Shown piece by piece: positions 1-64,000 of a DNA stretch of 64,000 bases. The translations under genes were made by a program, and so were the position numbers. Positions within the stretch are counted from its first letter, which is position 1; the number at the start of each line of letters is the position of its first letter. This DNA comes from Promethearchaeota archaeon (lineage in GTDB: Archaea > Asgardarchaeota > Lokiarchaeia > Sigyniarchaeales > SOKP01). Where the stretch lies: positions 96,001 through 160,000 of the forward strand of contig JAUVNS010000007.1 in the NCBI GenBank assembly GCA_030599585.1. Reading direction: 5' to 3'. Under the pieces are notes generated by a model. The model worked only from the letters and a program-made list of their open reading frames with translations. It had not been told where the DNA came from and did no database searches.

Positions 1-2
1 TT

Positions 3-146
3 GAAAAGGATATAGCAAAAGTTGATAAAAAGTTAGACGACTTAGCTTTTGATTATAACGACTTAAAAACTGACATGAACAAGAGGAATTTAGCTAAATT
101 TTATACCAATTTAGATGCGTTTGCAATTATTCGATTTTCGGAGTAA
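3..146 (+). CDS. 3' end of a CDS entering from the left edge (…NLDAFAIIRFSE*), function unknown
   Basis: Frame 3 is open from nt 3 to TAA at 144-146. Confidence 0.6.
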   Translation, partial: EKDIAKVDKKLDDLAFDYNDLKTDMNKRNLAKFYTNLDAFAIIRFSE

Positions 147-251
147 CTGAAACTAACTTTTCTGGCTTAACTCGATTATGAGACGAGCAAGAAATGTATT
201 TAAATGAATTTCAATATTACTTACTATTGATAATTTCCCGCTCTAAAAATT

Positions 252-1130
252 ATGAAAATAAGTAGTCAATATATCAACACTCCTTTAAAGGATTATAATG
301 TCCAGGTTGATTGGCGGAGCATTATGAATTACGCCGCCTCTATAAATGATGATAATCCAAATTATTTTAATGATGAGAGCGAAAATGGCATAATCGCCCA
401 TCCTATGTTCCCTGTGGCGGTTACTTGGCCAATTATGGAAAATTTATCGAATTATATTAATTCAGAAAACTTTCCTATAAGAGTATTTGCAACGGTTGTC
501 CACTATTACGAACACTTAAAAATTTATCGTTTAATTAAACCTAATGACGAGATTAAAATTAACGGTAAAATTATAGCTATTTTACCTCATAGAGCTGGAA
601 CTCATGTTGCACTTCGACTAGATGCTACAGATAAAAACAATAATCTCATATTCACTGAATACAACGGTGGAATGTTAAGAGGCGTAAAATGCTTGGGAGG
701 TGGTAAAGGAGAAGAATCACTTCCTACACGCACAATCCTTAAAAGCGACGATGAACCTGTTTGGAAGAAAAGTGTATATATTGATAAATTAAGATCTTTC
801 TTGTATGATGGCTGTACTGACATAGTTTTCCCTATTCACACCTCTAAAAAATTTGCTCACTTTGTTGGGCTGCCAGATATTATCTTGCAAGGTACCGCAA
901 CATTAGCTTTTGCTGTTAAAGAAATTATTAATATCGAATCAGAAGGAGACCCAAATAGAGTGCGAGAGATTGCGTGTAATTTCTCAGGCATGGTCTATCC
1001 TGATTCAAACATATCGATTCAGGTGAAAAAGAAGAAAGAAAGTGGAAGCAAGAAAGAAATCTTCTTTGAGGTTTATAATCATGAAAATCAAAAAGCGATA
1101 AGGAACGGTTATATCTTATTAAAGAAATGA
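252..1130 (+). CDS. MaoC-family double hot-dog (R)-enoyl-CoA hydratase
   Basis: N-terminal MaoC_N-like region (YAASINDDNP..IIAHPMF) and hydratase-2-like motif DIVFPIH..A..VGL..IILQG. Confidence 0.8.
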   Translation: MKISSQYINTPLKDYNVQVDWRSIMNYAASINDDNPNYFNDESENGIIAHPMFPVAVTWPIMENLSNYINSENFPIRVFATVVHYYEHLKIYRLIKPNDEIKINGKIIAILPHRAGTHVALRLDATDKNNNLIFTEYNGGMLRGVKCLGGGKGEESLPTRTILKSDDEPVWKKSVYIDKLRSFLYDGCTDIVFPIHTSKKFAHFVGLPDIILQGTATLAFAVKEIINIESEGDPNRVREIACNFSGMVYPDSNISIQVKKKKESGSKKEIFFEVYNHENQKAIRNGYILLKK

Positions 1131-1182
1131 ATATTACTGATACAAATCAATGCCATAATTAATTTGAAATTAAAAGGATATC

Positions 1183-2415
1183 ATGAAATCTTTTTCCTTA
1201 TTAATCAAACCCGCCTCAGCTGATTGTAATCTAAGATGTAAATATTGTTTTTATATAGATCATCTTGAAAATGGAGACAATAATCCTCGAATGACTGTTG
1301 AGACATTAGAAATCATGATAAAAAGCTATATGAGTACGGATCAGAACAAACAATACGCTTTTGGTTGGCAAGGTGGAGAACCTACTTTGATGGGTCCAGA
1401 TTTCTTTAAGAAAGTTGTCGAATTCCAACTGAAATACGCTCCACCAGGTTCTTCAATTAGTAATGGAATTCAAACTAACGCAACAATGATTACAGAAGAG
1501 TTAGCCAAGTTTTTTGGAGAATACAAATTTCTCCTTGGTGTAAGCTTGGATGGACCAGAATATCTTCATGACTACTACAGGAAAACCATTGGCCAGAAGC
1601 CTAGTCATGCGCTAGTGATGCGTGGTATAGAGCGTCTCAAGCAAAATGGTGTTGAATTTAATATTTTAACTTTAATTAACAATCAGACAGTAAAAAAAGC
1701 TAAAGAAATTTATCGTTACTTTTGCGATAATGGTTATTATTTCCATCAATATATCCCCTGTGTCGAATTTGATGAAAATGGTAGTCTTAGACCATTTTCT
1801 ATCACCGGAGAAGAGTGGGGGGTGTTTCTATCCGATCTATTCGATGAGTGGATAAAGGAGGATGTAAATAAGGTTTCTATCCGTTTGTTTGACTCTATTA
1901 TGGAATATCTAATTTATGGGAGATACAATGTTTGTTATATGCAAGATAACTGTGTTCAATATTTTGTGGTAGAATATGATGGTGGGGTTTATCCATGTGA
2001 TTTCTTTGTCAAGAACAATCTATTATTAGGAAATATTAATAATAACTCATGGGAAGAACTTTATAATTCTCGAACCTATCACAATTTTGGAAATCAAAAA
2101 TCAAAGTGGAATGATGAGTGTAATTTATGCCCGTATCTTAATTTATGTCATGGAGATTGCCAAAAATTTCGCTATGGAGCACCAAAGCATTCTAAGCAAT
2201 TAAGTAATCTATGTCAAGGGTGGAAAATTTTTTACACAAGAACGCTTCCTCGTTTTAAAATTATTGCTGATAAGTTTAAGAAAGAAAATAATATCAAAGG
2301 TGCCTACCCATTTAAATTCCCCAAATTTGGGAGAAATGAATTATGTCCTTGTGGCAGTAGTAGAAAATTTAAAAATTGTTGTGGTAATTACTCAGAAGTC
2401 ATTAAAATTAAATAG
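1183..2415 (+). CDS. Anaerobic sulfatase maturase-like radical SAM/SPASM protein with C-terminal SEC-C motif
   Basis: IKPASADCNLRCKYCFY, WQGGEPTL, YPCDFFV, SPASM cysteines, GRNELCPCGSSRKFKNCC. Confidence 0.9.
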   Translation: MKSFSLLIKPASADCNLRCKYCFYIDHLENGDNNPRMTVETLEIMIKSYMSTDQNKQYAFGWQGGEPTLMGPDFFKKVVEFQLKYAPPGSSISNGIQTNATMITEELAKFFGEYKFLLGVSLDGPEYLHDYYRKTIGQKPSHALVMRGIERLKQNGVEFNILTLINNQTVKKAKEIYRYFCDNGYYFHQYIPCVEFDENGSLRPFSITGEEWGVFLSDLFDEWIKEDVNKVSIRLFDSIMEYLIYGRYNVCYMQDNCVQYFVVEYDGGVYPCDFFVKNNLLLGNINNNSWEELYNSRTYHNFGNQKSKWNDECNLCPYLNLCHGDCQKFRYGAPKHSKQLSNLCQGWKIFYTRTLPRFKIIADKFKKENNIKGAYPFKFPKFGRNELCPCGSSRKFKNCCGNYSEVIKIK

Positions 2416-2516
2416 TGAATTTTATATTTTCGTTCTAATAACATAAATTAAGGTCTTAACGCAAACTATTTCTGTTATATATCTTTCAGATACCAAATAT
2501 CAAATTAATCATTATA

Positions 2517-3941
2517 GTGAGTACAATCACAACTCCCCGAGAACTGCATGGAAAACGATTATTTGGATATTCTCTTGGAGATTTAGGATTTACTCTTCCT
2601 AATATGTTTACAGAAGTATTTATTTTTCAATACTATGTCTATACTATTAATCTAAATGCACTTTTGGTATCAATTGGAGTCACAGTTCAACTAATCCTCG
2701 GTGCTATCGCTTCCATTATTTTTGGAGTTATTGTAGATAACAAAAAGCCTGGAAAATTAGGAAAAAGACGCCCATTTTTGTTAATCGGCTTACCTGTGTG
2801 GACTATTACAACGATTATGATATGGTTTCCGCCACTTTGCCCCCAGGATAATTCCTTATTCGCCCCTACGGCTATTTTTTTCTGGGGAGTAACTATGATT
2901 CGGACAATCTTTCGAGCACTTATATTCAATGTCCATGCTTCTATGCTCCCTGAACAATCACAAACGCTAAAGAATCGAGAAAAGGTTGCCTCAATGCGAT
3001 CTGCTTTTTCTATTATCGCCTCAATCTTTGCTATGCTCCTTCCTTTAAGCATTCATAGTTTATTAAGTGATCCTACAAATGTCAAATGGTGGGATCCATC
3101 TGGAAAAATCATGTTGTTGTATATTCCTTTAATAGGAATAATCTTTACCGTTTTTGGATTAATTACTGTAATTATAATTTTTATTTCAGTAGATGAAAGC
3201 TTCCATAGTAGAAACTCTAATTTAAACTACGAGAAAACTAAGATTACGGATGCATTTAAACGTATGGGAATTCCTGCAAAAGATAAAAATTTCCTTAAAT
3301 TGATGGTAGCAGGGTTTTTTATAGGTGTTTGCGGAAAAACTGTAGCAGTGTTAGTATTTCCTTTTCAGACTTATTTGATGGAATTTCAATCATCAGAGTT
3401 TTTCATTTATATTCTTATATCCATTTTTGGGAAATTCATATGGTTTTTTGTATGGAAAAGAATTCTTAAAAGAAACCACATCGTTAATTCCTACTCGATT
3501 TGTATTTTGTTAGCTGTCATAGCTTCCTTTTTGGACATATTTTTCTTACTTAATGAGCTTCAATTTGGTATAAAATTGATATTGTATATTGTAACATGGA
3601 GTACAGTTCTTGGGTCCATGTACGCCTATCCTCTGTTTTCGATTCCGATAATGGCTTCACTTGTTCATGAAGCGGCTGGAAATGATAAATCTTCTAACAT
3701 CGATGAGGGAATGGCTAAAATTTCGGGATCTTATTATGGTTTAGAATCATTCGTCCGATCAATGGGTCCTGCTTTTGCTTCTTTGTTTGTAGGAAGCATT
3801 CTTTCTGGTCCGAACGAAGAAAATCCTTATGTACTTATTATTATCTTCTTCTCTCTGGGTGTTTTTTATCTGATCGCATTTGTTTTTGTAAGAAGAATAA
3901 CACTTTCCAAAGAGTTCTATCATAATCAGCAAATCATGTAA
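2517..3941 (+). CDS. MFS transporter, GPH/MelB-like
   Basis: Many TM segments; GKLGKRRPFLL motif. Confidence 0.85.
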   Translation: MSTITTPRELHGKRLFGYSLGDLGFTLPNMFTEVFIFQYYVYTINLNALLVSIGVTVQLILGAIASIIFGVIVDNKKPGKLGKRRPFLLIGLPVWTITTIMIWFPPLCPQDNSLFAPTAIFFWGVTMIRTIFRALIFNVHASMLPEQSQTLKNREKVASMRSAFSIIASIFAMLLPLSIHSLLSDPTNVKWWDPSGKIMLLYIPLIGIIFTVFGLITVIIIFISVDESFHSRNSNLNYEKTKITDAFKRMGIPAKDKNFLKLMVAGFFIGVCGKTVAVLVFPFQTYLMEFQSSEFFIYILISIFGKFIWFFVWKRILKRNHIVNSYSICILLAVIASFLDIFFLLNELQFGIKLILYIVTWSTVLGSMYAYPLFSIPIMASLVHEAAGNDKSSNIDEGMAKISGSYYGLESFVRSMGPAFASLFVGSILSGPNEENPYVLIIIFFSLGVFYLIAFVFVRRITLSKEFYHNQQIM

Positions 3942-4075
3942 AAAGATAGGTTCATAAGAACAACTTTAAAGAGTTTTTTTACTTCTTTTTTCAGTTTGGA
4001 AAATAGATTTATATATTTCAAAATTAAATATATTCACATTAAAACTAATTCAATTATTAAAAAAGGCTATTAAAA

Positions 4076-5836
4076 ATGGCAGTACCTAATTGGAATATTG
4101 ATGATAGTAAACCTTGGTTTAAGAAATACCAAGATGGTGTCCCAAAGCATCCTGAATTTCCGGTTATTAGTTTAGGGGACTGGTTTGATCAAAAAACTGA
4201 AGAATTTGCTAAGAATAAAGCAATATATTTCTCAAAAACATTTATGAATTATAGAGTATTGCGAAAATATACGGATTCTCTCGCTACCTCTTTATCACGT
4301 CAAGGAATAAAAAAAGGGGATGTTGTAGCGATCCTACTTCCAAATTGTTTCCAATTTACAATAGGGTATTTTGCGACTGTTAAATTAGGAGGAATAGTAA
4401 TCCCAATTAATCCTACATATAAACCGCTGGAAATTCTTCATGTACTACAGCAAGTGAAACCCAAAGGATTGATTTGTATGGATGTAATGTATGGCTTGAT
4501 TAAACCTATACAAGAAAAATATAAGTTTGACTTCGTGATTTCGACTTGTATAGTTGATTTAGCTGCGATACCTCCTGCCATTAAAGAACAATTAATTGCA
4601 GACGGAACAATTCCTAAAGGAGAAGTTCCTGGAGCTCTAAACTTTTTAGATGTATGTCAAAAACGGGGTGAAGTTGACATTCCGGAAGTAGATATTGATC
4701 CATTAAATGATCCGGCTGTTTACTTAATGACTGGAGGAACTACAGGAGTTCCCAAACCTGCAATTATCACTCACTACAACGCTGTAACTAATGCGAAGCA
4801 AAATGTTATGTGGATGCCTGATGCTACTCACCCAATAGCATGTGTCGGTATCATACCAATGTTCCATGCTTTTGGAATGACGATTGTTCAAAATGTTGTA
4901 ATAGAAGGAGGAGACTTTAACATACTTTACGCAAAAAGAGAACTTGACTTAAAAGAAGTTGTAGATATGATTATAGAGGTTGGTCCTGAAGGGGGCGTTA
5001 TTCTTCCAGGAGTTGAAAATCTTTTTATTGGTCTAACTCGATACTTAAAAGCAAATCCCGAGCCTAAATTGGAAAAAATGTTTCGTTTGTGTGTTAGTGG
5101 TGCGGGACCGCTTCATAAACCCGTGAAGGATGCATTCGAAGCAGTTAGTAATGGACACCTTGTTGAGGCTTATGGACTTACGGAATGCACAACTGCGGTA
5201 AGTATTGGTCCATTCAACGGAACAGATACCCCAGGCACCATTGGTTTACCATTACCGGGTGTTGAATGGGCTATATTCGATTCAGAGGATTTCAGTAAGG
5301 GACAATTAAAAGGTTATGGAATAGACTTTACTGGAGAAATCTGTGTATGCGGTCCACAAGTAATGAAAGGTTATTTAAATAGACCTGAAGCCACAGCAGA
5401 AACCTTAAAGGAGTATGAAGGGCGAATTTGGTGCTTAACCGGAGACATTGGATACATGGACGAACACGGACAAATGGTTATTCGAGATAGAAAGAAACAG
5501 ATGATAAAATACAAAGGTTATTCCGTTTTTCCAAAGGAGGTAGAAGATTTGTTAGGATCACACCCTGCTGTATTGGAAGTAGCAGTTTCTGGGTTACCTG
5601 ATGTTGAATCGGGAGAACTAGTAAAAGCATGGGTCCAGCTAGAAGACGAAGCAGTGGGTAAAGTTACTTCTGAAGAGTTACTTGCTTGGAGTAAAGAAAA
5701 TATTACGCATTATAAGTGCCCTAAACAAATTGAAATTATCGACGAAATTCCAAAATCTATGGTTGGAAAAGTTCAGAGAAGAGTCTTACAAATTAACGAT
5801 CCTATCTGGAAAGAGAAATACGGAGAAACTCAATAA
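4076..5836 (+). CDS. Long-chain fatty-acid--CoA ligase (AMP-binding)
   Basis: MTGGTTGVPK, EAYGLTE, TGDIG, PKSMVGKV motifs. Confidence 0.9.
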   Translation: MAVPNWNIDDSKPWFKKYQDGVPKHPEFPVISLGDWFDQKTEEFAKNKAIYFSKTFMNYRVLRKYTDSLATSLSRQGIKKGDVVAILLPNCFQFTIGYFATVKLGGIVIPINPTYKPLEILHVLQQVKPKGLICMDVMYGLIKPIQEKYKFDFVISTCIVDLAAIPPAIKEQLIADGTIPKGEVPGALNFLDVCQKRGEVDIPEVDIDPLNDPAVYLMTGGTTGVPKPAIITHYNAVTNAKQNVMWMPDATHPIACVGIIPMFHAFGMTIVQNVVIEGGDFNILYAKRELDLKEVVDMIIEVGPEGGVILPGVENLFIGLTRYLKANPEPKLEKMFRLCVSGAGPLHKPVKDAFEAVSNGHLVEAYGLTECTTAVSIGPFNGTDTPGTIGLPLPGVEWAIFDSEDFSKGQLKGYGIDFTGEICVCGPQVMKGYLNRPEATAETLKEYEGRIWCLTGDIGYMDEHGQMVIRDRKKQMIKYKGYSVFPKEVEDLLGSHPAVLEVAVSGLPDVESGELVKAWVQLEDEAVGKVTSEELLAWSKENITHYKCPKQIEIIDEIPKSMVGKVQRRVLQINDPIWKEKYGETQ

Positions 5837-5892
5837 ACTTCATTTAATTTTTTATTATTATTACTTATATTTTTTAATCCTAAATGTATAAA

Positions 5893-6336
5893 TTATTCTT
5901 TAAGAGTGTAAATTGTGTCACAATGTATATCTCCTGCTGCAACAGTTTTAAGAATCTTGAGTTCGATCTTATCGCTAACCGCTTTGCGAAAATACTCGAG
6001 ATCAATTGCCATCACGGCTTCACATAACGCCCTAGATGTATTTTCAAGCCCAAAAGGGCACATGGTACCTTGAATGTGAAAACATTCATCTGAAATTGAA
6101 ATAATCTTAACAAAATTAGGATCAAAGCTTTTTGAAAAAGCCTGTGCTACTGTTTTTAATTTATTATCTGATACTTTTTTCATTATTTTTAAACCTAAAG
6201 CACGACCTTGTTTTCCACAAACATTTTCTATAACATGTAGCGCTTCCTTTCCGAATTTTTTATAAAATTCTATCATCAATAGACCTTGAGCTTCCATCGG
6301 ATTATTTGGTAACTTTTCTGAATTTTTCTGAACCAT
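5893..6336 (-). CDS. ATC-hydrolase/V4R-like protein
   Basis: CPF..LCEAVMAID..KTVAAGDIHC pattern. Confidence 0.6.
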   Translation of the reverse strand: MVQKNSEKLPNNPMEAQGLLMIEFYKKFGKEALHVIENVCGKQGRALGLKIMKKVSDNKLKTVAQAFSKSFDPNFVKIISISDECFHIQGTMCPFGLENTSRALCEAVMAIDLEYFRKAVSDKIELKILKTVAAGDIHCDTIYTLKE

Positions 6337-6371
6337 TCTCTTATCAACCTTAGTAATTATACTTAAAGCTT

Positions 6372-7184
6372 CTATTGTTTAATAAAATTGTATTTTCTTC
6401 CATAATTTTTAAAGAATTTCGTTCCGCCACCCTCCTGCAGAACTCTAATTGTTGATTCAGAATCGATAATATTCATACCTCCAACGATATCCACTCCTTT
6501 ATCAAATAAAACATCCGGTAGAAAGCTGATGCTTGGTCCGATTAAAACAATTAATTTCGCTTCTTTTTTAAACACAGACAATATCCTCTCAAGCGTATTA
6601 TTGATTAGTGATGTTCCCGTGCAAAATAGAATATCTACTGATAAATCGCTTTCTTTTAAATCTTCGATATCATTTAATATTGGGATATTTTGATAAAATT
6701 TCTTAATCAAAGGATTGTTGTCAATTATGCTAATCATTTTTGTTCTGTTCAAAATCTTTTTTATCACAGGTTTCATGAAACCAATGAAGATTATTTTTGA
6801 ATCTTGCTTTATTTTTAAAAATTCTAATAAATCTCCCTCAACCTTTTTATATGGGGTTTTTACTGCTAAAATATGTTGAGATGCCGCATTTAAAGTTGCG
6901 ATACCGATAATTTTTTCTAAACTGGGAGGTTTATATGACCAACTCATTAACTCCTTAAAAGGCTTATCAGTTAAACTTCCTGCAAAATCAATTTTGGTAC
7001 AATTGGTTGATCGTATAATGTTGGGTAGTGTAGAGGCTAATCCTAAAAAGGGATCGTAAGCTAATGCTTCTAATTCAACGCCCGTATATCCCAACCCAAT
7101 AACTACTTTACTGACTCTTGGTGGTATGATTTTATGATATTTGTAGATATCTAGAACAAGTTTAACGGTGTTTTCTAAGATCAC
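6372..7184 (-). CDS. DUF364 / Rossmann-like putative metal-binding protein
   Basis: IGIATLNA, TGTSLINNTLE, IGPS, GVDIVGG motifs. Confidence 0.8.
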   Translation of the reverse strand: MILENTVKLVLDIYKYHKIIPPRVSKVVIGLGYTGVELEALAYDPFLGLASTLPNIIRSTNCTKIDFAGSLTDKPFKELMSWSYKPPSLEKIIGIATLNAASQHILAVKTPYKKVEGDLLEFLKIKQDSKIIFIGFMKPVIKKILNRTKMISIIDNNPLIKKFYQNIPILNDIEDLKESDLSVDILFCTGTSLINNTLERILSVFKKEAKLIVLIGPSISFLPDVLFDKGVDIVGGMNIIDSESTIRVLQEGGGTKFFKNYGRKYNFIKQ

Positions 7185-7315
7185 AAAATTTCAACCTTAT
7201 ATTCCCTTAATATCTTCCTTTTATTATGGTTAATAATCTTATTGTTTATTAAAACTCTGTTTAAATATGATAGGTAATTATCTAATGTAATATTCCTTTT
7301 TTTAGTGATTACTTT

Positions 7316-7693
7316 ATGGATTACATTGTTATTGAAAATGAGAAAATTGGCCAAATTAAAGCTAAATTACTGGTTGATAAAAATCCTGAAACCTGTAAGG
7401 CAATTTGGGAAAACCTCCCTTTTGAATTGAATTTGTCTAGATGGGGTGAAGAATTATATGGAGAAATCCCCGTCTCAATCGATGAGGAAAATTCACAGGT
7501 TGATTGCGAAGTAGGTGATATTGGATACTGGCCCGATGGAAAAGGGTTTTGTATTTTCTTTGGCCCTACTCCCGCGAGTAAGGACGGCAAACCAAAGGCG
7601 GCATCTCCAGTGAATATCTTTGCCAAAATTGAAGGAGACGCTAAGATATTCAATCAATTTTCTTCATTCAATGGAAATGTATCTAAAGGATAA
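7316..7693 (+). CDS. Cyclophilin-like fold protein (DUF369)
   Basis: RWGEELY, GDIGYWPDG..FCIFFGPTP. Confidence 0.85.
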   Translation: MDYIVIENEKIGQIKAKLLVDKNPETCKAIWENLPFELNLSRWGEELYGEIPVSIDEENSQVDCEVGDIGYWPDGKGFCIFFGPTPASKDGKPKAASPVNIFAKIEGDAKIFNQFSSFNGNVSKG

Positions 7694-7747
7694 TAGATAA
7701 TTACTCTAAATTCAATAAATAACAAATTAATAATAAAGTGAAGACCT

Positions 7748-8989
7748 ATTCATACAACAGCGCCAGATCAAGATAAGAAGTTCGATAAACGCCTCTTAAT
7801 CATTTTCCTGATTCAATTTACTGAGGTTTTAGGGTTTAGCAGTGTGATGCCTATAATCCCCTTTTTAGGGTTATCTTTAGGTTTAGATGCGTTTCAAGTT
7901 GGCTTAATTCTTAGTATTTTTAGCATATGTCAACTTTTCGCGAGTCCTATTACTGGCAAACTTAGTGATAGATACGGAAGAAAACCATTGCTACTATTTA
8001 GTCAATCGAGCACTCTTATAGGATTTCTTCTTCTAGGAATGGCTAATAATGTCTGGATATTAGTTGCAGCTCGCCTTGTAGACGGTCTTCTTGGAAGTAA
8101 TATGACTGTTGCTCAAGCGTATATTAGTGATGTGTCTAATCCAAAAGATCGAACTAAAATATTTGGTTATTCAAGCGCGGTTTTTGGTATTGGGTTAATA
8201 TTTGGCCCCGTAATCGGTGGACTATTATCAACAATCAACTTTTCAGTTCCCATGTTTTTTGCTGCGGGAGTTAGTCTTCTCTCCATAATACTAGTATTAA
8301 TTTTTTTACCCGAATCACTAAATAAAATAGAGAGAGAGAATAAAATCCGCTTTAATTTTGGAGATATAATCCCTATCAAGGAAACTAAGCGATTCTTTAA
8401 AGCGGTTAAAATTCGGGGTACATTAGTAATTTTCTTTATCTATAATTTCGGATTTTTTCTGTTTATTACAACTTTTGCTCTTTTTGCTGAAAAACAAATT
8501 CATGCAACTGTCCAAGAGCTTAGTTTTTATATGGCTTGGATTGGAATTCTTAGGGTTATTTTTCAATTTTTTCTCATCAGTCCATTATTGAAAAAGTTAA
8601 GTGAAAACACAACTCTGAGGATAGGTATTTTTGCTATGATTTTCACAATGGCATTTCTGATTTTTTCCACTAACTACTGGATCGTGTATATTCCGATTTC
8701 CTTTTTAGCTTTTGGAACAGGCGTGGTTCGCCCAATTCTTACAAGTAAATTAACAAAAACTGTTAAAAGAGAGGAAACTGGAATTTTACTAGGTGTAAAT
8801 AACGCGTTAATCAGTATTGGTCAGATTATAACCCCAATTCTTGGTGGGTTAATCTTACTATTTCTACCTCCACAAATGCTTCCATTGTTATCAGCTGTTA
8901 TATTCGCACTTATATTTCTCTTATGGCGATGGGCATTTGTAAAGCCGTTTCAGAGTGAAAAACAGCAATCAGTAGAGTCAAAGGAATAA
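7748..8989 (+). CDS. TetA/DHA1-like MFS transporter; probable start at ATT 7748, upstream of the track's 7844
   Basis: GKLSDRYGRKP motif A; the in-frame upstream stretch encodes TM1 (LLIIFLIQFTEVLGFSSVMP) with no ATG/GTG/TTG after the upstream TGA. Confidence 0.8.
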   Translation: MHTTAPDQDKKFDKRLLIIFLIQFTEVLGFSSVMPIIPFLGLSLGLDAFQVGLILSIFSICQLFASPITGKLSDRYGRKPLLLFSQSSTLIGFLLLGMANNVWILVAARLVDGLLGSNMTVAQAYISDVSNPKDRTKIFGYSSAVFGIGLIFGPVIGGLLSTINFSVPMFFAAGVSLLSIILVLIFLPESLNKIERENKIRFNFGDIIPIKETKRFFKAVKIRGTLVIFFIYNFGFFLFITTFALFAEKQIHATVQELSFYMAWIGILRVIFQFFLISPLLKKLSENTTLRIGIFAMIFTMAFLIFSTNYWIVYIPISFLAFGTGVVRPILTSKLTKTVKREETGILLGVNNALISIGQIITPILGGLILLFLPPQMLPLLSAVIFALIFLLWRWAFVKPFQSEKQQSVESKE

Positions 8990-9126
8990 ATCATTAATTT
9001 GTAATTATTCCATTTTTCTTTTTCAATTCTTTATAATATCACCATAATACCATGGTAATACTGATATATATACATTTAATCGTGAAACTCAGCTTTCACG
9101 AAGATTTTAAAAATAAAAAAAAAAAG

Positions 9127-9684
9127 TTAGATGTCTTTTATGCCTAAAATTCCGCCAACCATCCCTAAACCGCCACCTATAAATAATGTAATTGTACCTA
9201 ACGAAAGAGTGGAATTCAACCAACCTCCCATATCTACTATAGGCACGTCAAGTGGCCACACACCGGGTGCGATAGGTGCGCTAAAGAATAACCCGGAAAA
9301 TCGATTCATGAGCTCTAAATCCCCAATGGCTATGTTACCTGAATATATTATCATCATTATTCCAAAGATTATTGCAATGATCGAGCCAATTATTGCGACA
9401 TACTTGCTTTTCAAACCCACTAATTGTACAACTCCAGAAAGTATGAAAACAAGATATAAAATCGAGAATGCATAGATGAGCATCGTATCTTCGCTGGTAT
9501 ATGCGGGGAATGTAGCTATCCAATAACCTGGATTTCCCCAAATTTCTGGAAGATTAAAAAGAAATCCAATACCCGAAATATGTGTGCGACCGTCAATAGG
9601 GTCTCCATAACTAAAAGAAAACAAGAACGTTGAAACGAGGGTTACAATAGCACTAACAAGAACTATTAATTTTCCAATTTTCAT
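9127..9684 (-). CDS. Hypothetical membrane protein (~4 TM)
   Basis: Hydrophobic segments; no recognised motif. Confidence 0.7.
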   Translation of the reverse strand: MKIGKLIVLVSAIVTLVSTFLFSFSYGDPIDGRTHISGIGFLFNLPEIWGNPGYWIATFPAYTSEDTMLIYAFSILYLVFILSGVVQLVGLKSKYVAIIGSIIAIIFGIMMIIYSGNIAIGDLELMNRFSGLFFSAPIAPGVWPLDVPIVDMGGWLNSTLSLGTITLFIGGGLGMVGGILGIKDI

Positions 9685-9782
9685 AAATTTTCACATTTTT
9701 TTTAGAATTTTACTACATTTTTATTTATTATAACAAATTTGTTAAATACCATTTATCTTAGATCTTATATAATAGTATGTTC

Positions 9783-9896
9783 TGAACACCCAGATCAAAA
9801 TTGTGTGCACAACAATTCCATAAAAATATGTTTCAGATTGAAACTTTTTAGTGTTTCCAAGTAGTGAATTTAAACTCCCTCAATCCGAGAAAAATT
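9783..9896. repeat. Copy 1 of a duplicated upstream module containing palindrome GTTTCA-GAT-TGAAAC (9830-9844)
   Basis: Ungapped alignment to 12531-12644; about 72/94 identical over 9783-9876 by hand count. Confidence 0.85.
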
Positions 9897-9923
9897 TTCA
9901 AAATTAATTCGTTATGTTTCCAA

Positions 9924-10487
9924 TTAAGTAGGTTTTCGTTCCCAAATTTTTATAGATTCAAAAATAAATACAACCGTGCAAAAAATTATAAAAAACAGAA
10001 AAAGTAGACTCGCTGGATTGCTAATAAACGAATCACCATATATCCTCGCAAGAAAAACATATCCTACAACACCCAGAATGTTAATAACTAAGTATAAAGA
10101 AAATCGGGGAATCATAAAAGGTCCTAACCGAAAATAAAATCCTAACACACCCTTTTTTTCACCTTTCTTCACGTAATATTTACCATCTTTATCGTTTTTA
10201 GAAATAATCCCTGCCTTCAATAATTTATTTAATTGATAAGAAACCGTTCCGGAAGACACCATTTTTAATGCTTTCTGAATTTCCCTTACTCCCGCGCGAT
10301 TGTGAGTCAAAATATACCAATACACTTGGAGTGTCTTACCTTGCAATACTTTTTCCCGATTTGGCTTAAGATTTTCTGCTTCTATATCTGGATCTGACAT
10401 TACACGCAAGGTTTCATTTTTTGATTTCGAGATTATAGATGTTAATTCAAGTCCTTCCTTTTTATATTTTATTCTTCCAGGTGTCAT
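9924..10487 (-). CDS. Winged-helix DNA-binding protein with two C-terminal TM helices
   Basis: GVREIQKALKMVSSGTVSYQLNKL HTH followed by hydrophobic helices. Confidence 0.75.
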   Translation of the reverse strand: MTPGRIKYKKEGLELTSIISKSKNETLRVMSDPDIEAENLKPNREKVLQGKTLQVYWYILTHNRAGVREIQKALKMVSSGTVSYQLNKLLKAGIISKNDKDGKYYVKKGEKKGVLGFYFRLGPFMIPRFSLYLVINILGVVGYVFLARIYGDSFISNPASLLFLFFIIFCTVVFIFESIKIWERKPT

Positions 10488-12463
10488 AAGAAATCTAAGT
10501 CCTCTTTGGGTTTTCTGAACATTTTACGATTTTTATATATTATAAAAACAGAAACTCCAACAATCGCAGCAGAAATAATGACAATAAATGGGAAATACTC
10601 TAAATCTGGTTCTAAAATTTTTATGACGATAACGCTTGCACTACCTATTTTCCCTGTTATATCCGTTACATAAAAGGTTATATTAATCTCTCCTTGGGGT
10701 AAGTCTCTCCACTTAAATTGTAAAAGCTCTCCTGACATATGAGAATAATTATCGCGTACAATAGTCCAAGAAGCCCATTGATCATTGGCTTCAATTATCA
10801 AAGATGCAGAATTAGGTTCTTCGATTGAAATCAAATAACTAGGAGCCTCAACTCCAAATTTTTCATTTTGTAGGGGACTGACAATGGTAATGATTGGTTT
10901 ATAAGTATCTTTGATTACTGAAACTTCAACATATTCTTCCTTGCCCATCGTATTATTCGCATAAAAATTTATATCCACTATACCTTCTTCTTGTTTATCC
11001 CATTCCGTTTGATCGATTGCTCCTATCGATCCAGAAAAAGTGATATTAACTAATCCACCATCTAAAGAATACCAAGTAGAATCTAAATTTGAATCAAAAG
11101 TTGATATATCGAAGTTTGGGGATACATTACCGTAAAAACTAAATTGGTTTGGGAAATTAATTGTAATATTACTAATAATATATTTCACCAAAATAGTGTT
11201 TCTCGATAATGCGGTTCCCGAAATATAGACTACATCAGACGAATCAACTGCTACTCCACTTCCACTATCAATCCACTCAAATATACGATACCATTGCTGG
11301 TCACCAGAACTGTTATACTTCACCAGAATCATATTACCACTATCCACCCCAAAGCTATCTGTACTTCCCGTAAGATACACATTGTCAGACAAATCCACTG
11401 CTACTCCACTACTCTCATCCCTATCACTCCCACCCCATGTGCGATTCCATTGCTGCACACCAGAACTATCATATTTCACCAGAACCATATCAAAACCCCC
11501 TAAACCGAAGCTATTTGTACTTCCCGTAAGATACACATTGTCAGATGAATCCACTACCACTCCATTACATTTATCCCTATCACTCCCACCCCATGTACGA
11601 TTCCATTGCAGCACACCTGAACTATCATATTTCACCAGAATCATACCACCATCCCCATTCCAGTCTCCGATTCCTGCAAGATACACATTATCAGACGAAT
11701 CCACTGCCACTCCATTACCCCTACCCAGTTTATTCTCCCCCACTCCACCCCATGTGCGATTCCATTGCTGCACACCAGAACTGTCATACTTCACCAAGGC
11801 CATATCCCAGTCTCCGATTCCTGCAAGATACACATTATCAGATGAATCCACTACAACTGCTCTACCATCATCCCAACCATCCCCACCCCATGTACGATTC
11901 CATTGCGGCTCGCCAGAACTGTCATATTTCATCAGAATCATATCATGCCCTTCAAATCCAGACATACCATAAGTATTTCCTGCAACATACACATTGTCAG
12001 ATGAATCAACTGCTACTCCACCTTTCTCATCTAAATAACCCCCGCCCCATGTACGATTCCATTGCTGCACACCAGAGCTGTCATATTTCGCCAGAAAATT
12101 TTCGTTTATACTATCAACTACATAGTAACCACCCCTGTGTCCTATATTATACACATTACCAAACGAATCCACTGCGACTCCTAAACCTCCAATACCACCT
12201 CTCAACCCCCATAAGCGAGTCCATTGTATAGTAGCTGAATTGCTCCCAGATGAATGGATTCTAATAATCTTATCTTCTTTTTCATCTCGTTCATTCGATA
12301 GGACTGGAATCCCTTGTAATTTGATACTAAAACACCAGAGTAAAATAAATATAACAAAGTATGTTTTCACATTTTTAATTTTCCAGCTGGATTTTTTTAC
12401 TCTTTTCAATCTCAATTTATGTTCTCCATCGTAGTTAAATATTATTTTTGGATGTGATTTCAT
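10484..12463 (-). CDS. Membrane-anchored surface protein with SBBP beta-propeller repeats and Ig-like stalk
   Basis: Repeats VAVDSSDNVYLAG..LVKYDSSGVQQWNRTWGG; N-terminal hydrophobic segment and C-terminal TM. Confidence 0.85.
   Translation of the reverse strand: MKSHPKIIFNYDGEHKLRLKRVKKSSWKIKNVKTYFVIFILLWCFSIKLQGIPVLSNERDEKEDKIIRIHSSGSNSATIQWTRLWGLRGGIGGLGVAVDSFGNVYNIGHRGGYYVVDSINENFLAKYDSSGVQQWNRTWGGGYLDEKGGVAVDSSDNVYVAGNTYGMSGFEGHDMILMKYDSSGEPQWNRTWGGDGWDDGRAVVVDSSDNVYLAGIGDWDMALVKYDSSGVQQWNRTWGGVGENKLGRGNGVAVDSSDNVYLAGIGDWNGDGGMILVKYDSSGVLQWNRTWGGSDRDKCNGVVVDSSDNVYLTGSTNSFGLGGFDMVLVKYDSSGVQQWNRTWGGSDRDESSGVAVDLSDNVYLTGSTDSFGVDSGNMILVKYNSSGDQQWYRIFEWIDSGSGVAVDSSDVVYISGTALSRNTILVKYIISNITINFPNQFSFYGNVSPNFDISTFDSNLDSTWYSLDGGLVNITFSGSIGAIDQTEWDKQEEGIVDINFYANNTMGKEEYVEVSVIKDTYKPIITIVSPLQNEKFGVEAPSYLISIEEPNSASLIIEANDQWASWTIVRDNYSHMSGELLQFKWRDLPQGEINITFYVTDITGKIGSASVIVIKILEPDLEYFPFIVIISAAIVGVSVFIIYKNRKMFRKPKEDLDFL
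11250..12190 (-). repeat. Intragenic tandem repeats (~140-155 bp) encoding propeller blades
   Basis: Recurring CCCCATGTRCGATTCCATTGC and ACACATTRTCAGAYGAATCCACT. Confidence 0.85.
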
Positions 12464-12530
12464 TCTAATTTCTCCAAAATTTTATTTTGATAAATTATTA
12501 ATTATTCCTGTAACTTATAATCCTATTTTT

Positions 12531-12644
12531 TGAACAGCTCGATCAGAATTTTAGGTACTTCGATTACATGAAATTTTGTTTCAGATTGAAACTGTTTAGC
12601 ATTTTTAAGTGGAGAATTTAAACTACACCAACCTGATAAAAAAT
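12531..12644. repeat. Copy 2 of the duplicated upstream module (palindrome at 12578-12592)
   Basis: See copy 1. Confidence 0.85.
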
Positions 12645-12895
12645 TAACCAACTTAAATTTGATAAAATTATATACAAAAATTAGGTCTAATTTATTATGA
12701 ACTTCAGATTCGCATATGGATGGGAGGATATAACTACAATTTTGGAACTCTAATTATTAAATATAAACTACTTCTTTTGATCATTTGATTACCAATTTTA
12801 GATTAAATGAGAGAAATTTAAGTAGTTAGATTTCTATGAAATCTTCAAAAGTATTTTTATTCTAAAAAAACATATTACCAAATTGGTCGAAACCT

Positions 12896-13858
12896 ATGGC
12901 TATACAACTAACTAAAATGATTATGCACGGCATTCTTAACGCTGTCCTCTACATTGCTTTACCTTTGGTTCTCTTTGAAGTAATCTCTATGATGGGCCTT
13001 ATGACTTTTGCTCAAGAGTTTAAAACGACTATAATAATAATAGGGATTATAGGAGTTGTTTTTTCAATGCTAAGCCACGCATATCCTAAGGACACATCAG
13101 CAAATCGCCTTATAGCATTCGGATCAACTGTTTATTCTGGTATCTATCTGTTTTATCTTTTCGGTGGCTTTACGCCGGGAGTACAATTAGGGAATTATTC
13201 AATAAATGTGCCTCCTCTTCAAGTACTCCTAGGTTTGCAGGTAATTGCTTGGTTATTGTTAGGTTCTTCAGGATTAAGAGCGTTAAAGTATTTAATCGAA
13301 GCAGTTGAGTTACGAAAGAATAAAGAATATCGTGTAAAAAAGAAATTTAAGCTCAGCAATTTTTTTAAAGTTTTAGGAACGATACTCGGTCTAATTATAT
13401 TTGGCTATCTTGGTAGCATCGCATACAGTGGGATGAACCTTGGCTTTAATTTTCATCCAACTTTTGATGTAGATCACGATGTAGGCGTTCTACCTTTAGA
13501 TCCGATTGATGATACTATTAATATCACTATTACTTTTGATCTCGACAACCAAGGATTTTACGCGATTTATGATATTTATATCGACGCAGAATTTCGTACA
13601 GTGACTAGCGCGAATGAATCAGCACTCCCCGTAGGAGTAAAAGTAGGAGGATCATTAAATAACTTCTTTAGCACGTTTCATTCCTTCACAAATAATGTCA
13701 ATAATAACATAACGCTTGTAATGGACCCAACCTATATGGTAGGATTGGCTACTACAGATGCAACTTTAGCGCTGAAAATCTCATTTGCTACACTTTATGC
13801 TGCAATACTCATTAATTTGAATATAACCGTTAATATCCCATGGACCGCATTAATCTAA
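12896..13858 (+). CDS. Hypothetical multi-pass membrane protein with C-terminal extracellular domain
   Basis: ~5 TM helices then a beta-rich domain. Confidence 0.7.
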   Translation: MAIQLTKMIMHGILNAVLYIALPLVLFEVISMMGLMTFAQEFKTTIIIIGIIGVVFSMLSHAYPKDTSANRLIAFGSTVYSGIYLFYLFGGFTPGVQLGNYSINVPPLQVLLGLQVIAWLLLGSSGLRALKYLIEAVELRKNKEYRVKKKFKLSNFFKVLGTILGLIIFGYLGSIAYSGMNLGFNFHPTFDVDHDVGVLPLDPIDDTINITITFDLDNQGFYAIYDIYIDAEFRTVTSANESALPVGVKVGGSLNNFFSTFHSFTNNVNNNITLVMDPTYMVGLATTDATLALKISFATLYAAILINLNITVNIPWTALI

Positions 13859-13981
13859 TTTCTTAAATTTTCTATTTCTTTTTTTTTAAAATCGTATTAC
13901 CGTATTAAAACATAACCTTTCTTGGAGTATTAATATTTTTTAGCCAATCACTTTAAATTTGAAAACATTTTATTGAATATT

Positions 13982-14491
13982 ATGAACGAAGAACCGCCAA
14001 GGCCTAGTGGATTACCAGCGGGTTCTATAGCACCTATCTTTGATACTAAAGACATCTACGGAAAAGAAATGAATTTAGAAAACTTGCTTGAAGAATACGA
14101 CGGAGTGCTAATTGATTTCTTTAGAGGAAATTGGTGAAGTCATTGCAAAAAACATTTAACGCTACTAACCGAAAAGATATCCGAATTTAAGAATAGGAAC
14201 ATTAAACTTATGTCAATAGCAAGCGATAGCGAAAGACTTTTAAAGAAATTTAAAGAAGAAAATAATTTTGCTGTTGATATGATCTCTGATCGTGGAGCTA
14301 AAATTGCAAAAGAATACGATGTTTACTGGTTTGCTCCCGGTGGAGGAGGAACTTTGAACGTAAAACAAGCGGTGCCAAGCAAATTTCTGATAAATAAGGA
14401 AAGAAAAATCTTATGGACATACATTGGTAAAGATAAAACCGACAGGCCTTCTATAAAAATGATGACAGACATCATAGACGAAAAAATTTAG
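13982..14491 (+). CDS. Peroxiredoxin-like (AhpC/TSA, thioredoxin fold) selenoprotein, UxxC, 169 aa
   Basis: ATG 13982 is in frame with track ORF 14210; a single TGA (14135-14137) falls in DFFRGNW-U-SHC where CxxC is expected; 3' SECIS-like element. Confidence 0.9.
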
Positions 14492-14498
14492 ATTTTAG

Positions 14499-14571
14499 AA
14501 TCCCTTAAGAATGAATCGTGCGTGAAAATTTTAGACAAACGAGGACGAACCTCGCAAAGGTTTATGGGATT
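14499..14571 (+). ncRNA. Eukaryote-type SECIS-like element (cis RNA structure) plus adjacent hairpin
   Basis: ATGA(14511)-ATCGTGCGT-GAAAATTTTAG-ACAAACGAG-GA, then AACCT-CGCAA-AGGTT; homologous to 24331-24387. Confidence 0.8.
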
Positions 14572-14858
14572 TATTTATTTTCTTTTTGATTGTGGGAATT
14601 TTATTCATAAGAAATAATAGAAAGAAAAGGTAGGAATATTTCTACGCCAACTTGAATTTCTTGAAAAATTGACTTCTTTTAGATGCATCTAATACTTCGA
14701 GTAAACAGATTTACAAATATGTCACATTATTTTAATTGCTCAATAAGTATATAAGTATATATTCAAGTTTAACTCCAATGAATAATAATCAACAAAAATT
14801 CTTTCAATAAATTTTAATTTACAAATCAAAAAAAAAAATATGAATTCTATAAGGAGAT

Positions 14859-16160
14859 TTGATTAAAATGGTAGAAAAAAAAACCGCTTGGTATGAAACA
14901 CCTGTAATTAAGGATATGATGGCTTTAGTTGGGGGTAGAGCTCTAAGAGCCGTAATGTCAACCTTTTGCTCGTCCAAAACATATCAGGGTAAATCAGCAC
15001 TACTAAGAGTTGCTCGATATTTAGAAGCTTCTCTTGATAAACAAGAAAGAAGAGCGTTAATAATAACAGACTCGTTTACTCAAAAATTTACTAAAAAGAT
15101 AACTAGCTACCTGGATTTAATTGAAATGGAATATAAAATATGGTCTGGAGCAATACCAGAAGTGCCAATCTCAACAATCTATGAAGGGGCTAAAATATGC
15201 GAAGAGTTTAAGCCACAAGTATTAATCGCATTAGGAGGCGGTAGCGTCATGGATACAGCAAAAATGGTAATGGTCAAATACGAAAAACCTGAAATAAATT
15301 TGATGATGATTTTGCCGTATTTCGGTTCTCTGGGATTACGAAAGAAAATGAAATATTTTATAGCAATTCCTACGACATCTGGGACGGGTTCCGAGGTAAC
15401 TCAAGCAGCCGTAATTACAGATACCGATAGAGAACCGCCTAAAAAACTTGTAGTGTTGAGCGACGAGATATATGCTGATATTACGATTTTATTTACAGAT
15501 TTTGTTAAAGACATGCCTCCATTTCTAACAATGGCCACAGGTTTAGACGCTCTTTCTCACGCTTTGGGGAGTTACATTTCAAATTGGGGTAGCCCATATA
15601 GTGACGCCATGAATTCGACTGCGATAAAAGAAGTCGTAAAATACCTTCCACGTGCTTACAAATACGGAGTTAAAGATATAGAAGCTAGAGAACATATGCA
15701 AATGGCTGCACTAATGGCAGGAATTGGATTTGGAAATACAACAGCGGGAATAGACCATGCGTTAGGACATAGTTTCGGGAAAATATTTGGGGTACATCAC
15801 GGAATATGTGTCGGATTGTTCGCCCCTTATTCTATTGCTTTTCAAGCAAAAGTTACCGATAGATGGAGAGCCTTATGCCCAATTTTCAATGTTAAAGATG
15901 AAAACAAGGGTAGAGATGAATTATACAAAGAATTTCTTCAAGCCGTCAAGAATTTTATAGTCTCACTTGATGGTCCTGTATGCGTAAAAGATTTGAAAGA
16001 TCCTGTTATTAGCAAAGAAGATTATTTCTCAAAACTAGATTTATTAGCAGAATATGCTGACGACGACGCAGTATCTCTAACTTCTTTTCGTACAATTAAT
16101 AGAAAGCTATATAAAACCATCTTTGAATACGCGTGGGATGGAAAAGATATTGATTTTTAA
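14859..16160 (+). CDS. Iron-containing alcohol dehydrogenase (likely start ATG 14868)
   Basis: GGGSVMDTAK, IPTTSGTGSE, DALSH, HALGH..HHG. Confidence 0.9.
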   Translation: MIKMVEKKTAWYETPVIKDMMALVGGRALRAVMSTFCSSKTYQGKSALLRVARYLEASLDKQERRALIITDSFTQKFTKKITSYLDLIEMEYKIWSGAIPEVPISTIYEGAKICEEFKPQVLIALGGGSVMDTAKMVMVKYEKPEINLMMILPYFGSLGLRKKMKYFIAIPTTSGTGSEVTQAAVITDTDREPPKKLVVLSDEIYADITILFTDFVKDMPPFLTMATGLDALSHALGSYISNWGSPYSDAMNSTAIKEVVKYLPRAYKYGVKDIEAREHMQMAALMAGIGFGNTTAGIDHALGHSFGKIFGVHHGICVGLFAPYSIAFQAKVTDRWRALCPIFNVKDENKGRDELYKEFLQAVKNFIVSLDGPVCVKDLKDPVISKEDYFSKLDLLAEYADDDAVSLTSFRTINRKLYKTIFEYAWDGKDIDF

Positions 16161-16175
16161 TATGGAGGGAAAAAG

Positions 16176-18050
16176 ATGAGTGAAAATTTATTTGGTTATA
16201 ATGGAAAAATTGCTTATGTGAATTTAACAGACCAAACTGTCGATGTTAAAGATCTGGATGCTCAAGTTGCAAAGCAATATCTTGGTGGTACGGGACTAAG
16301 CGCTAAAATAACTTACGACCTTCTATCAAAAAATGATTACGACACCTTGAAAAAAGACGCTTTTTCAGATATTAATCCATTAATATTTGCGACGGGTCCT
16401 GTTACAGGAACAATAAGGCCGTCCTCCGGAAGGTACACCGTAACAGCGATATCACCCCTTACAGGGATATGGGGTGAAGGCTCTTCTGGGGGATTTTTTT
16501 GTATTCCTTTACATAATAGTGGCTTCGATGCTATAGTTATTGTTGGGAAAGCAAAAAGTCCTATCTATCTATATGTCCACGATGAAACCATTGAATTCAA
16601 AGGTGGAGATGTTGTTTGGGGTAAAGACACGTACGAAACCCAATTAATATTGAAAAAAGAGCTAAACAACGAAAAGATTCGGGTTGCCACTATCGGTATT
16701 GCCGGTGAAAATTTAGTGAAATACGCTGGAATAATTAATGACGAAGGTCGAGCTATAGGGAGATGTGGTTTAGGTGCTGTAATGGGTTCAAAAAACTTAA
16801 AAGCAATTGCAGTTCACGGAACTAAAAAAATCCAAATCGCAGATAATAAAATAGGCAAAGAATTGTTAAAAGAAGCAGAAGATGCAAAGAGAGGAGACCT
16901 CCTTAAATCAATAACGCCTTTTTTATTCACTTTATATGGTACAAACTGCTATTTAGATATAGGTATGGCTCTCGGTGACACACCAGCACATTATTTTACT
17001 AGGAACGAATTTTTCGCTGAAAAATTAACGGGGAAAACATTACGAGAAGAATATCCTATTTTGGACTACGGTTGCGCGGGCTGTACTATGAGATGTGGTA
17101 AAACAACAATTATAGAACACGAGGGCAAAGAAATCGAAGTAGATGGGCCAGAATACGAGTCTGTTGCGGCATTTGGACCTTTATGTGGCGTTAATGATTC
17201 CAAAGAAGTAATTCTCTCGCATCATATGTGTAACATATATGGTTTTGACACTATTTCTGGAGGCGTATCTATCGCATTTTTGATTTACTTAGTTGAAAAC
17301 AATTTAGGGATTGAAAAAATTAAGTCGTATCTAAAAGATATTGAAATCGGAGAAATAAAGTGGGGAAATGGAAATTTACTTTTAAAACTAATTGATAAAA
17401 TTGCGAAAAAAGAAGGCATAGGAAACGTACTTTCTGAGGGTGTACGCACCATGGCAAAAGAATTTGAAGTCGATCCTGAATTAGCAGCGCATGTAAAAGG
17501 TTTAGAAATGCCAATGCACGATCCAAGAGCTTTTGCTGGACAAGCTTTAAGTTATATTACTTGTTACGTGGGAGCGAGTCACGAAAAATGCGATTGGTTT
17601 AGCGCTGAAATGGGAAATGTTGCATACCCGAAAATACGAATAAAATCTGGTGATAGAACTTCCATAAAAGGTAGAGAAAAGGGAGTTATTGCCCTACAAA
17701 ACATTAGGGCGATAGATGATTCCGCTGTAAATTGTAACTTCCTAAACCCCTCACTTGAACACATAATTAAACACATCAACGCAGCAACGGGCTTTGATTA
17801 CAGTAAAAAATCTTTATTGCTTGTTGGGGAACGAATAAATACTCTTAAAAGACTTATTATATGCAATCTAGGGATAACAAGAGAAGACGATAAATTACCG
17901 GGGCATCTTAATAAAGTATTAAAGTCTGGTAAAACAGAAGGGGTAAAGTTAGACTTAGATGGGAGCTTAAGGAAATATTATAAAATTCGTGGTTGGGATT
18001 GGGAGACTGGTCGACCAACAAAAGAGAAACTTGAAGAACTAAATATTTAA
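16176..18050 (+). CDS. aor: Tungsten aldehyde:ferredoxin oxidoreductase family
   Basis: GRCGLGAVMGSKNLKAI, CAGCTMRC, GPEYE, HDPRA. Confidence 0.9.
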   Translation: MSENLFGYNGKIAYVNLTDQTVDVKDLDAQVAKQYLGGTGLSAKITYDLLSKNDYDTLKKDAFSDINPLIFATGPVTGTIRPSSGRYTVTAISPLTGIWGEGSSGGFFCIPLHNSGFDAIVIVGKAKSPIYLYVHDETIEFKGGDVVWGKDTYETQLILKKELNNEKIRVATIGIAGENLVKYAGIINDEGRAIGRCGLGAVMGSKNLKAIAVHGTKKIQIADNKIGKELLKEAEDAKRGDLLKSITPFLFTLYGTNCYLDIGMALGDTPAHYFTRNEFFAEKLTGKTLREEYPILDYGCAGCTMRCGKTTIIEHEGKEIEVDGPEYESVAAFGPLCGVNDSKEVILSHHMCNIYGFDTISGGVSIAFLIYLVENNLGIEKIKSYLKDIEIGEIKWGNGNLLLKLIDKIAKKEGIGNVLSEGVRTMAKEFEVDPELAAHVKGLEMPMHDPRAFAGQALSYITCYVGASHEKCDWFSAEMGNVAYPKIRIKSGDRTSIKGREKGVIALQNIRAIDDSAVNCNFLNPSLEHIIKHINAATGFDYSKKSLLLVGERINTLKRLIICNLGITREDDKLPGHLNKVLKSGKTEGVKLDLDGSLRKYYKIRGWDWETGRPTKEKLEELNI

Positions 18051-18090
18051 TTAGCTTTTATTTTTTTTTATTTAGCATATAATTTAATTT

Positions 18091-19194
18091 TCATTCAATA
18101 GAACAAATTAATTCTTCTTTGTATCCGATAATTACTTTAGTAAGTCCTTTTAACAAATTATCAATTTCATCATCGCCCGTATCAACTCTCAAGCATTTTA
18201 GACTCTTTATTTTATCTTCAGTTCCTATGATTAGAATATTATTTTTTTCTACTCTTCTTAAAATTTTCGGTGTAAACTGTTTGTTGCCTCTTCCAAATAC
18301 GAATCCCTGTCCTCCTATAGGTGTTACAATGATTTTAACTTTCTGATATTTACTTAGCAATTCAACTATCCCGCTTTCATTTAAATCTTCACCAACTAGT
18401 GCTTTATTATAAATAGCGTCAACACCAAGTAAGGTTTTATCTAGATTTAACTGGTCCGTAATCGATTTAACAGTCGTGCCGGGTCCTAATAAATATAGTG
18501 TTCCTTCTTCCATAGTTTCATTTATCTGCTGAGCTATCTCGTACTTGTTTTCATCAATAGTCCTTCCAACCTTGGAGCTATCTTTAGCGTTCTGGGTAAG
18601 GTTCTGAAATTTTGGAACTTTTAAATAACCATATAATTTAGAAACTAATCGATTATCTCTAAACGCATCTTCGTCGATATCCAGAACTTCTTTTTCTTGC
18701 GTATCTACCGTTTCTTCTATAAATTTATCTACAATTTGAGCAGCTGCTTTTGGATTTAGCGCAAATACGGAGCTGAACATTTTCACTCCGGATGGAATTG
18801 CAACCACAGGTATTTTTAATTCAATTGCATCAAATATATCTCTAGCCGTTCCATCACCCCCACAAAAGATAAGCAATTCAACTTGTTCTTCCAACATGAG
18901 TTTTGCAATTCTTTTTGTATCCTCTGCCGTCGTCTGTTGTTGGATATGACCAATGACTTCATATCTAAAACCTTTACCACTTACTAACTCTTCTCCCATT
19001 TTTCCGGGTGCAACCAATAAAAAAATTTCATCTCTCGATTCGATATGACTTAAAAATGCCTCTATTCTATTAGCAACGACTGGTAATGCTCCTAATCTAA
19101 GAGCCTCTTTAAATACCTCTCCATCTGTTCCTTTTAGCCCTACACTACCGCCCATTCCTGCGATTGGATTTGCTATAAGTCCAATTCTTTTCAT
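18091..19194 (-). CDS. ATP-NAD kinase family protein
   Basis: NPIAGMGGSVGLKGTDG, GGDGTARD, GQGFVFGRGN. Confidence 0.85.
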   Translation of the reverse strand: MKRIGLIANPIAGMGGSVGLKGTDGEVFKEALRLGALPVVANRIEAFLSHIESRDEIFLLVAPGKMGEELVSGKGFRYEVIGHIQQQTTAEDTKRIAKLMLEEQVELLIFCGGDGTARDIFDAIELKIPVVAIPSGVKMFSSVFALNPKAAAQIVDKFIEETVDTQEKEVLDIDEDAFRDNRLVSKLYGYLKVPKFQNLTQNAKDSSKVGRTIDENKYEIAQQINETMEEGTLYLLGPGTTVKSITDQLNLDKTLLGVDAIYNKALVGEDLNESGIVELLSKYQKVKIIVTPIGGQGFVFGRGNKQFTPKILRRVEKNNILIIGTEDKIKSLKCLRVDTGDDEIDNLLKGLTKVIIGYKEELICSIE

Positions 19195-19409
19195 ATTGAT
19201 ATTTTCTCTTTAAATTTGGTGTGGTTTTTTCTATTATGATTTGAATTTAGAATTTTATTTCCAATTTCAAACAATATAACTTAGCATTAATTATTTTTAT
19301 AATTTTGAAAAAAATAATGAGAAGATTTATTCTTTGTAAAAACTTCATCAAAGAATTTGGGGGGAATTTAATAAAATGATTTTTCTATATTTAATCTTTA
19401 ATTTGTGAG

Positions 19410-19601
19410 TTAACTTTTCAGTTTATCATAGCAGTTTTGGCAGAAAAATATTTTTCGCCCTTTTGAAATATCCTTTACCATATAACCTTTCTTATGCGCA
19501 GTCTCACAACCCCAGCACAGCTTAGTAATATGGGTATCAACGACATGATATTCTTTTACATCAAATTTATCTCCTTTTATGAATTCCTTATAACTTAGCA
19601 A
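19410..19601 (-). CDS. Small zinc-finger-like protein
   Basis: CWGC..CQNC in 63 aa. Confidence 0.55.
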   Translation of the reverse strand: MLSYKEFIKGDKFDVKEYHVVDTHITKLCWGCETAHKKGYMVKDISKGRKIFFCQNCYDKLKS

Positions 19602-19949
19602 TATTTAGCTCAACTTTAGTTTTTATAATATCGAATGAGTTTTTGAATAATCATTCAATATCTTTTATTATTTGAATAGAATCATATGAGATATTTAAGT
19701 ATTATGAGTGCGTATTCAAATAGCAGTAAGAAGGTGTAGAGCTATTTCATGAATATTTTAAATAAATTATATTAATGAAAACGAAGAAACTAGATTTTTT
19801 AATTAAGAGTTTTAGGTTTTTTTAACATATCAGATAAGGTTTAGTAGAAAGCAGCTAAATTAATTGTAAGAATTTTATGAAGATACCTATGAATTTTTCG
19901 TTTCGATAAATTAGTTAAAAAAAAAAAGTGTTAGAATTTATTTATGGTT

Positions 19950-20573
19950 TTATTTTTCCATGTATATTTTCAAGTAGGATACTCCACCGAATACATATGG
20001 GATTCCAGCATAAGCCCACCCTCCGTCCTCCCAAACTCCTCCATACTCACCATCAGGTGTTAGATACTCACCAGTAGGACTTACCAGCATAGCAATGGTT
20101 ACCGGGATAAATTTACCTCCTGTATTGGGCAAGGTTATAGATTGACCTCGATATTCAAAATTTTCGATAATTGTATCTGTAGTTTTAACCATTCCTTCGC
20201 CCATGACAAGCCAAATGTTAGTCCATATGATGTTCCGCACAGGGCAGTAGTGATATGGAATTACCTGAACAGCCCCATCTTTGAGCATTCCCTTTATTGT
20301 ATAAACTTTATCACCTGATTCATCATAGATTTGTGTTTGGAAATTAAAATGTCCGGAAGATTCACCGCTGACTTTATCGAACTCAATTGCTCCTACGATA
20401 GAAGTTTTAGCTCCAGGAACATCTATGTCATCGCCCTTAGATAGAATAAAGATGTTACTAGAATCAGTAGCTTTTACAGATGTAGCAAATGATATGATAG
20501 TTGTAAGAAACAATGACATTACTAGTACCAAAATCACTTTCGGAAATAATTTTGCTCTATTAATTTTGCTCAA
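19950..20573 (-). CDS. Secreted hypothetical protein, paralog of 29467-30174
   Basis: Signal peptide (..VKA); shared blocks KGDD.D, IYDESG, YCP, MGEG.VKTTD, TLPNTGGK. Confidence 0.75.
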   Translation of the reverse strand: MSKINRAKLFPKVILVLVMSLFLTTIISFATSVKATDSSNIFILSKGDDIDVPGAKTSIVGAIEFDKVSGESSGHFNFQTQIYDESGDKVYTIKGMLKDGAVQVIPYHYCPVRNIIWTNIWLVMGEGMVKTTDTIIENFEYRGQSITLPNTGGKFIPVTIAMLVSPTGEYLTPDGEYGGVWEDGGWAYAGIPYVFGGVSYLKIYMEK

Positions 20574-20915
20574 CTCTTATTTTTGGTTGATTTCTTTTTA
20601 AAAAGATTCCAACCCTCTATTTAATTCTCTCTCAATTACTAAAATCACAGATTTTTAGTAAATTTGTTAATTTTAATTCAAATTGAGTTATCAAATTATG
20701 TGGGACGGTTCATATTTAAATATTACTATTAATTTAAATATCTAAAATTATGATGTAAATCTATATTTGATAACATGTAACCCATTTATTCGAATGTAGA
20801 TAGACCGTTTTATTTAAATTAAACTTAAATATATGACATGCTTATTTATAAATGGAAAAAGAGATATTCGATATTTCCATAATTATTTTATAGAATTTTA
20901 TGAGCTGTAAATGGG

Positions 20916-21719
20916 TTGTCTGAAAAAAAATATCGCGAAACTATTGCAGAAAAGATAGAAGTGGATGAAAACAAACAGTTTGTTATAAATCTACCTAATG
21001 GAGAACAAATATATGTTGAGTTAAACGACAAAGAGATTGATACCGTAGAAAATTGGTTTTCTTTATTTGGTAAACATAATTTAAGATTCGACATTTGGAA
21101 TATTTTACAAATATTTGAGGAAGCTAATGTAACTCAAATTAGCAGCATGGTAGAACAAAGTAAATCGACCGTGGCCAGACATCTCAATCTGATGGAAAGC
21201 GATGGTCTTATTTTATCAAGGAAATCTGATAAAACTCAACAAGGAAAAATACCTCCAAAACTATTTAGAGTAAACAGTAAGTTAGTTCAAGTAGTCGAGA
21301 ATAGCCCCGTAAATAAACCACCCCCCGACGATCCTTTAGAATTAATTGAATTCTATAAAAAAGAAATTCAAACCTATCGAGCATCTATTTATAGGTATAG
21401 ACTTTTACTTGATTCACTTGTTCCGTTGTTAGACGATTTAGAAGATCACCTTGATGATGTTGATGCCGCTAAAGATATTTATGAAAAATATTTCAATTTT
21501 ACTAGATTAACACCTTGGTTTGGTTTTTGCCACTTTAGCGATAAATATTATGAGCAATTCATGGATGCATATACTGAACATACACAAAAGCGTTTACAAT
21601 TATTATCAGTTCAAAATAATGATCCTGAGGTTAAAGAAAGAGAATATACTTATATCACCGCAATTTTGCCATTGAAAGCCCTAATTGAAATTTATCGGCG
21701 AAAATTGAAAGAAGAATAA
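20916..21719 (+). CDS. ArsR-like winged-helix transcriptional regulator
   Basis: NVTQISSMVEQSKSTVARHLNLME..GLI. Confidence 0.75.
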   Translation: MSEKKYRETIAEKIEVDENKQFVINLPNGEQIYVELNDKEIDTVENWFSLFGKHNLRFDIWNILQIFEEANVTQISSMVEQSKSTVARHLNLMESDGLILSRKSDKTQQGKIPPKLFRVNSKLVQVVENSPVNKPPPDDPLELIEFYKKEIQTYRASIYRYRLLLDSLVPLLDDLEDHLDDVDAAKDIYEKYFNFTRLTPWFGFCHFSDKYYEQFMDAYTEHTQKRLQLLSVQNNDPEVKEREYTYITAILPLKALIEIYRRKLKEE

Positions 21720-21847
21720 TCACTGTTTTGTCTAAATTGAGTGTCGTCATTTAAAAAAAAAAATAAAATAAAATAACTTATGTTAATTTAAAAAATAAAA
21801 AAAAATTATACTAAATACAATAAATCAAATTAGGTTAAAGATTAAAA

Positions 21848-22321
21848 ATGGCTCAAAATTTTAAATTTAATTTAGGGAATTTAAAAATAGATCAAATGAG
21901 TTTTGTTTACAAGGACATTAAAAAACAGGCAAAAAAAATGGAGCAGATATATAGTATTCCTACTTTCGCCCAGATGGAAAATATTACTCATCAAGAAGCT
22001 ACCTATCGCGGGAAAGAAGTAACAATCATAATAGATTATGCGTTTAGTCGTCTACTTAACATACAAATTGAACTTCAGCAGTGGAAAAGTGGAGATTCTC
22101 TTTTTAAAGAATTCATAGATCAAGGAAAAGAAGGACTTCATAGTATAGGTGTATATGTAGAGGATCTAGATGCATATATTGATGAATTCAAGAAAAGAGG
22201 GATTGAAGTATTACAAACTGGTCAAATTGGTAAACAAAAATTTGTTTATTTAGACACCAAACAAACTTTTGGTGTTTTATTAGAAATATCAACAACAGTG
22301 AAGCGACGAAGAAAAAAATAA
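21848..22321 (+). CDS. VOC family (methylmalonyl-CoA epimerase/glyoxalase-like)
   Basis: IDQMSFVYKD, QIEL, EGLHSIG, YLDT..GVLLE. Confidence 0.8.
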   Translation: MAQNFKFNLGNLKIDQMSFVYKDIKKQAKKMEQIYSIPTFAQMENITHQEATYRGKEVTIIIDYAFSRLLNIQIELQQWKSGDSLFKEFIDQGKEGLHSIGVYVEDLDAYIDEFKKRGIEVLQTGQIGKQKFVYLDTKQTFGVLLEISTTVKRRRKK

Positions 22322-22402
22322 AGTGTCTGTCAAACCTTAATCAATAATTTTGATGTTTTTTTCTTAGTTATCCTTTTTAAATTTAAAAAAAAGAAATGGA
22401 AA

Positions 22403-23257
22403 CTAAATTTTTCTTCCTGTTTTTCGCCTTGCTCTTTTATAAAGTCTATCTAATACACCACGCATATCATCTGGGTTCGCTCTCATATCTTTTATTTGAA
22501 TAGCGGCTTCACCTGGTAAAATTTCAAAACTTCCTTCTAAAATACTTTGAATAAATTCATTAGCTACTTCCTCTGCCGTCATAAGTGTACCTGAATCTGA
22601 AATTATTTTGCATTCTTGTGGCTTAATCCTATTTTCTTCAGCAAAACCGGGAGTTTCAGTATCTACAGGAAAAAGGATTGAGACTTTGATATTATAGGGT
22701 AATAATTCGTGTCGTAATACTTCTGCTAAGCCAAAAATAGCATATTTACTTGGACAATAAGTTGTAAAGCCCATAATTGCCATAAATCCCATAACTGAAG
22801 AAGTAAATGTAATATATCCTTGTTTACACTCTAAAAAATAGGGTAATACAATAAGAGTAGGAACTAACTGACCATAATAATTTATATCCATGTTTCTTTT
22901 AAAGTCTTCAAGAGCCAATTGTTCAAGATATTGCGCATAAGCATAACCTACGAAATTAAATAGATAATCTGGAACTTTATGTTTATTAATAACATCTGTT
23001 ATAAGTGGTTTTAATTTATCCATATCTGTAGTATCGCAGGAAATAATCTCTACAAATTGTGATGCGTCTGATTTTAACTTATAACATTCCTCTTGAGTTT
23101 TATTTAATGCATCAATTCCTCTCGCTATAATACAGATACTCCCTCCTAATTGAATAAATAACTTTGCTGTAGCTTTCCCCATCCCTTTGGAACCACCGGG
23201 AATTATCGCGAACTTTCCTTTAAAGGGTTGTTGAGCTATTAATTCTTCATTCACCAT
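22403..23257 (-). CDS. SDR oxidoreductase, 3-ketodihydrosphingosine reductase (KDSR)-like
   Basis: GGSKGMG, YCPSK, FPVDTETPGFAEENRIKP. Confidence 0.75.
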   Translation of the reverse strand: MVNEELIAQQPFKGKFAIIPGGSKGMGKATAKLFIQLGGSICIIARGIDALNKTQEECYKLKSDASQFVEIISCDTTDMDKLKPLITDVINKHKVPDYLFNFVGYAYAQYLEQLALEDFKRNMDINYYGQLVPTLIVLPYFLECKQGYITFTSSVMGFMAIMGFTTYCPSKYAIFGLAEVLRHELLPYNIKVSILFPVDTETPGFAEENRIKPQECKIISDSGTLMTAEEVANEFIQSILEGSFEILPGEAAIQIKDMRANPDDMRGVLDRLYKRARRKTGRKI

Positions 23258-23368
23258 TTTAAATCAATTATATTTATATTCATTTCAATTTAAAACTTAA
23301 TATTTAAGCTTTAAAGATGGTTCTTGATTCTTATGAAGTTAAAATAAAAAAAAAGAATAATCAATCTT

Positions 23369-24190
23369 TTAGTATTCAACCTCTTTTAGCTTATGAGGTG
23401 GGACACCAACATCAGCAGTTCCGCCGTCAATAGGAAAACAATGACCTGTAATATAATTTGAAGCAGGTGATGCTAAAAATACAACTACATTTACTACATC
23501 TTCAACCGTTCCAATTCTGACTTGAGGAATTTTAACTTTACCATCTCTCATCGTGACTCTCATCGCTTCCTCGTCGTCTAAATATACACCCGTGACGTGA
23601 AATCCCGGAGCTATTGAATTTACGGTAATATTTGGAGCTAAACTTTTTGCTAATAGTTGAGTTAATGCTATAATCCCCGCTTTTGTAATGCTGTATGCTG
23701 GAATCATGGGATCGACAACCATTCCAGCTGTAGAAGCTGTATTTATCATCCTACCCGCTAATTCTTCTCCTTCAAATTTTTGAGCTTTCATTTTTCTCCA
23801 TAGTGATTTGGCGACCAGCCACTGACCTTTGAGATTCACGTCCATAATCCTGTCCCAATCATCTTCTTTTACTCTACAGATATTTCTCCCGTAACTCACT
23901 CCAATTCCAGCGTTATTGAATAGGACAAACACATTTTCTAATTCTTTAAACGCTTGTTTTGCCATCGCTTCAACTTGATCGGATTTTGAAACATCACAAA
24001 TAAGAGGTATGACGGTTCTTCCAGTTTTTTTTCTTATTTTTTCAGCAGTATCTTCAAGTAGCTGTTGATTTATGTCGACTAATACCAAGTTTGCACCTTG
24101 TTCTGCGAAAGCATAAGCCACTCCTCTCCCAAATCCGCTAGCCCCTCCGGTGATTAGAGCCCCCTTTCCTTCTAGAAACTTTTCAACCAT
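23369..24190 (-). CDS. SDR oxidoreductase, FabG-like
   Basis: TGGASGFG, NNAG, YSITK. Confidence 0.9.
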   Translation of the reverse strand: MVEKFLEGKGALITGGASGFGRGVAYAFAEQGANLVLVDINQQLLEDTAEKIRKKTGRTVIPLICDVSKSDQVEAMAKQAFKELENVFVLFNNAGIGVSYGRNICRVKEDDWDRIMDVNLKGQWLVAKSLWRKMKAQKFEGEELAGRMINTASTAGMVVDPMIPAYSITKAGIIALTQLLAKSLAPNITVNSIAPGFHVTGVYLDDEEAMRVTMRDGKVKIPQVRIGTVEDVVNVVVFLASPASNYITGHCFPIDGGTADVGVPPHKLKEVEY

Positions 24191-24330
24191 ATTATTTCAT
24201 TTTTTTATTTTATTTTATATGTTTTATTTTGTCTTTCTTTCCTTTATATTTTTAATTCTAGGAATAGTTACAAAAAGAAGATAAATAGGACAATCAAAAT
24301 TATTAATTTCTATAAAATAGATGTATACAT

Positions 24331-24387
24331 AGAAACCCGAGCAGGGTAGTCCTCAAACGTCTAGATTTTATACGCTTGAATCATTCA
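24331..24387 (-). ncRNA. Eukaryote-type SECIS-like element plus adjacent hairpin
   Basis: Minus strand: ATGA(24384)-TTCAAGCGT-ATAAAATCTAG-ACGTTTGAG-GA, then ACCC-TGCTC-GGGT. Confidence 0.85.
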
Positions 24388-24403
24388 ATTTTTATTTTTG
24401 AAA

Positions 24404-24910
24404 TTAATTTGGTAAATGAGTATCAATCGCATTTAGAATATCTTCAATTTTTGGTCTATCTGTTTTAGTACCGATATACCGCCACACGATTTTACCATTT
24501 GGATCTATTAAGTAAGTTGAAGGGATTGCGAGCTCGCTTTTAATTATATCGTAATCTATTGGAATTCCAAAGACATTATAATCTTTTGAAATCTTTGCTT
24601 GTTCGTCTGCTATAATTGAGAACTTATAGTTTTCCTTATCGGCAAGCTTTTTTAAAGGTCTTACTCTATCCGTTCCGATCGATACAAATTTTACATTTCT
24701 CATTTCAATGTCAGAAATATTACTATTTAGTTTTTTTAGTTGTTTCTTTCAATAGTGTCACCAAGCACCTCGGAAAAAATCGATTAATAATCCACGATAT
24801 TCTTGAAGAATGTCTGTTAAATTAATTTTTTCTCCATGAATATCAACACTATCAATCATTGGTGCCTTGCTTCCTGTCTTTAAACCTTTTTCAGAATTTG
24901 AGACAGTCAT
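24404..24910 (-). CDS. Peroxiredoxin-like selenoprotein with UxxU motif, 168 aa
   Basis: ATG 24910 is in frame with track ORF 24703; TGA at codons 51 and 54 (24760-24758, 24751-24749) in DFFRGAW-U-HY-U-KKQL; paralog of 13982-14491; 3' SECIS. Confidence 0.88.
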
Positions 24911-25043
24911 TATACCGTAAAGAAAAATGCTTTGAATTTAAAAAAAATTCTGATGAATTATAAAACTTGCCCAATAAGAAGAAAAACTAGAGGCAAATAT
25001 TTATTTATATAGCTCATTTTAAGATTTATTATAGACAATTCAA

Positions 25044-26636
25044 GTGATTAAAAAAATGGTAGATAAAGTTATTCCATTTCTTATTAATGTAGGGGAAGTT
25101 ATTCCCACTCGCTCAAAAGCTACATTATTAGATGAGATGGCGATGGCATTAAATGAATGTATAAACATTTATGGAAAAACAATTAAGAAGTTAGGAAAAA
25201 TTAATAGAATATCACTATGCTTTTGGCCCGTTCGTTTAATTCCTTTAAGCGATACTCGTGCTTGTGTTTGTAGTTATTTACTAAATAAACAAGAAAAATT
25301 AAGCGTAGGAAAATTCTCCCAAACACCTCCCACTCCTGATAATCTTATTCAAGGGGCAGATCCTACATCTTTTTTAAATTCATTAGCGTCGTATAATGCT
25401 ACTTACTTAAAAAAAACAAAAAATTATAAGAGAGGTACGGTTATTCAAGAAGCTCTATTTAGTTCTAGTGAAGTTGATTATTTTAAGAACTTTTTCTTAA
25501 ATCAATACAATGTTAGTTCATTTAGCGAGCCATATTTTCTTTTAGAAGGTGGGCCAATACCAAAAAGCATTAACCAAGCAAAAATTGTCCCAGAGGTATT
25601 TGAGTTCATCTCGCAAGCGGATGTTAAACTATTAGATAATTATGGTCAAAATATCATAAAATTGTGTGATAGATGGATTCAGAGAGGTGCTCAAGATACA
25701 GACAAATTAAGAACAAAGAAAGTTGACACCAGCGAAGAAGAAAAACAACTAGCTCAAATTACGAGAGAACTTGAGACTGAAAAAGCACGAAAAATAGAAT
25801 CTACGCCAGAGGAATTAGTCAAAAGTGGAAAATATAAGATTGGTGATAAGACTGGCGACTTTTACAATAATATTAGTGCTATTAAAAATACCGTCGATCG
25901 TCTTAAGAATGCTAACAACAAAAACGACCTATTTGCAGTGGAAGAAGCATTGAAAGATCTGAACATAAAATACAAGGATTTAGGAAACACTATTAGCCGA
26001 TATCAAACTGAAATTACTCAAATAAAGAAAAATATTCAACGAGAATTAAACGATTTAGAAAGATCGAAGCAACAGAGAATAAGAGAGCTTGAAAGAAAAA
26101 AATCTGAGATAGAACGTAAAATTCAAACAAAACACAGTGAGCTAAGTGGAGATCTTACTTCTGCCGAAGATACTGTAGCAAGAATCAAACAGGAAAAACA
26201 ATCTTGCTTAGATAATATCGATAGAATCAAGGATATAGAGATGACTAGCGTTCAGAACTTTTTTAATACTTATTCAATCGAAGTAAGAACTAAAGATGTT
26301 GTGGTAGGAGTGCCTATGTTCGTTTTCTATTTTATCGATCCGAATACGCGTCGAACTACTGAAAGGGCTCCCGTGTTACCTATACTAATCGAAAATGGAA
26401 AAATCCACCGAACAAAAGTGACCGATTCATTTAGAAGTAATTTACGGAATCTCATGAATAAAGACAATGCTATGATAAATTTAGTTGACAACGGAGGAGA
26501 AACGGGGAATTTAATGGAGATTAAAAATATAGATTCTAAACTCGAGGATGCAATTAATGACTTACGAATAAGGAAAGTTTTAAGTAAGAAAGAAGCTGAA
26601 AGAGATAAAGATATTATATATAATCTAGTATGGTAA
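25044..26636 (+). CDS. Hypothetical protein with long central coiled coil
   Basis: Charged heptad-rich region from ~aa 225-410. Confidence 0.75.
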   Translation: MIKKMVDKVIPFLINVGEVIPTRSKATLLDEMAMALNECINIYGKTIKKLGKINRISLCFWPVRLIPLSDTRACVCSYLLNKQEKLSVGKFSQTPPTPDNLIQGADPTSFLNSLASYNATYLKKTKNYKRGTVIQEALFSSSEVDYFKNFFLNQYNVSSFSEPYFLLEGGPIPKSINQAKIVPEVFEFISQADVKLLDNYGQNIIKLCDRWIQRGAQDTDKLRTKKVDTSEEEKQLAQITRELETEKARKIESTPEELVKSGKYKIGDKTGDFYNNISAIKNTVDRLKNANNKNDLFAVEEALKDLNIKYKDLGNTISRYQTEITQIKKNIQRELNDLERSKQQRIRELERKKSEIERKIQTKHSELSGDLTSAEDTVARIKQEKQSCLDNIDRIKDIEMTSVQNFFNTYSIEVRTKDVVVGVPMFVFYFIDPNTRRTTERAPVLPILIENGKIHRTKVTDSFRSNLRNLMNKDNAMINLVDNGGETGNLMEIKNIDSKLEDAINDLRIRKVLSKKEAERDKDIIYNLVW

Positions 26637-26687
26637 TTTGATTTACTCTCTTTTTTTTTATTATATTTTCATCATTTTACAGATCAA

Positions 26688-26870
26688 TTAAACTTCCATG
26701 TAGTTCATCTTTTGACCGCAGCATTCTGGAATTGGTTGATAACCACACTCTTTCGATTGGCAACAACATAACATATAATTGTCTTTGACCATCATAGATT
26801 GTTCGCAACATACTGGCACATCAGTTTCATTTCCACAAATGTCACATTTTAATTTTGGCATTACTATCAA
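26688..26870 (-). CDS. Small Cys-rich metal-binding protein (tandem desulforedoxin-like motifs)
   Basis: CDICG..PVCCEQSM and CCCQSKECG..PECCGQKM; SD-like GGAG upstream. Confidence 0.65.
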   Translation of the reverse strand: MIVMPKLKCDICGNETDVPVCCEQSMMVKDNYMLCCCQSKECGYQPIPECCGQKMNYMEV

Positions 26871-27093
26871 CTCCTATTCATAAATAACCTATCTTTCAGA
26901 TACTATTATGAATAGAAAAAAGCTTGGTTTATTTTATATAATTAACTCGAATGACTCTTTTTTAAAATAAAGGTAATTTTTCTCGAAGGATTGTGTTTTA
27001 TTAGAATGATTAACATTCTTGAATTTCATTTAAAAAGATTCAATAATTATGTTTCTTACTAATTCTCATTATTGAAATGGATGGAAATGTATC

Positions 27094-28338
27094 TTGGCAA
27101 ATAAATTAAATCTAGAACACTCTAATAGATTATATAAAGAGGCGTTAGGCTTAATCCCTGGCGCCATTTTAGGAATAAGACGGCCTTACAACTTTGTTGA
27201 GGGCGAATATCCGATTTTTTTTGAGACCGCTAAGGGAGGAAAAGTTACTGATGTTGATGGAAACGAGTATCTCGATATGCTTTGTGCATATGGGCCAATT
27301 ATTATAGGGCACAGGGAAGAAGAAATCGATAATGCCGTAATCGATCAAATAAGAAATAAAGGCTTTTGTATGTCGTTAACCCAACAAATACAAAACAAAT
27401 TGGCAAAGAAATTAAGAGAGTTAATACCATGTTGTGAAAAAATGGTGTTTGTAAAAACCGGTTCTGATGCTACTACAATTGGTGTTCGCGTTGCTCGTGG
27501 GTACACAAAACGAACGAAAATATTACGGTGCGGTTACCATGGCTGGCATTCTTGGTGCGTCGAAAGTAAAGGTGGAATTCCCAAAAAACTCTACGAAGAT
27601 GTCCATGAATTTGAATATAATAACCTTGAAAAAGTAACTCAAATGATGCAAGAATATGGCAACAAGGTAGCTGCCATAATTATCACTCCTATTAATCATC
27701 CAGGAGCTCATGAATTAGAAATGCCAAAACCTGGTTTTTTAGAAGGACTCCGTGAATTAGCAGATAAATACGGTTCTGTTTTAATATATGACGAAATCCG
27801 CACAGGTTTTAGAGTCAATCTTGGGGGTGCTCAGAAAGAGTTAGGCGTAATACCAGATCTCGGAGCTTTCGGTAAAGCTATGGCTAACGGGTATCCTGTT
27901 AGCTTCCTTGGAGGTAAAGAGGAGATAATGGATGCATTAATCGAAGATGTTTTTCTAAGTTCGACCTTCTTTCCAAATAGTTTACCACAAGTAGCTGCTC
28001 TTAAAACCATCGAAATTATGCAGAGGGACGATGTTTTAGGCAATATACGCAAAAAAGGTGAGAAATTTACTAAAAATATTACAGAAATCATTGAAGAAAG
28101 TGGGGTTCCATGTGCATTTTCAGGAGGACCATGGATGCCATATATAACTTTTGATCCCGATCCTAACCACTTATATCGGAAACTAAGGGAAGAGTTTTAT
28201 AGACAATTGATTCGAAGAAAAATCTTCCTTCAACCATATCATCACGGTTATATCTGCTATAGGCACACAGATGAAGATTTAAATAATGCGGCCAATCAGA
28301 TTGCTGAATCTTTAAAAGAATGTAAAAAGTTAATGTGA
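27094..28338 (+). CDS. kat: Class III aminotransferase, 3-aminobutyryl-CoA aminotransferase-like
   Basis: GIRRPYNFVEGEYPIFF, DEIRTGFR, GKAMANG, FLSSTFF, QPYHHGYICYRHTDED resemble recalled Cloacimonas Kat; adjacent to kce. Confidence 0.8.
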   Translation: MANKLNLEHSNRLYKEALGLIPGAILGIRRPYNFVEGEYPIFFETAKGGKVTDVDGNEYLDMLCAYGPIIIGHREEEIDNAVIDQIRNKGFCMSLTQQIQNKLAKKLRELIPCCEKMVFVKTGSDATTIGVRVARGYTKRTKILRCGYHGWHSWCVESKGGIPKKLYEDVHEFEYNNLEKVTQMMQEYGNKVAAIIITPINHPGAHELEMPKPGFLEGLRELADKYGSVLIYDEIRTGFRVNLGGAQKELGVIPDLGAFGKAMANGYPVSFLGGKEEIMDALIEDVFLSSTFFPNSLPQVAALKTIEIMQRDDVLGNIRKKGEKFTKNITEIIEESGVPCAFSGGPWMPYITFDPDPNHLYRKLREEFYRQLIRRKIFLQPYHHGYICYRHTDEDLNNAANQIAESLKECKKLM

Positions 28339-28389
28339 ATAGTAAATTTTGAATTGAAATTAAAGAACATAAAGTAACAATATCTGCTA

Positions 28390-29220
28390 ATGGAAAAGTT
28401 AATTATAACAGCTGCAATTTGTGGTGCTGAAGTATCAAAAGATAATAATCCAAACGTACCTTATACTGTGAGAGAAATTGGTATCGAGGCAGAAAAGGCG
28501 TTCTTAGCTGGTGCGAGTATTATCCATCTACACGTAAGAGAAGACGACGGAACCCCTACTCAAGATATAAAACGTTTCCAAGAAAGTGTCAGTGAAATTA
28601 AAAGCAGATGTCCAGATGTTATCATTCAGCCGTCAACTGGGGGGGCTATTGGAATGAGTAATGAAGAGAGATTACAACCCCTTTTTATGGACCCACACCC
28701 CGAAATGGCTACACTTGATTGTGGAACAATGAATTTTGGCGGAGATGACATTTTCGTTAACACAGAAAATACGATTATCCACTTTGCTAAAGAAATGAAT
28801 TCGCGAGGAATTAAACCAGAGTTAGAGTGCTTTGACAAGGGAATGATTGATATGGCCTTAAAACTTAATAAGAAAGGATATATTAAAGAACCAATGCATT
28901 TTAATTTTGTATTAGGCGTTAACGGTGGGATTACCGCAACTCCACGGGATTTAATTTATATGGTAAATAGCATACCAAAAAGTTCTACATTTACCGTTTG
29001 CGCAATAGGAAGACATGAGTTTCCTATGGTTACGTTGTCAATAGTTTTAGGAGGGCATGCGAGAGTAGGATTTGAAGATAACATCTATCTTTCAAAGGGA
29101 GTCTTAGCTAATTCCAACAAAGAATTAGTAGAAAAAGTGGTAAGGATTTCAAAAGAGTTAGGTAGGGAAATTGCCTCTCCATTCGATGCTAGAAAAATAT
29201 TGAATCTAAAGAGTGAATAA
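28390..29220 (+). CDS. kce: 3-keto-5-aminohexanoate cleavage enzyme (DUF849)
   Basis: KLIITAAICGAE, IIHLHVR, STGG, RVGFED. Confidence 0.88.
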   Translation: MEKLIITAAICGAEVSKDNNPNVPYTVREIGIEAEKAFLAGASIIHLHVREDDGTPTQDIKRFQESVSEIKSRCPDVIIQPSTGGAIGMSNEERLQPLFMDPHPEMATLDCGTMNFGGDDIFVNTENTIIHFAKEMNSRGIKPELECFDKGMIDMALKLNKKGYIKEPMHFNFVLGVNGGITATPRDLIYMVNSIPKSSTFTVCAIGRHEFPMVTLSIVLGGHARVGFEDNIYLSKGVLANSNKELVEKVVRISKELGREIASPFDARKILNLKSE

Positions 29221-29466
29221 TTTTTCATTTATATTTTTATCAAAAATGTTCTGTTTTTTTAAAACTTAAAAAAAAAATAAAATAAATTAAAGGAGTTGTA
29301 ATGATTTGAATTTTTTTAATAGTTTTCTTGCTTCTTCTTCTTCTTTATCAAAAGTTAGATAAAATTATATACAAAAATGTCTTATTTTTTTTTGTAATCC
29401 GATTTCTTGAAAAATAAAATAAAACCTAAATTTAAAAAAAAGAGTTGAATAAAAAAAATATTTGAG

Positions 29467-30174
29467 GTGAAAATGGTGGCGAAAATGAAATTAAAAGTGA
29501 CTACAGCACTGATCGCTGCATTATTTTTAATAAGTGCCATAACAATTGTTACACCGGTGAAAGCTGCTGATCCTAATCGCATCTTAATGATTGATTTCAT
29601 GGCAAAAGGGGATGACTTAGATATTTCTGGAGCTACTAATTCTATCATTGGGAAGATTGTATACGATAAAGTCAGTGGTAACCCTTTGGTACAAGTAGAA
29701 TTCCATTCAAAAATCTATGATGAATCAGGTAAAAAAGTATATGCGATGAAAGGAAAGCTCAAAGATGGATTTCTTCTAATGACCGAGTTTAATTTTTATT
29801 GCCCAATCTTTAATGTCTGGTTTATTAACGTTTGGTGGGTCATGGGTGAGGGATTGGTTAAAACTACTGATATCGATTTCCCGGTATTTTTTCGAAATTC
29901 GTTTCCAATAACCCTGCCAAATACTGGAGGTAAATACGTATCAGCACAGATTTTAATGTTTCTAAGTCCTACAGCTGAATATTGTTTAGAAGATCCCGGA
30001 ACATATCCCCCAGGAACAGAAAATCCAGTTTATATTTTGCCAGAAGGAGGATGGGTCCTTGCTGCGGTTATGTGGGATGTTGGCATCCCAATGGATGTGG
30101 GGTTTGGATTTGGTATATTGCCGGTCGGTCCGGTATCCTATTTGACAAAATACATGGAAAAATGGGTCCCATAA
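29467..30174 (+). CDS. Secreted hypothetical protein, paralog of 19950-20573
   Basis: Signal peptide and shared blocks. Confidence 0.75.
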   Translation: MKMVAKMKLKVTTALIAALFLISAITIVTPVKAADPNRILMIDFMAKGDDLDISGATNSIIGKIVYDKVSGNPLVQVEFHSKIYDESGKKVYAMKGKLKDGFLLMTEFNFYCPIFNVWFINVWWVMGEGLVKTTDIDFPVFFRNSFPITLPNTGGKYVSAQILMFLSPTAEYCLEDPGTYPPGTENPVYILPEGGWVLAAVMWDVGIPMDVGFGFGILPVGPVSYLTKYMEKWVP

Positions 30175-30269
30175 GCCTAAGTCAATCGTAACAGATAAGA
30201 AATATATTCTAAAATCTTTTTTTTTTTAAAAACAGTTCTAATCTACAGTCATTTAGATTATAATACGTA

Positions 30270-30334
30270 GAGAGCTTTCGGGCGACTTATTTAGCCTGCC
30301 GCTCTCAACAGCACGAGTGTGTGGCGCTCGAAAG
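30270..30334. other. GC-rich structured element abutting a truncated gene
   Basis: GAGAGC/GCTCTC and CTTTCGGGCG/CGCTCGAAAG complementarities in AT-rich context. Confidence 0.5.
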
Positions 30335-30618
30335 AGGAACTGATACCTGATTTGAGAAAGCACATAAAGGTTTTAGACATCTCTACTCCTGCCACATATG
30401 CTCGCTATTCTGGCTCGATTTCAGGAGCAGTTTACGATATGGTGCCCTATCCAGACAATTTTGGTAGAAAAAGGCTCAAAATGAGAACTCCTATTAAGGG
30501 CTTGTTTCAACCTAAATTCGTTCATGGCGTGTTTGGATGTTTGCTTGCTGGAATGCAAGTAAATGATATGATTCTCAATAGAAAGATCATGGATGGGAAT
30601 GCAAGATATAAACCTTAA
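30334..30618 (+). pseudogene. C-terminal fragment of a phytoene-desaturase-like FAD oxidoreductase
   Basis: IPDLRKHI..STPATYARY..GAVY..RTPIKGLF; the N-terminal Rossmann domain is absent. Confidence 0.7.
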
Positions 30619-30696
30619 CCCAATCTTTTTTTTTAAACTATTATTCTAATATTTATTTTAAGCTTGGATTATAATAATAAAAAGGAATATTAAATT

Positions 30697-31404
30697 ATGT
30701 ATAAAAAATTAGCCAAATACTACGATTTGATTTATCATTGGAAAGATTATGAGAAAGAATCTCATACCATTAAAGATTTAATAAAAAAATATAAAAAATC
30801 AGAAGGTAATCAGTTGCTTGATGTAGGATGTGGTACAGGAAAGCATTTAGAATGTTTTATAGATGATTTTTCCTGCACGGGTATTGATATTAACAACGAA
30901 ATGGTGGAAGTTGCTAAAACTAAATTTACGGCCGTGATTTTCGAACAAGGTGATATGAGAGATTTTAATCTTAAAACCGAATTTGATGTAATTATCTGCT
31001 TATTTAGCTCAATTGGATATGTAAAAACATATTCTAACTTAGAAAAAACGATGCTGAATTTTAAAAACCACTTAAAGAAAGGCGGAGTTCTAATAATCGA
31101 GCCTTGGTTTACTAAATCAGCTTACTGGGTTGGAACGCCCGGTATGACTACTTACGATGGAAAAGATGTTAAAATCGCAAGACTTAATTCTACAAAAAAA
31201 GAAGGAGACTTATCAATAATGGAGATGCATTATTTAATCGCTGAAAAAGATGAAGATGTTATACATTTTGTAGACGTACATGAATTAGGTTTATTTGAGA
31301 CTGATAAAACTCTCGATTTCATGGAAAAAGCCGGTCTTAAAGCAGAATTTCTGAAAGATGGCTTAATGGAAAATAGAGGATTGTTTATTGGAGTAAAAGT
31401 GTAA
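30697..31404 (+). CDS. Class I SAM-dependent methyltransferase
   Basis: LLDVGCGTG, GDMRDF, CLFSSIGY. Confidence 0.9.
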   Translation: MYKKLAKYYDLIYHWKDYEKESHTIKDLIKKYKKSEGNQLLDVGCGTGKHLECFIDDFSCTGIDINNEMVEVAKTKFTAVIFEQGDMRDFNLKTEFDVIICLFSSIGYVKTYSNLEKTMLNFKNHLKKGGVLIIEPWFTKSAYWVGTPGMTTYDGKDVKIARLNSTKKEGDLSIMEMHYLIAEKDEDVIHFVDVHELGLFETDKTLDFMEKAGLKAEFLKDGLMENRGLFIGVKV

Positions 31405-31486
31405 TTTTTATGCTTCGATAAATATTTCAATAAATTTTGAAATTATTACATAAAGACTTAAATAAAAAAGGGGATTTATCAGATTC

Positions 31487-32035
31487 TTGAAAGTTCTAAT
31501 CACATATTTTAGCCAGACGGGCAATACTGAAAAGATTGCTTTAGCTATTCAAGAAATTTCATCGAAAAATCATGAATCTACATTGAAAAAGTTAAAAAAA
31601 GTTAAAATTGAAGAATTAAACGATTATGATTTGGTCTTTATAGGTTCTCCTTGCCATGATTCTGATTTAGCTAAACCTGCTTTACGATTTCTTAAAAAAA
31701 TCCCAGATGCTCCTAAATTTGCTATTGCCGGTTTTTATACTCACTCCACTTTTTTACCAGAAGGAGACGAAAGGATTAAAAAGTTATCTGAGAAATGGTC
31801 AGGTAAATGTATTGCGACATTTGAAGAGGTAAAAAAAGAAAAGAATGCTAACTTTAAGGGTTATTTCAGATGCCAAGGAATCCCATCACCTCCTATCGAA
31901 CAATTTATTCATAAAACAATCATTAAGGATGATGAAGAATGGGCAGATTTCATAGAAGAAGTGAAAAAACATCCAAATGAAAATGATATTGAAGATGCAA
32001 AAAAATTTAACCAAGATATTTTAAATAAATTCTAA
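31487..32035 (+). CDS. Flavodoxin family protein
   Basis: YFSQTGNTEKIA, YDLVFIGSP. Confidence 0.85.
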   Translation: MKVLITYFSQTGNTEKIALAIQEISSKNHESTLKKLKKVKIEELNDYDLVFIGSPCHDSDLAKPALRFLKKIPDAPKFAIAGFYTHSTFLPEGDERIKKLSEKWSGKCIATFEEVKKEKNANFKGYFRCQGIPSPPIEQFIHKTIIKDDEEWADFIEEVKKHPNENDIEDAKKFNQDILNKF

Positions 32036-32068
32036 TTGCTTTCATAACACAAAAAATGCGTAATCTGC

Positions 32069-32899
32069 TTAGTCTATAATAACATAAGCGTTACTTAAAA
32101 CAACGGCTCTATCGGTTTTAACTTGAATTACATAGCGCCCATTATCCTTCCACCCTTCTGTTGTTAACGATTCCCCGGGATACACTACATTAGTAAATCG
32201 TACTTTAAATTCTTTAAAGCGCGAAATGTCTCCATCACATAGACTATATAGGATTGCTCTTGTCGTAAAACCATATGTGCATAACCCATGTAAAATAGGT
32301 TTTTCTTGACCTCCAAAACGAGCGAGGTCAGGATCAATGTGAAGAGGATTTAAATCTCCACTAAGTCGAAATAAAGCTGCCTGGTTCTCAGTTGTATTAT
32401 AAGTAACGCTAAAATCTGGCTCAATTCCCTCTGGTGGTGTAATTTTTTCTGTTTTCGGGCCCCGATCTCCACCAAATCCTCCTGCACCTAAATAAAAAAA
32501 TGCAGATTCGATTTCGAATAACGGATTCCTATCTTTAGAGAGGCCTGTAGTTTTAACATTTATGACTGCTGCTTTACCTTTATCGTATATACTAGTTACC
32601 TCACTAAAGCAGATTATTTCTCCTTGTGACGGAATAGGCTGATGCAATCTTATTAATTCTTCACCGTGGATAAATTTAGGAAAATCGATTTTCCCTAATT
32701 TAGGGAATGCTATATATCTTGGAGCTGCTACAAAACTGGGAAATACTTTTAACCCTCCTGAAACTCCCTCGTAGATAAATTGAAGTTCAGAAGTTTGAGC
32801 TCCAATCCCTAAAGCATATAGAATTACATCTTTACTGGTATATTTATAGCTTTTTTCAGGATTTTTTTTTCCAACTACATTTAAATCTAAGCCAGACAT
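32069..32899 (-). CDS. Hydratase-2 / MaoC-family enoyl-CoA hydratase
   Basis: ILYALGIGA, IHGEE, RLSGDLNPLHIDP..PILHGLCTYG. Confidence 0.9.
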   Translation of the reverse strand: MSGLDLNVVGKKNPEKSYKYTSKDVILYALGIGAQTSELQFIYEGVSGGLKVFPSFVAAPRYIAFPKLGKIDFPKFIHGEELIRLHQPIPSQGEIICFSEVTSIYDKGKAAVINVKTTGLSKDRNPLFEIESAFFYLGAGGFGGDRGPKTEKITPPEGIEPDFSVTYNTTENQAALFRLSGDLNPLHIDPDLARFGGQEKPILHGLCTYGFTTRAILYSLCDGDISRFKEFKVRFTNVVYPGESLTTEGWKDNGRYVIQVKTDRAVVLSNAYVIID

Positions 32900-32963
32900 T
32901 GTATATCATTTCTTTAGTGTATTTCAAGGCTTTAAAGTTTTTCTCGATCTCATGATGAGTGTA

Positions 32964-34466
32964 TTATGTTCTTACCAAAACATCATGAGCATTCAAAAAT
33001 TCCTTCAAATCCTGGATTCTCAAAAGATTAAAATGAAATAAGGAAGCAGCTAATACGGCTTCAGCTCCGTTATTGATTGCTTCTTTAAAGTGCTCTTTAT
33101 TTCCAGCTCCCCCTGATGCGATCACAGGTACGGACACAATATCTGTAATACATCGGATCAAATCAAGATCATATCCCGAATTAGTACCATCTCTATCCAT
33201 GCTTGTAACTAATAGTTCTCCTGCCCCCTTATCAACAACTTTTTTTACCCATTCTAATACATCGAGTCCAGTAGGTTTTGTTCCGCTATGTGAATACACT
33301 TCCCATGATTCACCTTTTTTTTTTGCATCGATAGCGACAACGATTGATTGAGATCCGAATTTAATAGCACCTTTAGTAATTAGGTTTGGATCATTTATAG
33401 CTGCTGAATTTATACTTACTTTTTCTGCTCCTGCCTTGATAATTACCGTCATGTCCTCAATGGTTTTAATTCCGCCACCTACAGTTAATGGGATGAAGAT
33501 TTCTTCTGCTACAGATCGAATTGTATTAAGCATGCTTTTCCGTCCTTCTAGGGTTGCCGAAATGTCTAAGAAAACTAATTCGTCAGCACCATTTTCGTTA
33601 TAATATCGTGCTAAATCAACTGGATCTCCACTATCTCGTAGATTTTTGAATTTGACTCCCTTTACTACTCTTCCATTCTTTACATCTAGACAAGGGATAA
33701 TGCGTTTTACTAGTCGAGATTTGTGAAGATCGTCAAGGAAGGAGCTTAAAAGTTTGAGAGGAATATTTCGATTATATAATGCTTTTCCTACTATAACTCC
33801 ATCAGCATACTCTAGTGCTTTAACTACATCACCTATGCTTGAAATTCCGCCTGAGGCAATAATTCTGGTGTTAGGCTTTTTCTCTTTTTTCAATTCCACA
33901 TAGAGATTTGTATTTAAACCGGTTGAAGTCCCATCTTTCATTATGTCAGTGACAATAAAATCTTGAATTCCCAAATTCTCCAATTTAGAAAAAACTTTAA
34001 ATATATCTAAATTTGTATCAAATTGCCATCCCTTCGTACGGATCGTTTTATTGGAAGAATCTAATGCAATTGCAATCTTGCTTCTATACTGTTTAGATAA
34101 AATCTCTAAAAGTTTGTCATCATCAAACGCTATGGTACCTAAGATTATACGGTCAGTTCCCTGATCTATTAATTCTTCTATCGTTTCAATACTCCGTATT
34201 CCCCCCCCAATCTGAACTTTAATCCCAGCTTGTTTTGAAAGTTTAATCAGATTCAAAATAACGCGATAACTAAGATTATTCCGAAAATCTCCTTTTAATG
34301 CACCATCTAAATTAATAATATGCATCCACCAGGCACCAGCTTTGATGAATTGTCTTAGAATAGCTACGGGGTCATTAGAATATGTGATTTGTTTAGAAAA
34401 GTCACCCTGAGTAAGTCTGACTACTTTTCCCTCTCTTATATCCATGGCAGGAATTATAGTTTTTAT
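32964..34466 (-). CDS. hisAF: Fused HisA-HisF; probable ATA start at 34466
   Basis: [22 protein letters not shown] (HisA) is continuous with [27 protein letters not shown] (HisF). Confidence 0.9.
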
Positions 34467-35071
34467 GTTTGGTTCACCCGTTTTTCTAAAGAATTAACCC
34501 AATATTTCAATATATTTTCTCCAATTGTTTTACTTTTTTCTGGATGAAATTGTATTGCCAAAATTGTCCCATGCTTAAAAATAACTCCAAATTTTACTCC
34601 ATGTAAAGTAAAAGCAGTTATTATATTCTCATCTACCGCATCACAATAATATGTGTGGTTAAAATATGCAAAACCAGAGAAATACGGCTCTTTAAATGCA
34701 ATTACTCTGTTCCATCCCGTATGTGGAATACGAATAGAATTGCTGGGCTTTAACTTCTTCACTTTTCCAGAAAAAATGCCTAATCCCTCAATACCTGGAC
34801 TTTCTTCCGAATTATTGAATAATAATTGTAATCCTAAACATATTCCTAATGTTGGTTTTATTGGTATAATTTGTTTTAATAGAGTAAAGAGCCCTTTTCG
34901 CTTGAGCTCTCCCACAGCATCTCCAAAAGCTCCCACACCGGGTAGAACAATACCATTTGCTTTTTCTATCTCTTCTCTTTCATTAGTTATTATTACATCT
35001 GAATAATATCGTTGTAACGATCGTTGAACAGAGCGTAAATTTCCAATCCCATAGTCAATTATTGTAATCAT
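34463..35071 (-). CDS. hisH: Imidazole glycerol phosphate synthase, glutaminase subunit
   Basis: [29 protein letters not shown]. Confidence 0.95.
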
Positions 35072-35111
35072 AAATAACTCCTCGAATATTTAAAAAGCAT
35101 ACCTTATTGTT

Positions 35112-35717
35112 TCATAATATTCCCTTGGTAGATGGGATATTGCCTCTTCGTTTAGGATCTAACCGAGAAGCTTTATCCAGTGAAGATCCGAGAGCTTTAA
35201 AAACCGACTCTGCCATGTGGTGATCATCTTTTCCATAAAGCACTTTCACATGTAGCGTTATACTAGCGTGAATCGCAAATGTCTGTAAAAAATGTTCTAT
35301 TAACGTGAGAGGTATCAATTCGTCTTGATTCTTTCCAAAATATTTACCCGTCCAAGGGATATTAATACTCGAATAGGGGCGATTAGAAAAATCAACAACA
35401 ACTAATGCTAGGGCTTCATCCATAGGAACGTAAGAGTGTCCAATGCGGCAAATTCCTGATTTGTTTCCAATTGCTTGTTTAAACGCTTTTCCTAACACTA
35501 TACCTACATCCTCCATGGTATGATGAGTATCGACATGCAGATCCCCAGTAGCTTTCACCTCAATGTCAAAAATTCCATGAACTGCGATGTGATTTAACAT
35601 ATGATCGAAAAATCCTATACCTGTATTTATGTTTGCTTTTCCAGAGCCATCTAAGTTAAGCGAAATATTAATAGTGGATTCTTTCGTTTTTCTTTCTTGT
35701 TCTGATTGCCGATTCAT
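35112..35717 (-). CDS. hisB: Imidazoleglycerol-phosphate dehydratase
   Basis: GFFDHML, DTHHTMED, DHHMAE, PSTKG. Confidence 0.95.
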   Translation of the reverse strand: MNRQSEQERKTKESTINISLNLDGSGKANINTGIGFFDHMLNHIAVHGIFDIEVKATGDLHVDTHHTMEDVGIVLGKAFKQAIGNKSGICRIGHSYVPMDEALALVVVDFSNRPYSSINIPWTGKYFGKNQDELIPLTLIEHFLQTFAIHASITLHVKVLYGKDDHHMAESVFKALGSSLDKASRLDPKRRGNIPSTKGIL

Positions 35718-35718
35718 T

Positions 35719-36843
35719 TTAATTTCCTCCTTTTAAAAATAATTTGATTTCATCAATAACTTTTACCATATTTTCTTGGAGTCCGATACTGATTCTTAGG
35801 TTGTTAATCATGTCTGATGACGAATAATACCTTACAAGAATGCCTTTTGAATAGAGATATTCGTAAAGGGTTTTTGGAATCTCTGGAGATTCGAAAGTGA
35901 GTAACACATAACACGCTTCACTTTGATGGATCCAAAAGTTTTTGTACTGATTTTGAACTATTATAAGTTGATTAATGAACCATTCTCTTATTTTTTTCAT
36001 TTCTGTAATTCTCTGATCAACTAGTGGGCTAGATAATGCCGCAAAAGCAGCTTTTTGACCAGCAATGTTAACATTATAAGGTTGTTTAATTGATACTATA
36101 ACTTTTCGAATCTCGTCTGGCATAATTCCATATCCCACTCGGAGCCCTCCTAAACCATAAGCCTTACTAAAAGTTCGAAGAACAACGAGATTCTCGTAAT
36201 TAGGAACCCACTTAGCAAGAGATTGAGAATCTGAGAACTCTATGTAAGCTTCATCAATGACCACTAAGACTGGTAGAGAGACTAGACGTTCAATGAAGCT
36301 TTCTGATACAACGCTTCCGTCTGGATTATTTGGTCGGGCTATAAAAATGATTTTAGACCTTAGCGCTTCTTCTAAAAATTGGTCTTCGTTAAGTACATAT
36401 TTAGCAAACGACTCTTTTTTGACTAATTTTTGAGAGACGGCTAAATTTTTAATTCCATTTACTTGAGCTAAGAACGAAATCATCCCAAATGTAGGGGATA
36501 CAGAGAGAATTTTGTCAGAAGGGTTAGCGTATGCTTTCATTATAAGTTCTATGAGCTCATCCGAACCTGAACTAATTATAAAATTTTTGGAGTCTATTTT
36601 TTCTTTTTTCCCTAAGACTTGTATTAAATTTGAACACAGCATGTCTGGATAATTACCAATATTTGTGAGGGACCTTAATGCTCCCAGAACTTCTGGAAGT
36701 GGATCGAAAGGATTTTCATTGCCATCAAGTTTTATTATTTTTTCAAGTGGGATATTGAGTTCTTCTGCTATGGTTTCTAAAGGTTTAACTCCACTATAAG
36801 TTTTTATTGAAGCAAGATGATCTGCAGTTTTGATTTTAGGGAT
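35719..36843 (-). CDS. hisC: Histidinol-phosphate aminotransferase; probable ATC start at 36843
   Basis: Upstream in-frame IKLDGNENPF and YPD; GSDELI, PNNPDG, DEAY, RTFSKAYGLGGLRVGY. Confidence 0.92.
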   Translation of the reverse strand: MPKIKTADHLASIKTYSGVKPLETIAEELNIPLEKIIKLDGNENPFDPLPEVLGALRSLTNIGNYPDMLCSNLIQVLGKKEKIDSKNFIISSGSDELIELIMKAYANPSDKILSVSPTFGMISFLAQVNGIKNLAVSQKLVKKESFAKYVLNEDQFLEEALRSKIIFIARPNNPDGSVVSESFIERLVSLPVLVVIDEAYIEFSDSQSLAKWVPNYENLVVLRTFSKAYGLGGLRVGYGIMPDEIRKVIVSIKQPYNVNIAGQKAAFAALSSPLVDQRITEMKKIREWFINQLIIVQNQYKNFWIHQSEACYVLLTFESPEIPKTLYEYLYSKGILVRYYSSSDMINNLRISIGLQENMVKVIDEIKLFLKGGN

Positions 36844-38168
36844 TAGTATCTCCTCCTAGCCGCTTCTGAGTGAGCAGTAAGTTCTTCGCTAATAGCTAAT
36901 TTCTCAGCTAAAGGAGCTATAGATTTAACTGTTTTAGTATCTAAAGCTATAAGACTAGTAATTTTGAGAAAATCTATTACTGACAATGGAGACGAAAATT
37001 TAGCGGCACCACCCGTTGGCATTACATGACTGGGACCAGCAACATAATCTCCCATCACTTCACAAGATGATTCTCCGAGGAAAATTCCTCCCGCATTTTT
37101 AATTCGGGGTAAGATTTTTTCTTGATCCTTCATAATGATAGATAAGTGCTCTGGGGCAAAATCGTTAATTGCTGATATAGCATCTTTAGTGTTAGTTACT
37201 AAAATTATTCCGCCATTATTTTCTATTGCATATCGAGCTTTTTCAGCGCGAGACAGTTTTTGTATTTGCTCTTCAACTGAATCTCTGACTATATTTGCGA
37301 TATCTTTACTTGTTGTAAGTAAAATTGGAATTGATAAAAAATCGTGTTCAGCTTGTGCGAGTAAATCAGAAGCAATTAAATGAGGATCCGCAGATTCATC
37401 GGCTAATATAACTGCCTCTGTAGGACCAGTGATACCATCAATTCCTACAATTCCATATACTTCCCGCTTAGCTAAGGTAACGAAGATATTACCGGGGCCA
37501 ACAATTTTATTAACTTTTGGAACTGTTTCAGTACCAAAAGCTAGTGCTGCAATTGCTTGAGCTCCTCCTATCTGGAAAACCCTAAGGTTAACTTTATAAT
37601 CACGCATTAAATTACAAGTAGCTAAAATTATAGGAGAAATTGGAGACGGACTTACAATTATTACTTCTTCAACTCCCGCTACAATTGCAGGGCAAACGCT
37701 ATGAATAACCGTAGATGGGAGCGGAGCGGATCCTCCAGGCACGTAAAATCCGACTCTTTGGATCGGAGTTATTATCTGCCCTAAAGTTCCTCCTAAATCA
37801 CTTGTAGTCCAAGAAGAAGTAGGTTGTTTTTTGTGAAACGCTAATATTCTATGTATCGTTTTATCTAAAACCTCTTTAATTTTAGTGTCGATAGAATTTA
37901 ACGCTGCTTCCATTTGCTCTACTTCTATTTCAATTGAATTAGTTATATCATTTTTTTCTAATTTTTTAGTCCATTCAATTAGAGCTAGATCGCCTTTTTT
38001 TATAACATCGTCAATTATACTTTTAACAACTTCTTGTGGTGTTAAGGGTTTACCGAAAATCTTAATAATCTGCTCGTTAATTTGGGGTGATGCTGGAGTA
38101 TTAACAATTGATTTGCGTATTAGTATAGATTTTTGTGCTTCCTCTAAGGAATATATTGGGATCATCAA
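36843..38168 (-). CDS. hisD: Histidinol dehydrogenase
   Basis: [43 protein letters not shown]. Confidence 0.95.
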
Positions 38169-39172
38169 TTTTCCTCCAAATTCTTAAGTAAATTTTTGTA
38201 GCGTTTAGGTTCCTCTTCAAAGATATAAAGAGTTGGAGCTACCACTACACCACTACCACCTATTTCGCGTAAACCTTTTATGGCATCTTGTAATTTTTCT
38301 TTTTCGACGATAATGTGAATCGCATACATTTTCTCTCCTTTTTTAGTATAAACCGATGATACCGTTGGTCCATCAAGTCCTTCTAAACTTTTTTTAGAAA
38401 AAATCGATTCAGCGATATCTTTACCATTTTCTCCCCTCATATTTACAAAGACAGACACGAATCTCTTTGCTCTGAGTGTTGCTTCAAAATATTCAATCAA
38501 TCCACGAGTGACCTTCATAACAGCTTCATTTCCTAAAGCAGTTCGATTCCCAATCAACACTGCCTCAGAAGTCATTATTTTCCCTCCACTAATTCTTTTT
38601 AATCTATTATCTTTTAGAGTCTTTCCCGTAGAGACAAGATCAACGATTATTTCGCTATAGCCAAGCTCAGGATAAACCTCTAAGGATCCATTTCCGCTCA
38701 CTATCTCATAAGAAATTCCACACGAAGTTAAAAATTGCTTAGTAAGTTTTGGAAACTTAGTTGCAACTCTAATATGTGAATTTTTTCCTTTTTGTTTTAT
38801 TTCTTCAATTGAATATTCCAACCAATCTTCAGGAACAGCAATTTCAAGACTGCATTTTCCAAAACCTAATGCATCATGTACAACTACTACATCTTTTTTC
38901 GTATCAGGCAAATACTCACGAACTAAGTCATATCCAACTATTCCAAGCTCTATCGACCCATTAAGGACACCTCTGACAATATCCACTTGGCGTTGATACA
39001 CCAATTGGAGATCAATGGGACCATTTATAGAGCCAATATACTGTCTGTTATTCCTTTGCACGTTAAACCCACATTCTTTCAAGAAATCTTGGGTTTCTTT
39101 TTCCATTCTCCCTTTTGAAGGTATGGCTAGTCTCACTTGCCGTGATTTATAATAAAACTCTTCTTCTTTCAC
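38165..39172 (-). CDS. hisG: ATP phosphoribosyltransferase (long form)
   Basis: [26 protein letters not shown]-terminal regulatory domain. Confidence 0.95.
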
Positions 39173-40080
39173 TTGTTTCGCCTCCCTAATTCATTTATAA
39201 TTTCACTTAGAGTAATTTTTTGTGTTGCCATTAAGACTAGGACAAAATATGTTAAGTCAGCAATTTCCCAGATAAGGTTATCTCTGTCAGTAAAATTTAT
39301 CACTTCTAAGCATTCTTCTTTGATTTTTGAAAGTAATAAATTATTGTCCTCAGCTAATCTTTTAGTGTATGATTCTTCCACTGAAGAATCCTCTATTCGG
39401 TTATTTATTAGATCATAGAGAACATTTAATGAAAAATCCTTATCAAAAAAACAGGAATATGTCCCGGTGTGGCAAGCATATCCAGTTTGTTGGACTTTAA
39501 ACAGGAGAGAGTCGTTATCACAGTCATAATGGATTTTTTTTACTGCTTGACTGTTTCCTGATTCCTCTCCTTTTATCCATAGTTTATTTCTCGATCTACT
39601 GAAATAGGTTGCCTTCCGGGTGAGTACTGTATTTTTCAACGATTCTTTAGAAGAATATGCGAGCATTAGTACAGTATTGTTCTGATCTTGTACTATTGTC
39701 GGAATAAGTCCTGATCCTTTCTCGAAATCGAGAAGATTTAACAGGCTATTATCTATTAGTGAGTAATTCATTTTTGACTTAAAATTAAAGGTTTCATATC
39801 GGTTTGGTAATGATAGAGAAATAGGTTTATAGCCTTTTTTGTATAGCTGCTTTTTCATTTCATTCTGAGCTTCTTTTATCTCAAACCTTAGATCTATATT
39901 TTGAGAAATTTCTTTCAAATTTTTATTGTTCCCAATCAGTGTATCGAAATCTTGCTCATTAATTTTTAAAACTAAAGTAAAGATAACATCCCAATTCCTT
40001 TTTAAAAATACCTCTTTAATAAACTGAGTAATTCCCCCTACTGGTTCCAAGTCCTTTTTTTCCACCTTTAATATTAACAT
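39169..40080 (-). CDS. hisIE: HisI-HisE fusion with ~110-aa N-terminal extension
   Basis: [36 protein letters not shown]; SYT..KIKEE..EIADL. Confidence 0.92.
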
Positions 40081-40084
40081 AAAA

Positions 40085-40196
40085 TACCCTCAAAACTGAA
40101 TTAGATTTCAGTTCAATTAAATTCCAATGAATACATGATAAAAAAATTATCTTAATTCATCGGAATTATTTATAATGTAGATGATGATGTTCCGAT
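40085..40196 (-). promoter_or_regulatory. Candidate his attenuator: alternative stems 1:2 and 2:3, U7 tract, SD-proximal hairpin
   Basis: ATCGGAA/TTCCGAT versus AATTCCGATGAAT/ATTCATTGGAATT; T7 at 40146-40140; AACTGAA/TTCAGTT next to GAGGGT. Confidence 0.65.
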
Positions 40197-40243
40197 CTGA
40201 TAACATTAAAGCTATTCGATCCATCAACAAAGACTAAACTCAA
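40166..40243 (-). CDS. Candidate His leader peptide (M)SLVFVDGSNSFNVIRSEHHHLHYK
   Basis: TTG start 8 nt after AGGGTG; CAT CAT CAT CTA CAT near the end; stops 85 nt before hisIE. Confidence 0.75.
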   Translation of the reverse strand: MSLVFVDGSNSFNVIRSEHHHLHYK

Positions 40244-40457
40244 TAGATTAACACCCTTAGTTTTTAGAAATATCATATTAATTCACTATTGAGTCCTTAT
40301 TTTAGAGATAACTATACTTGTATTAACTATTTTATGCACCGTAGCCTAAAAAAGTTAACTATATTTGGTGTATTGAAAAAATTATAATTTTAACAATTAT
40401 TATGTTAGTTTAGATTCAATAATAATATTTTTAGAAAATATAGATGGAGAAAGTCTT

Positions 40458-41498
40458 ATGGTAAAAGGAAATAAGTATGGAACGCATAGAGTTATTGAAC
40501 CTAAGGGGACACTTCCTCAACCTGCGTTTAAAATTTCAAATAATGTGACGATTTATGACAACGAGATATTAATCGATGTCGATTATTTGAACATCGACTC
40601 TGCAAGTTTCACTCAATTAAAAGAAGAAGCGGAAGGAAATCTAGATAAGATTAAGAATAAGATTATGGAAATCGTTCAAGAAAGAGGAAAAATGCAAAAC
40701 CCAGTTACGGGTTCGGGAGGGATGTTAATAGGGAAGGTAGAAATGATAGGTGATAACTTAATTGATAAAATAGAATTACAGGTAGGAGATAAAATAGCAT
40801 CATTAGTATCTCTTTCATTAACTCCTCTCAAAATTGAAAAAATCTTAGACATTAATCCAGATATAGATCGAGTTAAGATTGAGGGAAAAGCTATCCTTTT
40901 TGAAAGCGGAATTTACGCAAAATTGCCTGGAGATATGGAAGCAACTCTAGCGTTAGCAGCACTCGATGTTGCTGGAGCTCCCGCACAAGTAAAGAATCTG
41001 GTGAAGGAAGGCGATAATGTTCTAATTCTTGGTGCTACGGGCAAATCTGGACTCATGTGTTCATATATGGCTAAAAAAATGGCTGGTAATAAAGGAAAAA
41101 TCATAGGACAGGCTAGAAACGAGACTCGAGCCGAATTTCTTAGAGAAACCGAGTTTTGCCATGAAGTTATTGTCGCAGATGTATTAAATCCGATAAATAT
41201 CTTAGAAGAAACCCTACAAGCTAATGGTGGGAATGAAGTAGATATAACCATTAATTGTTTGAGCATCCCCAATTCAGAATTATCTTCCATCCTTCCCGTG
41301 AGAGATGAAGGTATTGTATATTTCTTTTCAATGGCCACCAGTTTCACTAAAGCAGCTTTGGGAGCTGAGGGTATAGGAAAAGATGTGACCATGATAATAG
41401 GTAATGGATATACTAAAAATCATGCGCAAATTACCTTAGATTTATTACGAGAATCTGGAACTCTTAGAAGAATTTTTGAGGAAAAATATATAAAATAA
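40458..41498 (+). CDS. kdd: L-erythro-3,5-diaminohexanoate dehydrogenase
   Basis: YGTHRVIEPKGTLPQPA, RGKMQNPVTGSGGML, LDVAGAPAQ, SFTKAALGAEG. Confidence 0.9.
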   Translation: MVKGNKYGTHRVIEPKGTLPQPAFKISNNVTIYDNEILIDVDYLNIDSASFTQLKEEAEGNLDKIKNKIMEIVQERGKMQNPVTGSGGMLIGKVEMIGDNLIDKIELQVGDKIASLVSLSLTPLKIEKILDINPDIDRVKIEGKAILFESGIYAKLPGDMEATLALAALDVAGAPAQVKNLVKEGDNVLILGATGKSGLMCSYMAKKMAGNKGKIIGQARNETRAEFLRETEFCHEVIVADVLNPINILEETLQANGGNEVDITINCLSIPNSELSSILPVRDEGIVYFFSMATSFTKAALGAEGIGKDVTMIIGNGYTKNHAQITLDLLRESGTLRRIFEEKYIK

Positions 41499-41545
41499 AA
41501 GTTAAATCAATATCTAAAAAAAAAAGAAATTTTAATATTAGTTTA

Positions 41546-41869
41546 TTATCCGGGTGGAGTTTGTCCAATTGATGAATAGGCTTCTTCTATAGTGGCCCAA
41601 GTCTCTATTGAATATTTAAATCCAGGGACTGTTAAATACATGTTTAACATAGCCATAGCGCGTCTTCTAATTGCTTCTAATTTCCCTTCCTTTACCAGCG
41701 TTACATTAAGTGATTTTATACCATCCATATCGGCATTTATAGCATTAGGCACAAGAGTTTCCCCAAGACTATCATCTGGTGGAAATTTTTTATTAACTTC
41801 AATACCTTTTTTTATCATCTCTGCTGTAGACTCACCAGGCCAACGAATAAAGGTAACTATATAAGGCAT
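41546..41869 (-). CDS. Small hypothetical protein
   Basis: 107-aa ORF with GAGG SD upstream. Confidence 0.65.
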   Translation of the reverse strand: MPYIVTFIRWPGESTAEMIKKGIEVNKKFPPDDSLGETLVPNAINADMDGIKSLNVTLVKEGKLEAIRRRAMAMLNMYLTVPGFKYSIETWATIEEAYSSIGQTPPG

Positions 41870-42106
41870 TTATATTTCCTCTTTTGATTATTAAATTTTT
41901 ATACGGATTTTAAAAAACTCGCAATTAAAATTAATTCAGATCTCTTATTTAAATATTTACATTTTTGTCAATGGTATCTAATTTAGCCTATAATTTTAAA
42001 AATTGTAGAAAATAAACTAAGAATAGTGGAGTTAGAGATTAATCAATATATTTTTATTGGCTTCCTAGGAATATAATCTAAAAATTATGCAAAATAATTA
42101 AAATAG

Positions 42107-43231
42107 CTACTTTTCAATCAATCTTCCAATAGGATAAGATCCATACTTCTTAACAGTATCAATCATTGCTTTAACATTTTCATATTTACAGGTACTCAAA
42201 ATATCTGAACCCGCGCCTAAGATGAATCCCCCACCTTTAGCGGCATCCTGAAGAGCTTGTTTGGTTGCTTCTATTGTGGCCTCTATAGAGCCGTATGTTA
42301 AAACATAAGTGGCAGAAATATTACCGATAAGACAGATGTCTGCTCCGTATTCTTCTTTGAGAGGCTTTAACCTCATCCCCGATTCGTACTCTAAAGGATC
42401 AATCCCATCTACCCCAGAATTAATAAGATATGGCATAGTTTCCGTAACGTCTCCATCTGAATGAATAAGTAATTTAGCACCGTGCTTATGTGCATTCTTT
42501 GCTAGTTCTTTGTAAACTGGAGTTACAATTTCATTCCAATACTTAGGATTAAAAATGGTGCTTCCCTTTAGCGCCCAATCATCGCAAATAAATACCAAAT
42601 CAATTTCTTTTTCAAAAAAACAGTTCTGTAATTCTTTTGTAATTCGCCCTAAAGCTTTAGCGAGTTCTTTAACTAAATTAAAGTGTTTCCGGATCATATA
42701 TGCAAACTTGTTTATCCCTATCATTGACCAAGACGCGAACGCAACGGAACCTCCAGTCGGAATTGTAACCAAACCTTTTTGAAGATAACTGTCCCAAATT
42801 TTTTTAAATGATTTAAAGTGAATATCTCCAGCAGGTTCCCATGTATTGATATAAGCGATCCATTCTTTCAGTAATTCTGGTGTCTTTAAAACCCCATCCC
42901 GATACCAATCGCCTTCGTAATAGCTAGCCCATTCTGTGACACCGGAGGACTTTATATTATATTCTTTTAAAATTTCTTCTGGAACTTCAGGCTTTTTATG
43001 AGAGTGCGTTCTAATTCTATCGTAATGATACCAAATTGAATCAAATCCCATATGAATTGCTGCCTCATACATGATATGCTTAGAAAGATGTTTACTTTCA
43101 TCAATTCCCATTTTTTCTACCACTTTTTTTGTGAATGGGTAATCGAAGAATTGTGCCAATGTGGGGACACGGTCAGGTTCTTCGTGCTCTAAGGTTTTAA
43201 TTATTCTTTCATGTACGTTCATGTCAATCAT
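42107..43231 (-). CDS. Uroporphyrinogen decarboxylase / MtaA-CmuA family protein
   Basis: EPDRVP, DDWA, HSDG, GNIS, GGGFILG. Confidence 0.85.
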   Translation of the reverse strand: MIDMNVHERIIKTLEHEEPDRVPTLAQFFDYPFTKKVVEKMGIDESKHLSKHIMYEAAIHMGFDSIWYHYDRIRTHSHKKPEVPEEILKEYNIKSSGVTEWASYYEGDWYRDGVLKTPELLKEWIAYINTWEPAGDIHFKSFKKIWDSYLQKGLVTIPTGGSVAFASWSMIGINKFAYMIRKHFNLVKELAKALGRITKELQNCFFEKEIDLVFICDDWALKGSTIFNPKYWNEIVTPVYKELAKNAHKHGAKLLIHSDGDVTETMPYLINSGVDGIDPLEYESGMRLKPLKEEYGADICLIGNISATYVLTYGSIEATIEATKQALQDAAKGGGFILGAGSDILSTCKYENVKAMIDTVKKYGSYPIGRLIEK

Positions 43232-43404
43232 TACAAGTATTTTTCAGTGAGAGATAATAAATACATTAAATTTTATTTTCAAATAAATTTTGTGAGGTAT
43301 AAGACGAACATGAACCTTTAGAATATTTCTCCCTCAAACTCCTAAAACTTTAACAAATAAAAAAAATTAATTACAATAATAAATTAAGATTTCTGGAATT
43401 TATT

Positions 43405-44643
43405 ATGAAAGTAAATAGGCGAATGGAACTATTTGGGAAAGTAAGCGACGAAGATTGGAATAACTGGCGATGGCAATTTAGAAATAGGATTACTACTCTC
43501 GAGGATCTCAAAGAATTCATTCCGCTAACAAAGGAGGAAGATGATCCTAGTATCTTGGAAAAGATGAGAATGGCTATCACCCCCTATTATTTATCATTAA
43601 TCGATCCTCATGATCCATACGATCCCATTCGCAAACAAGCAATCCCTACAATCCATGAACTCCATAAATCTTCTGCTGATTTAGTAGATCCGCTTCACGA
43701 AGATGTTGACTCTCCCACTCCTGGGTTAACTCATAGATATCCAGATCGAGTATTATTTTTAATTACGGAAAACTGTTCTATGTACTGTAGACACTGCACT
43801 CGAAGGAGATTTGCAGGCCATCACGATAAAGCACCTCCAAAGGATCAGATAGATAAATGTATAGATTATATTCAGGAAACACCCGCAATTAGAGATGTCT
43901 TATTATCAGGAGGCGATGCGATGCTTATCTCAGATAAATTATTAGAGGACATCTTGATAAAGTTAAAAGAAATCTCGCATGTAGAAATCGTTCGGTTAGG
44001 TTCTAGAAGTCCGGTTGTTATGCCACAACGTATTACTCCTGATTTATGCGAGATGCTTGAACAATATCATCCCATATGGTTTAATACTCACTTCAACCAT
44101 CCGAATGAAATTACTGAAGACTCTAAGAGAGCATGTGAAATGTTAGCCGATGCCGGTATCCCTCTCGGAAACCAATCAGTCCTATTAAGAGGTGTAAATG
44201 ATTGTATCCATGTTATGAAAAAATTAGTCCAAGAACTAGTAAAAATTAGAGTTCGACCGTATTACATTTACCAATGCGATTTATCCGTAGGATTAGGGCA
44301 TTTTAGAACAAGTGTTGCTCAAGGAATTGAAATTATTGAGGGTCTAAGAGGACATACATCTGGTTTATGTGTCCCAACATTTGTTGTAGATGCTCCGGGT
44401 GGCGGAGGGAAAATTCCTGTAATGCCTGATTACACAATCTCTCAAGGAAATTCGAGAGTTGTTTTAAGAAATTTTGAGGGAGTTATTACGACGTACGAGG
44501 AACCAACTAATTACATACCAGATTGTCATTGCGAAGATTGCGAAAAACAAATAGGGGTTTCAGCATTATTAAGTGGTCAAAAGATGACTATTGAACCCGA
44601 TGATTTAGAAAGAAACTTAAGAAAAAAAAAACTAAGTAAATAG
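43405..44643 (+). CDS. kamA: Lysine 2,3-aminomutase
   Basis: THRYPDRV, CSMYCRHCTRRR, DAPGGGGKIP, C-terminal CHCEDC Zn site. Confidence 0.95.
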   Translation: MKVNRRMELFGKVSDEDWNNWRWQFRNRITTLEDLKEFIPLTKEEDDPSILEKMRMAITPYYLSLIDPHDPYDPIRKQAIPTIHELHKSSADLVDPLHEDVDSPTPGLTHRYPDRVLFLITENCSMYCRHCTRRRFAGHHDKAPPKDQIDKCIDYIQETPAIRDVLLSGGDAMLISDKLLEDILIKLKEISHVEIVRLGSRSPVVMPQRITPDLCEMLEQYHPIWFNTHFNHPNEITEDSKRACEMLADAGIPLGNQSVLLRGVNDCIHVMKKLVQELVKIRVRPYYIYQCDLSVGLGHFRTSVAQGIEIIEGLRGHTSGLCVPTFVVDAPGGGGKIPVMPDYTISQGNSRVVLRNFEGVITTYEEPTNYIPDCHCEDCEKQIGVSALLSGQKMTIEPDDLERNLRKKKLSK

Positions 44644-44748
44644 TAACTTCTAGTATAGTATCTTTGAACATCGGCAATTTTAAAATTTTGGCTCAGTTAT
44701 TTTAGCATATTTTAAAATCATACCCTCTTTTAATTATTTGAAGCACAG

Positions 44749-45801
44749 ATGTTGTCTGGTAATGAGGACTTTCCTACTCTTCTAATCAACGCCATAAAGA
44801 AGAATAAAGTCATATCAATAATTGGTTTATCTAAAAATGTAAGTAAAACTACCACATTAAATCACATAATTAATTTACTAAAGGATAAGCAAACAATTGG
44901 AGTCACATCCATAGGTCGAGACGGAGAACCCTACGATGCGATTACAGAACTCCCAAAACCTAAGATTATAGTTGAAAAAGGAACAATCTTTGCTACAGCA
45001 GAAGATTCTTTAAAGAATAGCGATATAGAGACCGTACTTATTGAAAGCACTAATTTCACTACGCCACTCGGGATCATCAATGTTTACAAAGCAAAAAATA
45101 AAGGTTATGTTGAATTAGCTGGCCCTTCAATGAATAAGCAATTAAAGCACCTCTGTAATGACATGTTAAAGATAGGTTGTGATGTGATTTTTATTGATGG
45201 TGCATTTGATAGGAGATCATTTGCAACACCCCTTATTTCTGATGCAACAATATTATCCACGGGAGCGTCTGTATCCAGAAACATGGAGAAAGTTGTTGAT
45301 CAAACTTCCCATATTTATGATTTATTTACCTTAGATGTAATTAAAGACGATAAAATCAGGAAAATCAGCAAAGATATCTTACTCACTGCTCAAGTAGGAA
45401 TTATAAATGATGACTATTCGACTAAGAAATTAGAAGAATCTACTGCTTTGGGATCGTCTAAAGTAATCTTTGACCAAATAACGAAAAACGCTAAATATCT
45501 GGTAATAAAGGGAGCGATAACCGATAACATTTTAGATGAATATGTAACTAATAAAAAAGTAAAAGACTTTAATGTAATTGCCACAGATCCTACTAAATTA
45601 TTTATTAGTAAGCAAGTTTTCTATAAATTTATAAAAAAGGGGGGTCGCTTAAAGGTGCTAGATCGAATTAATTTAATTGCAATTACGGTTAATCATACAT
45701 CTCCACTAGGGTATGAATTTGAAAATAACCAGTTCATGAGGTTATTACAAGAGAGAATTAACGTTCCTATATTCAATCTTGGTCCTTGTGACAACTTATA
45801 A
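44749..45801 (+). CDS. kamB: KamB-like putative lysine 5,6-aminomutase reactivase subunit
   Basis: SIIGLSKNVSKTTTLN, TSIGRDGE, IDGAFDR; lies between kamA and kamD. Confidence 0.7.
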   Translation: MLSGNEDFPTLLINAIKKNKVISIIGLSKNVSKTTTLNHIINLLKDKQTIGVTSIGRDGEPYDAITELPKPKIIVEKGTIFATAEDSLKNSDIETVLIESTNFTTPLGIINVYKAKNKGYVELAGPSMNKQLKHLCNDMLKIGCDVIFIDGAFDRRSFATPLISDATILSTGASVSRNMEKVVDQTSHIYDLFTLDVIKDDKIRKISKDILLTAQVGIINDDYSTKKLEESTALGSSKVIFDQITKNAKYLVIKGAITDNILDEYVTNKKVKDFNVIATDPTKLFISKQVFYKFIKKGGRLKVLDRINLIAITVNHTSPLGYEFENNQFMRLLQERINVPIFNLGPCDNL

Positions 45802-45846
45802 TTTAAACTTTAGATTATTAAAATTATCTTTAGAGATGAAACTTAC

Positions 45847-47415
45847 ATGAATAAATTAAATTTGGATTTTTCATTCGTTGAAACTGCGAGGAAATTAGCT
45901 CGGAATATTGCTAATGATACTCAAAAGTTCATTGATAAACACACTACTACTTCAATTGAAAGAACGATTTGTAGATTATTAGGGATCGATGGGGTTGATG
46001 AATTTGGAGTTCCATTACCTAACTTAGTAGTAGATCACATTCAACAAAAAGAACATATCAATAATGGCATTGCCATGTACCTTGGGAATACCATTTTACA
46101 TACTAACTTATCTCCTCAAAATATTGCAGAAAAAATATCTAAAAACCAATTAAACATGACAGAATTTCCCTTGAACGACATATCTGAGATAAAAAATGTA
46201 TTATCATCTATAGTCCAGAAAAACTTGGATATAATTAAGCGAAACAAGCAAGATAGAGAAGAATTAATTAATAGATATGGAGAAAAAACGGAACCACTAA
46301 TATATTTGATAGTTGCTACTGGAAATATTTTTGAAGACATGGTTCAAGCACAAGCAGCAGCAAGACAAGGTGCCGATGTTATCGCAGTAATACGCTCTAC
46401 GGGGCAAAGTTTATTAGATTATGTTCCTTATGGTGCCACAACAGAAGGTTTTGGAGGCACTTATGCAACGCAAGAAAATTTCCGTCTTATGAGGTCAGCC
46501 TTAGATAAGGTTAGCGAAGAAGAAGGTAGATATATTAGGCTCACTAACTACTGTTCGGGACTTTGTATGCCAGAAATTGCTGCTATGGGAGCATTTGAAA
46601 GATTAGATATGATGTTAAATGATGCGTTATATGGAATTTTATTTAGGGATATAAACATGCAAAGAACGATAATCGATCAATATTTTTCAAGGATGATAAA
46701 TGCATATGCTGGAGTAATCATCAATACAGGGGAGGACAATTATCTTACCACTGATGACGCTTATGATGCTGCTCATACAGTGTTGGCATCACAATTCATT
46801 AACGAACAATTTGCGAAATTAGCCGGTTTAAGTGAAGAGCAAATGGGATTAGGACATGCGTTTGAAATGAACCCTGAGATGGAAAATGGATTTGTTTACG
46901 AACTTGCACAAGCGCAAATGGCAAGAGAAATATTTCCAAGTGCTCCTTTGAAATACATGCCTCCAACAAAATATATGACGGGAAACATTTTTAAGGGTCA
47001 CGTTCAAGATGCGTTATTCAATATCATTACAATTCTCACAAATCAGAGAATTCACTTACTCGGAATGTTAACCGAAGCAATTCACACGCCATTTATGTCA
47101 GATCGGGCTTTATCCATTGAAAATGCGAAATATATTTTTAAAAATATGAAAAATTTAGGAGAAGAAATTACGTTTAAAGAAGGCGGGATAATACAACAAC
47201 GCGCAAACGAAGTATTGAAGAAAGCTCTTGTACTTCTAATAAAAATAGAAAGGGAGGGTTTATTCAAGACAATTGAAAAAGGGATTTTCGCGCAGATAAA
47301 AAGGCCAATTGATGGTGGGAAAGGATTAGATGGTGTAATTCCTAAAAGCAAAGAATATTTTAATCCTTTCTTGGAAATCATGTCAAAAGAACTACACTTA
47401 GGAGGCGAAAAATAA
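45847..47415 (+). CDS. kamD: Lysine 5,6-aminomutase alpha subunit
   Basis: IVATGNI, QSLLDYVPYGATTEGFGGT, NYCSGLCMPE, KYMPPTKYMTG. Confidence 0.95.
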   Translation: MNKLNLDFSFVETARKLARNIANDTQKFIDKHTTTSIERTICRLLGIDGVDEFGVPLPNLVVDHIQQKEHINNGIAMYLGNTILHTNLSPQNIAEKISKNQLNMTEFPLNDISEIKNVLSSIVQKNLDIIKRNKQDREELINRYGEKTEPLIYLIVATGNIFEDMVQAQAAARQGADVIAVIRSTGQSLLDYVPYGATTEGFGGTYATQENFRLMRSALDKVSEEEGRYIRLTNYCSGLCMPEIAAMGAFERLDMMLNDALYGILFRDINMQRTIIDQYFSRMINAYAGVIINTGEDNYLTTDDAYDAAHTVLASQFINEQFAKLAGLSEEQMGLGHAFEMNPEMENGFVYELAQAQMAREIFPSAPLKYMPPTKYMTGNIFKGHVQDALFNIITILTNQRIHLLGMLTEAIHTPFMSDRALSIENAKYIFKNMKNLGEEITFKEGGIIQQRANEVLKKALVLLIKIEREGLFKTIEKGIFAQIKRPIDGGKGLDGVIPKSKEYFNPFLEIMSKELHLGGEK

Positions 47416-48204
47416 ATGGGTGGTGGACTCTATTCTACAAAAAAAAAAGAATATGACAAGAATTTAGATCTAACTAATATCAGACCGTATGGAGATACAA
47501 TGAACGATGGAAAAATGCAGGTTAGTTTTACTCTTCCTGTAGATGATGGAGAAAAAGCTATATTTGCAGCATTAGAATTGGGTAGAAAGATGGGGATAGA
47601 AGAACCTTCAGTAGCATATCATATATCTTTAGATAAGGGATTCACTTATTTTGTGTTATATGGACGTCTTAAACATTCGATTGATTATACTAAAATAAAA
47701 GTAGAATCTGTAGAAGTTGAAGCGATGACGATTAAAGAAATAAATGATTTTATTAAAGCCGAAATAAAACGTAAATTAGTAGTTATTGGCGCTACAACCG
47801 GGACTGATGCACACACGGTAGGAATCGATGCTATTATGAACATGAAGGGATTTGCTGGTCATTATGGACTAGAGCGATATGAGATGATTGAAGCCTATAA
47901 TTTTGGAAGCCAGGTAACAAATGAAGAATTCGTAAAAAAAGCAATAGATCTTGACGCTGACGTACTTCTTGTTTCTCAAACTGTAACGCAGAAAGATATC
48001 CATGTGAGAAATTTAACTAATCTAGTCGATCTACTGGAAGCTGAAGAGTTAAGAGACAAAATCATTTTAGTCTGTGGTGGTCCAAGAATTTCGAACGAAC
48101 TTGCGAAAGAATTAGGATTTGATGCTGGTTTTGGCCCTAACACTTTTTCTGAGAATGTAGCAAGTTATTTTGTGAAAGAAATTTATAATAGAAAATATAA
48201 ATGA
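47416..48204 (+). CDS. kamE: Lysine 5,6-aminomutase beta (B12-binding) subunit
   Basis: PYGDTMNDG, DAHTVG (DxHxxG), MKGFAG PLP lysine. Confidence 0.95.
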   Translation: MGGGLYSTKKKEYDKNLDLTNIRPYGDTMNDGKMQVSFTLPVDDGEKAIFAALELGRKMGIEEPSVAYHISLDKGFTYFVLYGRLKHSIDYTKIKVESVEVEAMTIKEINDFIKAEIKRKLVVIGATTGTDAHTVGIDAIMNMKGFAGHYGLERYEMIEAYNFGSQVTNEEFVKKAIDLDADVLLVSQTVTQKDIHVRNLTNLVDLLEAEELRDKIILVCGGPRISNELAKELGFDAGFGPNTFSENVASYFVKEIYNRKYK

Positions 48205-48219
48205 AAGACAAACACGATT

Positions 48220-48993
48220 ATGCCTCGATCAAGCGCTTATTCTGATGATGATTGGAAAAACATTAAATCTCATGTACCCCCAGTATATGATAAAAACGCT
48301 TATAATTTGATTTACGACCATCATTCTCACACATACTTCAGTGATGGAGTACTTACAATTAAACAAAATGTTGAATGGCATATAACTATGGGGTTCAACG
48401 CATTAACAATAACTGATCATAACAATATGCGGCATTTAGAAAAAGTTGATAAAGTTAAAGAAGAATATATTAAAAAGGGCATTCTTATAACAAGCGGGAT
48501 TGAATGGACAACTAAAAGGATTCATTTAAATTTCTTAGGTGTATCAAAGTGGGATACAAGAATCTCTTATAAACCCAAAGACGAAAAAATTACTGCCGCA
48601 ATTAACAAGGTTCACGATCAAGGGGGAATAGTTGTCTGTAATCATATTCCATGGAGTATAAAAGAAGCTAAATATGAAAATCATCCAACCCGAGAAACCC
48701 TAGTAGAATGGGGAATTGATTACATCGAGATTGTTAACGATGATTGTCAACCAGAAAATGTTTTCGATCAAGAATCCTATGATTTTTGTATGGCGCATAA
48801 GGGAGAAATTGGAATGCTTACTGGTACAGATATGCATAAGCCAGATGGATTATTAAGTGGGGGTGTTCATGGCTGGACGCTTTTAAACCTTAAAGAATTT
48901 ACCGAAGAAGCGTTATTAGAAGAATTAAGAAAGAAAAGAACCAAAATTCTTTATTCTGAAAAAACCTATTTTGATCTAGGTATTCATAAATAA
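48220..48993 (+). CDS. PHP-domain phosphoesterase-like protein
   Basis: DHHSHT..SDG, ITDHN, GTDMH. Confidence 0.85.
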   Translation: MPRSSAYSDDDWKNIKSHVPPVYDKNAYNLIYDHHSHTYFSDGVLTIKQNVEWHITMGFNALTITDHNNMRHLEKVDKVKEEYIKKGILITSGIEWTTKRIHLNFLGVSKWDTRISYKPKDEKITAAINKVHDQGGIVVCNHIPWSIKEAKYENHPTRETLVEWGIDYIEIVNDDCQPENVFDQESYDFCMAHKGEIGMLTGTDMHKPDGLLSGGVHGWTLLNLKEFTEEALLEELRKKRTKILYSEKTYFDLGIHK

Positions 48994-49035
48994 ATAACTA
49001 AACAAAATTTAAAAATATAATAGAGGTTAGAATAA

Positions 49036-49950
49036 ATGTCTAAAAATATAATTATTCAAACCAAAAATTTAACTAAATATTACGGTAAATCAAGAGGTAT
49101 TGAAAACTTCGAACTTGATATATATCAGGGAGAAATTTTTGGCTTACTTGGACCTAATGGAGCGGGGAAAACTACTGTAGTTAGAACTCTTCTCGACTTA
49201 ATTCGAAAAACTTCAGGTGAAGCACAGATTTTTAATCTTGATGTTCACAATCATTCAACTGAAATTCGTCAACGCATTGCTTACCTACCAGGGGATCTAG
49301 GTTTATTTCAAGACAAAACTGCGAGGCGAAACCTACGATATCTTCTAGGACTTTATAAAAATCATATCCCTATCAGGAGAATTGAAGAGTTAGCAGAGAT
49401 ATTTGGATTAGAACTCGACAGAAAAGTTAAGGAACTAAGTAAAGGGAATAAACAAAAAGTTGGAATAGTACTCGCTTTAGCCCCCGAGGTGGATCTTCTA
49501 ATCTTAGACGAACCAACTTCTGGATTGGATCCTTTAATAACCGCTAAATTCTACAAGATTCTTCGTCAACAACAAAAAGAAACAGGTTCAACCGTACTTC
49601 TTAGCTCCCACTTGCTTGGAGAAGTTGAAAAAGTCGCTCATCGTGTGGGTATCATACGAGAAGGAACATTAGTTGAGGTAGCTACTATTCACCAACTAAA
49701 GAGCATGGCAATGAAAGAGATTAAAGTTGAATTTGCTACTAAAGAAGCACTTAAGAAATTCTCTGATCAACTACCGTCACAAACTGTAGAATCTGTTATA
49801 TTTAATGAAACCCATGCTTCATTCATGATTACTCGAGAACAACTATCTAATGTAATCGACTTACTTTCGAAATTTGAGATCTTCGATATAGAAATTACAA
49901 GTCCTGCGCTTGAGGATATATTTTTGAAATATTATGAGGTGGTGTCTTAA
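49036..49950 (+). CDS. ABC-2 type transporter ATP-binding protein
   Basis: GPNGAGKTT, LSKGN, LDEPTSGLD, SSH. Confidence 0.92.
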   Translation: MSKNIIIQTKNLTKYYGKSRGIENFELDIYQGEIFGLLGPNGAGKTTVVRTLLDLIRKTSGEAQIFNLDVHNHSTEIRQRIAYLPGDLGLFQDKTARRNLRYLLGLYKNHIPIRRIEELAEIFGLELDRKVKELSKGNKQKVGIVLALAPEVDLLILDEPTSGLDPLITAKFYKILRQQQKETGSTVLLSSHLLGEVEKVAHRVGIIREGTLVEVATIHQLKSMAMKEIKVEFATKEALKKFSDQLPSQTVESVIFNETHASFMITREQLSNVIDLLSKFEIFDIEITSPALEDIFLKYYEVVS

Positions 49951-50778
49951 ATGAAACGATTTTTTAGCGCAGTTAAGGAGCTAATTTTAGAAAAGAAATT
50001 CATGATTCTAATATTAGGCAGTGTAATTGGCTTGTTAAGCTTTTTTATAATAACAATGCTGGAAAATCTGGATTTACAATCATTAGACGATATTCTTAGC
50101 ATGATGGGTGGATTTGAGGAAATATTGGATTTTTTTGGAGGCTTAGCGGTAATGTCTAACCCTTATGGATTTTGGTCTTTGGAAATTTTAAGCTTCATTT
50201 GGCTATATGCAGGGATCTATCTTATCTTTATAGCTAGTTCTCTCCTCTCCCAAGAAGTAGAAAATAAGACCATTGATCTATCCCTTTCTAAACCAATTTC
50301 TCGGTATAATTTCCTAGGAAGTAAAATTACATTCCTATATGTATTTATAATGACGACCGTTGGTATTTTCTTTCTAATAACTCTTGGAAGTATGGCAGGT
50401 TCACCAACTTTTAGAACGGAAGGAATTTACATTGACAGGTTATTTGCAACTTATTTTTCTGTTGTTCTCTTCCTTGGAGCGCTTGCAATGGTGGCTAAAT
50501 TCAGTTCAACAATATTCTTAAGTACGAAAAAATCGTTGGCAGTGGGAGTAATGGTTTTATTTATAATGTTTTTTCTCGGCGAATTTTACATTTATATGGA
50601 TGAAGCTATCCAGGGTATCAAATATATATCAATTTTCTATTACTATAATCCTATTGATTATTTGATACATGCAGATTTAGACTTATTTACACGAGATATT
50701 ATTGTCTTAGGAATTATCAACGGAGTTCTCATCGCAGGGAGTTTATTTGTTTTCAGTAGAAAGGATATCCCAAATTGA
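49951..50778 (+). CDS. ABC-2 type permease
   Basis: 6 TM; EVENKTIDLSLSKPISR; adjacent to the ATPase. Confidence 0.88.
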   Translation: MKRFFSAVKELILEKKFMILILGSVIGLLSFFIITMLENLDLQSLDDILSMMGGFEEILDFFGGLAVMSNPYGFWSLEILSFIWLYAGIYLIFIASSLLSQEVENKTIDLSLSKPISRYNFLGSKITFLYVFIMTTVGIFFLITLGSMAGSPTFRTEGIYIDRLFATYFSVVLFLGALAMVAKFSSTIFLSTKKSLAVGVMVLFIMFFLGEFYIYMDEAIQGIKYISIFYYYNPIDYLIHADLDLFTRDIIVLGIINGVLIAGSLFVFSRKDIPN

Positions 50779-50900
50779 ACTATATAAATTTTTTATTTTT
50801 ATTCTCAGAAGTATTTCGATAAGATTTTAAAAACACCTTATCTGGACCCAAGAACTACTAAAGTATTATAGTCTATTAGGCTACTAGTTACTTTTTAAAT

Positions 50901-52058
50901 TTAAGTTCTACCAAATTCTTGGATCGCTTTATACATAGCAACTATATTTTCAGGAGGTTGATCCAGTAGGAAGTTCGTTGGACCCGGAATGTATCCTCCT
51001 TTTAGCCCTAATTTTTTAATATAATTTTTAACTTCTTCTCTAACTTGTGTAGGAGACTCCTTATTAAGCATCTCAGTATCATCTATCGTGCCGAGTAGTG
51101 TTATACTAGGATATTTCTTGCGGTACATTTCAAGGTCGTTAATTTGAGGTTGTAAAGAATCTACTCCGTCAATACCCAATTCAACAAAATCGGGAAATAG
51201 TTCATGAATATCTCCACAGCTATGTATGATAAATTTCACTCCTTTATCATGAACGATATCTACATATCTCTTAAGGTAAGGTTTTATGAACTCACGCCAT
51301 TGCCTTAAAGGTATTTGTAATCCAAAATTATATCCATAATCATCCCCACACATTACCACCGATGGTTTCGTATTCATTAACATTTTTAAGGAAGGTTCTT
51401 CAATGACATCCCACTGAAAATCCATGTGTTTACGTAGGAATGTGGGTTTTTTCCGTGCGAATCTTGCAAAATTTGCAAATCCAATCCCCAGTATACAATT
51501 TTCGAATGGACCACTAATTCCTTGTGAAACCACAACATCATATTTTTTTAGCATATTTTTCCTCGATTTAGCGAGATGCCTAAATTGCATCTTCTGGGGA
51601 CTTATCCTATCTTCTGCTTCCCAATAGCCTTTAAAATCATTTTCATCTACAAGCGATGGACCTGTATACCATAAGAATGGTAATCCATTTTTACGAACGC
51701 TGAACTTATTTACCATTCCATTAGCAAAAATAAAACCATCGTTATTTCGTGCTTTTTTCATAGTTCCAGGAATAACTGTCTCCCAACACATATCGATTTT
51801 AGCGTCCAATCCCGCTGGGAGAATATTTGTTGGAGAAAATTTAGCAATTAGATACTGGATGTTTGGAACTTTATAGGACAAATTGTCTGTTTCGAATTGT
51901 AATAAATCTTCTTCTGTAAATGTAAATGGAGAATTCATAAATTTATGAAGAAAATCATAATCTGCTCCTAAACATAAACTTGCCAGCCTGTCGGGTTTTT
52001 CTCCGTCCAGAATCGTTAAAATTCGTTCTAATGAGTTCATGCTATCTCCGTTTACCAT
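50901..52058 (-). CDS. Uroporphyrinogen decarboxylase / MtaA-CmuA family protein
   Basis: KPDR, GDDYG, HSCG, GGYIPG. Confidence 0.85.
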   Translation of the reverse strand: MVNGDSMNSLERILTILDGEKPDRLASLCLGADYDFLHKFMNSPFTFTEEDLLQFETDNLSYKVPNIQYLIAKFSPTNILPAGLDAKIDMCWETVIPGTMKKARNNDGFIFANGMVNKFSVRKNGLPFLWYTGPSLVDENDFKGYWEAEDRISPQKMQFRHLAKSRKNMLKKYDVVVSQGISGPFENCILGIGFANFARFARKKPTFLRKHMDFQWDVIEEPSLKMLMNTKPSVVMCGDDYGYNFGLQIPLRQWREFIKPYLKRYVDIVHDKGVKFIIHSCGDIHELFPDFVELGIDGVDSLQPQINDLEMYRKKYPSITLLGTIDDTEMLNKESPTQVREEVKNYIKKLGLKGGYIPGPTNFLLDQPPENIVAMYKAIQEFGRT

Positions 52059-52059
52059 T

Positions 52060-52422
52060 TTAAAACGCAGCCCCTACCTTTCCTAAAAAATTTAATATCT
52101 CGTTACTACTTACGATAACTGTTTTATTGGCCAATCCCTCAGCAATACCTTTCACTCCGCCGAGAAATACATTAGATGGTAAACTGATATAACCATCGCA
52201 CTCAATCTCATTTAATTCTTCTACACTTCTAACATCATCAAGTATTTCTACTTGAAAATCCCCTTTTGTGATTCGTACCATGAATGCGGGTGGTACATCA
52301 GTAATCAGTACCAAAAATTGCAGATCTAAAGTCCCAAAATCTTTTTTTAATAACCCAATAGTCTTTAAGAGCCACAATCCCGAATAGATGATTGCAGGGA
52401 AGTTGGATAACTTCTCAGCCAT
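52060..52422 (-). CDS. Small protein, possibly SCP2-like fold
   Basis: LQFLVLITD..FMVRITKGDF..CDGYI pattern; coupled to the UroD-like gene. Confidence 0.5.
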   Translation of the reverse strand: MAEKLSNFPAIIYSGLWLLKTIGLLKKDFGTLDLQFLVLITDVPPAFMVRITKGDFQVEILDDVRSVEELNEIECDGYISLPSNVFLGGVKGIAEGLANKTVIVSSNEILNFLGKVGAAF

Positions 52423-52505
52423 GTTAATTCCTTCCTAATATATTTATTTTTGTAAAGTTAGAAATATAAAATACTTTATTCTACTTATCAGAAATAAGAA
52501 GTTTA

Positions 52506-52751
52506 ATGAAAAATCCAATTATAGCTTTTGTTCATTCCTTCAGTAACCTTACGAATGACATCTCAAAATTTGCTAATAAGATTGATGCTATCAAAGACGA
52601 TATTGAAAAAGAGAAGGATTTGATTGAAAACTTGCATGGTTTTGACAAAATTTATCAGTTAGTCAATGTTCTGGCGAATTCCATCCCTTTTTCTCTCGAA
52701 TTGATAAAATCGATCGAAAAAGAATTAGCCGTTTATCAAGACGAATATTAA
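52506..52751 (+). CDS. Small helical hypothetical protein
   Basis: 81-aa ORF only. Confidence 0.5.
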   Translation: MKNPIIAFVHSFSNLTNDISKFANKIDAIKDDIEKEKDLIENLHGFDKIYQLVNVLANSIPFSLELIKSIEKELAVYQDEY

Positions 52752-53019
52752 AGTTATAAACAAGTGTAGAAATTTAATCACTAAAAATATTCATAATTAA
52801 AAGTGTAAACTAAATTTTGGAAAAAATTTTTCGATGGGTTTCCCCATACCCTTCTATTAGTATACCCTTTTTTTAGAAATTTATACTGCATTGTAAAGAA
52901 AAGTAAATTCTTATAAAGAAAAGTAACATAACTTTTCATAAGTAAAAATGTAATAATTTTTACTAATATTTGGAAATCCAATCCAATATACAAACATTTA
53001 CAAAATATGTGATGAAAAG

Positions 53020-54375
53020 TTGGAATTTAATGAAAGAATCACAAAACTAATCGTTTCAACTGTATTAGTTCTTTTATTGTTTGGACCGTTAAATTTGGTC
53101 TTGACTCAAGAATCAAACACTATTATAGAAGAATCACCCGTATCAGCGGGAATAGTAGATATTAACATAATTGATTTAGGTACTTTACCTTATGGTGTAT
53201 TTAGTGAAGCTCGTGATATTAATAATCTCGGTGAGATTATTGGAGAAAGTGATGGATATCCTTGCTATTGGTCAATTGAGGGAGTAATTCAAAAAATAGT
53301 GTGGCCTATTAAAGCGGATAGCATAACACTTTCAGAAATAAACGATTTAAGTCAGGCTGTGGGGTGGTATGATCCATACATTATTCCTGCTCCAACATTA
53401 GGTGAGTCGCGTCCACTTATCTGGACTTCTGCGGATGGAATGACATATTTGGGAGAATTAGATGGACATGAAGGAGAAATAACTGATATTAATGATCTGG
53501 GACAAGTAGTTGGTTGGACTCATGCATTCTCCGACACTACCGATAAACATGCTTTTCTTTGGACTTCAGAAGACGAATATATAGATCTAGGAGCCCTTGG
53601 CGGGGATTATGCTTACCCTGTTGATATAAATAATCTCGGTCAGGTTGTAGGTTGGGCTGAAACATCAACTGGAGACATTCATATTTTTCTTTGGACCCCA
53701 GAAAATGGCATGACAGATCTCGGGACACTAGGATACGGTTATTGTTTTGTGAATGGTATCAATGATCAAGGGTATATTATAGGTGGTGTTGCTGACGCTC
53801 CAAAAGATCCATATCACGCTTTTTTATGGACCCAAGAAAATGGTATAGAACTCCTTGCACCATTAACTTCTTATTCTAGTGAAGCAACAGACATTAACAA
53901 CCTTGGACAAATTGTTGGTTATTATTATATCAATGAATATATGAAGACACATTGTTACGCTTTTCTTTGGACTCCAGAAAGTGGATTCATAGATCTTGGA
54001 ACGCTAGGGGGAGATTATAGTGTAGCTTGGGCGATAAATGATGTTGGACAAATTGTAGGGTATAGTTCTATTGATAATTTTTTCCCTTACGCCGTTTTAT
54101 GGGAGTTTCAGCATCCAACAGGAACCATGATTAGTGTAATTGAAGATTTGGTAGAAGCGGGCGAAATAAATGCTGGACAAGCCACAGCGTTAACGGCAAA
54201 ATTGGAATCTGCAATAGCGTTGATTGAAAAAGGTAAATTAACCCCTGCTGGTAACTTACTTCAAGCTTTTATCAATCAAATAAATAGTCTAATCGCCACG
54301 GGTGCGCTTTCTCAGGAAGAAGGAGAACCACTAATCAATTATGCACTTGAATTATTAAATATAATCTCTGAATAG
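53020..54375 (+). CDS. Secreted HAF-repeat protein with C-terminal FIMAH-like helical domain
   Basis: Repeats DINNLGQVVG..HAFLWT..DLGTLGG; signal peptide; C-terminal NLLQAFINQI. Confidence 0.85.
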   Translation: MEFNERITKLIVSTVLVLLLFGPLNLVLTQESNTIIEESPVSAGIVDINIIDLGTLPYGVFSEARDINNLGEIIGESDGYPCYWSIEGVIQKIVWPIKADSITLSEINDLSQAVGWYDPYIIPAPTLGESRPLIWTSADGMTYLGELDGHEGEITDINDLGQVVGWTHAFSDTTDKHAFLWTSEDEYIDLGALGGDYAYPVDINNLGQVVGWAETSTGDIHIFLWTPENGMTDLGTLGYGYCFVNGINDQGYIIGGVADAPKDPYHAFLWTQENGIELLAPLTSYSSEATDINNLGQIVGYYYINEYMKTHCYAFLWTPESGFIDLGTLGGDYSVAWAINDVGQIVGYSSIDNFFPYAVLWEFQHPTGTMISVIEDLVEAGEINAGQATALTAKLESAIALIEKGKLTPAGNLLQAFINQINSLIATGALSQEEGEPLINYALELLNIISE

Positions 54376-54545
54376 ACATAGTGTTGTAAGATTTTCTCAA
54401 ATTTTAAATTATTTTTTTTTATTTTCTTTTTTAAGGTCTCTCTCTTTTATTATTTCAATTTAAATACCTTTTTCTTCCATACTATTATTGTCATGTCAGC
54501 TATTGATAGTTAAGATTACTCCTATTAAAAAGTCAAATAATATCA

Positions 54546-56165
54546 ATGAGCATGCATATAAATCGAATAACGATGCTAGGAAATTTTGGATGGAAGTTTG
54601 ATTATCCTTCTAGAAGAATACCAGTGTTAGCAAAAAATATTGTTTCTACATCCCAACCTCTTGCTTGCCAAGCCGGACTAAGTATGCTAAGAAAGGGAGG
54701 AAACGCTATAGATGCTGCCTTGGCAACTGCTATAACTCTTACGGTGGTCGAACCAGTTAATAATGGTATTGGAAGCGATGCATTTGCAATCGTTTTTGAT
54801 GGAAAGAAATTAAATGGTTTAAACGCTTCGGGTAAATCTCCTGCTGCGTGGACCGTAGACCATTTTTCTAAATACAAAACCATGCCCCTTTTAGGATGGG
54901 ATTCAGTGACAATTCCCGGGGCGGTATCAGCGTGGGTTGCTCTCTCTAAAAAATATGGGCAATTGAATTTCAAGGATTTATTTGAGCCAGCAATTCATTA
55001 CGCTGAGAATGGATTTTTAGTATCACCTATAACAGCAAAATTGTGGAACCAATTAGCTATAATGTATAAATCACAGAAATTTCCAGATTTTCACGAGATT
55101 TTTCTTCCTACTGGGAAGGCTCCAAAACCTGGAGAGTTGTTTAAAAATCCAAACCAAGCAGCGACCTTAAAAAAGATCGCAGAAACAGAAGGAGAATCTT
55201 TTTATAGCGGAGAGTTGGCAAAAAAACTCGTAGATCACGCTACTAACACTGGTGGATTGATAACACTTGAGGATTTAGAAAACCACGAAGCAACCTGGGA
55301 AAACACAATAACAATGGAATATAAAGGTTTAACTTTACATGAATTACCTCCTAACGGTCAAGGATTAGCTGCGCTTATAATGTTAGGGATATTAAAAAAC
55401 TTTGATCTAAGCCAATATAAACCTGATTCTCCCCAAGCAATACACTTACAAATGGAAGCAATGAAACTAGCTTTTTCCGACGTATATCGCTATATTTCTG
55501 ATCAAAGTCATTTAGAATTTGACCCTTCTCTGATGTTATCTTCTAATTATCTAGAGGAGAGAGCAAAATTAATTAACATAAATAGAGCTCAACAATTCAA
55601 TTTCGGGGTCCCTCAAACAGGGGATACCGTATATCTTACTACTGCTGATGCTGAGGGAATGATGGTATCTTTCATTCAATCCAATTACATGGGATTTGGG
55701 TCGGGAATAGTAATACCTGGTACTGGTATCAGTCTTCAAAATAGAGGTAATGGATTCAATTTAAGTGAAGGGCATCCTAACCAAGTTGGACCGGAAAAGC
55801 GTCCATATCACACAATTATCCCTGCATTTGTAACTAAAAGGGATGTCCCAGTAATGAGTTTCGGTGTTATGGGGGGATCAATGCAACCCCAAGGCCATGC
55901 TCAAATGATGATCAGAATTTTTGAGTATCAACAAAACCCTCAAACAGCAGTCGATGCACCAAGGTGGCGAATAATGCAAGGACTTAAAGTTAATCTTGAA
56001 ACTGGTTTTAATAAAGAAACACAAGAACATATTAAAAAAATGGGTCATCAAGTATATAAGGGACATTATTTCGAATTTGGTGGTGCTCAGATCATCTATA
56101 AGCTCGATGATGGATATCTAGCTGCCTCGGATCCTAGAAAGGATGGTCAAGCGGTAGGCTATTAA
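54546..56165 (+). CDS. ggt: Gamma-glutamyltransferase family
   Basis: GGNAIDAA, GDTVY (Thr nucleophile), QNRG, KRPYHTIIP, SDPRKDG. Confidence 0.92.
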   Translation: MSMHINRITMLGNFGWKFDYPSRRIPVLAKNIVSTSQPLACQAGLSMLRKGGNAIDAALATAITLTVVEPVNNGIGSDAFAIVFDGKKLNGLNASGKSPAAWTVDHFSKYKTMPLLGWDSVTIPGAVSAWVALSKKYGQLNFKDLFEPAIHYAENGFLVSPITAKLWNQLAIMYKSQKFPDFHEIFLPTGKAPKPGELFKNPNQAATLKKIAETEGESFYSGELAKKLVDHATNTGGLITLEDLENHEATWENTITMEYKGLTLHELPPNGQGLAALIMLGILKNFDLSQYKPDSPQAIHLQMEAMKLAFSDVYRYISDQSHLEFDPSLMLSSNYLEERAKLININRAQQFNFGVPQTGDTVYLTTADAEGMMVSFIQSNYMGFGSGIVIPGTGISLQNRGNGFNLSEGHPNQVGPEKRPYHTIIPAFVTKRDVPVMSFGVMGGSMQPQGHAQMMIRIFEYQQNPQTAVDAPRWRIMQGLKVNLETGFNKETQEHIKKMGHQVYKGHYFEFGGAQIIYKLDDGYLAASDPRKDGQAVGY

Positions 56166-56284
56166 ATTAAATTAATTTTTAACTTGTTCGTAATCGTGAT
56201 ATATACGTTATTGCTATTAGAGTTATTTTAAATAAGTAGAGTTTATTATATTGATATTATCCAAAATATTAAATTTGATTTTAC

Positions 56285-56833
56285 ATGTCTGGTAGAACTG
56301 AAAGAATTTTTAAATTAGCCGTTTTAGGTAATTCTGCTGTCGGAAAAACATCATTAATTAATCAATATATTCATCAGAAGTTTGAACAAGATTATCATCC
56401 TTCTCTGGGAGTTAATATTGTTATAAAAGAGATGGATGTTGAAGAAAAAAATGCTCATGTTAAAATGATACTCTGGGATATAGCAGGCCAGGAGAAATAT
56501 GATTTATCGCGAAAAGCGTTTTTTCAAGGTTGCGTTGGAGCCTTATTTGTGTATGATGTAACTCGACCAGTTACATTTAAGGATGTAGAATCCAAGTGGC
56601 TTAAAGAATTAACAGAATTTGGAAATAAGAATGTGGCGTATCTTTTAATTGGCAATAAAAATGATTTACTCGATGAAAAGATGGTTTCAACAAAAGATGG
56701 TGAAAAATTAGCAAATAAAATGAAGGCCAGCGAATTTATCGAGACGAGTGCTAAACATGGAGCTAATGTTGAAAAAGCCTTTAAAACTCTTGTTCTTAGC
56801 GTAATCTCTAATAAGGAAAAAGTAAAAGCTTGA
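56285..56833 (+). CDS. Rab-like small GTPase (Ras superfamily)
   Basis: GNSAVGKTS, WDIAGQE, GNKND, ETSAK. Confidence 0.92.
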   Translation: MSGRTERIFKLAVLGNSAVGKTSLINQYIHQKFEQDYHPSLGVNIVIKEMDVEEKNAHVKMILWDIAGQEKYDLSRKAFFQGCVGALFVYDVTRPVTFKDVESKWLKELTEFGNKNVAYLLIGNKNDLLDEKMVSTKDGEKLANKMKASEFIETSAKHGANVEKAFKTLVLSVISNKEKVKA

Positions 56834-56888
56834 TTTATAAAAATTAGTTATTTTTCCCATGTATTCATGATTACACAAGTATTTATCG

Positions 56889-57797
56889 TTATATATCTCG
56901 AAATTCAAAAGCAGAAAAAATTTTTTTTATTTTTTCTTTTTCGTGGACATCAAGCCACTTAGAATAAGTATATTGTAAGGTTTTTCCTATGGAATAAACT
57001 TTTGGATGCCATAATGGATTATAAGGCAACAATTCAATCTTCTTAATTCCTAAATTCTCTAAATAATTCGCCCATTGATTAAGATTTTTGTCATTGACGG
57101 TAATTTTAGGAATTAATGGAATGCGGGGCAATATCTCAACTGATTTTGATTCTAATAAAGCAGTAAAATTTTCGAAAATCTTTTTGTTTGAGATTCCGCA
57201 GTATTTCATGTGAAGCTTTTCATCAAAAATTTTCAAATCAAAATAAATTAGATCGATAAAGGGAAGGATACGCTCGAAAAAAATCTCTTTATTAAACAAA
57301 CCACATGTTTCTAAACATACGTGGATGTTATTAGATTTAACTTGTTTAAGGAATGAATGGAGAAATGGCATCTGATAGGTTGCTTCTCCACCTGAAAGAG
57401 TTATTCCTCCATTTGAATTTTCAAAAAATGGCTTGTCGATTAAAATTGTTTCAAGTAGTTCCTTAACTGTATATAAAGTCCCCACAAACTTCAGAGCTTT
57501 AGTCTTACATTGCGAGATACATTTTCCACAGTAAGTGCATTTTTCGATTACTAATGGAAAATTTAACGAAAAATTAATAGCATCTTCCGGACAAATCTCA
57601 ACACAATCGTAGCAGGCTAGGCAATCCTCAGGACTATAAGATATCTCTTGTTTTAATTGTATACATTCAGGATTTTGGCACCAAATGCAAGATAACGGGC
57701 ACCCTTTAAAGAATATAACTGTTCGAATGCCTGGACCATCATCTAATGAATTTCTTTTAAGATTAGTTATAAATCCTTTCATTCCTAGATCTAGCAT
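56889..57797 (-). CDS. Glycyl-radical enzyme activating protein
   Basis: DGPGIRT..KGCPLSCIWCQNPE plus a 2[4Fe-4S] insert. Confidence 0.92.
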   Translation of the reverse strand: MLDLGMKGFITNLKRNSLDDGPGIRTVIFFKGCPLSCIWCQNPECIQLKQEISYSPEDCLACYDCVEICPEDAINFSLNFPLVIEKCTYCGKCISQCKTKALKFVGTLYTVKELLETILIDKPFFENSNGGITLSGGEATYQMPFLHSFLKQVKSNNIHVCLETCGLFNKEIFFERILPFIDLIYFDLKIFDEKLHMKYCGISNKKIFENFTALLESKSVEILPRIPLIPKITVNDKNLNQWANYLENLGIKKIELLPYNPLWHPKVYSIGKTLQYTYSKWLDVHEKEKIKKIFSAFEFRDI

Positions 57798-57820
57798 GCT
57801 ATAAAGAGATTAGATATTAA

Positions 57821-60799
57821 TTAATGCGTGTGAAATTCCGTTCTATTAATTAGTTCAAGTTGGAGCTCTTTATTTAAATCGACAAAATAGGCGTTGTATC
57901 CAGAAATTCTGACCATTAACCAACGATAATTTTCAGGTTGAACCATCGCATCCTTTAAAGTATCGGATGATACTACGTTGAATTGCATCTGCATACCACC
58001 TAAATCAAAGTAGCTCTGAGTATATCCTCGAAAGTAGTTGATTGTTTCTTCATGAGTATCTTTAGGATCGGGTACTAATTTAACATTAAAAGCAAGATTA
58101 TTAGGCATTTTTTCGCTGTCTAATGCAGCCACCGCTCTTATATTCTCAATTAAAACATCTCTATCACTTGGAACAGGGGTTAATCCTGGCGTGAACGGTT
58201 TAAAGGCTTTTCTCCCATTGGGTAAAGCTCCAGAAACATTGCCAAAAGCAACATGATTACTCATACTCCAAAATCCTACTAGATATTTACCACCACGATA
58301 ATTATCAAACGAATAAAAATCGTCATACACGTAATCTATAACCTCTTGGCCTAATTGAATCGTTTGTGAGCCATCAGTTCCAAACTTTGGTATTGATTTG
58401 ATTCTTTTTAACAATAATTCCCCTTCTGGAGATGAAAAATTATTTTTTACATGATCATTGAAAACACTAAAATCAATTTCTTTTCTATCGTATACCAACG
58501 TTTTAACAACATTCAATGTATCAATAATATCAGCGAGTCCAATCATTGCTACACCTGAAGTGTTATAAATGGCACCTCCATCGACTAAATCAATCCCTTT
58601 TTCCATTGGTCCCTCAAATAACGAACTTAATAAGGGTGATGGATGTAAATCTTGATGTGCTCTTCCTAAGAGATTATTATATTCTACACTTTTTTCAATC
58701 ATAAAGTGAAGTTGTTGTTTGAAAGCGTTCAGAAAATCATTATTGTTTTTAAAATCACCAACTTCGCCAGTATTTGGGCCAAATCTCTTATGATTACTAA
58801 CAACAGGATGAAACCCATTATTAAGTGTCATTTCCATAGCAGCTATTGTATTAAACATCATGCAATTGGTATGACCAAAATGTTTTCCGCAAATTGTTGG
58901 CTCAACACAGCCAGTTGCAGCCCAAGTCCTTGCATCTTCCAGCTTTATACCAACTTTTGTCAGAGCATTAATCATTTGGATATCGTTATGAATTGAAGGC
59001 GTGGCATAAGTATTAATATTAACCTCAAGGATTCGATCCAAATATTCTTTCGAATTCACTCCCGGAAAATAACGAGCATTTAAATTTGGATCTCTCAAGG
59101 TTAGCATTTCTGTTACTTTTAAAATTATAAATGTCATATCACAAACTGCAGAATTACCCTCTTTATCAACACCACCAACTGTGAGAGCAAAATCTTGGCT
59201 ACTCCCCCCAAATAGATAATTTCCAACATCTGGAACTAAGGGAGCTTGATCTGAAACACGGAGAAAGAAACAACCCATTAATTCTATTGCTTTCTTAATA
59301 TACTCCTCTTTTTGCTTATCTGATGTGATTTTTTCCATATCACTTTCAAAATATGGTTGTAACCAATGATCTAAACGACCAAGTGACAACCCCATATGGG
59401 CATTCTCTTGAGTTAGGGCAATCCACATTATCCAAATTGAGATGATTGCTTCTTCAAGGGATTTAGGTGGTTCAGCAGGTACTTTCGACAATAGTTCTCC
59501 TAAGTGAAGTAATTCCTGTTTTCTCAATTTCAACATTTCTGAAGCATTTTGTTCCTCGATTGTATCTGCTTTATGTACTGCTTCATTTGCTAAATTTTTT
59601 GTATAATTTAAAACACCAATTAACGCTAATTGGATTCCTTTATAGAAATCTTCTTTTATTGAATCAGTTGTTTCTTTTTCTTTAGAAATTGCTTCATTCA
59701 ATAACTCAATTATCCCCTTTTTTAGAAAATCAGGAAATCCAGGAATGGTGTGGGAAATTGCTTGAGTTTTCCACATAAAATAAAATACAAAATGTTCATC
59801 CATTTGTTGAGATAAGGGATTACCACTTTTGGTTCTAACGTATTCTCTAATATTTCTATCCATCCAAAAAGGAAAAACTTCATTATCTAAAATATCAATC
59901 GCTTCTTGATCTATTAGATGGGGGTTTAATTCGCGATTATCAATTGAATAAAGTTCAGGCCAGAAAAACATAGCCCCAAATTCGGGATATATCATTGTAC
60001 CTAATCGTTTAGTTGTTGAAGTACCTGGTAAATAATCCCAATCTTGAATTAAAGGCTTTTTTCTAGAAAGAATATAGTTGACTATTTTCCCCATTTTCAA
60101 GCCAGGATGATCAGTATTTCCATCTTCTGGCGTATAACCTTCTTTTTTACAAATTTCGGTAATTAATTTAGATCTTTCTGGGCAAACTTCAAGTTTAGAG
60201 ACTGAACGTACATATTTCAAATAGTTTAATCTTTCAAAATCTTTTAGCTTGTATTTTCCTAAGTAAAGATCGTCTAAGTATTTCACATTATCAGTTTTAT
60301 AATTTAGTATGGTATTTTTCATATGTTCTGTTCCAGAAGAGAAATCTTCAAATTGTTCAAATGGGATAATATCTTCTTTTTGGATATTCTGAATTCGTTC
60401 ATCGTAGGCGTCTTTATGTTTTAACAAAACATATGTCATTAAAAAGAAGAATTTAGTCATGTGACTCATGTTTCCAATCGTATGGATTTTATTTTTCAAA
60501 AGCATATTTACAATTTCTTCTGGTTTGCTTCGAGGAAGCTTCCCCAAATCTTTTACTTTTTTATATTTTAAGGTGAGCGTTGGGTTTTCGATAGTTTCTT
60601 CAATAATTTCGATATTTCCATTATTGAAAATTATTGAGACACTTTGATTCTCATCTTCTTCAGCTGTAAAGAGTAATCTTGCGTTGAAAACAAAATTTGT
60701 CTCTTGATTATAAATTTCTTTGTTATATTCCGGATTTTCATCAATCATCTGTTTAAGTAATCTAAAAACATTCGCAATTTTACTTCTTACTTTCGGCAT
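57821..60799 (-). CDS. Glycyl radical enzyme (PFL2-like) with N-terminal SCP2-like domain
   Basis: GCVEP, MQMQFN, VRISGY; N-terminal ~120 aa SCP2-like (KIHTIGNM). Confidence 0.88.
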   Translation of the reverse strand: MPKVRSKIANVFRLLKQMIDENPEYNKEIYNQETNFVFNARLLFTAEEDENQSVSIIFNNGNIEIIEETIENPTLTLKYKKVKDLGKLPRSKPEEIVNMLLKNKIHTIGNMSHMTKFFFLMTYVLLKHKDAYDERIQNIQKEDIIPFEQFEDFSSGTEHMKNTILNYKTDNVKYLDDLYLGKYKLKDFERLNYLKYVRSVSKLEVCPERSKLITEICKKEGYTPEDGNTDHPGLKMGKIVNYILSRKKPLIQDWDYLPGTSTTKRLGTMIYPEFGAMFFWPELYSIDNRELNPHLIDQEAIDILDNEVFPFWMDRNIREYVRTKSGNPLSQQMDEHFVFYFMWKTQAISHTIPGFPDFLKKGIIELLNEAISKEKETTDSIKEDFYKGIQLALIGVLNYTKNLANEAVHKADTIEEQNASEMLKLRKQELLHLGELLSKVPAEPPKSLEEAIISIWIMWIALTQENAHMGLSLGRLDHWLQPYFESDMEKITSDKQKEEYIKKAIELMGCFFLRVSDQAPLVPDVGNYLFGGSSQDFALTVGGVDKEGNSAVCDMTFIILKVTEMLTLRDPNLNARYFPGVNSKEYLDRILEVNINTYATPSIHNDIQMINALTKVGIKLEDARTWAATGCVEPTICGKHFGHTNCMMFNTIAAMEMTLNNGFHPVVSNHKRFGPNTGEVGDFKNNNDFLNAFKQQLHFMIEKSVEYNNLLGRAHQDLHPSPLLSSLFEGPMEKGIDLVDGGAIYNTSGVAMIGLADIIDTLNVVKTLVYDRKEIDFSVFNDHVKNNFSSPEGELLLKRIKSIPKFGTDGSQTIQLGQEVIDYVYDDFYSFDNYRGGKYLVGFWSMSNHVAFGNVSGALPNGRKAFKPFTPGLTPVPSDRDVLIENIRAVAALDSEKMPNNLAFNVKLVPDPKDTHEETINYFRGYTQSYFDLGGMQMQFNVVSSDTLKDAMVQPENYRWLMVRISGYNAYFVDLNKELQLELINRTEFHTH

Positions 60800-60885
60800 G
60801 TAATTTTACACCTAACTTTTTTGTATTTATTTTTATATAAATTTTTTAATCTAATAAAATTGACTTTATAAATTCAGCTTCTTAA

Positions 60886-61125
60886 TTATTTCTCCCACGA
60901 CTTCATAATAACGTGGGTATTTGAAACTGTTATTCCCTGAATTAAATCGATCTTCTCAGAAAAAATGTCGAATAATTGTTCCGATGTTTCTACTTCAATT
61001 TCAGCCATTAGATCGTAATCTCCAGTTAAAGACATGACTTTCTTAATTTCTGGTATGGCTTTCAGCTCCTCTATTACTTTCTTGATTACATTAATGCCTA
61101 ATTTACACAATATTATTGCTCTCAT
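60886..61125 (-). CDS. Stand-alone Lrp/AsnC ligand-binding (RAM) domain
   Basis: LTGDYDLMAEI..GITVSNTHVI; no HTH. Confidence 0.85.
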   Translation of the reverse strand: MRAIILCKLGINVIKKVIEELKAIPEIKKVMSLTGDYDLMAEIEVETSEQLFDIFSEKIDLIQGITVSNTHVIMKSWEK

Positions 61126-61158
61126 TAATATGCTCTCACCTCTTTTTCATTAATTATC

Positions 61159-62469
61159 TTATTTTTCAATTTTATCAACAAATTGTACCTCTATAGCTAC
61201 AATGTCATCAATAAGTTTTAATTTCCTATTAATTAAATAATGAAAATCTTTAAACGAATTAACTTTAACATGGAGCATAAGATCATACCTACCTATTAGA
61301 GATTCAATTTTCCTTACCCCATAATATTTTAAAATTTTAATGGGCATTAATTTTAAGCTACCAATCTTAATTTTTAACAAAATCTTTGCTTGGACAATGT
61401 TTCTTACTTCATGTGCGTAGCGGAGGATAATAGTTATAACTAAAAACACAATGACTATAATTAAATATCCATGAGGGAAAAATTCCTTTACAAGAATTAC
61501 TGAAAATATTAACGTACTCATTGGATCAATTAAACCCAATATACTACTCCATTGACTATATGTTAAGATCGTAGTTTTCCAATTTACTTTTGCTAAAAAG
61601 ATTAACAAGTAGGGAAGAATGGTAGCAAAAATAATCAAATAAATTATTTCCCAACGTCCCAATATCACAAAAATAAATTGAAGTTCATTAAAGAACGCAT
61701 GAGCCTCTTGAGTAATGTCTGTCTCAAAGGGCAATAATGTGATTAATATTGATGCTAAAATAAGCAAAATTACACCAGAAATAAACGCGATAGCCATCTT
61801 AATAAGAGCACGAGGAATTTTGTAATATTTGTTGATGTTAATATCTATCAATTCCTTCTTTGAGAAAGAATCTCTATCTATACTAATGTAAAGAAAAGAG
61901 CCAGTTATTGAATATAACACTAAGTAGATGAATCCAAGTAATTCAATCGGATCACCTTTTATCTCTGCACCTTGGAGTGAAACGAATGTAATGATGAGAA
62001 TTGAAAAAGAAAGCATCACAATAAATAAAACTCGAAAAGTATCGAATTTCTCGTAATTGACTCCTTTTTCATAGATGCTAATTAAAATAATTGTCATTAA
62101 CATCCCAATCATAACGAAAGGGATTGAAGTTTTCTTAAGAGCGAGAAAGAAAAATAAAATATGGAGAATAATTCCAAAGAAGCCGATAAGAAAGTAATAA
62201 TTGTATTGCCGAATTCTATAAAACCGTTTATTTTTGTGCCTTAAATTTAAAAATAACTCCTTTAGGCTAATTTTGTTTTCTTTGTTCAGGTAATTGTTTA
62301 CGAACACTAGCAGAATTGCTATGACAAATAATACCACCCCAGAAATAAAAAAACGAAGAAAAATTATAGTCAGAATTGAAATTTCAGAAAACAATCCCAT
62401 TACAACTATAGGTATAAAACTCCATAGCAAATTTGCTACTATGAGATTAATAATGATTTTATTCTGCAT
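61159..62469 (-). CDS. EamA/DMT-like membrane protein with C-terminal Lrp/AsnC-like domain
   Basis: LLWSFIP..IIFLRFFISG, ~10 TM; C-terminal LIGRYDLMLHV. Confidence 0.75.
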   Translation of the reverse strand: MQNKIIINLIVANLLWSFIPIVVMGLFSEISILTIIFLRFFISGVVLFVIAILLVFVNNYLNKENKISLKELFLNLRHKNKRFYRIRQYNYYFLIGFFGIILHILFFFLALKKTSIPFVMIGMLMTIILISIYEKGVNYEKFDTFRVLFIVMLSFSILIITFVSLQGAEIKGDPIELLGFIYLVLYSITGSFLYISIDRDSFSKKELIDININKYYKIPRALIKMAIAFISGVILLILASILITLLPFETDITQEAHAFFNELQFIFVILGRWEIIYLIIFATILPYLLIFLAKVNWKTTILTYSQWSSILGLIDPMSTLIFSVILVKEFFPHGYLIIVIVFLVITIILRYAHEVRNIVQAKILLKIKIGSLKLMPIKILKYYGVRKIESLIGRYDLMLHVKVNSFKDFHYLINRKLKLIDDIVAIEVQFVDKIEK

Positions 62470-62614
62470 ATTAATAATTATTACTTTAAATTGTTTAAAT
62501 CAAGGTTTTCGATTACGAAATATAAAATCATTGATTATTTGAATAGTTTTCCTTAAAAAACTCCTTGATATTTGGTTCATTTACCACAGCTTTCCCAAAA
62601 GATTTGCGGTACCG

Positions 62615-64000
62615 CTAGGTGGATTTAACTTTGATATAAGTCACTACTCCAATTAGTGCCACTATTGTGAAAAATGCTAAATGAAAAAAGTTGAAACCTG
62701 GAATTTTTTTGATTCTTAAATTATTTTCTTCTATATAGACGAAAAATTGAAATATTTTTTCGCTAGCATAGTCATCCGACCATATAATATCAAAATAATG
62801 TAAAAACCCTTCAGAATTATATTCTACATAACCATGTATTGATGAGTTATTAACAGAATCAAATAATATTTCAATAGGTGCCCAATTATATGTGGAATAA
62901 TAATAAATATTCGATAAATCCGATCTCGTAAGATATGGTATTATCGGTGTAGGTATAAAATACGGAATTATATGTGGCAGTAAGTTACTTCCATTACTTT
63001 CGGAAGGATTCATAAGAAATGCCATACTCTCGGTTTTATTAGGATTTAAATCAAAATCGGCGTTATCTTCAACCCAATCCCAAATATCATAGGTAACTGT
63101 TGTGTGCGTTGTATTTTCCAGAATCGATTTAATTTTAATCTTAATTTTATCATCATTATTAAATCCAGGAAGTAATCCAAAATCATATTCCCAATTGTTT
63201 CCAAAAATTGTCTGCATCGCACTATTATTTATTTTATTTATTTTCCAAACATATTCATCATTTACTTCGCAGTTGAAATCCCATGAACCAGAAGTCATTT
63301 CATTATACTCAAAAGTAATCGCTAGATTTGAAATCGGTAAAATAGGATCAAATCTATTATAATTGGCTAAGTCTCCATAGTCAATCCCGATTAAAGGGGA
63401 AAAATAATCAAGATGATATACATTTTTATATTGAAATGTTATATCTCCATTTTCTTTTAAAATAACTTCAAAATCACCAATATTCTGCCAATTATAATAA
63501 TCATAAACATGATAATATTCAATAACAAGGTAACGATTCGGGGATGTTCCAAAGAATTCATAATAGATATCTCCCTCATATGAGGGGTCCAAATCCTCTG
63601 CTAACAAAGCAATGCAAGCGAAATTTTCAATGTTATAACTCGGAATAAAGCCTGGGAACCAGCTAGTTCCTCCTAGATTTGTCAAACTCATCCAGCCGTT
63701 TGAGCTTACGTAAATGCTTGAGAAATTCTTTTTATAAAATTCAAAATTCCAAGATGTTAAGTGTATTACATCATAAGAATCGTCAGTATTACTTATACTC
63801 ATGCGAATACCAGATTCCTTAATTTCAATCCAAGAATAATTATCATTAAACATATCATATCCGCCTCCACTCACTGAAGCAGGCTTAGTTTGAGGTTTTG
63901 TATTGTTATTTTGATCACCATATTTATAATACATTGAACAAACGGGATATAGTAATTGAAGGGCTAAAATAAGTATAATTAGTAAGTTAACTTTGGATCG
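62615..64000 (-). CDS. Surface protein (nidogen-like N-terminal domain, C-terminal IPGF-TM anchor); start lies beyond the window edge
   Basis: Frame is open from 64000 (RSKVNLLIILILALQLL.. signal-like); IYVSSNGW..DLDP; IPGFN followed by TM. Confidence 0.75.
   Translation of the reverse strand, partial: RSKVNLLIILILALQLLYPVCSMYYKYGDQNNNTKPQTKPASVSGGGYDMFNDNYSWIEIKESGIRMSISNTDDSYDVIHLTSWNFEFYKKNFSSIYVSSNGWMSLTNLGGTSWFPGFIPSYNIENFACIALLAEDLDPSYEGDIYYEFFGTSPNRYLVIEYYHVYDYYNWQNIGDFEVILKENGDITFQYKNVYHLDYFSPLIGIDYGDLANYNRFDPILPISNLAITFEYNEMTSGSWDFNCEVNDEYVWKINKINNSAMQTIFGNNWEYDFGLLPGFNNDDKIKIKIKSILENTTHTTVTYDIWDWVEDNADFDLNPNKTESMAFLMNPSESNGSNLLPHIIPYFIPTPIIPYLTRSDLSNIYYYSTYNWAPIEILFDSVNNSSIHGYVEYNSEGFLHYFDIIWSDDYASEKIFQFFVYIEENNLRIKKIPGFNFFHLAFFTIVALIGVVTYIKVKST

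Follow-up and report, generated by a model that had tools for sequence, protein, structure and literature searches.

The SECIS elements of Asgard archaea are the main argument for an archaeal descent of eukaryotic selenocysteine decoding, and roughly 1,200 Asgard eSECIS-like elements have been published. The lokiSECIS is the type I eSECIS-like element of this group (Mariotti et al. 2016, PMC4989117; Huang et al. 2024, PMC11227280). The published lokiSECIS model consists of a core, an upper stem and an apical loop, to which Huang et al. 2024 (PMC11227280) add an internal loop and a lower stem. The window analysed here, 64,000 nucleotides of a Promethearchaeota archaeon (contig JAUVNS010000007.1), holds two elements that share with the lokiSECIS the AUGA, the 9-bp stem, the 11-nt loop with its A-rich start and terminal AG, and the GA(C). 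They lie, like the lokiSECIS, just 3' of the coding sequence, and follow the same genes, PrxL with UxxC and PrxL with UxxU; here too, euryarchaeal, bacterial and eukaryotic SECIS tools give no match. The window elements differ in having a hairpin between the GA and the lower stem, which would make the whole a three-way junction. Neither the hairpin nor the junction is mentioned in the main texts of PMC4989117 and PMC11227280, to which our comparison was confined.

The two PrxL genes and their SECIS cores

The features of the two sites are as follows, P1 being the closing helix, P2 the SECIS stem and P3 the additional hairpin.

13973..14491, + strand: site-1 PrxL gene, a Prx-like (AhpC/TSA-fold) selenoprotein; ORF read with TGA as U; redox box U-S-H-C (UxxC)
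14496-14574, + strand: whole element, site 1
14498..14504, + strand: P1 5' strand, GAAUCCC
14511..14545, + strand: SECIS core, site 1, whose sequence fits the published lokiSECIS description
14511-14514, + strand: AUGA
14515-14523, + strand: P2 5' strand
14524-14534, + strand: apical loop, 11 nt, GAAAAUUUUAG
14535-14543, + strand: P2 3' strand
14544-14545, + strand: GA
14547..14563, + strand: P3, (G)AACCU-CGCAA-AGGUU(U), one nt (C14546) past the GA; the loop holds GCAA
14566..14572, + strand: P1 3' strand, GGGAUUU, followed by a T-rich tract, 14573-14588
24404..24910, - strand: site-2 PrxL gene, a Prx-like selenoprotein; redox box U-H-Y-U (UxxU)
24323-24401, - strand: whole element, site 2
24350..24384, - strand: SECIS core, site 2
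24384-24381, - strand: AUGA
24380-24372, - strand: P2 5' strand
24371-24361, - strand: apical loop, 11 nt, AUAAAAUCUAG
24360-24352, - strand: P2 3' strand
24351-24350, - strand: GA
24335..24347, - strand: P3, ACCC-UGCUC-GGGU, two nt (CU) past the GA

The site-1 protein (Pfam AhpC-TSA, 9e-22) has its Sec codon, TGA 14135-14137, in the motif WUSHC at the Sec position of the aligned orthologues, and ends at TAG 14489-14491; the gene corresponds to PrxL.2 of Mariotti 2016 (PMC4989117). The site-2 protein (Pfam AhpC-TSA, 3.6e-25) has two Sec TGA codons, 24760-24758 and 24751-24749, in the motif WUHYU, and ends at TAA 24406-24404. Its gene has UxxU orthologues at loci L072, L073, L075, L077 and L078, and corresponds to PrxL.1 of the same study. 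The two proteins are thioredoxin-fold paralogues, 45% identical, and the in-frame UGA is conserved among PrxL orthologues. Standard gene callers would truncate both genes at their UGA codons. ARAGORN found no tRNA, tRNA-Sec included, in the window.

The cores have a common layout of AUGA, nine stem positions, an 11-nt loop, nine stem positions, GA and C, with the GAC 3' of the stem at 14544-14546 and 24351-24349 and with loops that start A-rich and end in AG. P2 pairs at 9/9 positions at site 2; at site 1 the pairing is weak, 6/9, with a terminal A.G and internal G.A/C.A, and is stronger in the orthologues. Covariance model R1, trained on orthologues from other genomes only, finds site 1 at 56 bits (E 5e-11) and site 2 at 49 bits (E 4e-9) genome-wide, with noise from E ~4, and model R2 scores the sites at 65 and 64.5 bits. 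The RNAfold z-scores of the single window sequences are weak (-1.4 and -1.6). RNAfold takes no account of G.A pairs and mismatches, and for that reason its result on the bare core (44-45 nt) of site 1 (z = 0.08) is uninformative. The Rfam SECIS families gave no match around either site, whether at gathering score or at E <= 10. A permissive Rfam search returned snoRNA and lncRNA family matches only, which are noise.

The initial annotation had described both elements as eukaryote-like (Lokiarchaeota-type) SECIS behind UGA-containing genes, and the WUSHC and WUHYU motifs and the match to the lokiSECIS description bear this out. Compared by sequence, both folds are the lokiSECIS already published for PrxL.2 and PrxL.1 (Mariotti 2016, PMC4989117), and the core is therefore already known. 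The range assigned to the pair, 14499-24387, includes both elements, along with about 10 kb of unrelated genes between them. At both sites the AUGA does begin 19 nt after the stop codon (TAG 14489-14491 to 14511, + strand; TAA 24406-24404 to 24384, - strand), as had been read, and the fixed distance had been put forward as a possible property of the element. Is the spacing significant? Among PrxL orthologues (72 loci) the AUGA lies about -4, 2, 5, 6, 10-15 or 18-20 nt from the stop, the distance of about -4 nt arising where AUGA itself supplies the stop codon with its UGA. In the closest orthologues (96% identical) the distance is 12 nt, and across the 15 SECIS of this genome it varies between overlap and 39 nt. 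The shared spacing is a coincidence, and the distance to the stop codon would seem to be free, apart from being short.

The third arm and the closing helix

The second hairpins that had been noted are present, AACCU-CGCAA-AGGUU at 14548-14562 on the + strand and ACCC-UGCUC-GGGU at 24347-24335 on the - strand, and hairpins of this type recur well beyond the window. A P3-type hairpin is found in 14/14 scored SECIS of this genome (the 12 matches of model R2 plus two selD elements), versus 5% of 3' UTR controls and 8% of random positions, and starts 1-6 nt past the GA irrespective of the gene. P1 reaches at least 7 bp in 10/14 of the scored elements versus 0.5% of controls, and a fifteenth SECIS of the genome, behind the fourth VhuD, has both P3 and P1. 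P3 lies between the GA-C and the P1 3' strand in 13/15 elements of the genome, and the same holds elsewhere for the majority of PrxL and selD elements. At site 1 P1 is clear, with 7 bp (GAAUCCC/GGGAUUU). At site 2 no convincing P1 helix is detectable, and in the UxxU clade P1 is reduced to 4-5 A-U pairs or absent; the junction is therefore not closed everywhere. The initial annotation had overlooked P1, the helix by which the whole becomes a three-way junction.

The alignments speak for all three helices. In 90 elements, 89% of cells are paired versus 34-57% in slid controls, with compensatory changes in 22/22 pairs, although elements within one gene family share descent, so that these counts overstate independent events. 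A cross-family set (n=42) gives 89.6% paired versus 35-47% slid; alignments A4-A6 were fitted to the covariance model, by which the modelled pairs are favoured. The same three helices come out of RNAalifold, and for several sequences taken singly the junction is found by plain RNAfold as well. A MAFFT alignment of the genome's own elements (A1) could not carry P1 and P3, as its length differences fell inside the helices, and the gapless seed A3, of 20 equal-length orthologues, was used instead. The P3 loop holds a GNRA sequence in 60/90 and 28/42 elements versus ~5% expected. Central C-G pairs of P3 are near-invariant in type I elements (39/42 and 37/42 rows), which is sequence conservation and not proof of pairing.

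How specific is the structure? Model R2 gives 12 matches in the 4.85-Mb genome at E <= 5.5e-5, the next standing at E = 1.7. They lie behind PrxL (two), HdrA, VhuD (three), VhuU, two small membrane ORFs, a 156-aa ORF, a 36-aa ORF ending TGA-TAG, and an ORF of ~305 aa whose N-terminal TGA is kept in 28/30 family genomes. All 12 follow an ORF with a conserved in-frame UGA. Every one of 25/25 same-family genomes has matches, 2-11 each. Outside the training set altogether are the type II SECIS of selD. In this genome they have P1 helices CGAUG/CAUCG and UGAUG/CAUCA and the P3 stem CCGU/ACGG, and P1 and P3 also appear in the selD elements of other Asgard families, at least four in number (f7, f13, f16 and f19), where for f19 and some other selD loci the assignment rests on direct reading of the UTRs. 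P3 stems of the other-family selD elements are GCUGC/GCAGC, GCCGC/GCGGC, GCUACU/AGUAGC, UCCGC/GCGGA, AGCCAG/CUGGCU and CCACC/GGUGG. A relaxed regular-expression scan gave 191 matches, mostly spurious. The three-helix pattern scan gave 76 matches versus 35 in the shuffled genome, so that patterns alone are weak; it recovered one true element that the covariance-model pre-filter had skipped. The profile TIGR01911 (HesB-like selenoprotein) had no match in this genome.

These data show the three helices to be conserved, covarying pairings. They are present in practically all of the SECIS sampled here, as well as in the selD elements of other families, and the three-armed fold marks only UGA-containing genes. 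The covariation claimed for the main stem (P2) is supported by both the 90-element and the cross-family alignments, and the second hairpin has become what had been suspected, a SECIS feature that is conserved and covaries across the Asgard archaea, in PrxL orthologues and in selD of other families. On this comparative evidence P3 is to be regarded as a real, conserved third arm, and P1, the SECIS stem and P3 as a predicted three-way junction.

Possible roles of the third arm

We consider it probable that each window element is a functional Lokiarchaeota-type SECIS with a larger, three-armed fold, in which P3 belongs to the recoding signal as an integral arm. The 3' UTR element would direct the in-frame UGA codon or codons upstream, some 350 nt away, to selenocysteine. 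Read 5' to 3', the fold would start with the P1 5' strand and a strand of 5-10 nt ending in AU, followed by G.A/A.G; where the 9-bp P2 with its 11-nt A-rich loop begins, the AUGA...GA would form the core of a kink turn, and the return strand would supply the GA-C, the short G+C-rich P3, in most cases capped by an N-GNRA loop, and last the 3' strand of P1. P3 may stack on P1, in the way that the T helix of a k-junction stacks on its C helix, thereby fixing the kink and the direction in which P2 points, and may in addition serve as a recognition surface. A switch, in which the P1 5' strand pairs instead with the P3 3' strand, was rejected, as the alternative pairing extends over no more than 3 bp in PrxL and other families lack it.

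One might think, instead, that P3 serves mainly for the docking of a protein, either a putative SECIS-binding factor standing in for SBP2 or archaeal SelB/EFSec, and is not an architectural strut. SBP2 is reported absent from Asgard archaea, and no SBP2-type (L7Ae-domain) partner was found in this genome, where a search with PF01248 gave only two L7Ae-family genes of 134 aa each. The almost invariant C-G core of type I P3 arms, with their GNRA-enriched loops, is a sequence constraint that exceeds the needs of a plain spacer helix. The P3 arms of selD and other families are however quite different in sequence (CCGU/ACGG, GCUGC/GCAGC, CCACC/GGUGG), and one VhuD element has a reversed AUGG/CCAU, which makes a single sequence-specific reader unlikely. 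We hold docking as the chief role to be possible, and rather doubtful.

Another possibility is that P3 and the U-rich tract that follows form a termination hairpin, or one protecting the 3' end, that merely neighbours the SECIS and has no role in recoding. P3 is a short G+C-rich hairpin, several have immediate U runs (GGGUUUCU at site 2; GGGUUUU behind HdrA), and T-rich tracts follow both window elements. Read from sequence, however, the P1 3' strand usually intervenes between P3 and the U run and pairs upstream of the AUGA, and P3 is therefore internal to the fold. Moreover P3 starts at a fixed 1-6 nt past the GA for any gene, the selD P3 of family f7 is followed by CGGUCUC and not by U, and such hairpins stand behind only 5% of the ordinary long ORFs of the genome. 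Archaeal termination requires oligo-T and is not known to need a hairpin. A terminator is improbable. That the two 3' UTRs, second hairpin included, are alike by shared descent of the PrxL paralogues or by chance in an A+T-rich genome can hardly be credited, for although the proteins are 45% identical and the RNAfold z-scores weak, this reading is already contradicted by the cross-family data, in which the same architecture, with unrelated helix sequences, stands behind HdrA, VhuD, VhuU, SelD and several unrelated small ORFs, and every pair shows compensatory changes.

Comparison with known systems

A conserved third arm changes the structural model of the Asgard SECIS. Current models and search patterns take the element for one hairpin, with or without a lower stem. 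The third arm gives a more specific detector, by which several ORFs were found in this genome that are missing from the selenoprotein lists of the papers compared, and it is a concrete handle for experiments.

The euryarchaeal SECIS (Methanococcales, Methanopyrus) likewise lie in the 3' UTR near the stop, and the euryarchaeal VhuD SECIS variant shares the AUGA...GAC and an extra lower stem. The window elements differ in lacking the GAA_A bulge and the G-C-rich upper stem, and a third arm is not described for the euryarchaeal elements.

A topological parallel is the k-junction, a kink turn in which the non-bulged strand carries a third helix, facing the loop (PMC10573300), known from the TPP riboswitch and DUF-3268 (Wang et al. 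2014, PMC4005666; Li et al. 2023, PMC10573300). In the Asgard elements, too, the AUGA/GA sequence would allow a tandem G.A/A.G opening one helix, and the third helix lies on the non-bulged strand, after 1-4 linker nt, and abuts the closing helix, site 2 being without P1. The bulged-strand loop is however 5-10 nt versus 3, and the context, an mRNA recoding signal, is unrelated. Because the strand 5' of the G.A is 5-10 nt and not a 3-nt bulge, k-junction geometry is here an analogy from topology only. It is conceivable, but in our view unlikely, that Asgard SECIS are natural k-junctions, in which P3 would let the kink fold alone and would exclude the abundant archaeal L7Ae from the mRNA, as published for other k-junctions, allowing recoding without an SBP2-type protein, and that eukaryotes lost the arm when SBP2 took over. 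If true, P3 would supply the structural intermediate so far missing between the decoding of Sec in archaea and in eukaryotes.

The eukaryotic SECIS (Rfam SECIS_1 and relatives) differ in several respects. The upper helix of the Asgard elements is shorter, and they give no Rfam match even at E = 10; the Asgard element lies within ~40 nt of the stop, in organisms from which SBP2 is not known; and it has a hairpin in place of the 3' side of the internal loop. The third arm defines what must have been lost or replaced as the eukaryotic SECIS arose.

The two PrxL genes and their SECIS cores

The genome carrying the window (contig C26:96001-160000; 4.85 Mb and 32.6% G+C for the whole genome) encodes there two proteins whose reading frames become whole only with TGA read as Sec:

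13973-14491, + strand: PrxL gene of site 1, 172 aa, motif FFRGNW-U-SH-C, AhpC/TSA fold (Pfam, 9e-22)
24404-24910, - strand: PrxL gene of site 2, 168 aa, motif FFRGAW-U-HY-U, AhpC/TSA fold (Pfam, 3.6e-25)

The two proteins are 45% identical to each other, and the source MAGs of their relatives carry the label Promethearchaeota, as Lokiarchaeota are now called. Two Prx-like genes were named by Mariotti et al. (2016; PMC4989117): PrxL.2, which has a single Sec, and PrxL.1, which has Sec at both redox Cys. The pair in the window is this pair. The initial annotation described both 3' UTRs accurately: each stop codon is followed by 19 nt, AUGA, nine stem positions, an 11-nt loop (GAAAAUUUUAG at site 1, AUAAAAUCUAG at site 2), nine stem positions and GA-C. 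The published lokiSECIS has AUGA ahead of a 9-bp stem, GA behind it, and an 11-nt apical loop that begins A-rich and ends in an ultraconserved G, in most cases with A before it, and lies near the end of the coding sequence (PMC4989117). Huang et al. (2024; PMC11227280) widened this work to more than 400 Asgard genomes with a model of core, upper stem and apical loop, and looked also at an internal loop and lower stem. An Rfam search around both sites gave no SECIS match, in parallel with what these authors report for other tools. Both elements are members of this known class, and both genes belong to known families.

The main stem, P2, is paired at 9/9 positions at site 2 and at 6/9 at site 1, where it (14515-14543) contains an internal G.A/C.A mismatch pair; the closest orthologues of site 1 have 7/9 and most PrxL elements 8-9/9. 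Site 1 may be a weakened signal. In eight PrxL loci of other genomes (L030, L035, L036, L040, L042, L058, L062 and L069) there is another full SECIS hit some 700 nt away on the same strand, downstream of the first in seven and upstream in L069, which suggests tandem PrxL paralogues with one element each.

Is the shared 19-nt spacing itself a SECIS feature, as had been proposed? The wider sample shows that it is not. Three orthologues of the site 1 gene (96, 96 and 93% protein identity) have 12 nt. Among 72 PrxL loci of other genomes, about thirty have 2 nt between stop and AUGA; 5, 6, 10-15 or 18-20 nt also occur, as does overlap, the stop codon being the UGA of AUGA. The 15 SECIS found in the genome itself include overlap and spacings of 5, 8, 8, 10, 13, 15, 17, 19, 19, 19, 20 and 39 nt. 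The element must sit close to the stop; the exact distance is free.

A third arm and a closing helix

The second hairpin had also been put forward as an added SECIS feature, and this suggestion holds. In a pattern scan of the genome, nearly every good lokiSECIS has a short G+C-rich hairpin, P3, 1-4 nt past the GA, and the stretch behind P3 pairs with one a few nt 5' of AUGA to form a closing helix, P1. At site 1, plain RNAfold recovers this pairing, and it finds the same three-way junction for several other elements:

14498-14504 (GAAUCCC) with 14566-14572 (GGGAUUU), + strand: P1 of site 1

At site 2 and across its UxxU clade, P1 has 4-5 A-U pairs at most, or none. A P3-type hairpin of the same geometry accompanies 14/14 scored SECIS of the genome, against 5% behind ordinary long ORFs and 8% at random positions; 10/14 combine P3 with a P1 of 7 bp or more, against 0.5% of control positions.

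Covariance models of the three-helix fold extend this. R1 was built on 20 PrxL-orthologue UTRs, all from other genomes and aligned without gaps, with the structure (P1 8 bp, P2 9 bp, P3 5 bp) set by hand. It found eight elements in the genome at E < 0.01, behind differing gene families, with noise from E ~4, and three further elements with filters off. R2, rebuilt on 44 elements, gave 12 hits at E <= 5.5e-5, the next coming only at E = 1.7. Over 90 elements, 89% of pair positions are paired versus 34-57% in slid controls, with compensatory changes at 22/22 pairs; 42 elements of a cross-family set, drawn from this genome and its relatives, give 89.6% versus 35-47%, numbers that are inflated by kinship among the sequences and come from alignments fitted to the model. 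RNAalifold returns the same three helices. The stronger argument is that P1 and P3 occupy the same places behind unrelated genes, with unrelated sequences.

The P3 loop contains a GNRA tetranucleotide in 60/90 and 28/42 elements of the model-fitted alignments A4 and A6, versus about 5% expected, and this excess may reflect a tertiary contact. It is mostly a pentaloop N-G-Y-R-A (UGCAA, AGCAA, UGUGA, CGCAA, UGCGA). In type I (lokiSECIS-form) elements the two central C-G pairs of P3 are nearly invariant. The main texts of Mariotti 2016, Huang 2024, Sun 2021 and a 2026 review mention neither the third arm nor the three-way junction, and a full-text literature search on lokiSECIS and on SECIS as a three-way junction returned nothing relevant.

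The genes served and the breadth of the fold

Do the hits follow only UGA-containing genes? In this genome all 12 R2 hits lie behind ORFs with an in-frame UGA:

Known families: PrxL (two), HdrA (2 Sec), VhuD (three), VhuU
Other ORFs: 68-aa membrane ORF (two), 156-aa ORF with UGA-UGA, 36-aa zinc-ribbon ORF, ~305-aa ORF

A fourth VhuD element, missed by the model's pre-filter, carries P3 and P1. Two hits looked like exceptions, those of the zinc-ribbon and ~305-aa ORFs, until an in-frame TGA was found for both. The zinc-ribbon ORF (CxxC...CxxC; locus L085:1361-1474, or contig C26:252298-252411, outside the window) recurs in loci L112, L115 and L126. It ends ...RFK-TGA-TA[AG] in four genomes, with a three-armed SECIS 30-40 nt downstream in each, which suggests a very small candidate selenoprotein whose Sec is C-terminal. 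The ~305-aa ORF (L097:1582-2508, - strand, contig C41) has no Pfam match. Its conserved N-terminus reads ...KIVLKV.FN..LA[A/T]-U-N..GY.MGFS, the in-frame TGA is kept in 28/30 family genomes, and translation appears to start 5-8 nt downstream of GGAGG, at AUA or, in one genome, AUC. Its SECIS (C41:34092-34174, - strand) is type II-like, the apical region being 20 nt long and containing a ministem. The 68-aa predicted membrane ORFs (L093:1298-1501 on contig C21; L083:1306-1509 on contig C34), of no significant Pfam family, have one in-frame TGA apiece (SAUGS; GGGUPSTC), then a three-armed SECIS. The 156-aa ORF (L096:1052-1519, contig C40), also without a Pfam match, has two adjacent TGA codons (HAD-U-U-ADN), and the UGA of AUGA serves as its stop; the SECIS behind it is a weaker one (37 bits) whose P3 is atypical.

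R2 hit all 25 same-family genomes sampled (2-11 hits per genome) and, beyond that family, a few genomes in two others; it is biased to Lokiarchaeial sequences, so this range says little about other lineages. The selD genes carry the known type II SECIS, which lay outside the training set. Two such genes, separated by 1.9 kb, occur in this genome; each has a single Sec codon and a type II SECIS of its own:

C34:187423-188481: first selD gene
C34:190348-191388: second selD gene

Both have P1 and P3; P1 is CGAUG/CAUCG versus UGAUG/CAUCA, a difference of one compensatory pair, and P3 is CCGU-loop-ACGG. As an independent test, we inspected the 3' ends of selD genes that belong to other Asgard families and hold a single in-frame TGA. 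Family f7 has GAGACCG/CGGUCUC as P1, the UGA of [A/G]UGA serves as stop codon, and P3 comes in compensatory variants (GCUGC/GCAGC, GCCGC/GCGGC, GCUACU/AGUAGC, UCCGC/GCGGA, GGCCGU/ACGGCC). The same plan, in other sequences, is seen in families f13, f16 and f19. The third arm therefore spans several Asgard families, beyond the two PrxL genes.

Possible working and likeness to the k-junction

What might the third arm do? One might think of P3 as purely a terminator hairpin. This is unlikely, because P1 encloses P3, several P3 hairpins have no U after them, and few other genes are followed by a hairpin of this kind. We favor instead a scheme in which the mRNA 3' end would fold as a three-way junction, the AUGA/GA core bending P2 away from a P1-P3 stack so that the A-rich P2 loop is shown to the Sec-decoding machinery; UGA codons lying between a few hundred and ~2,000 nt upstream of the element would then be recoded. 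P3 would set the junction geometry; a factor might recognize it as well, or it might exclude L7Ae. Of this scheme, the data establish the helices, their conservation and their association with UGA genes, while the stacking, a part for P3 in recoding and any partner protein are inferred. Only two L7Ae-family genes are present in the genome, so there is no extra candidate for a protein like SBP2, the eukaryotic SECIS-binding protein.

The fold resembles the k-junction, a kink turn in which the non-bulged strand bears an additional helix across from the loop (PMC10573300). In published k-junctions the third helix is stacked on the closing helix, kinking occurs in Mg2+ alone, and archaeal L7Ae does not induce their folding, its site being blocked by the third helix (PMC10573300). 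The Asgard element runs from P1 through a loop ending in AU to the G.A/A.G pairs that open P2, and returns via GA, 1-4 linker nt, P3, 0-2 nt and the P1 3' strand. The topology is thus the same; however, the loop of the Asgard element is 5-10 nt rather than 3 nt. This length falls outside the k-junction definition, and the likeness is therefore one of working like a k-junction, not of membership.

Follow-up and report, generated by a model that had tools for sequence, protein, structure and literature searches.

A histidine-codon leader flanked by conserved RNA hairpins ahead of an Asgard archaeal his operon: a candidate ribosome-mediated attenuator

How might an Asgard archaeon tie the expression of its histidine genes to the supply of histidine? 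On the minus strand of the window (the whole 64,000-nucleotide stretch that was analysed, from a 4.85 Mb genome), a complete his operon with the gene order hisIE-hisG-hisD-hisC-hisB-hisH-hisAF (32964-40080, assigned from ORFs and Pfam matches) is preceded by a 36-codon ORF with a C-terminal cluster of His codons, and this ORF is flanked by three conserved RNA hairpins. The arrangement most likely represents bacterial-style control of the his operon, which would be on when histidine is short. The earlier note on this DNA knew of no His-leader attenuator described in Asgard archaea; our search, which covered the open literature, likewise turned up no archaeal case of attenuation by a leader peptide.

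The leader ORF (40166-40276; minus strand, as are all leader and operon features) begins with an ATG at 40276, preceded by an SD-like AGTGA at 40287-40283, and ends at a stop codon (40168-40166) that leaves 85 nt between the leader and the hisIE ATG at 40080. Its His codons, the proposed sensor, occupy positions -7, -6, -5 and -3 from the stop (40175-40189). In a crude genome-wide scan of 3,399 candidate upstream ORFs, 5′ of 2,283 genes, a single ORF had at least four His codons among its last nine, and it was the one located 5′ of hisIE. One hallmark of leader-peptide attenuators is therefore present here: the operon is preceded by a short ORF that can be translated and is enriched in codons for the end product. 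The earlier note had described this frame as a 25-codon ORF opened by a TTG at 40243, 8 nt after an SD-like AGGGTG (40257-40252), and ending EHHHLHYK. All of these sequence statements hold and the 25 codons are there, but the frame is also open from the in-frame ATG at 40276, which that reading omitted. Nearly all homologues have an SD-like GTGA, a spacing of 6-7 nt and then, in the place corresponding to 40276, a start codon that is ATG, or TTG in three of them; as relatives keep this SD and ATG, and as the TTG lies within the 3′ arm of a stem (P1, below), the leader likely starts at ATG 40276 rather than at TTG 40243, which may be a secondary start.

Loci for comparison were gathered by HisIE or HisG homology, the leader itself not being used for selection. 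A His-rich ORF was found in 15 of 15 genomes with the window type of HisIE (eight of its own genus and seven of a second genus) and in 15 of 15 metagenomic contigs having enough upstream DNA, as the earlier note's reading would require; these homologous ORFs terminate 75-87 nt upstream of hisIE. In the HisIE tree the leader-bearing loci form one clade (support 96/90), and they are thus not independent cases. The leaders are nevertheless of 34, 36, 45, 46, 48 and 53-54 codons, requiring at least five indels, each a multiple of three, among them a deletion of 36 nt immediately 5′ of the His codons in the window lineage. Throughout this change, His stays at -7/-6 relative to the stop that opens hairpin P2 in nearly all homologues, at a fixed distance. 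Pooled dN/dS was about 0.6 for the leader and 0.23 for hisIE, and the leader had diverged less at synonymous sites; this, with the in-frame indels, argues that the frame and the RNA are constrained and the peptide little, and the peptide had no match in NCBIfam. The codon CAT accounts for 102 of the 107 leader His codons, against 65% genome-wide. This bias may be caused by pairing of the His codons with the 5′ arm of P2, where a helix of 5-7 bp is possible, about 10 kcal/mol weaker than P2 itself. No His-rich ORF was found in the short intergenic region of 11 genomes with a different, 400-residue HisIE, nor, in about 33 informative loci with the other HisG type, in the 200 nt that precede the gene.

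The operon is itself mosaic (36843-40080), with a HisD 97% identical to that of genome G002 and a HisG only 52% identical. The upstream region of another relative (L040, in genome G034) retains, 5′ of its leader, a remnant of the leaderless-type promoter. Recombination seems to move leader and hisIE as a unit. HisIE carries a 118-residue N-terminal extension (39727-40080), which had no match in Pfam or NCBIfam and in which BLAST found no resemblance to the HisA domain that distant relatives have fused there. At the other end of the operon, a single ORF of 493 residues (32964-34445) combines hisA with hisF, and the block containing the operon interrupts plus-strand lysine fermentation genes (27094-29220 and 40458-48204).

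Three elements read by the earlier note as segments 1, 2 and 3, together with a U7 tract (40146-40140) and a hairpin beside the hisIE SD (40113-40094), are all present in the window. Its stem between segments 2 and 3, here P2 (13 bp, 40120-40167), starts in the last two bases of the leader stop codon. In 26 aligned sequences 96% of its cells are paired, and 6 of its 13 pairs are changed on both sides, so the stem covaries as well as being conserved; the RNAalifold consensus includes it, and its inner stem and loop, which contain the non-conserved U7, vary. The hairpin beside the SD, here P3 (8 bp with a loop of 4-6 nt, 40093-40114), also covaries, with 95% pairing and two pairs changed on both sides in the 26 sequences, and is degenerate in two leaders (L061 and L101). 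None of 500 shuffles matched the pairing and covariation of P2 and P3, and slid controls gave 19-56%, these being controls that ignore relatedness. The minimum free energy fold contains both hairpins (z = -2.8 against shuffles), and a systematic search for conserved helices returned P2 and P3 as the only strong ones, mutually compatible. The conserved RNA structure of an attenuator is thus found here; its dependence on ribosome position is deduced from geometry (below). Downstream lies a conserved run of three to four U (40095-40092), followed by the hisIE SD (40091-40086); three of the U are invariant in 26 sequences and U4 is present in 20 of 21. This run is located 3′ of P3 and outside the segment that P2 masks.

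Two further candidates were rejected. A role for P3 as a DNA operator is at odds with a spacer that varies from 4 to 6 nt and with changes that keep G-U pairs or swap both sides, and the genome has no perfect second copy. Pairing of segment 3 with the 3′ arm of P3 would give a helix of 6 bp, weaker than P3 and disrupted in the HHW lineages.

Upstream of the ORF a BRE/TATA-like box (40346-40356) is conserved and is the probable promoter of the leader. It is retained in 16 of 17 aligned intergenic regions, and indels fall downstream of the presumed transcription start. Similar boxes peak genome-wide at 30-34 nt upstream of start codons (26 against about 10 per bin), and because the conserved box resembles this motif and lies 70 nt upstream of the leader ATG, we infer that transcription starts near 40324, upstream of the leader. 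The RNA would then include stem P1, whose non-coding 5′ arm (40286-40294) overlaps the SD-like AGTGA, is predicted to be paired in folds and has a sequence, ACTCAATA, that shows no variation in 15 sequences. The 3′ arm (40238-40246), a 9-bp complement of the 5′ arm, lies within the ORF and includes TTG 40243. In leaders L042 and L043 the stem P1 is kept although its arms lie further apart and are changed on both sides, and the divergent leaders L044 and L061 have different SD-covering stems at its position. P1 would limit repeated translation of the leader, although its gain in opening energy over shuffles is clear in only about a third of sequences.

We propose that the leader is very probably a sensor of charged tRNA-His acting through the position of the ribosome. 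A first ribosome would load on the nascent RNA, after which P1 would restrict further loading. When His-tRNA is scarce this ribosome would stall at codons -7 to -5, with its leading edge short of P2; P2 and P3 would then fold, leaving almost no single-stranded RNA, and the polymerase would proceed into hisIE. When His-tRNA is plentiful the ribosome would reach the stop and cover the 5′ arm of P2, leaving about 40 nt of A/U-rich RNA open while the polymerase crosses the conserved U run, and this open RNA would be cleaved by FttA (aCPSF1), giving termination. To our knowledge archaea lack Rho, and the factor would for that reason be FttA. The sign of the switch follows from geometry, the footprint of a ribosome being such that P2 is free with codon -7 or -6 in the A site, whereas its 5′ arm is covered once the stop is reached; the earlier note had predicted the same direction, a stall keeping the stem and a ribosome at the stop melting it. 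An attenuator is argued for by the genomic uniqueness of the leader, its presence in every locus of this HisIE type although selection took no account of the leader, its frame-keeping indels, the weak constraint on its peptide, the covariation of P2 and P3 and the occurrence of Leu, Ile, Arg and Trp leaders ahead of cognate genes elsewhere in the genome. For the whole model, a ribosome-mediated attenuator with FttA-dependent termination as its output, we estimate a probability of roughly 0.55. It presupposes transcription-translation coupling in Asgard archaea. Against it, departure of the ribosome should allow P2 to refold, and the stem would form on ribosome-free RNA too, which means that the decision window would be kinetic; the single candidate for a competing 1:2 helix, that of the His codons with segment 2, is weak at 5-7 bp.

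The termination factor is encoded: the genome has an FttA gene (TIGR03675, 885 bits against a cut-off of 580). In the published structure the FttA complex covers RNA positions -1 to -36 and prefers U-rich sequence at -30 to -36 (PMC11616081). With the polymerase on the U run at 40095-40092, this preferred region would fall on the P2 3′ arm, a fit made post hoc and to an arm whose U content is only moderate. The aCPSF1 of Lokiarchaea, placed in a heterologous host, reads and discriminates U tracts, and efficient aCPSF1 binding needs two U4 tracts (PMC8716108). Counting against an FttA output, the segment that P2 masks, and that would be exposed, is on average 43% U, and U4 is present there in 11 of 21 homologues, so about half are without one. 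Competition between ribosome and FttA on nascent RNA was put forward as a hypothesis in the FttA structure paper (PMC11616081), and the leader would offer a compact natural switch with which to probe it.

The alternative that survives best, though we consider it unlikely, keeps the same sensor and gives it a translational output: a melted P2 would free RNA that occludes the hisIE SD, and a stall would leave that SD open. The ending of P3 at the hisIE SD fits with this, as does a prediction that blocking the P2 5′ arm raises the energy needed to open the hisIE start region from 2.6 to 4.6 kcal/mol. However, shuffled versions of the freed segment perform at least as well as the segment itself (mean z -0.37), the conserved anti-SD helix expected of a translational attenuator is absent, and direct control would extend to the first gene only, out of seven. 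Less probable again is that the same sensor acts on finished mRNA, with aCPSF1 or RNase J cleaving the melted P2, or decay following, while the polymerase is not released. FttA is indeed a nuclease preferring U-rich RNA (PMC11616081) and P2 would be a strong 5′ structure for hisIE, but P1 is predicted to limit repeated translation of the leader, and for this reason we favour a decision taken on the nascent RNA.

The exact mechanism of the earlier note, in which a ribosome starting at the TTG would choose between 1:2 and 2:3 pairing with the U7 tract as terminator, now appears improbable. Every one of its elements exists in the window, and the SD-like word 5′ of the TTG recurs in the closest clade. 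However, its 1:2 pairing through segment 1 (ATCGGAA) is only 79% paired across homologues, with covariation no better than in shuffles, is worth -5.9 kcal/mol against -17.5 for P2, and involves a segment that adjoins the His codons in no lineage other than that of the 36-nt deletion. The U7 tract is likewise a feature of the window lineage, 10 of 21 homologues having no U4 inside P2, and since the inner stem carries five of these seven U in its loop, pairing does not conceal the tract in the way supposed; the conserved ATG start and P1 also speak against this mechanism. A functional His-rich metal-binding peptide, with hairpins that are merely structural, is slightly less credible still: the C-terminus holds 4-8 His and gene callers annotate some copies, but a length of 34-54 codons, a dN/dS near 0.6, the CAT bias, the occurrence of such ORFs only before his operons and the tying of His position to the stop and P2 all oppose it. 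A +1 frameshift at hungry His codons carrying the ribosome to the hisIE start can practically be dismissed, since in 28 of 29 homologues a stop closes the +1 frame 28-97 nt short of the ATG, and the leader-hisIE gap takes all three values modulo 3.

With respect to known attenuators, the leader gave no match to the Rfam His_leader family (RF00514) down to E = 5, and other Rfam matches were at chance level. A scan of the leader for bacterial intrinsic terminators found none; P3 is A/U-rich and followed by a G run, and the leader has neither the G+C hairpin with U tail of hisL and trpL nor their exclusive 1:2, 2:3 and 3:4 helices with support. For these three reasons, no Rfam match, no intrinsic terminator and no exclusive helix set, we do not regard it as a member of the hisL family. 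It resembles enterobacterial hisL in that a short His-codon ORF precedes the his operon and ribosome position sets the fold (PMC3896937), and differs in its 34-54 codons against the short hisL peptide, in its extra stem P1 and in its archaeal host. Its proposed logic is most like that of Salmonella mgtL/mgtA and corL/corA, where full translation of the upstream ORF unmasks a Rho site and a stall gives the resistant fold (PMC12360218); here the signal would be His-tRNA and the factor FttA, and there is no sequence relation. Escherichia coli tnaC and speFL also combine an upstream ORF with factor-dependent termination, but with the opposite sign, a ribosome held at the stop shielding the site (PMC12360218), and they are arrest peptides with conserved sequence. 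In the mycobacterial polycysteine short ORFs, a run of cognate codons at the ORF end controls the operon (bioRxiv 10.1101/834739); these ORFs are described there as leaderless, and the Asgard leader differs in having no conserved anti-SD helix.

Similar leaders occur elsewhere in the same genome: Leu codons before leuA-like and leuS genes (C24:120294 and C21:128621), Ile codons before cimA-like and ileS genes (C40:259305 and C28:118769), Arg codons before an argJ-like gene (C40:252694) and Trp codons before a trpB-like gene (C11:165274), the gene names resting on sequence likeness only. The stem of the cimA-like leader encloses a 29-nt pyrimidine loop. We suggest tentatively, at somewhat less than even odds, that these belong to a genome-wide set of attenuators in Asgard archaea in which the position of a leader ribosome gates FttA/aCPSF1, which is homologous to the CPSF73 and Integrator nucleases of eukaryotes.

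His leaders in which post-stop bases pair with the His codons were found in genomes G073, G070 and G068 and in Candidatus Lokiarchaeum ossiferum B35, which belongs to the same order as the window genome. In B35 (CP104013.1; L107:4191-4435, identical to L134:1205-1450) the ORF precedes hisC, ends with seven His in nine codons and is followed by a 9-bp hairpin and then U8, a fold that differs from that of the window leader. Because B35 is an Asgard archaeon in culture, this related leader would be open to experiment. The SD-led ATG before the B35 hisC (L107:4455-4520) starts an ORF of 20 codons in a different frame from hisC; the hisC start site or the sequence may need checking. In two further loci with a His leader before hisC, the frame is continuous from its ATG in one (L131:3284-3391), and in the other (L132:3235-3336) is restored only by a +1 shift close to a His codon, either a real variant or an assembly error.

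Of 17 loci with the nearest operons outside the Asgard archaea, 13 have a His-ending ORF ahead of hisG, and in 11 a tRNA-His gene is called between the two; with a tRNA gene interposed, control there cannot be translational. These loci and the hairpin-U8 of B35 lend indirect support to an output at the RNA level, through leaders of another fold. Among Woesearchaeota and Nanoarchaeota (L142-L155, at about 500-900) the order is His-ending ORF, tRNA-His gene, often with an intron, and then hisG; MAGs titled Methanosarcinales group with these genomes. There the His-ending ORF is overlapped, in another frame, by a short leaderless ORF that has a single His codon, an overlap that suggests a +1 frameshift at that His codon.
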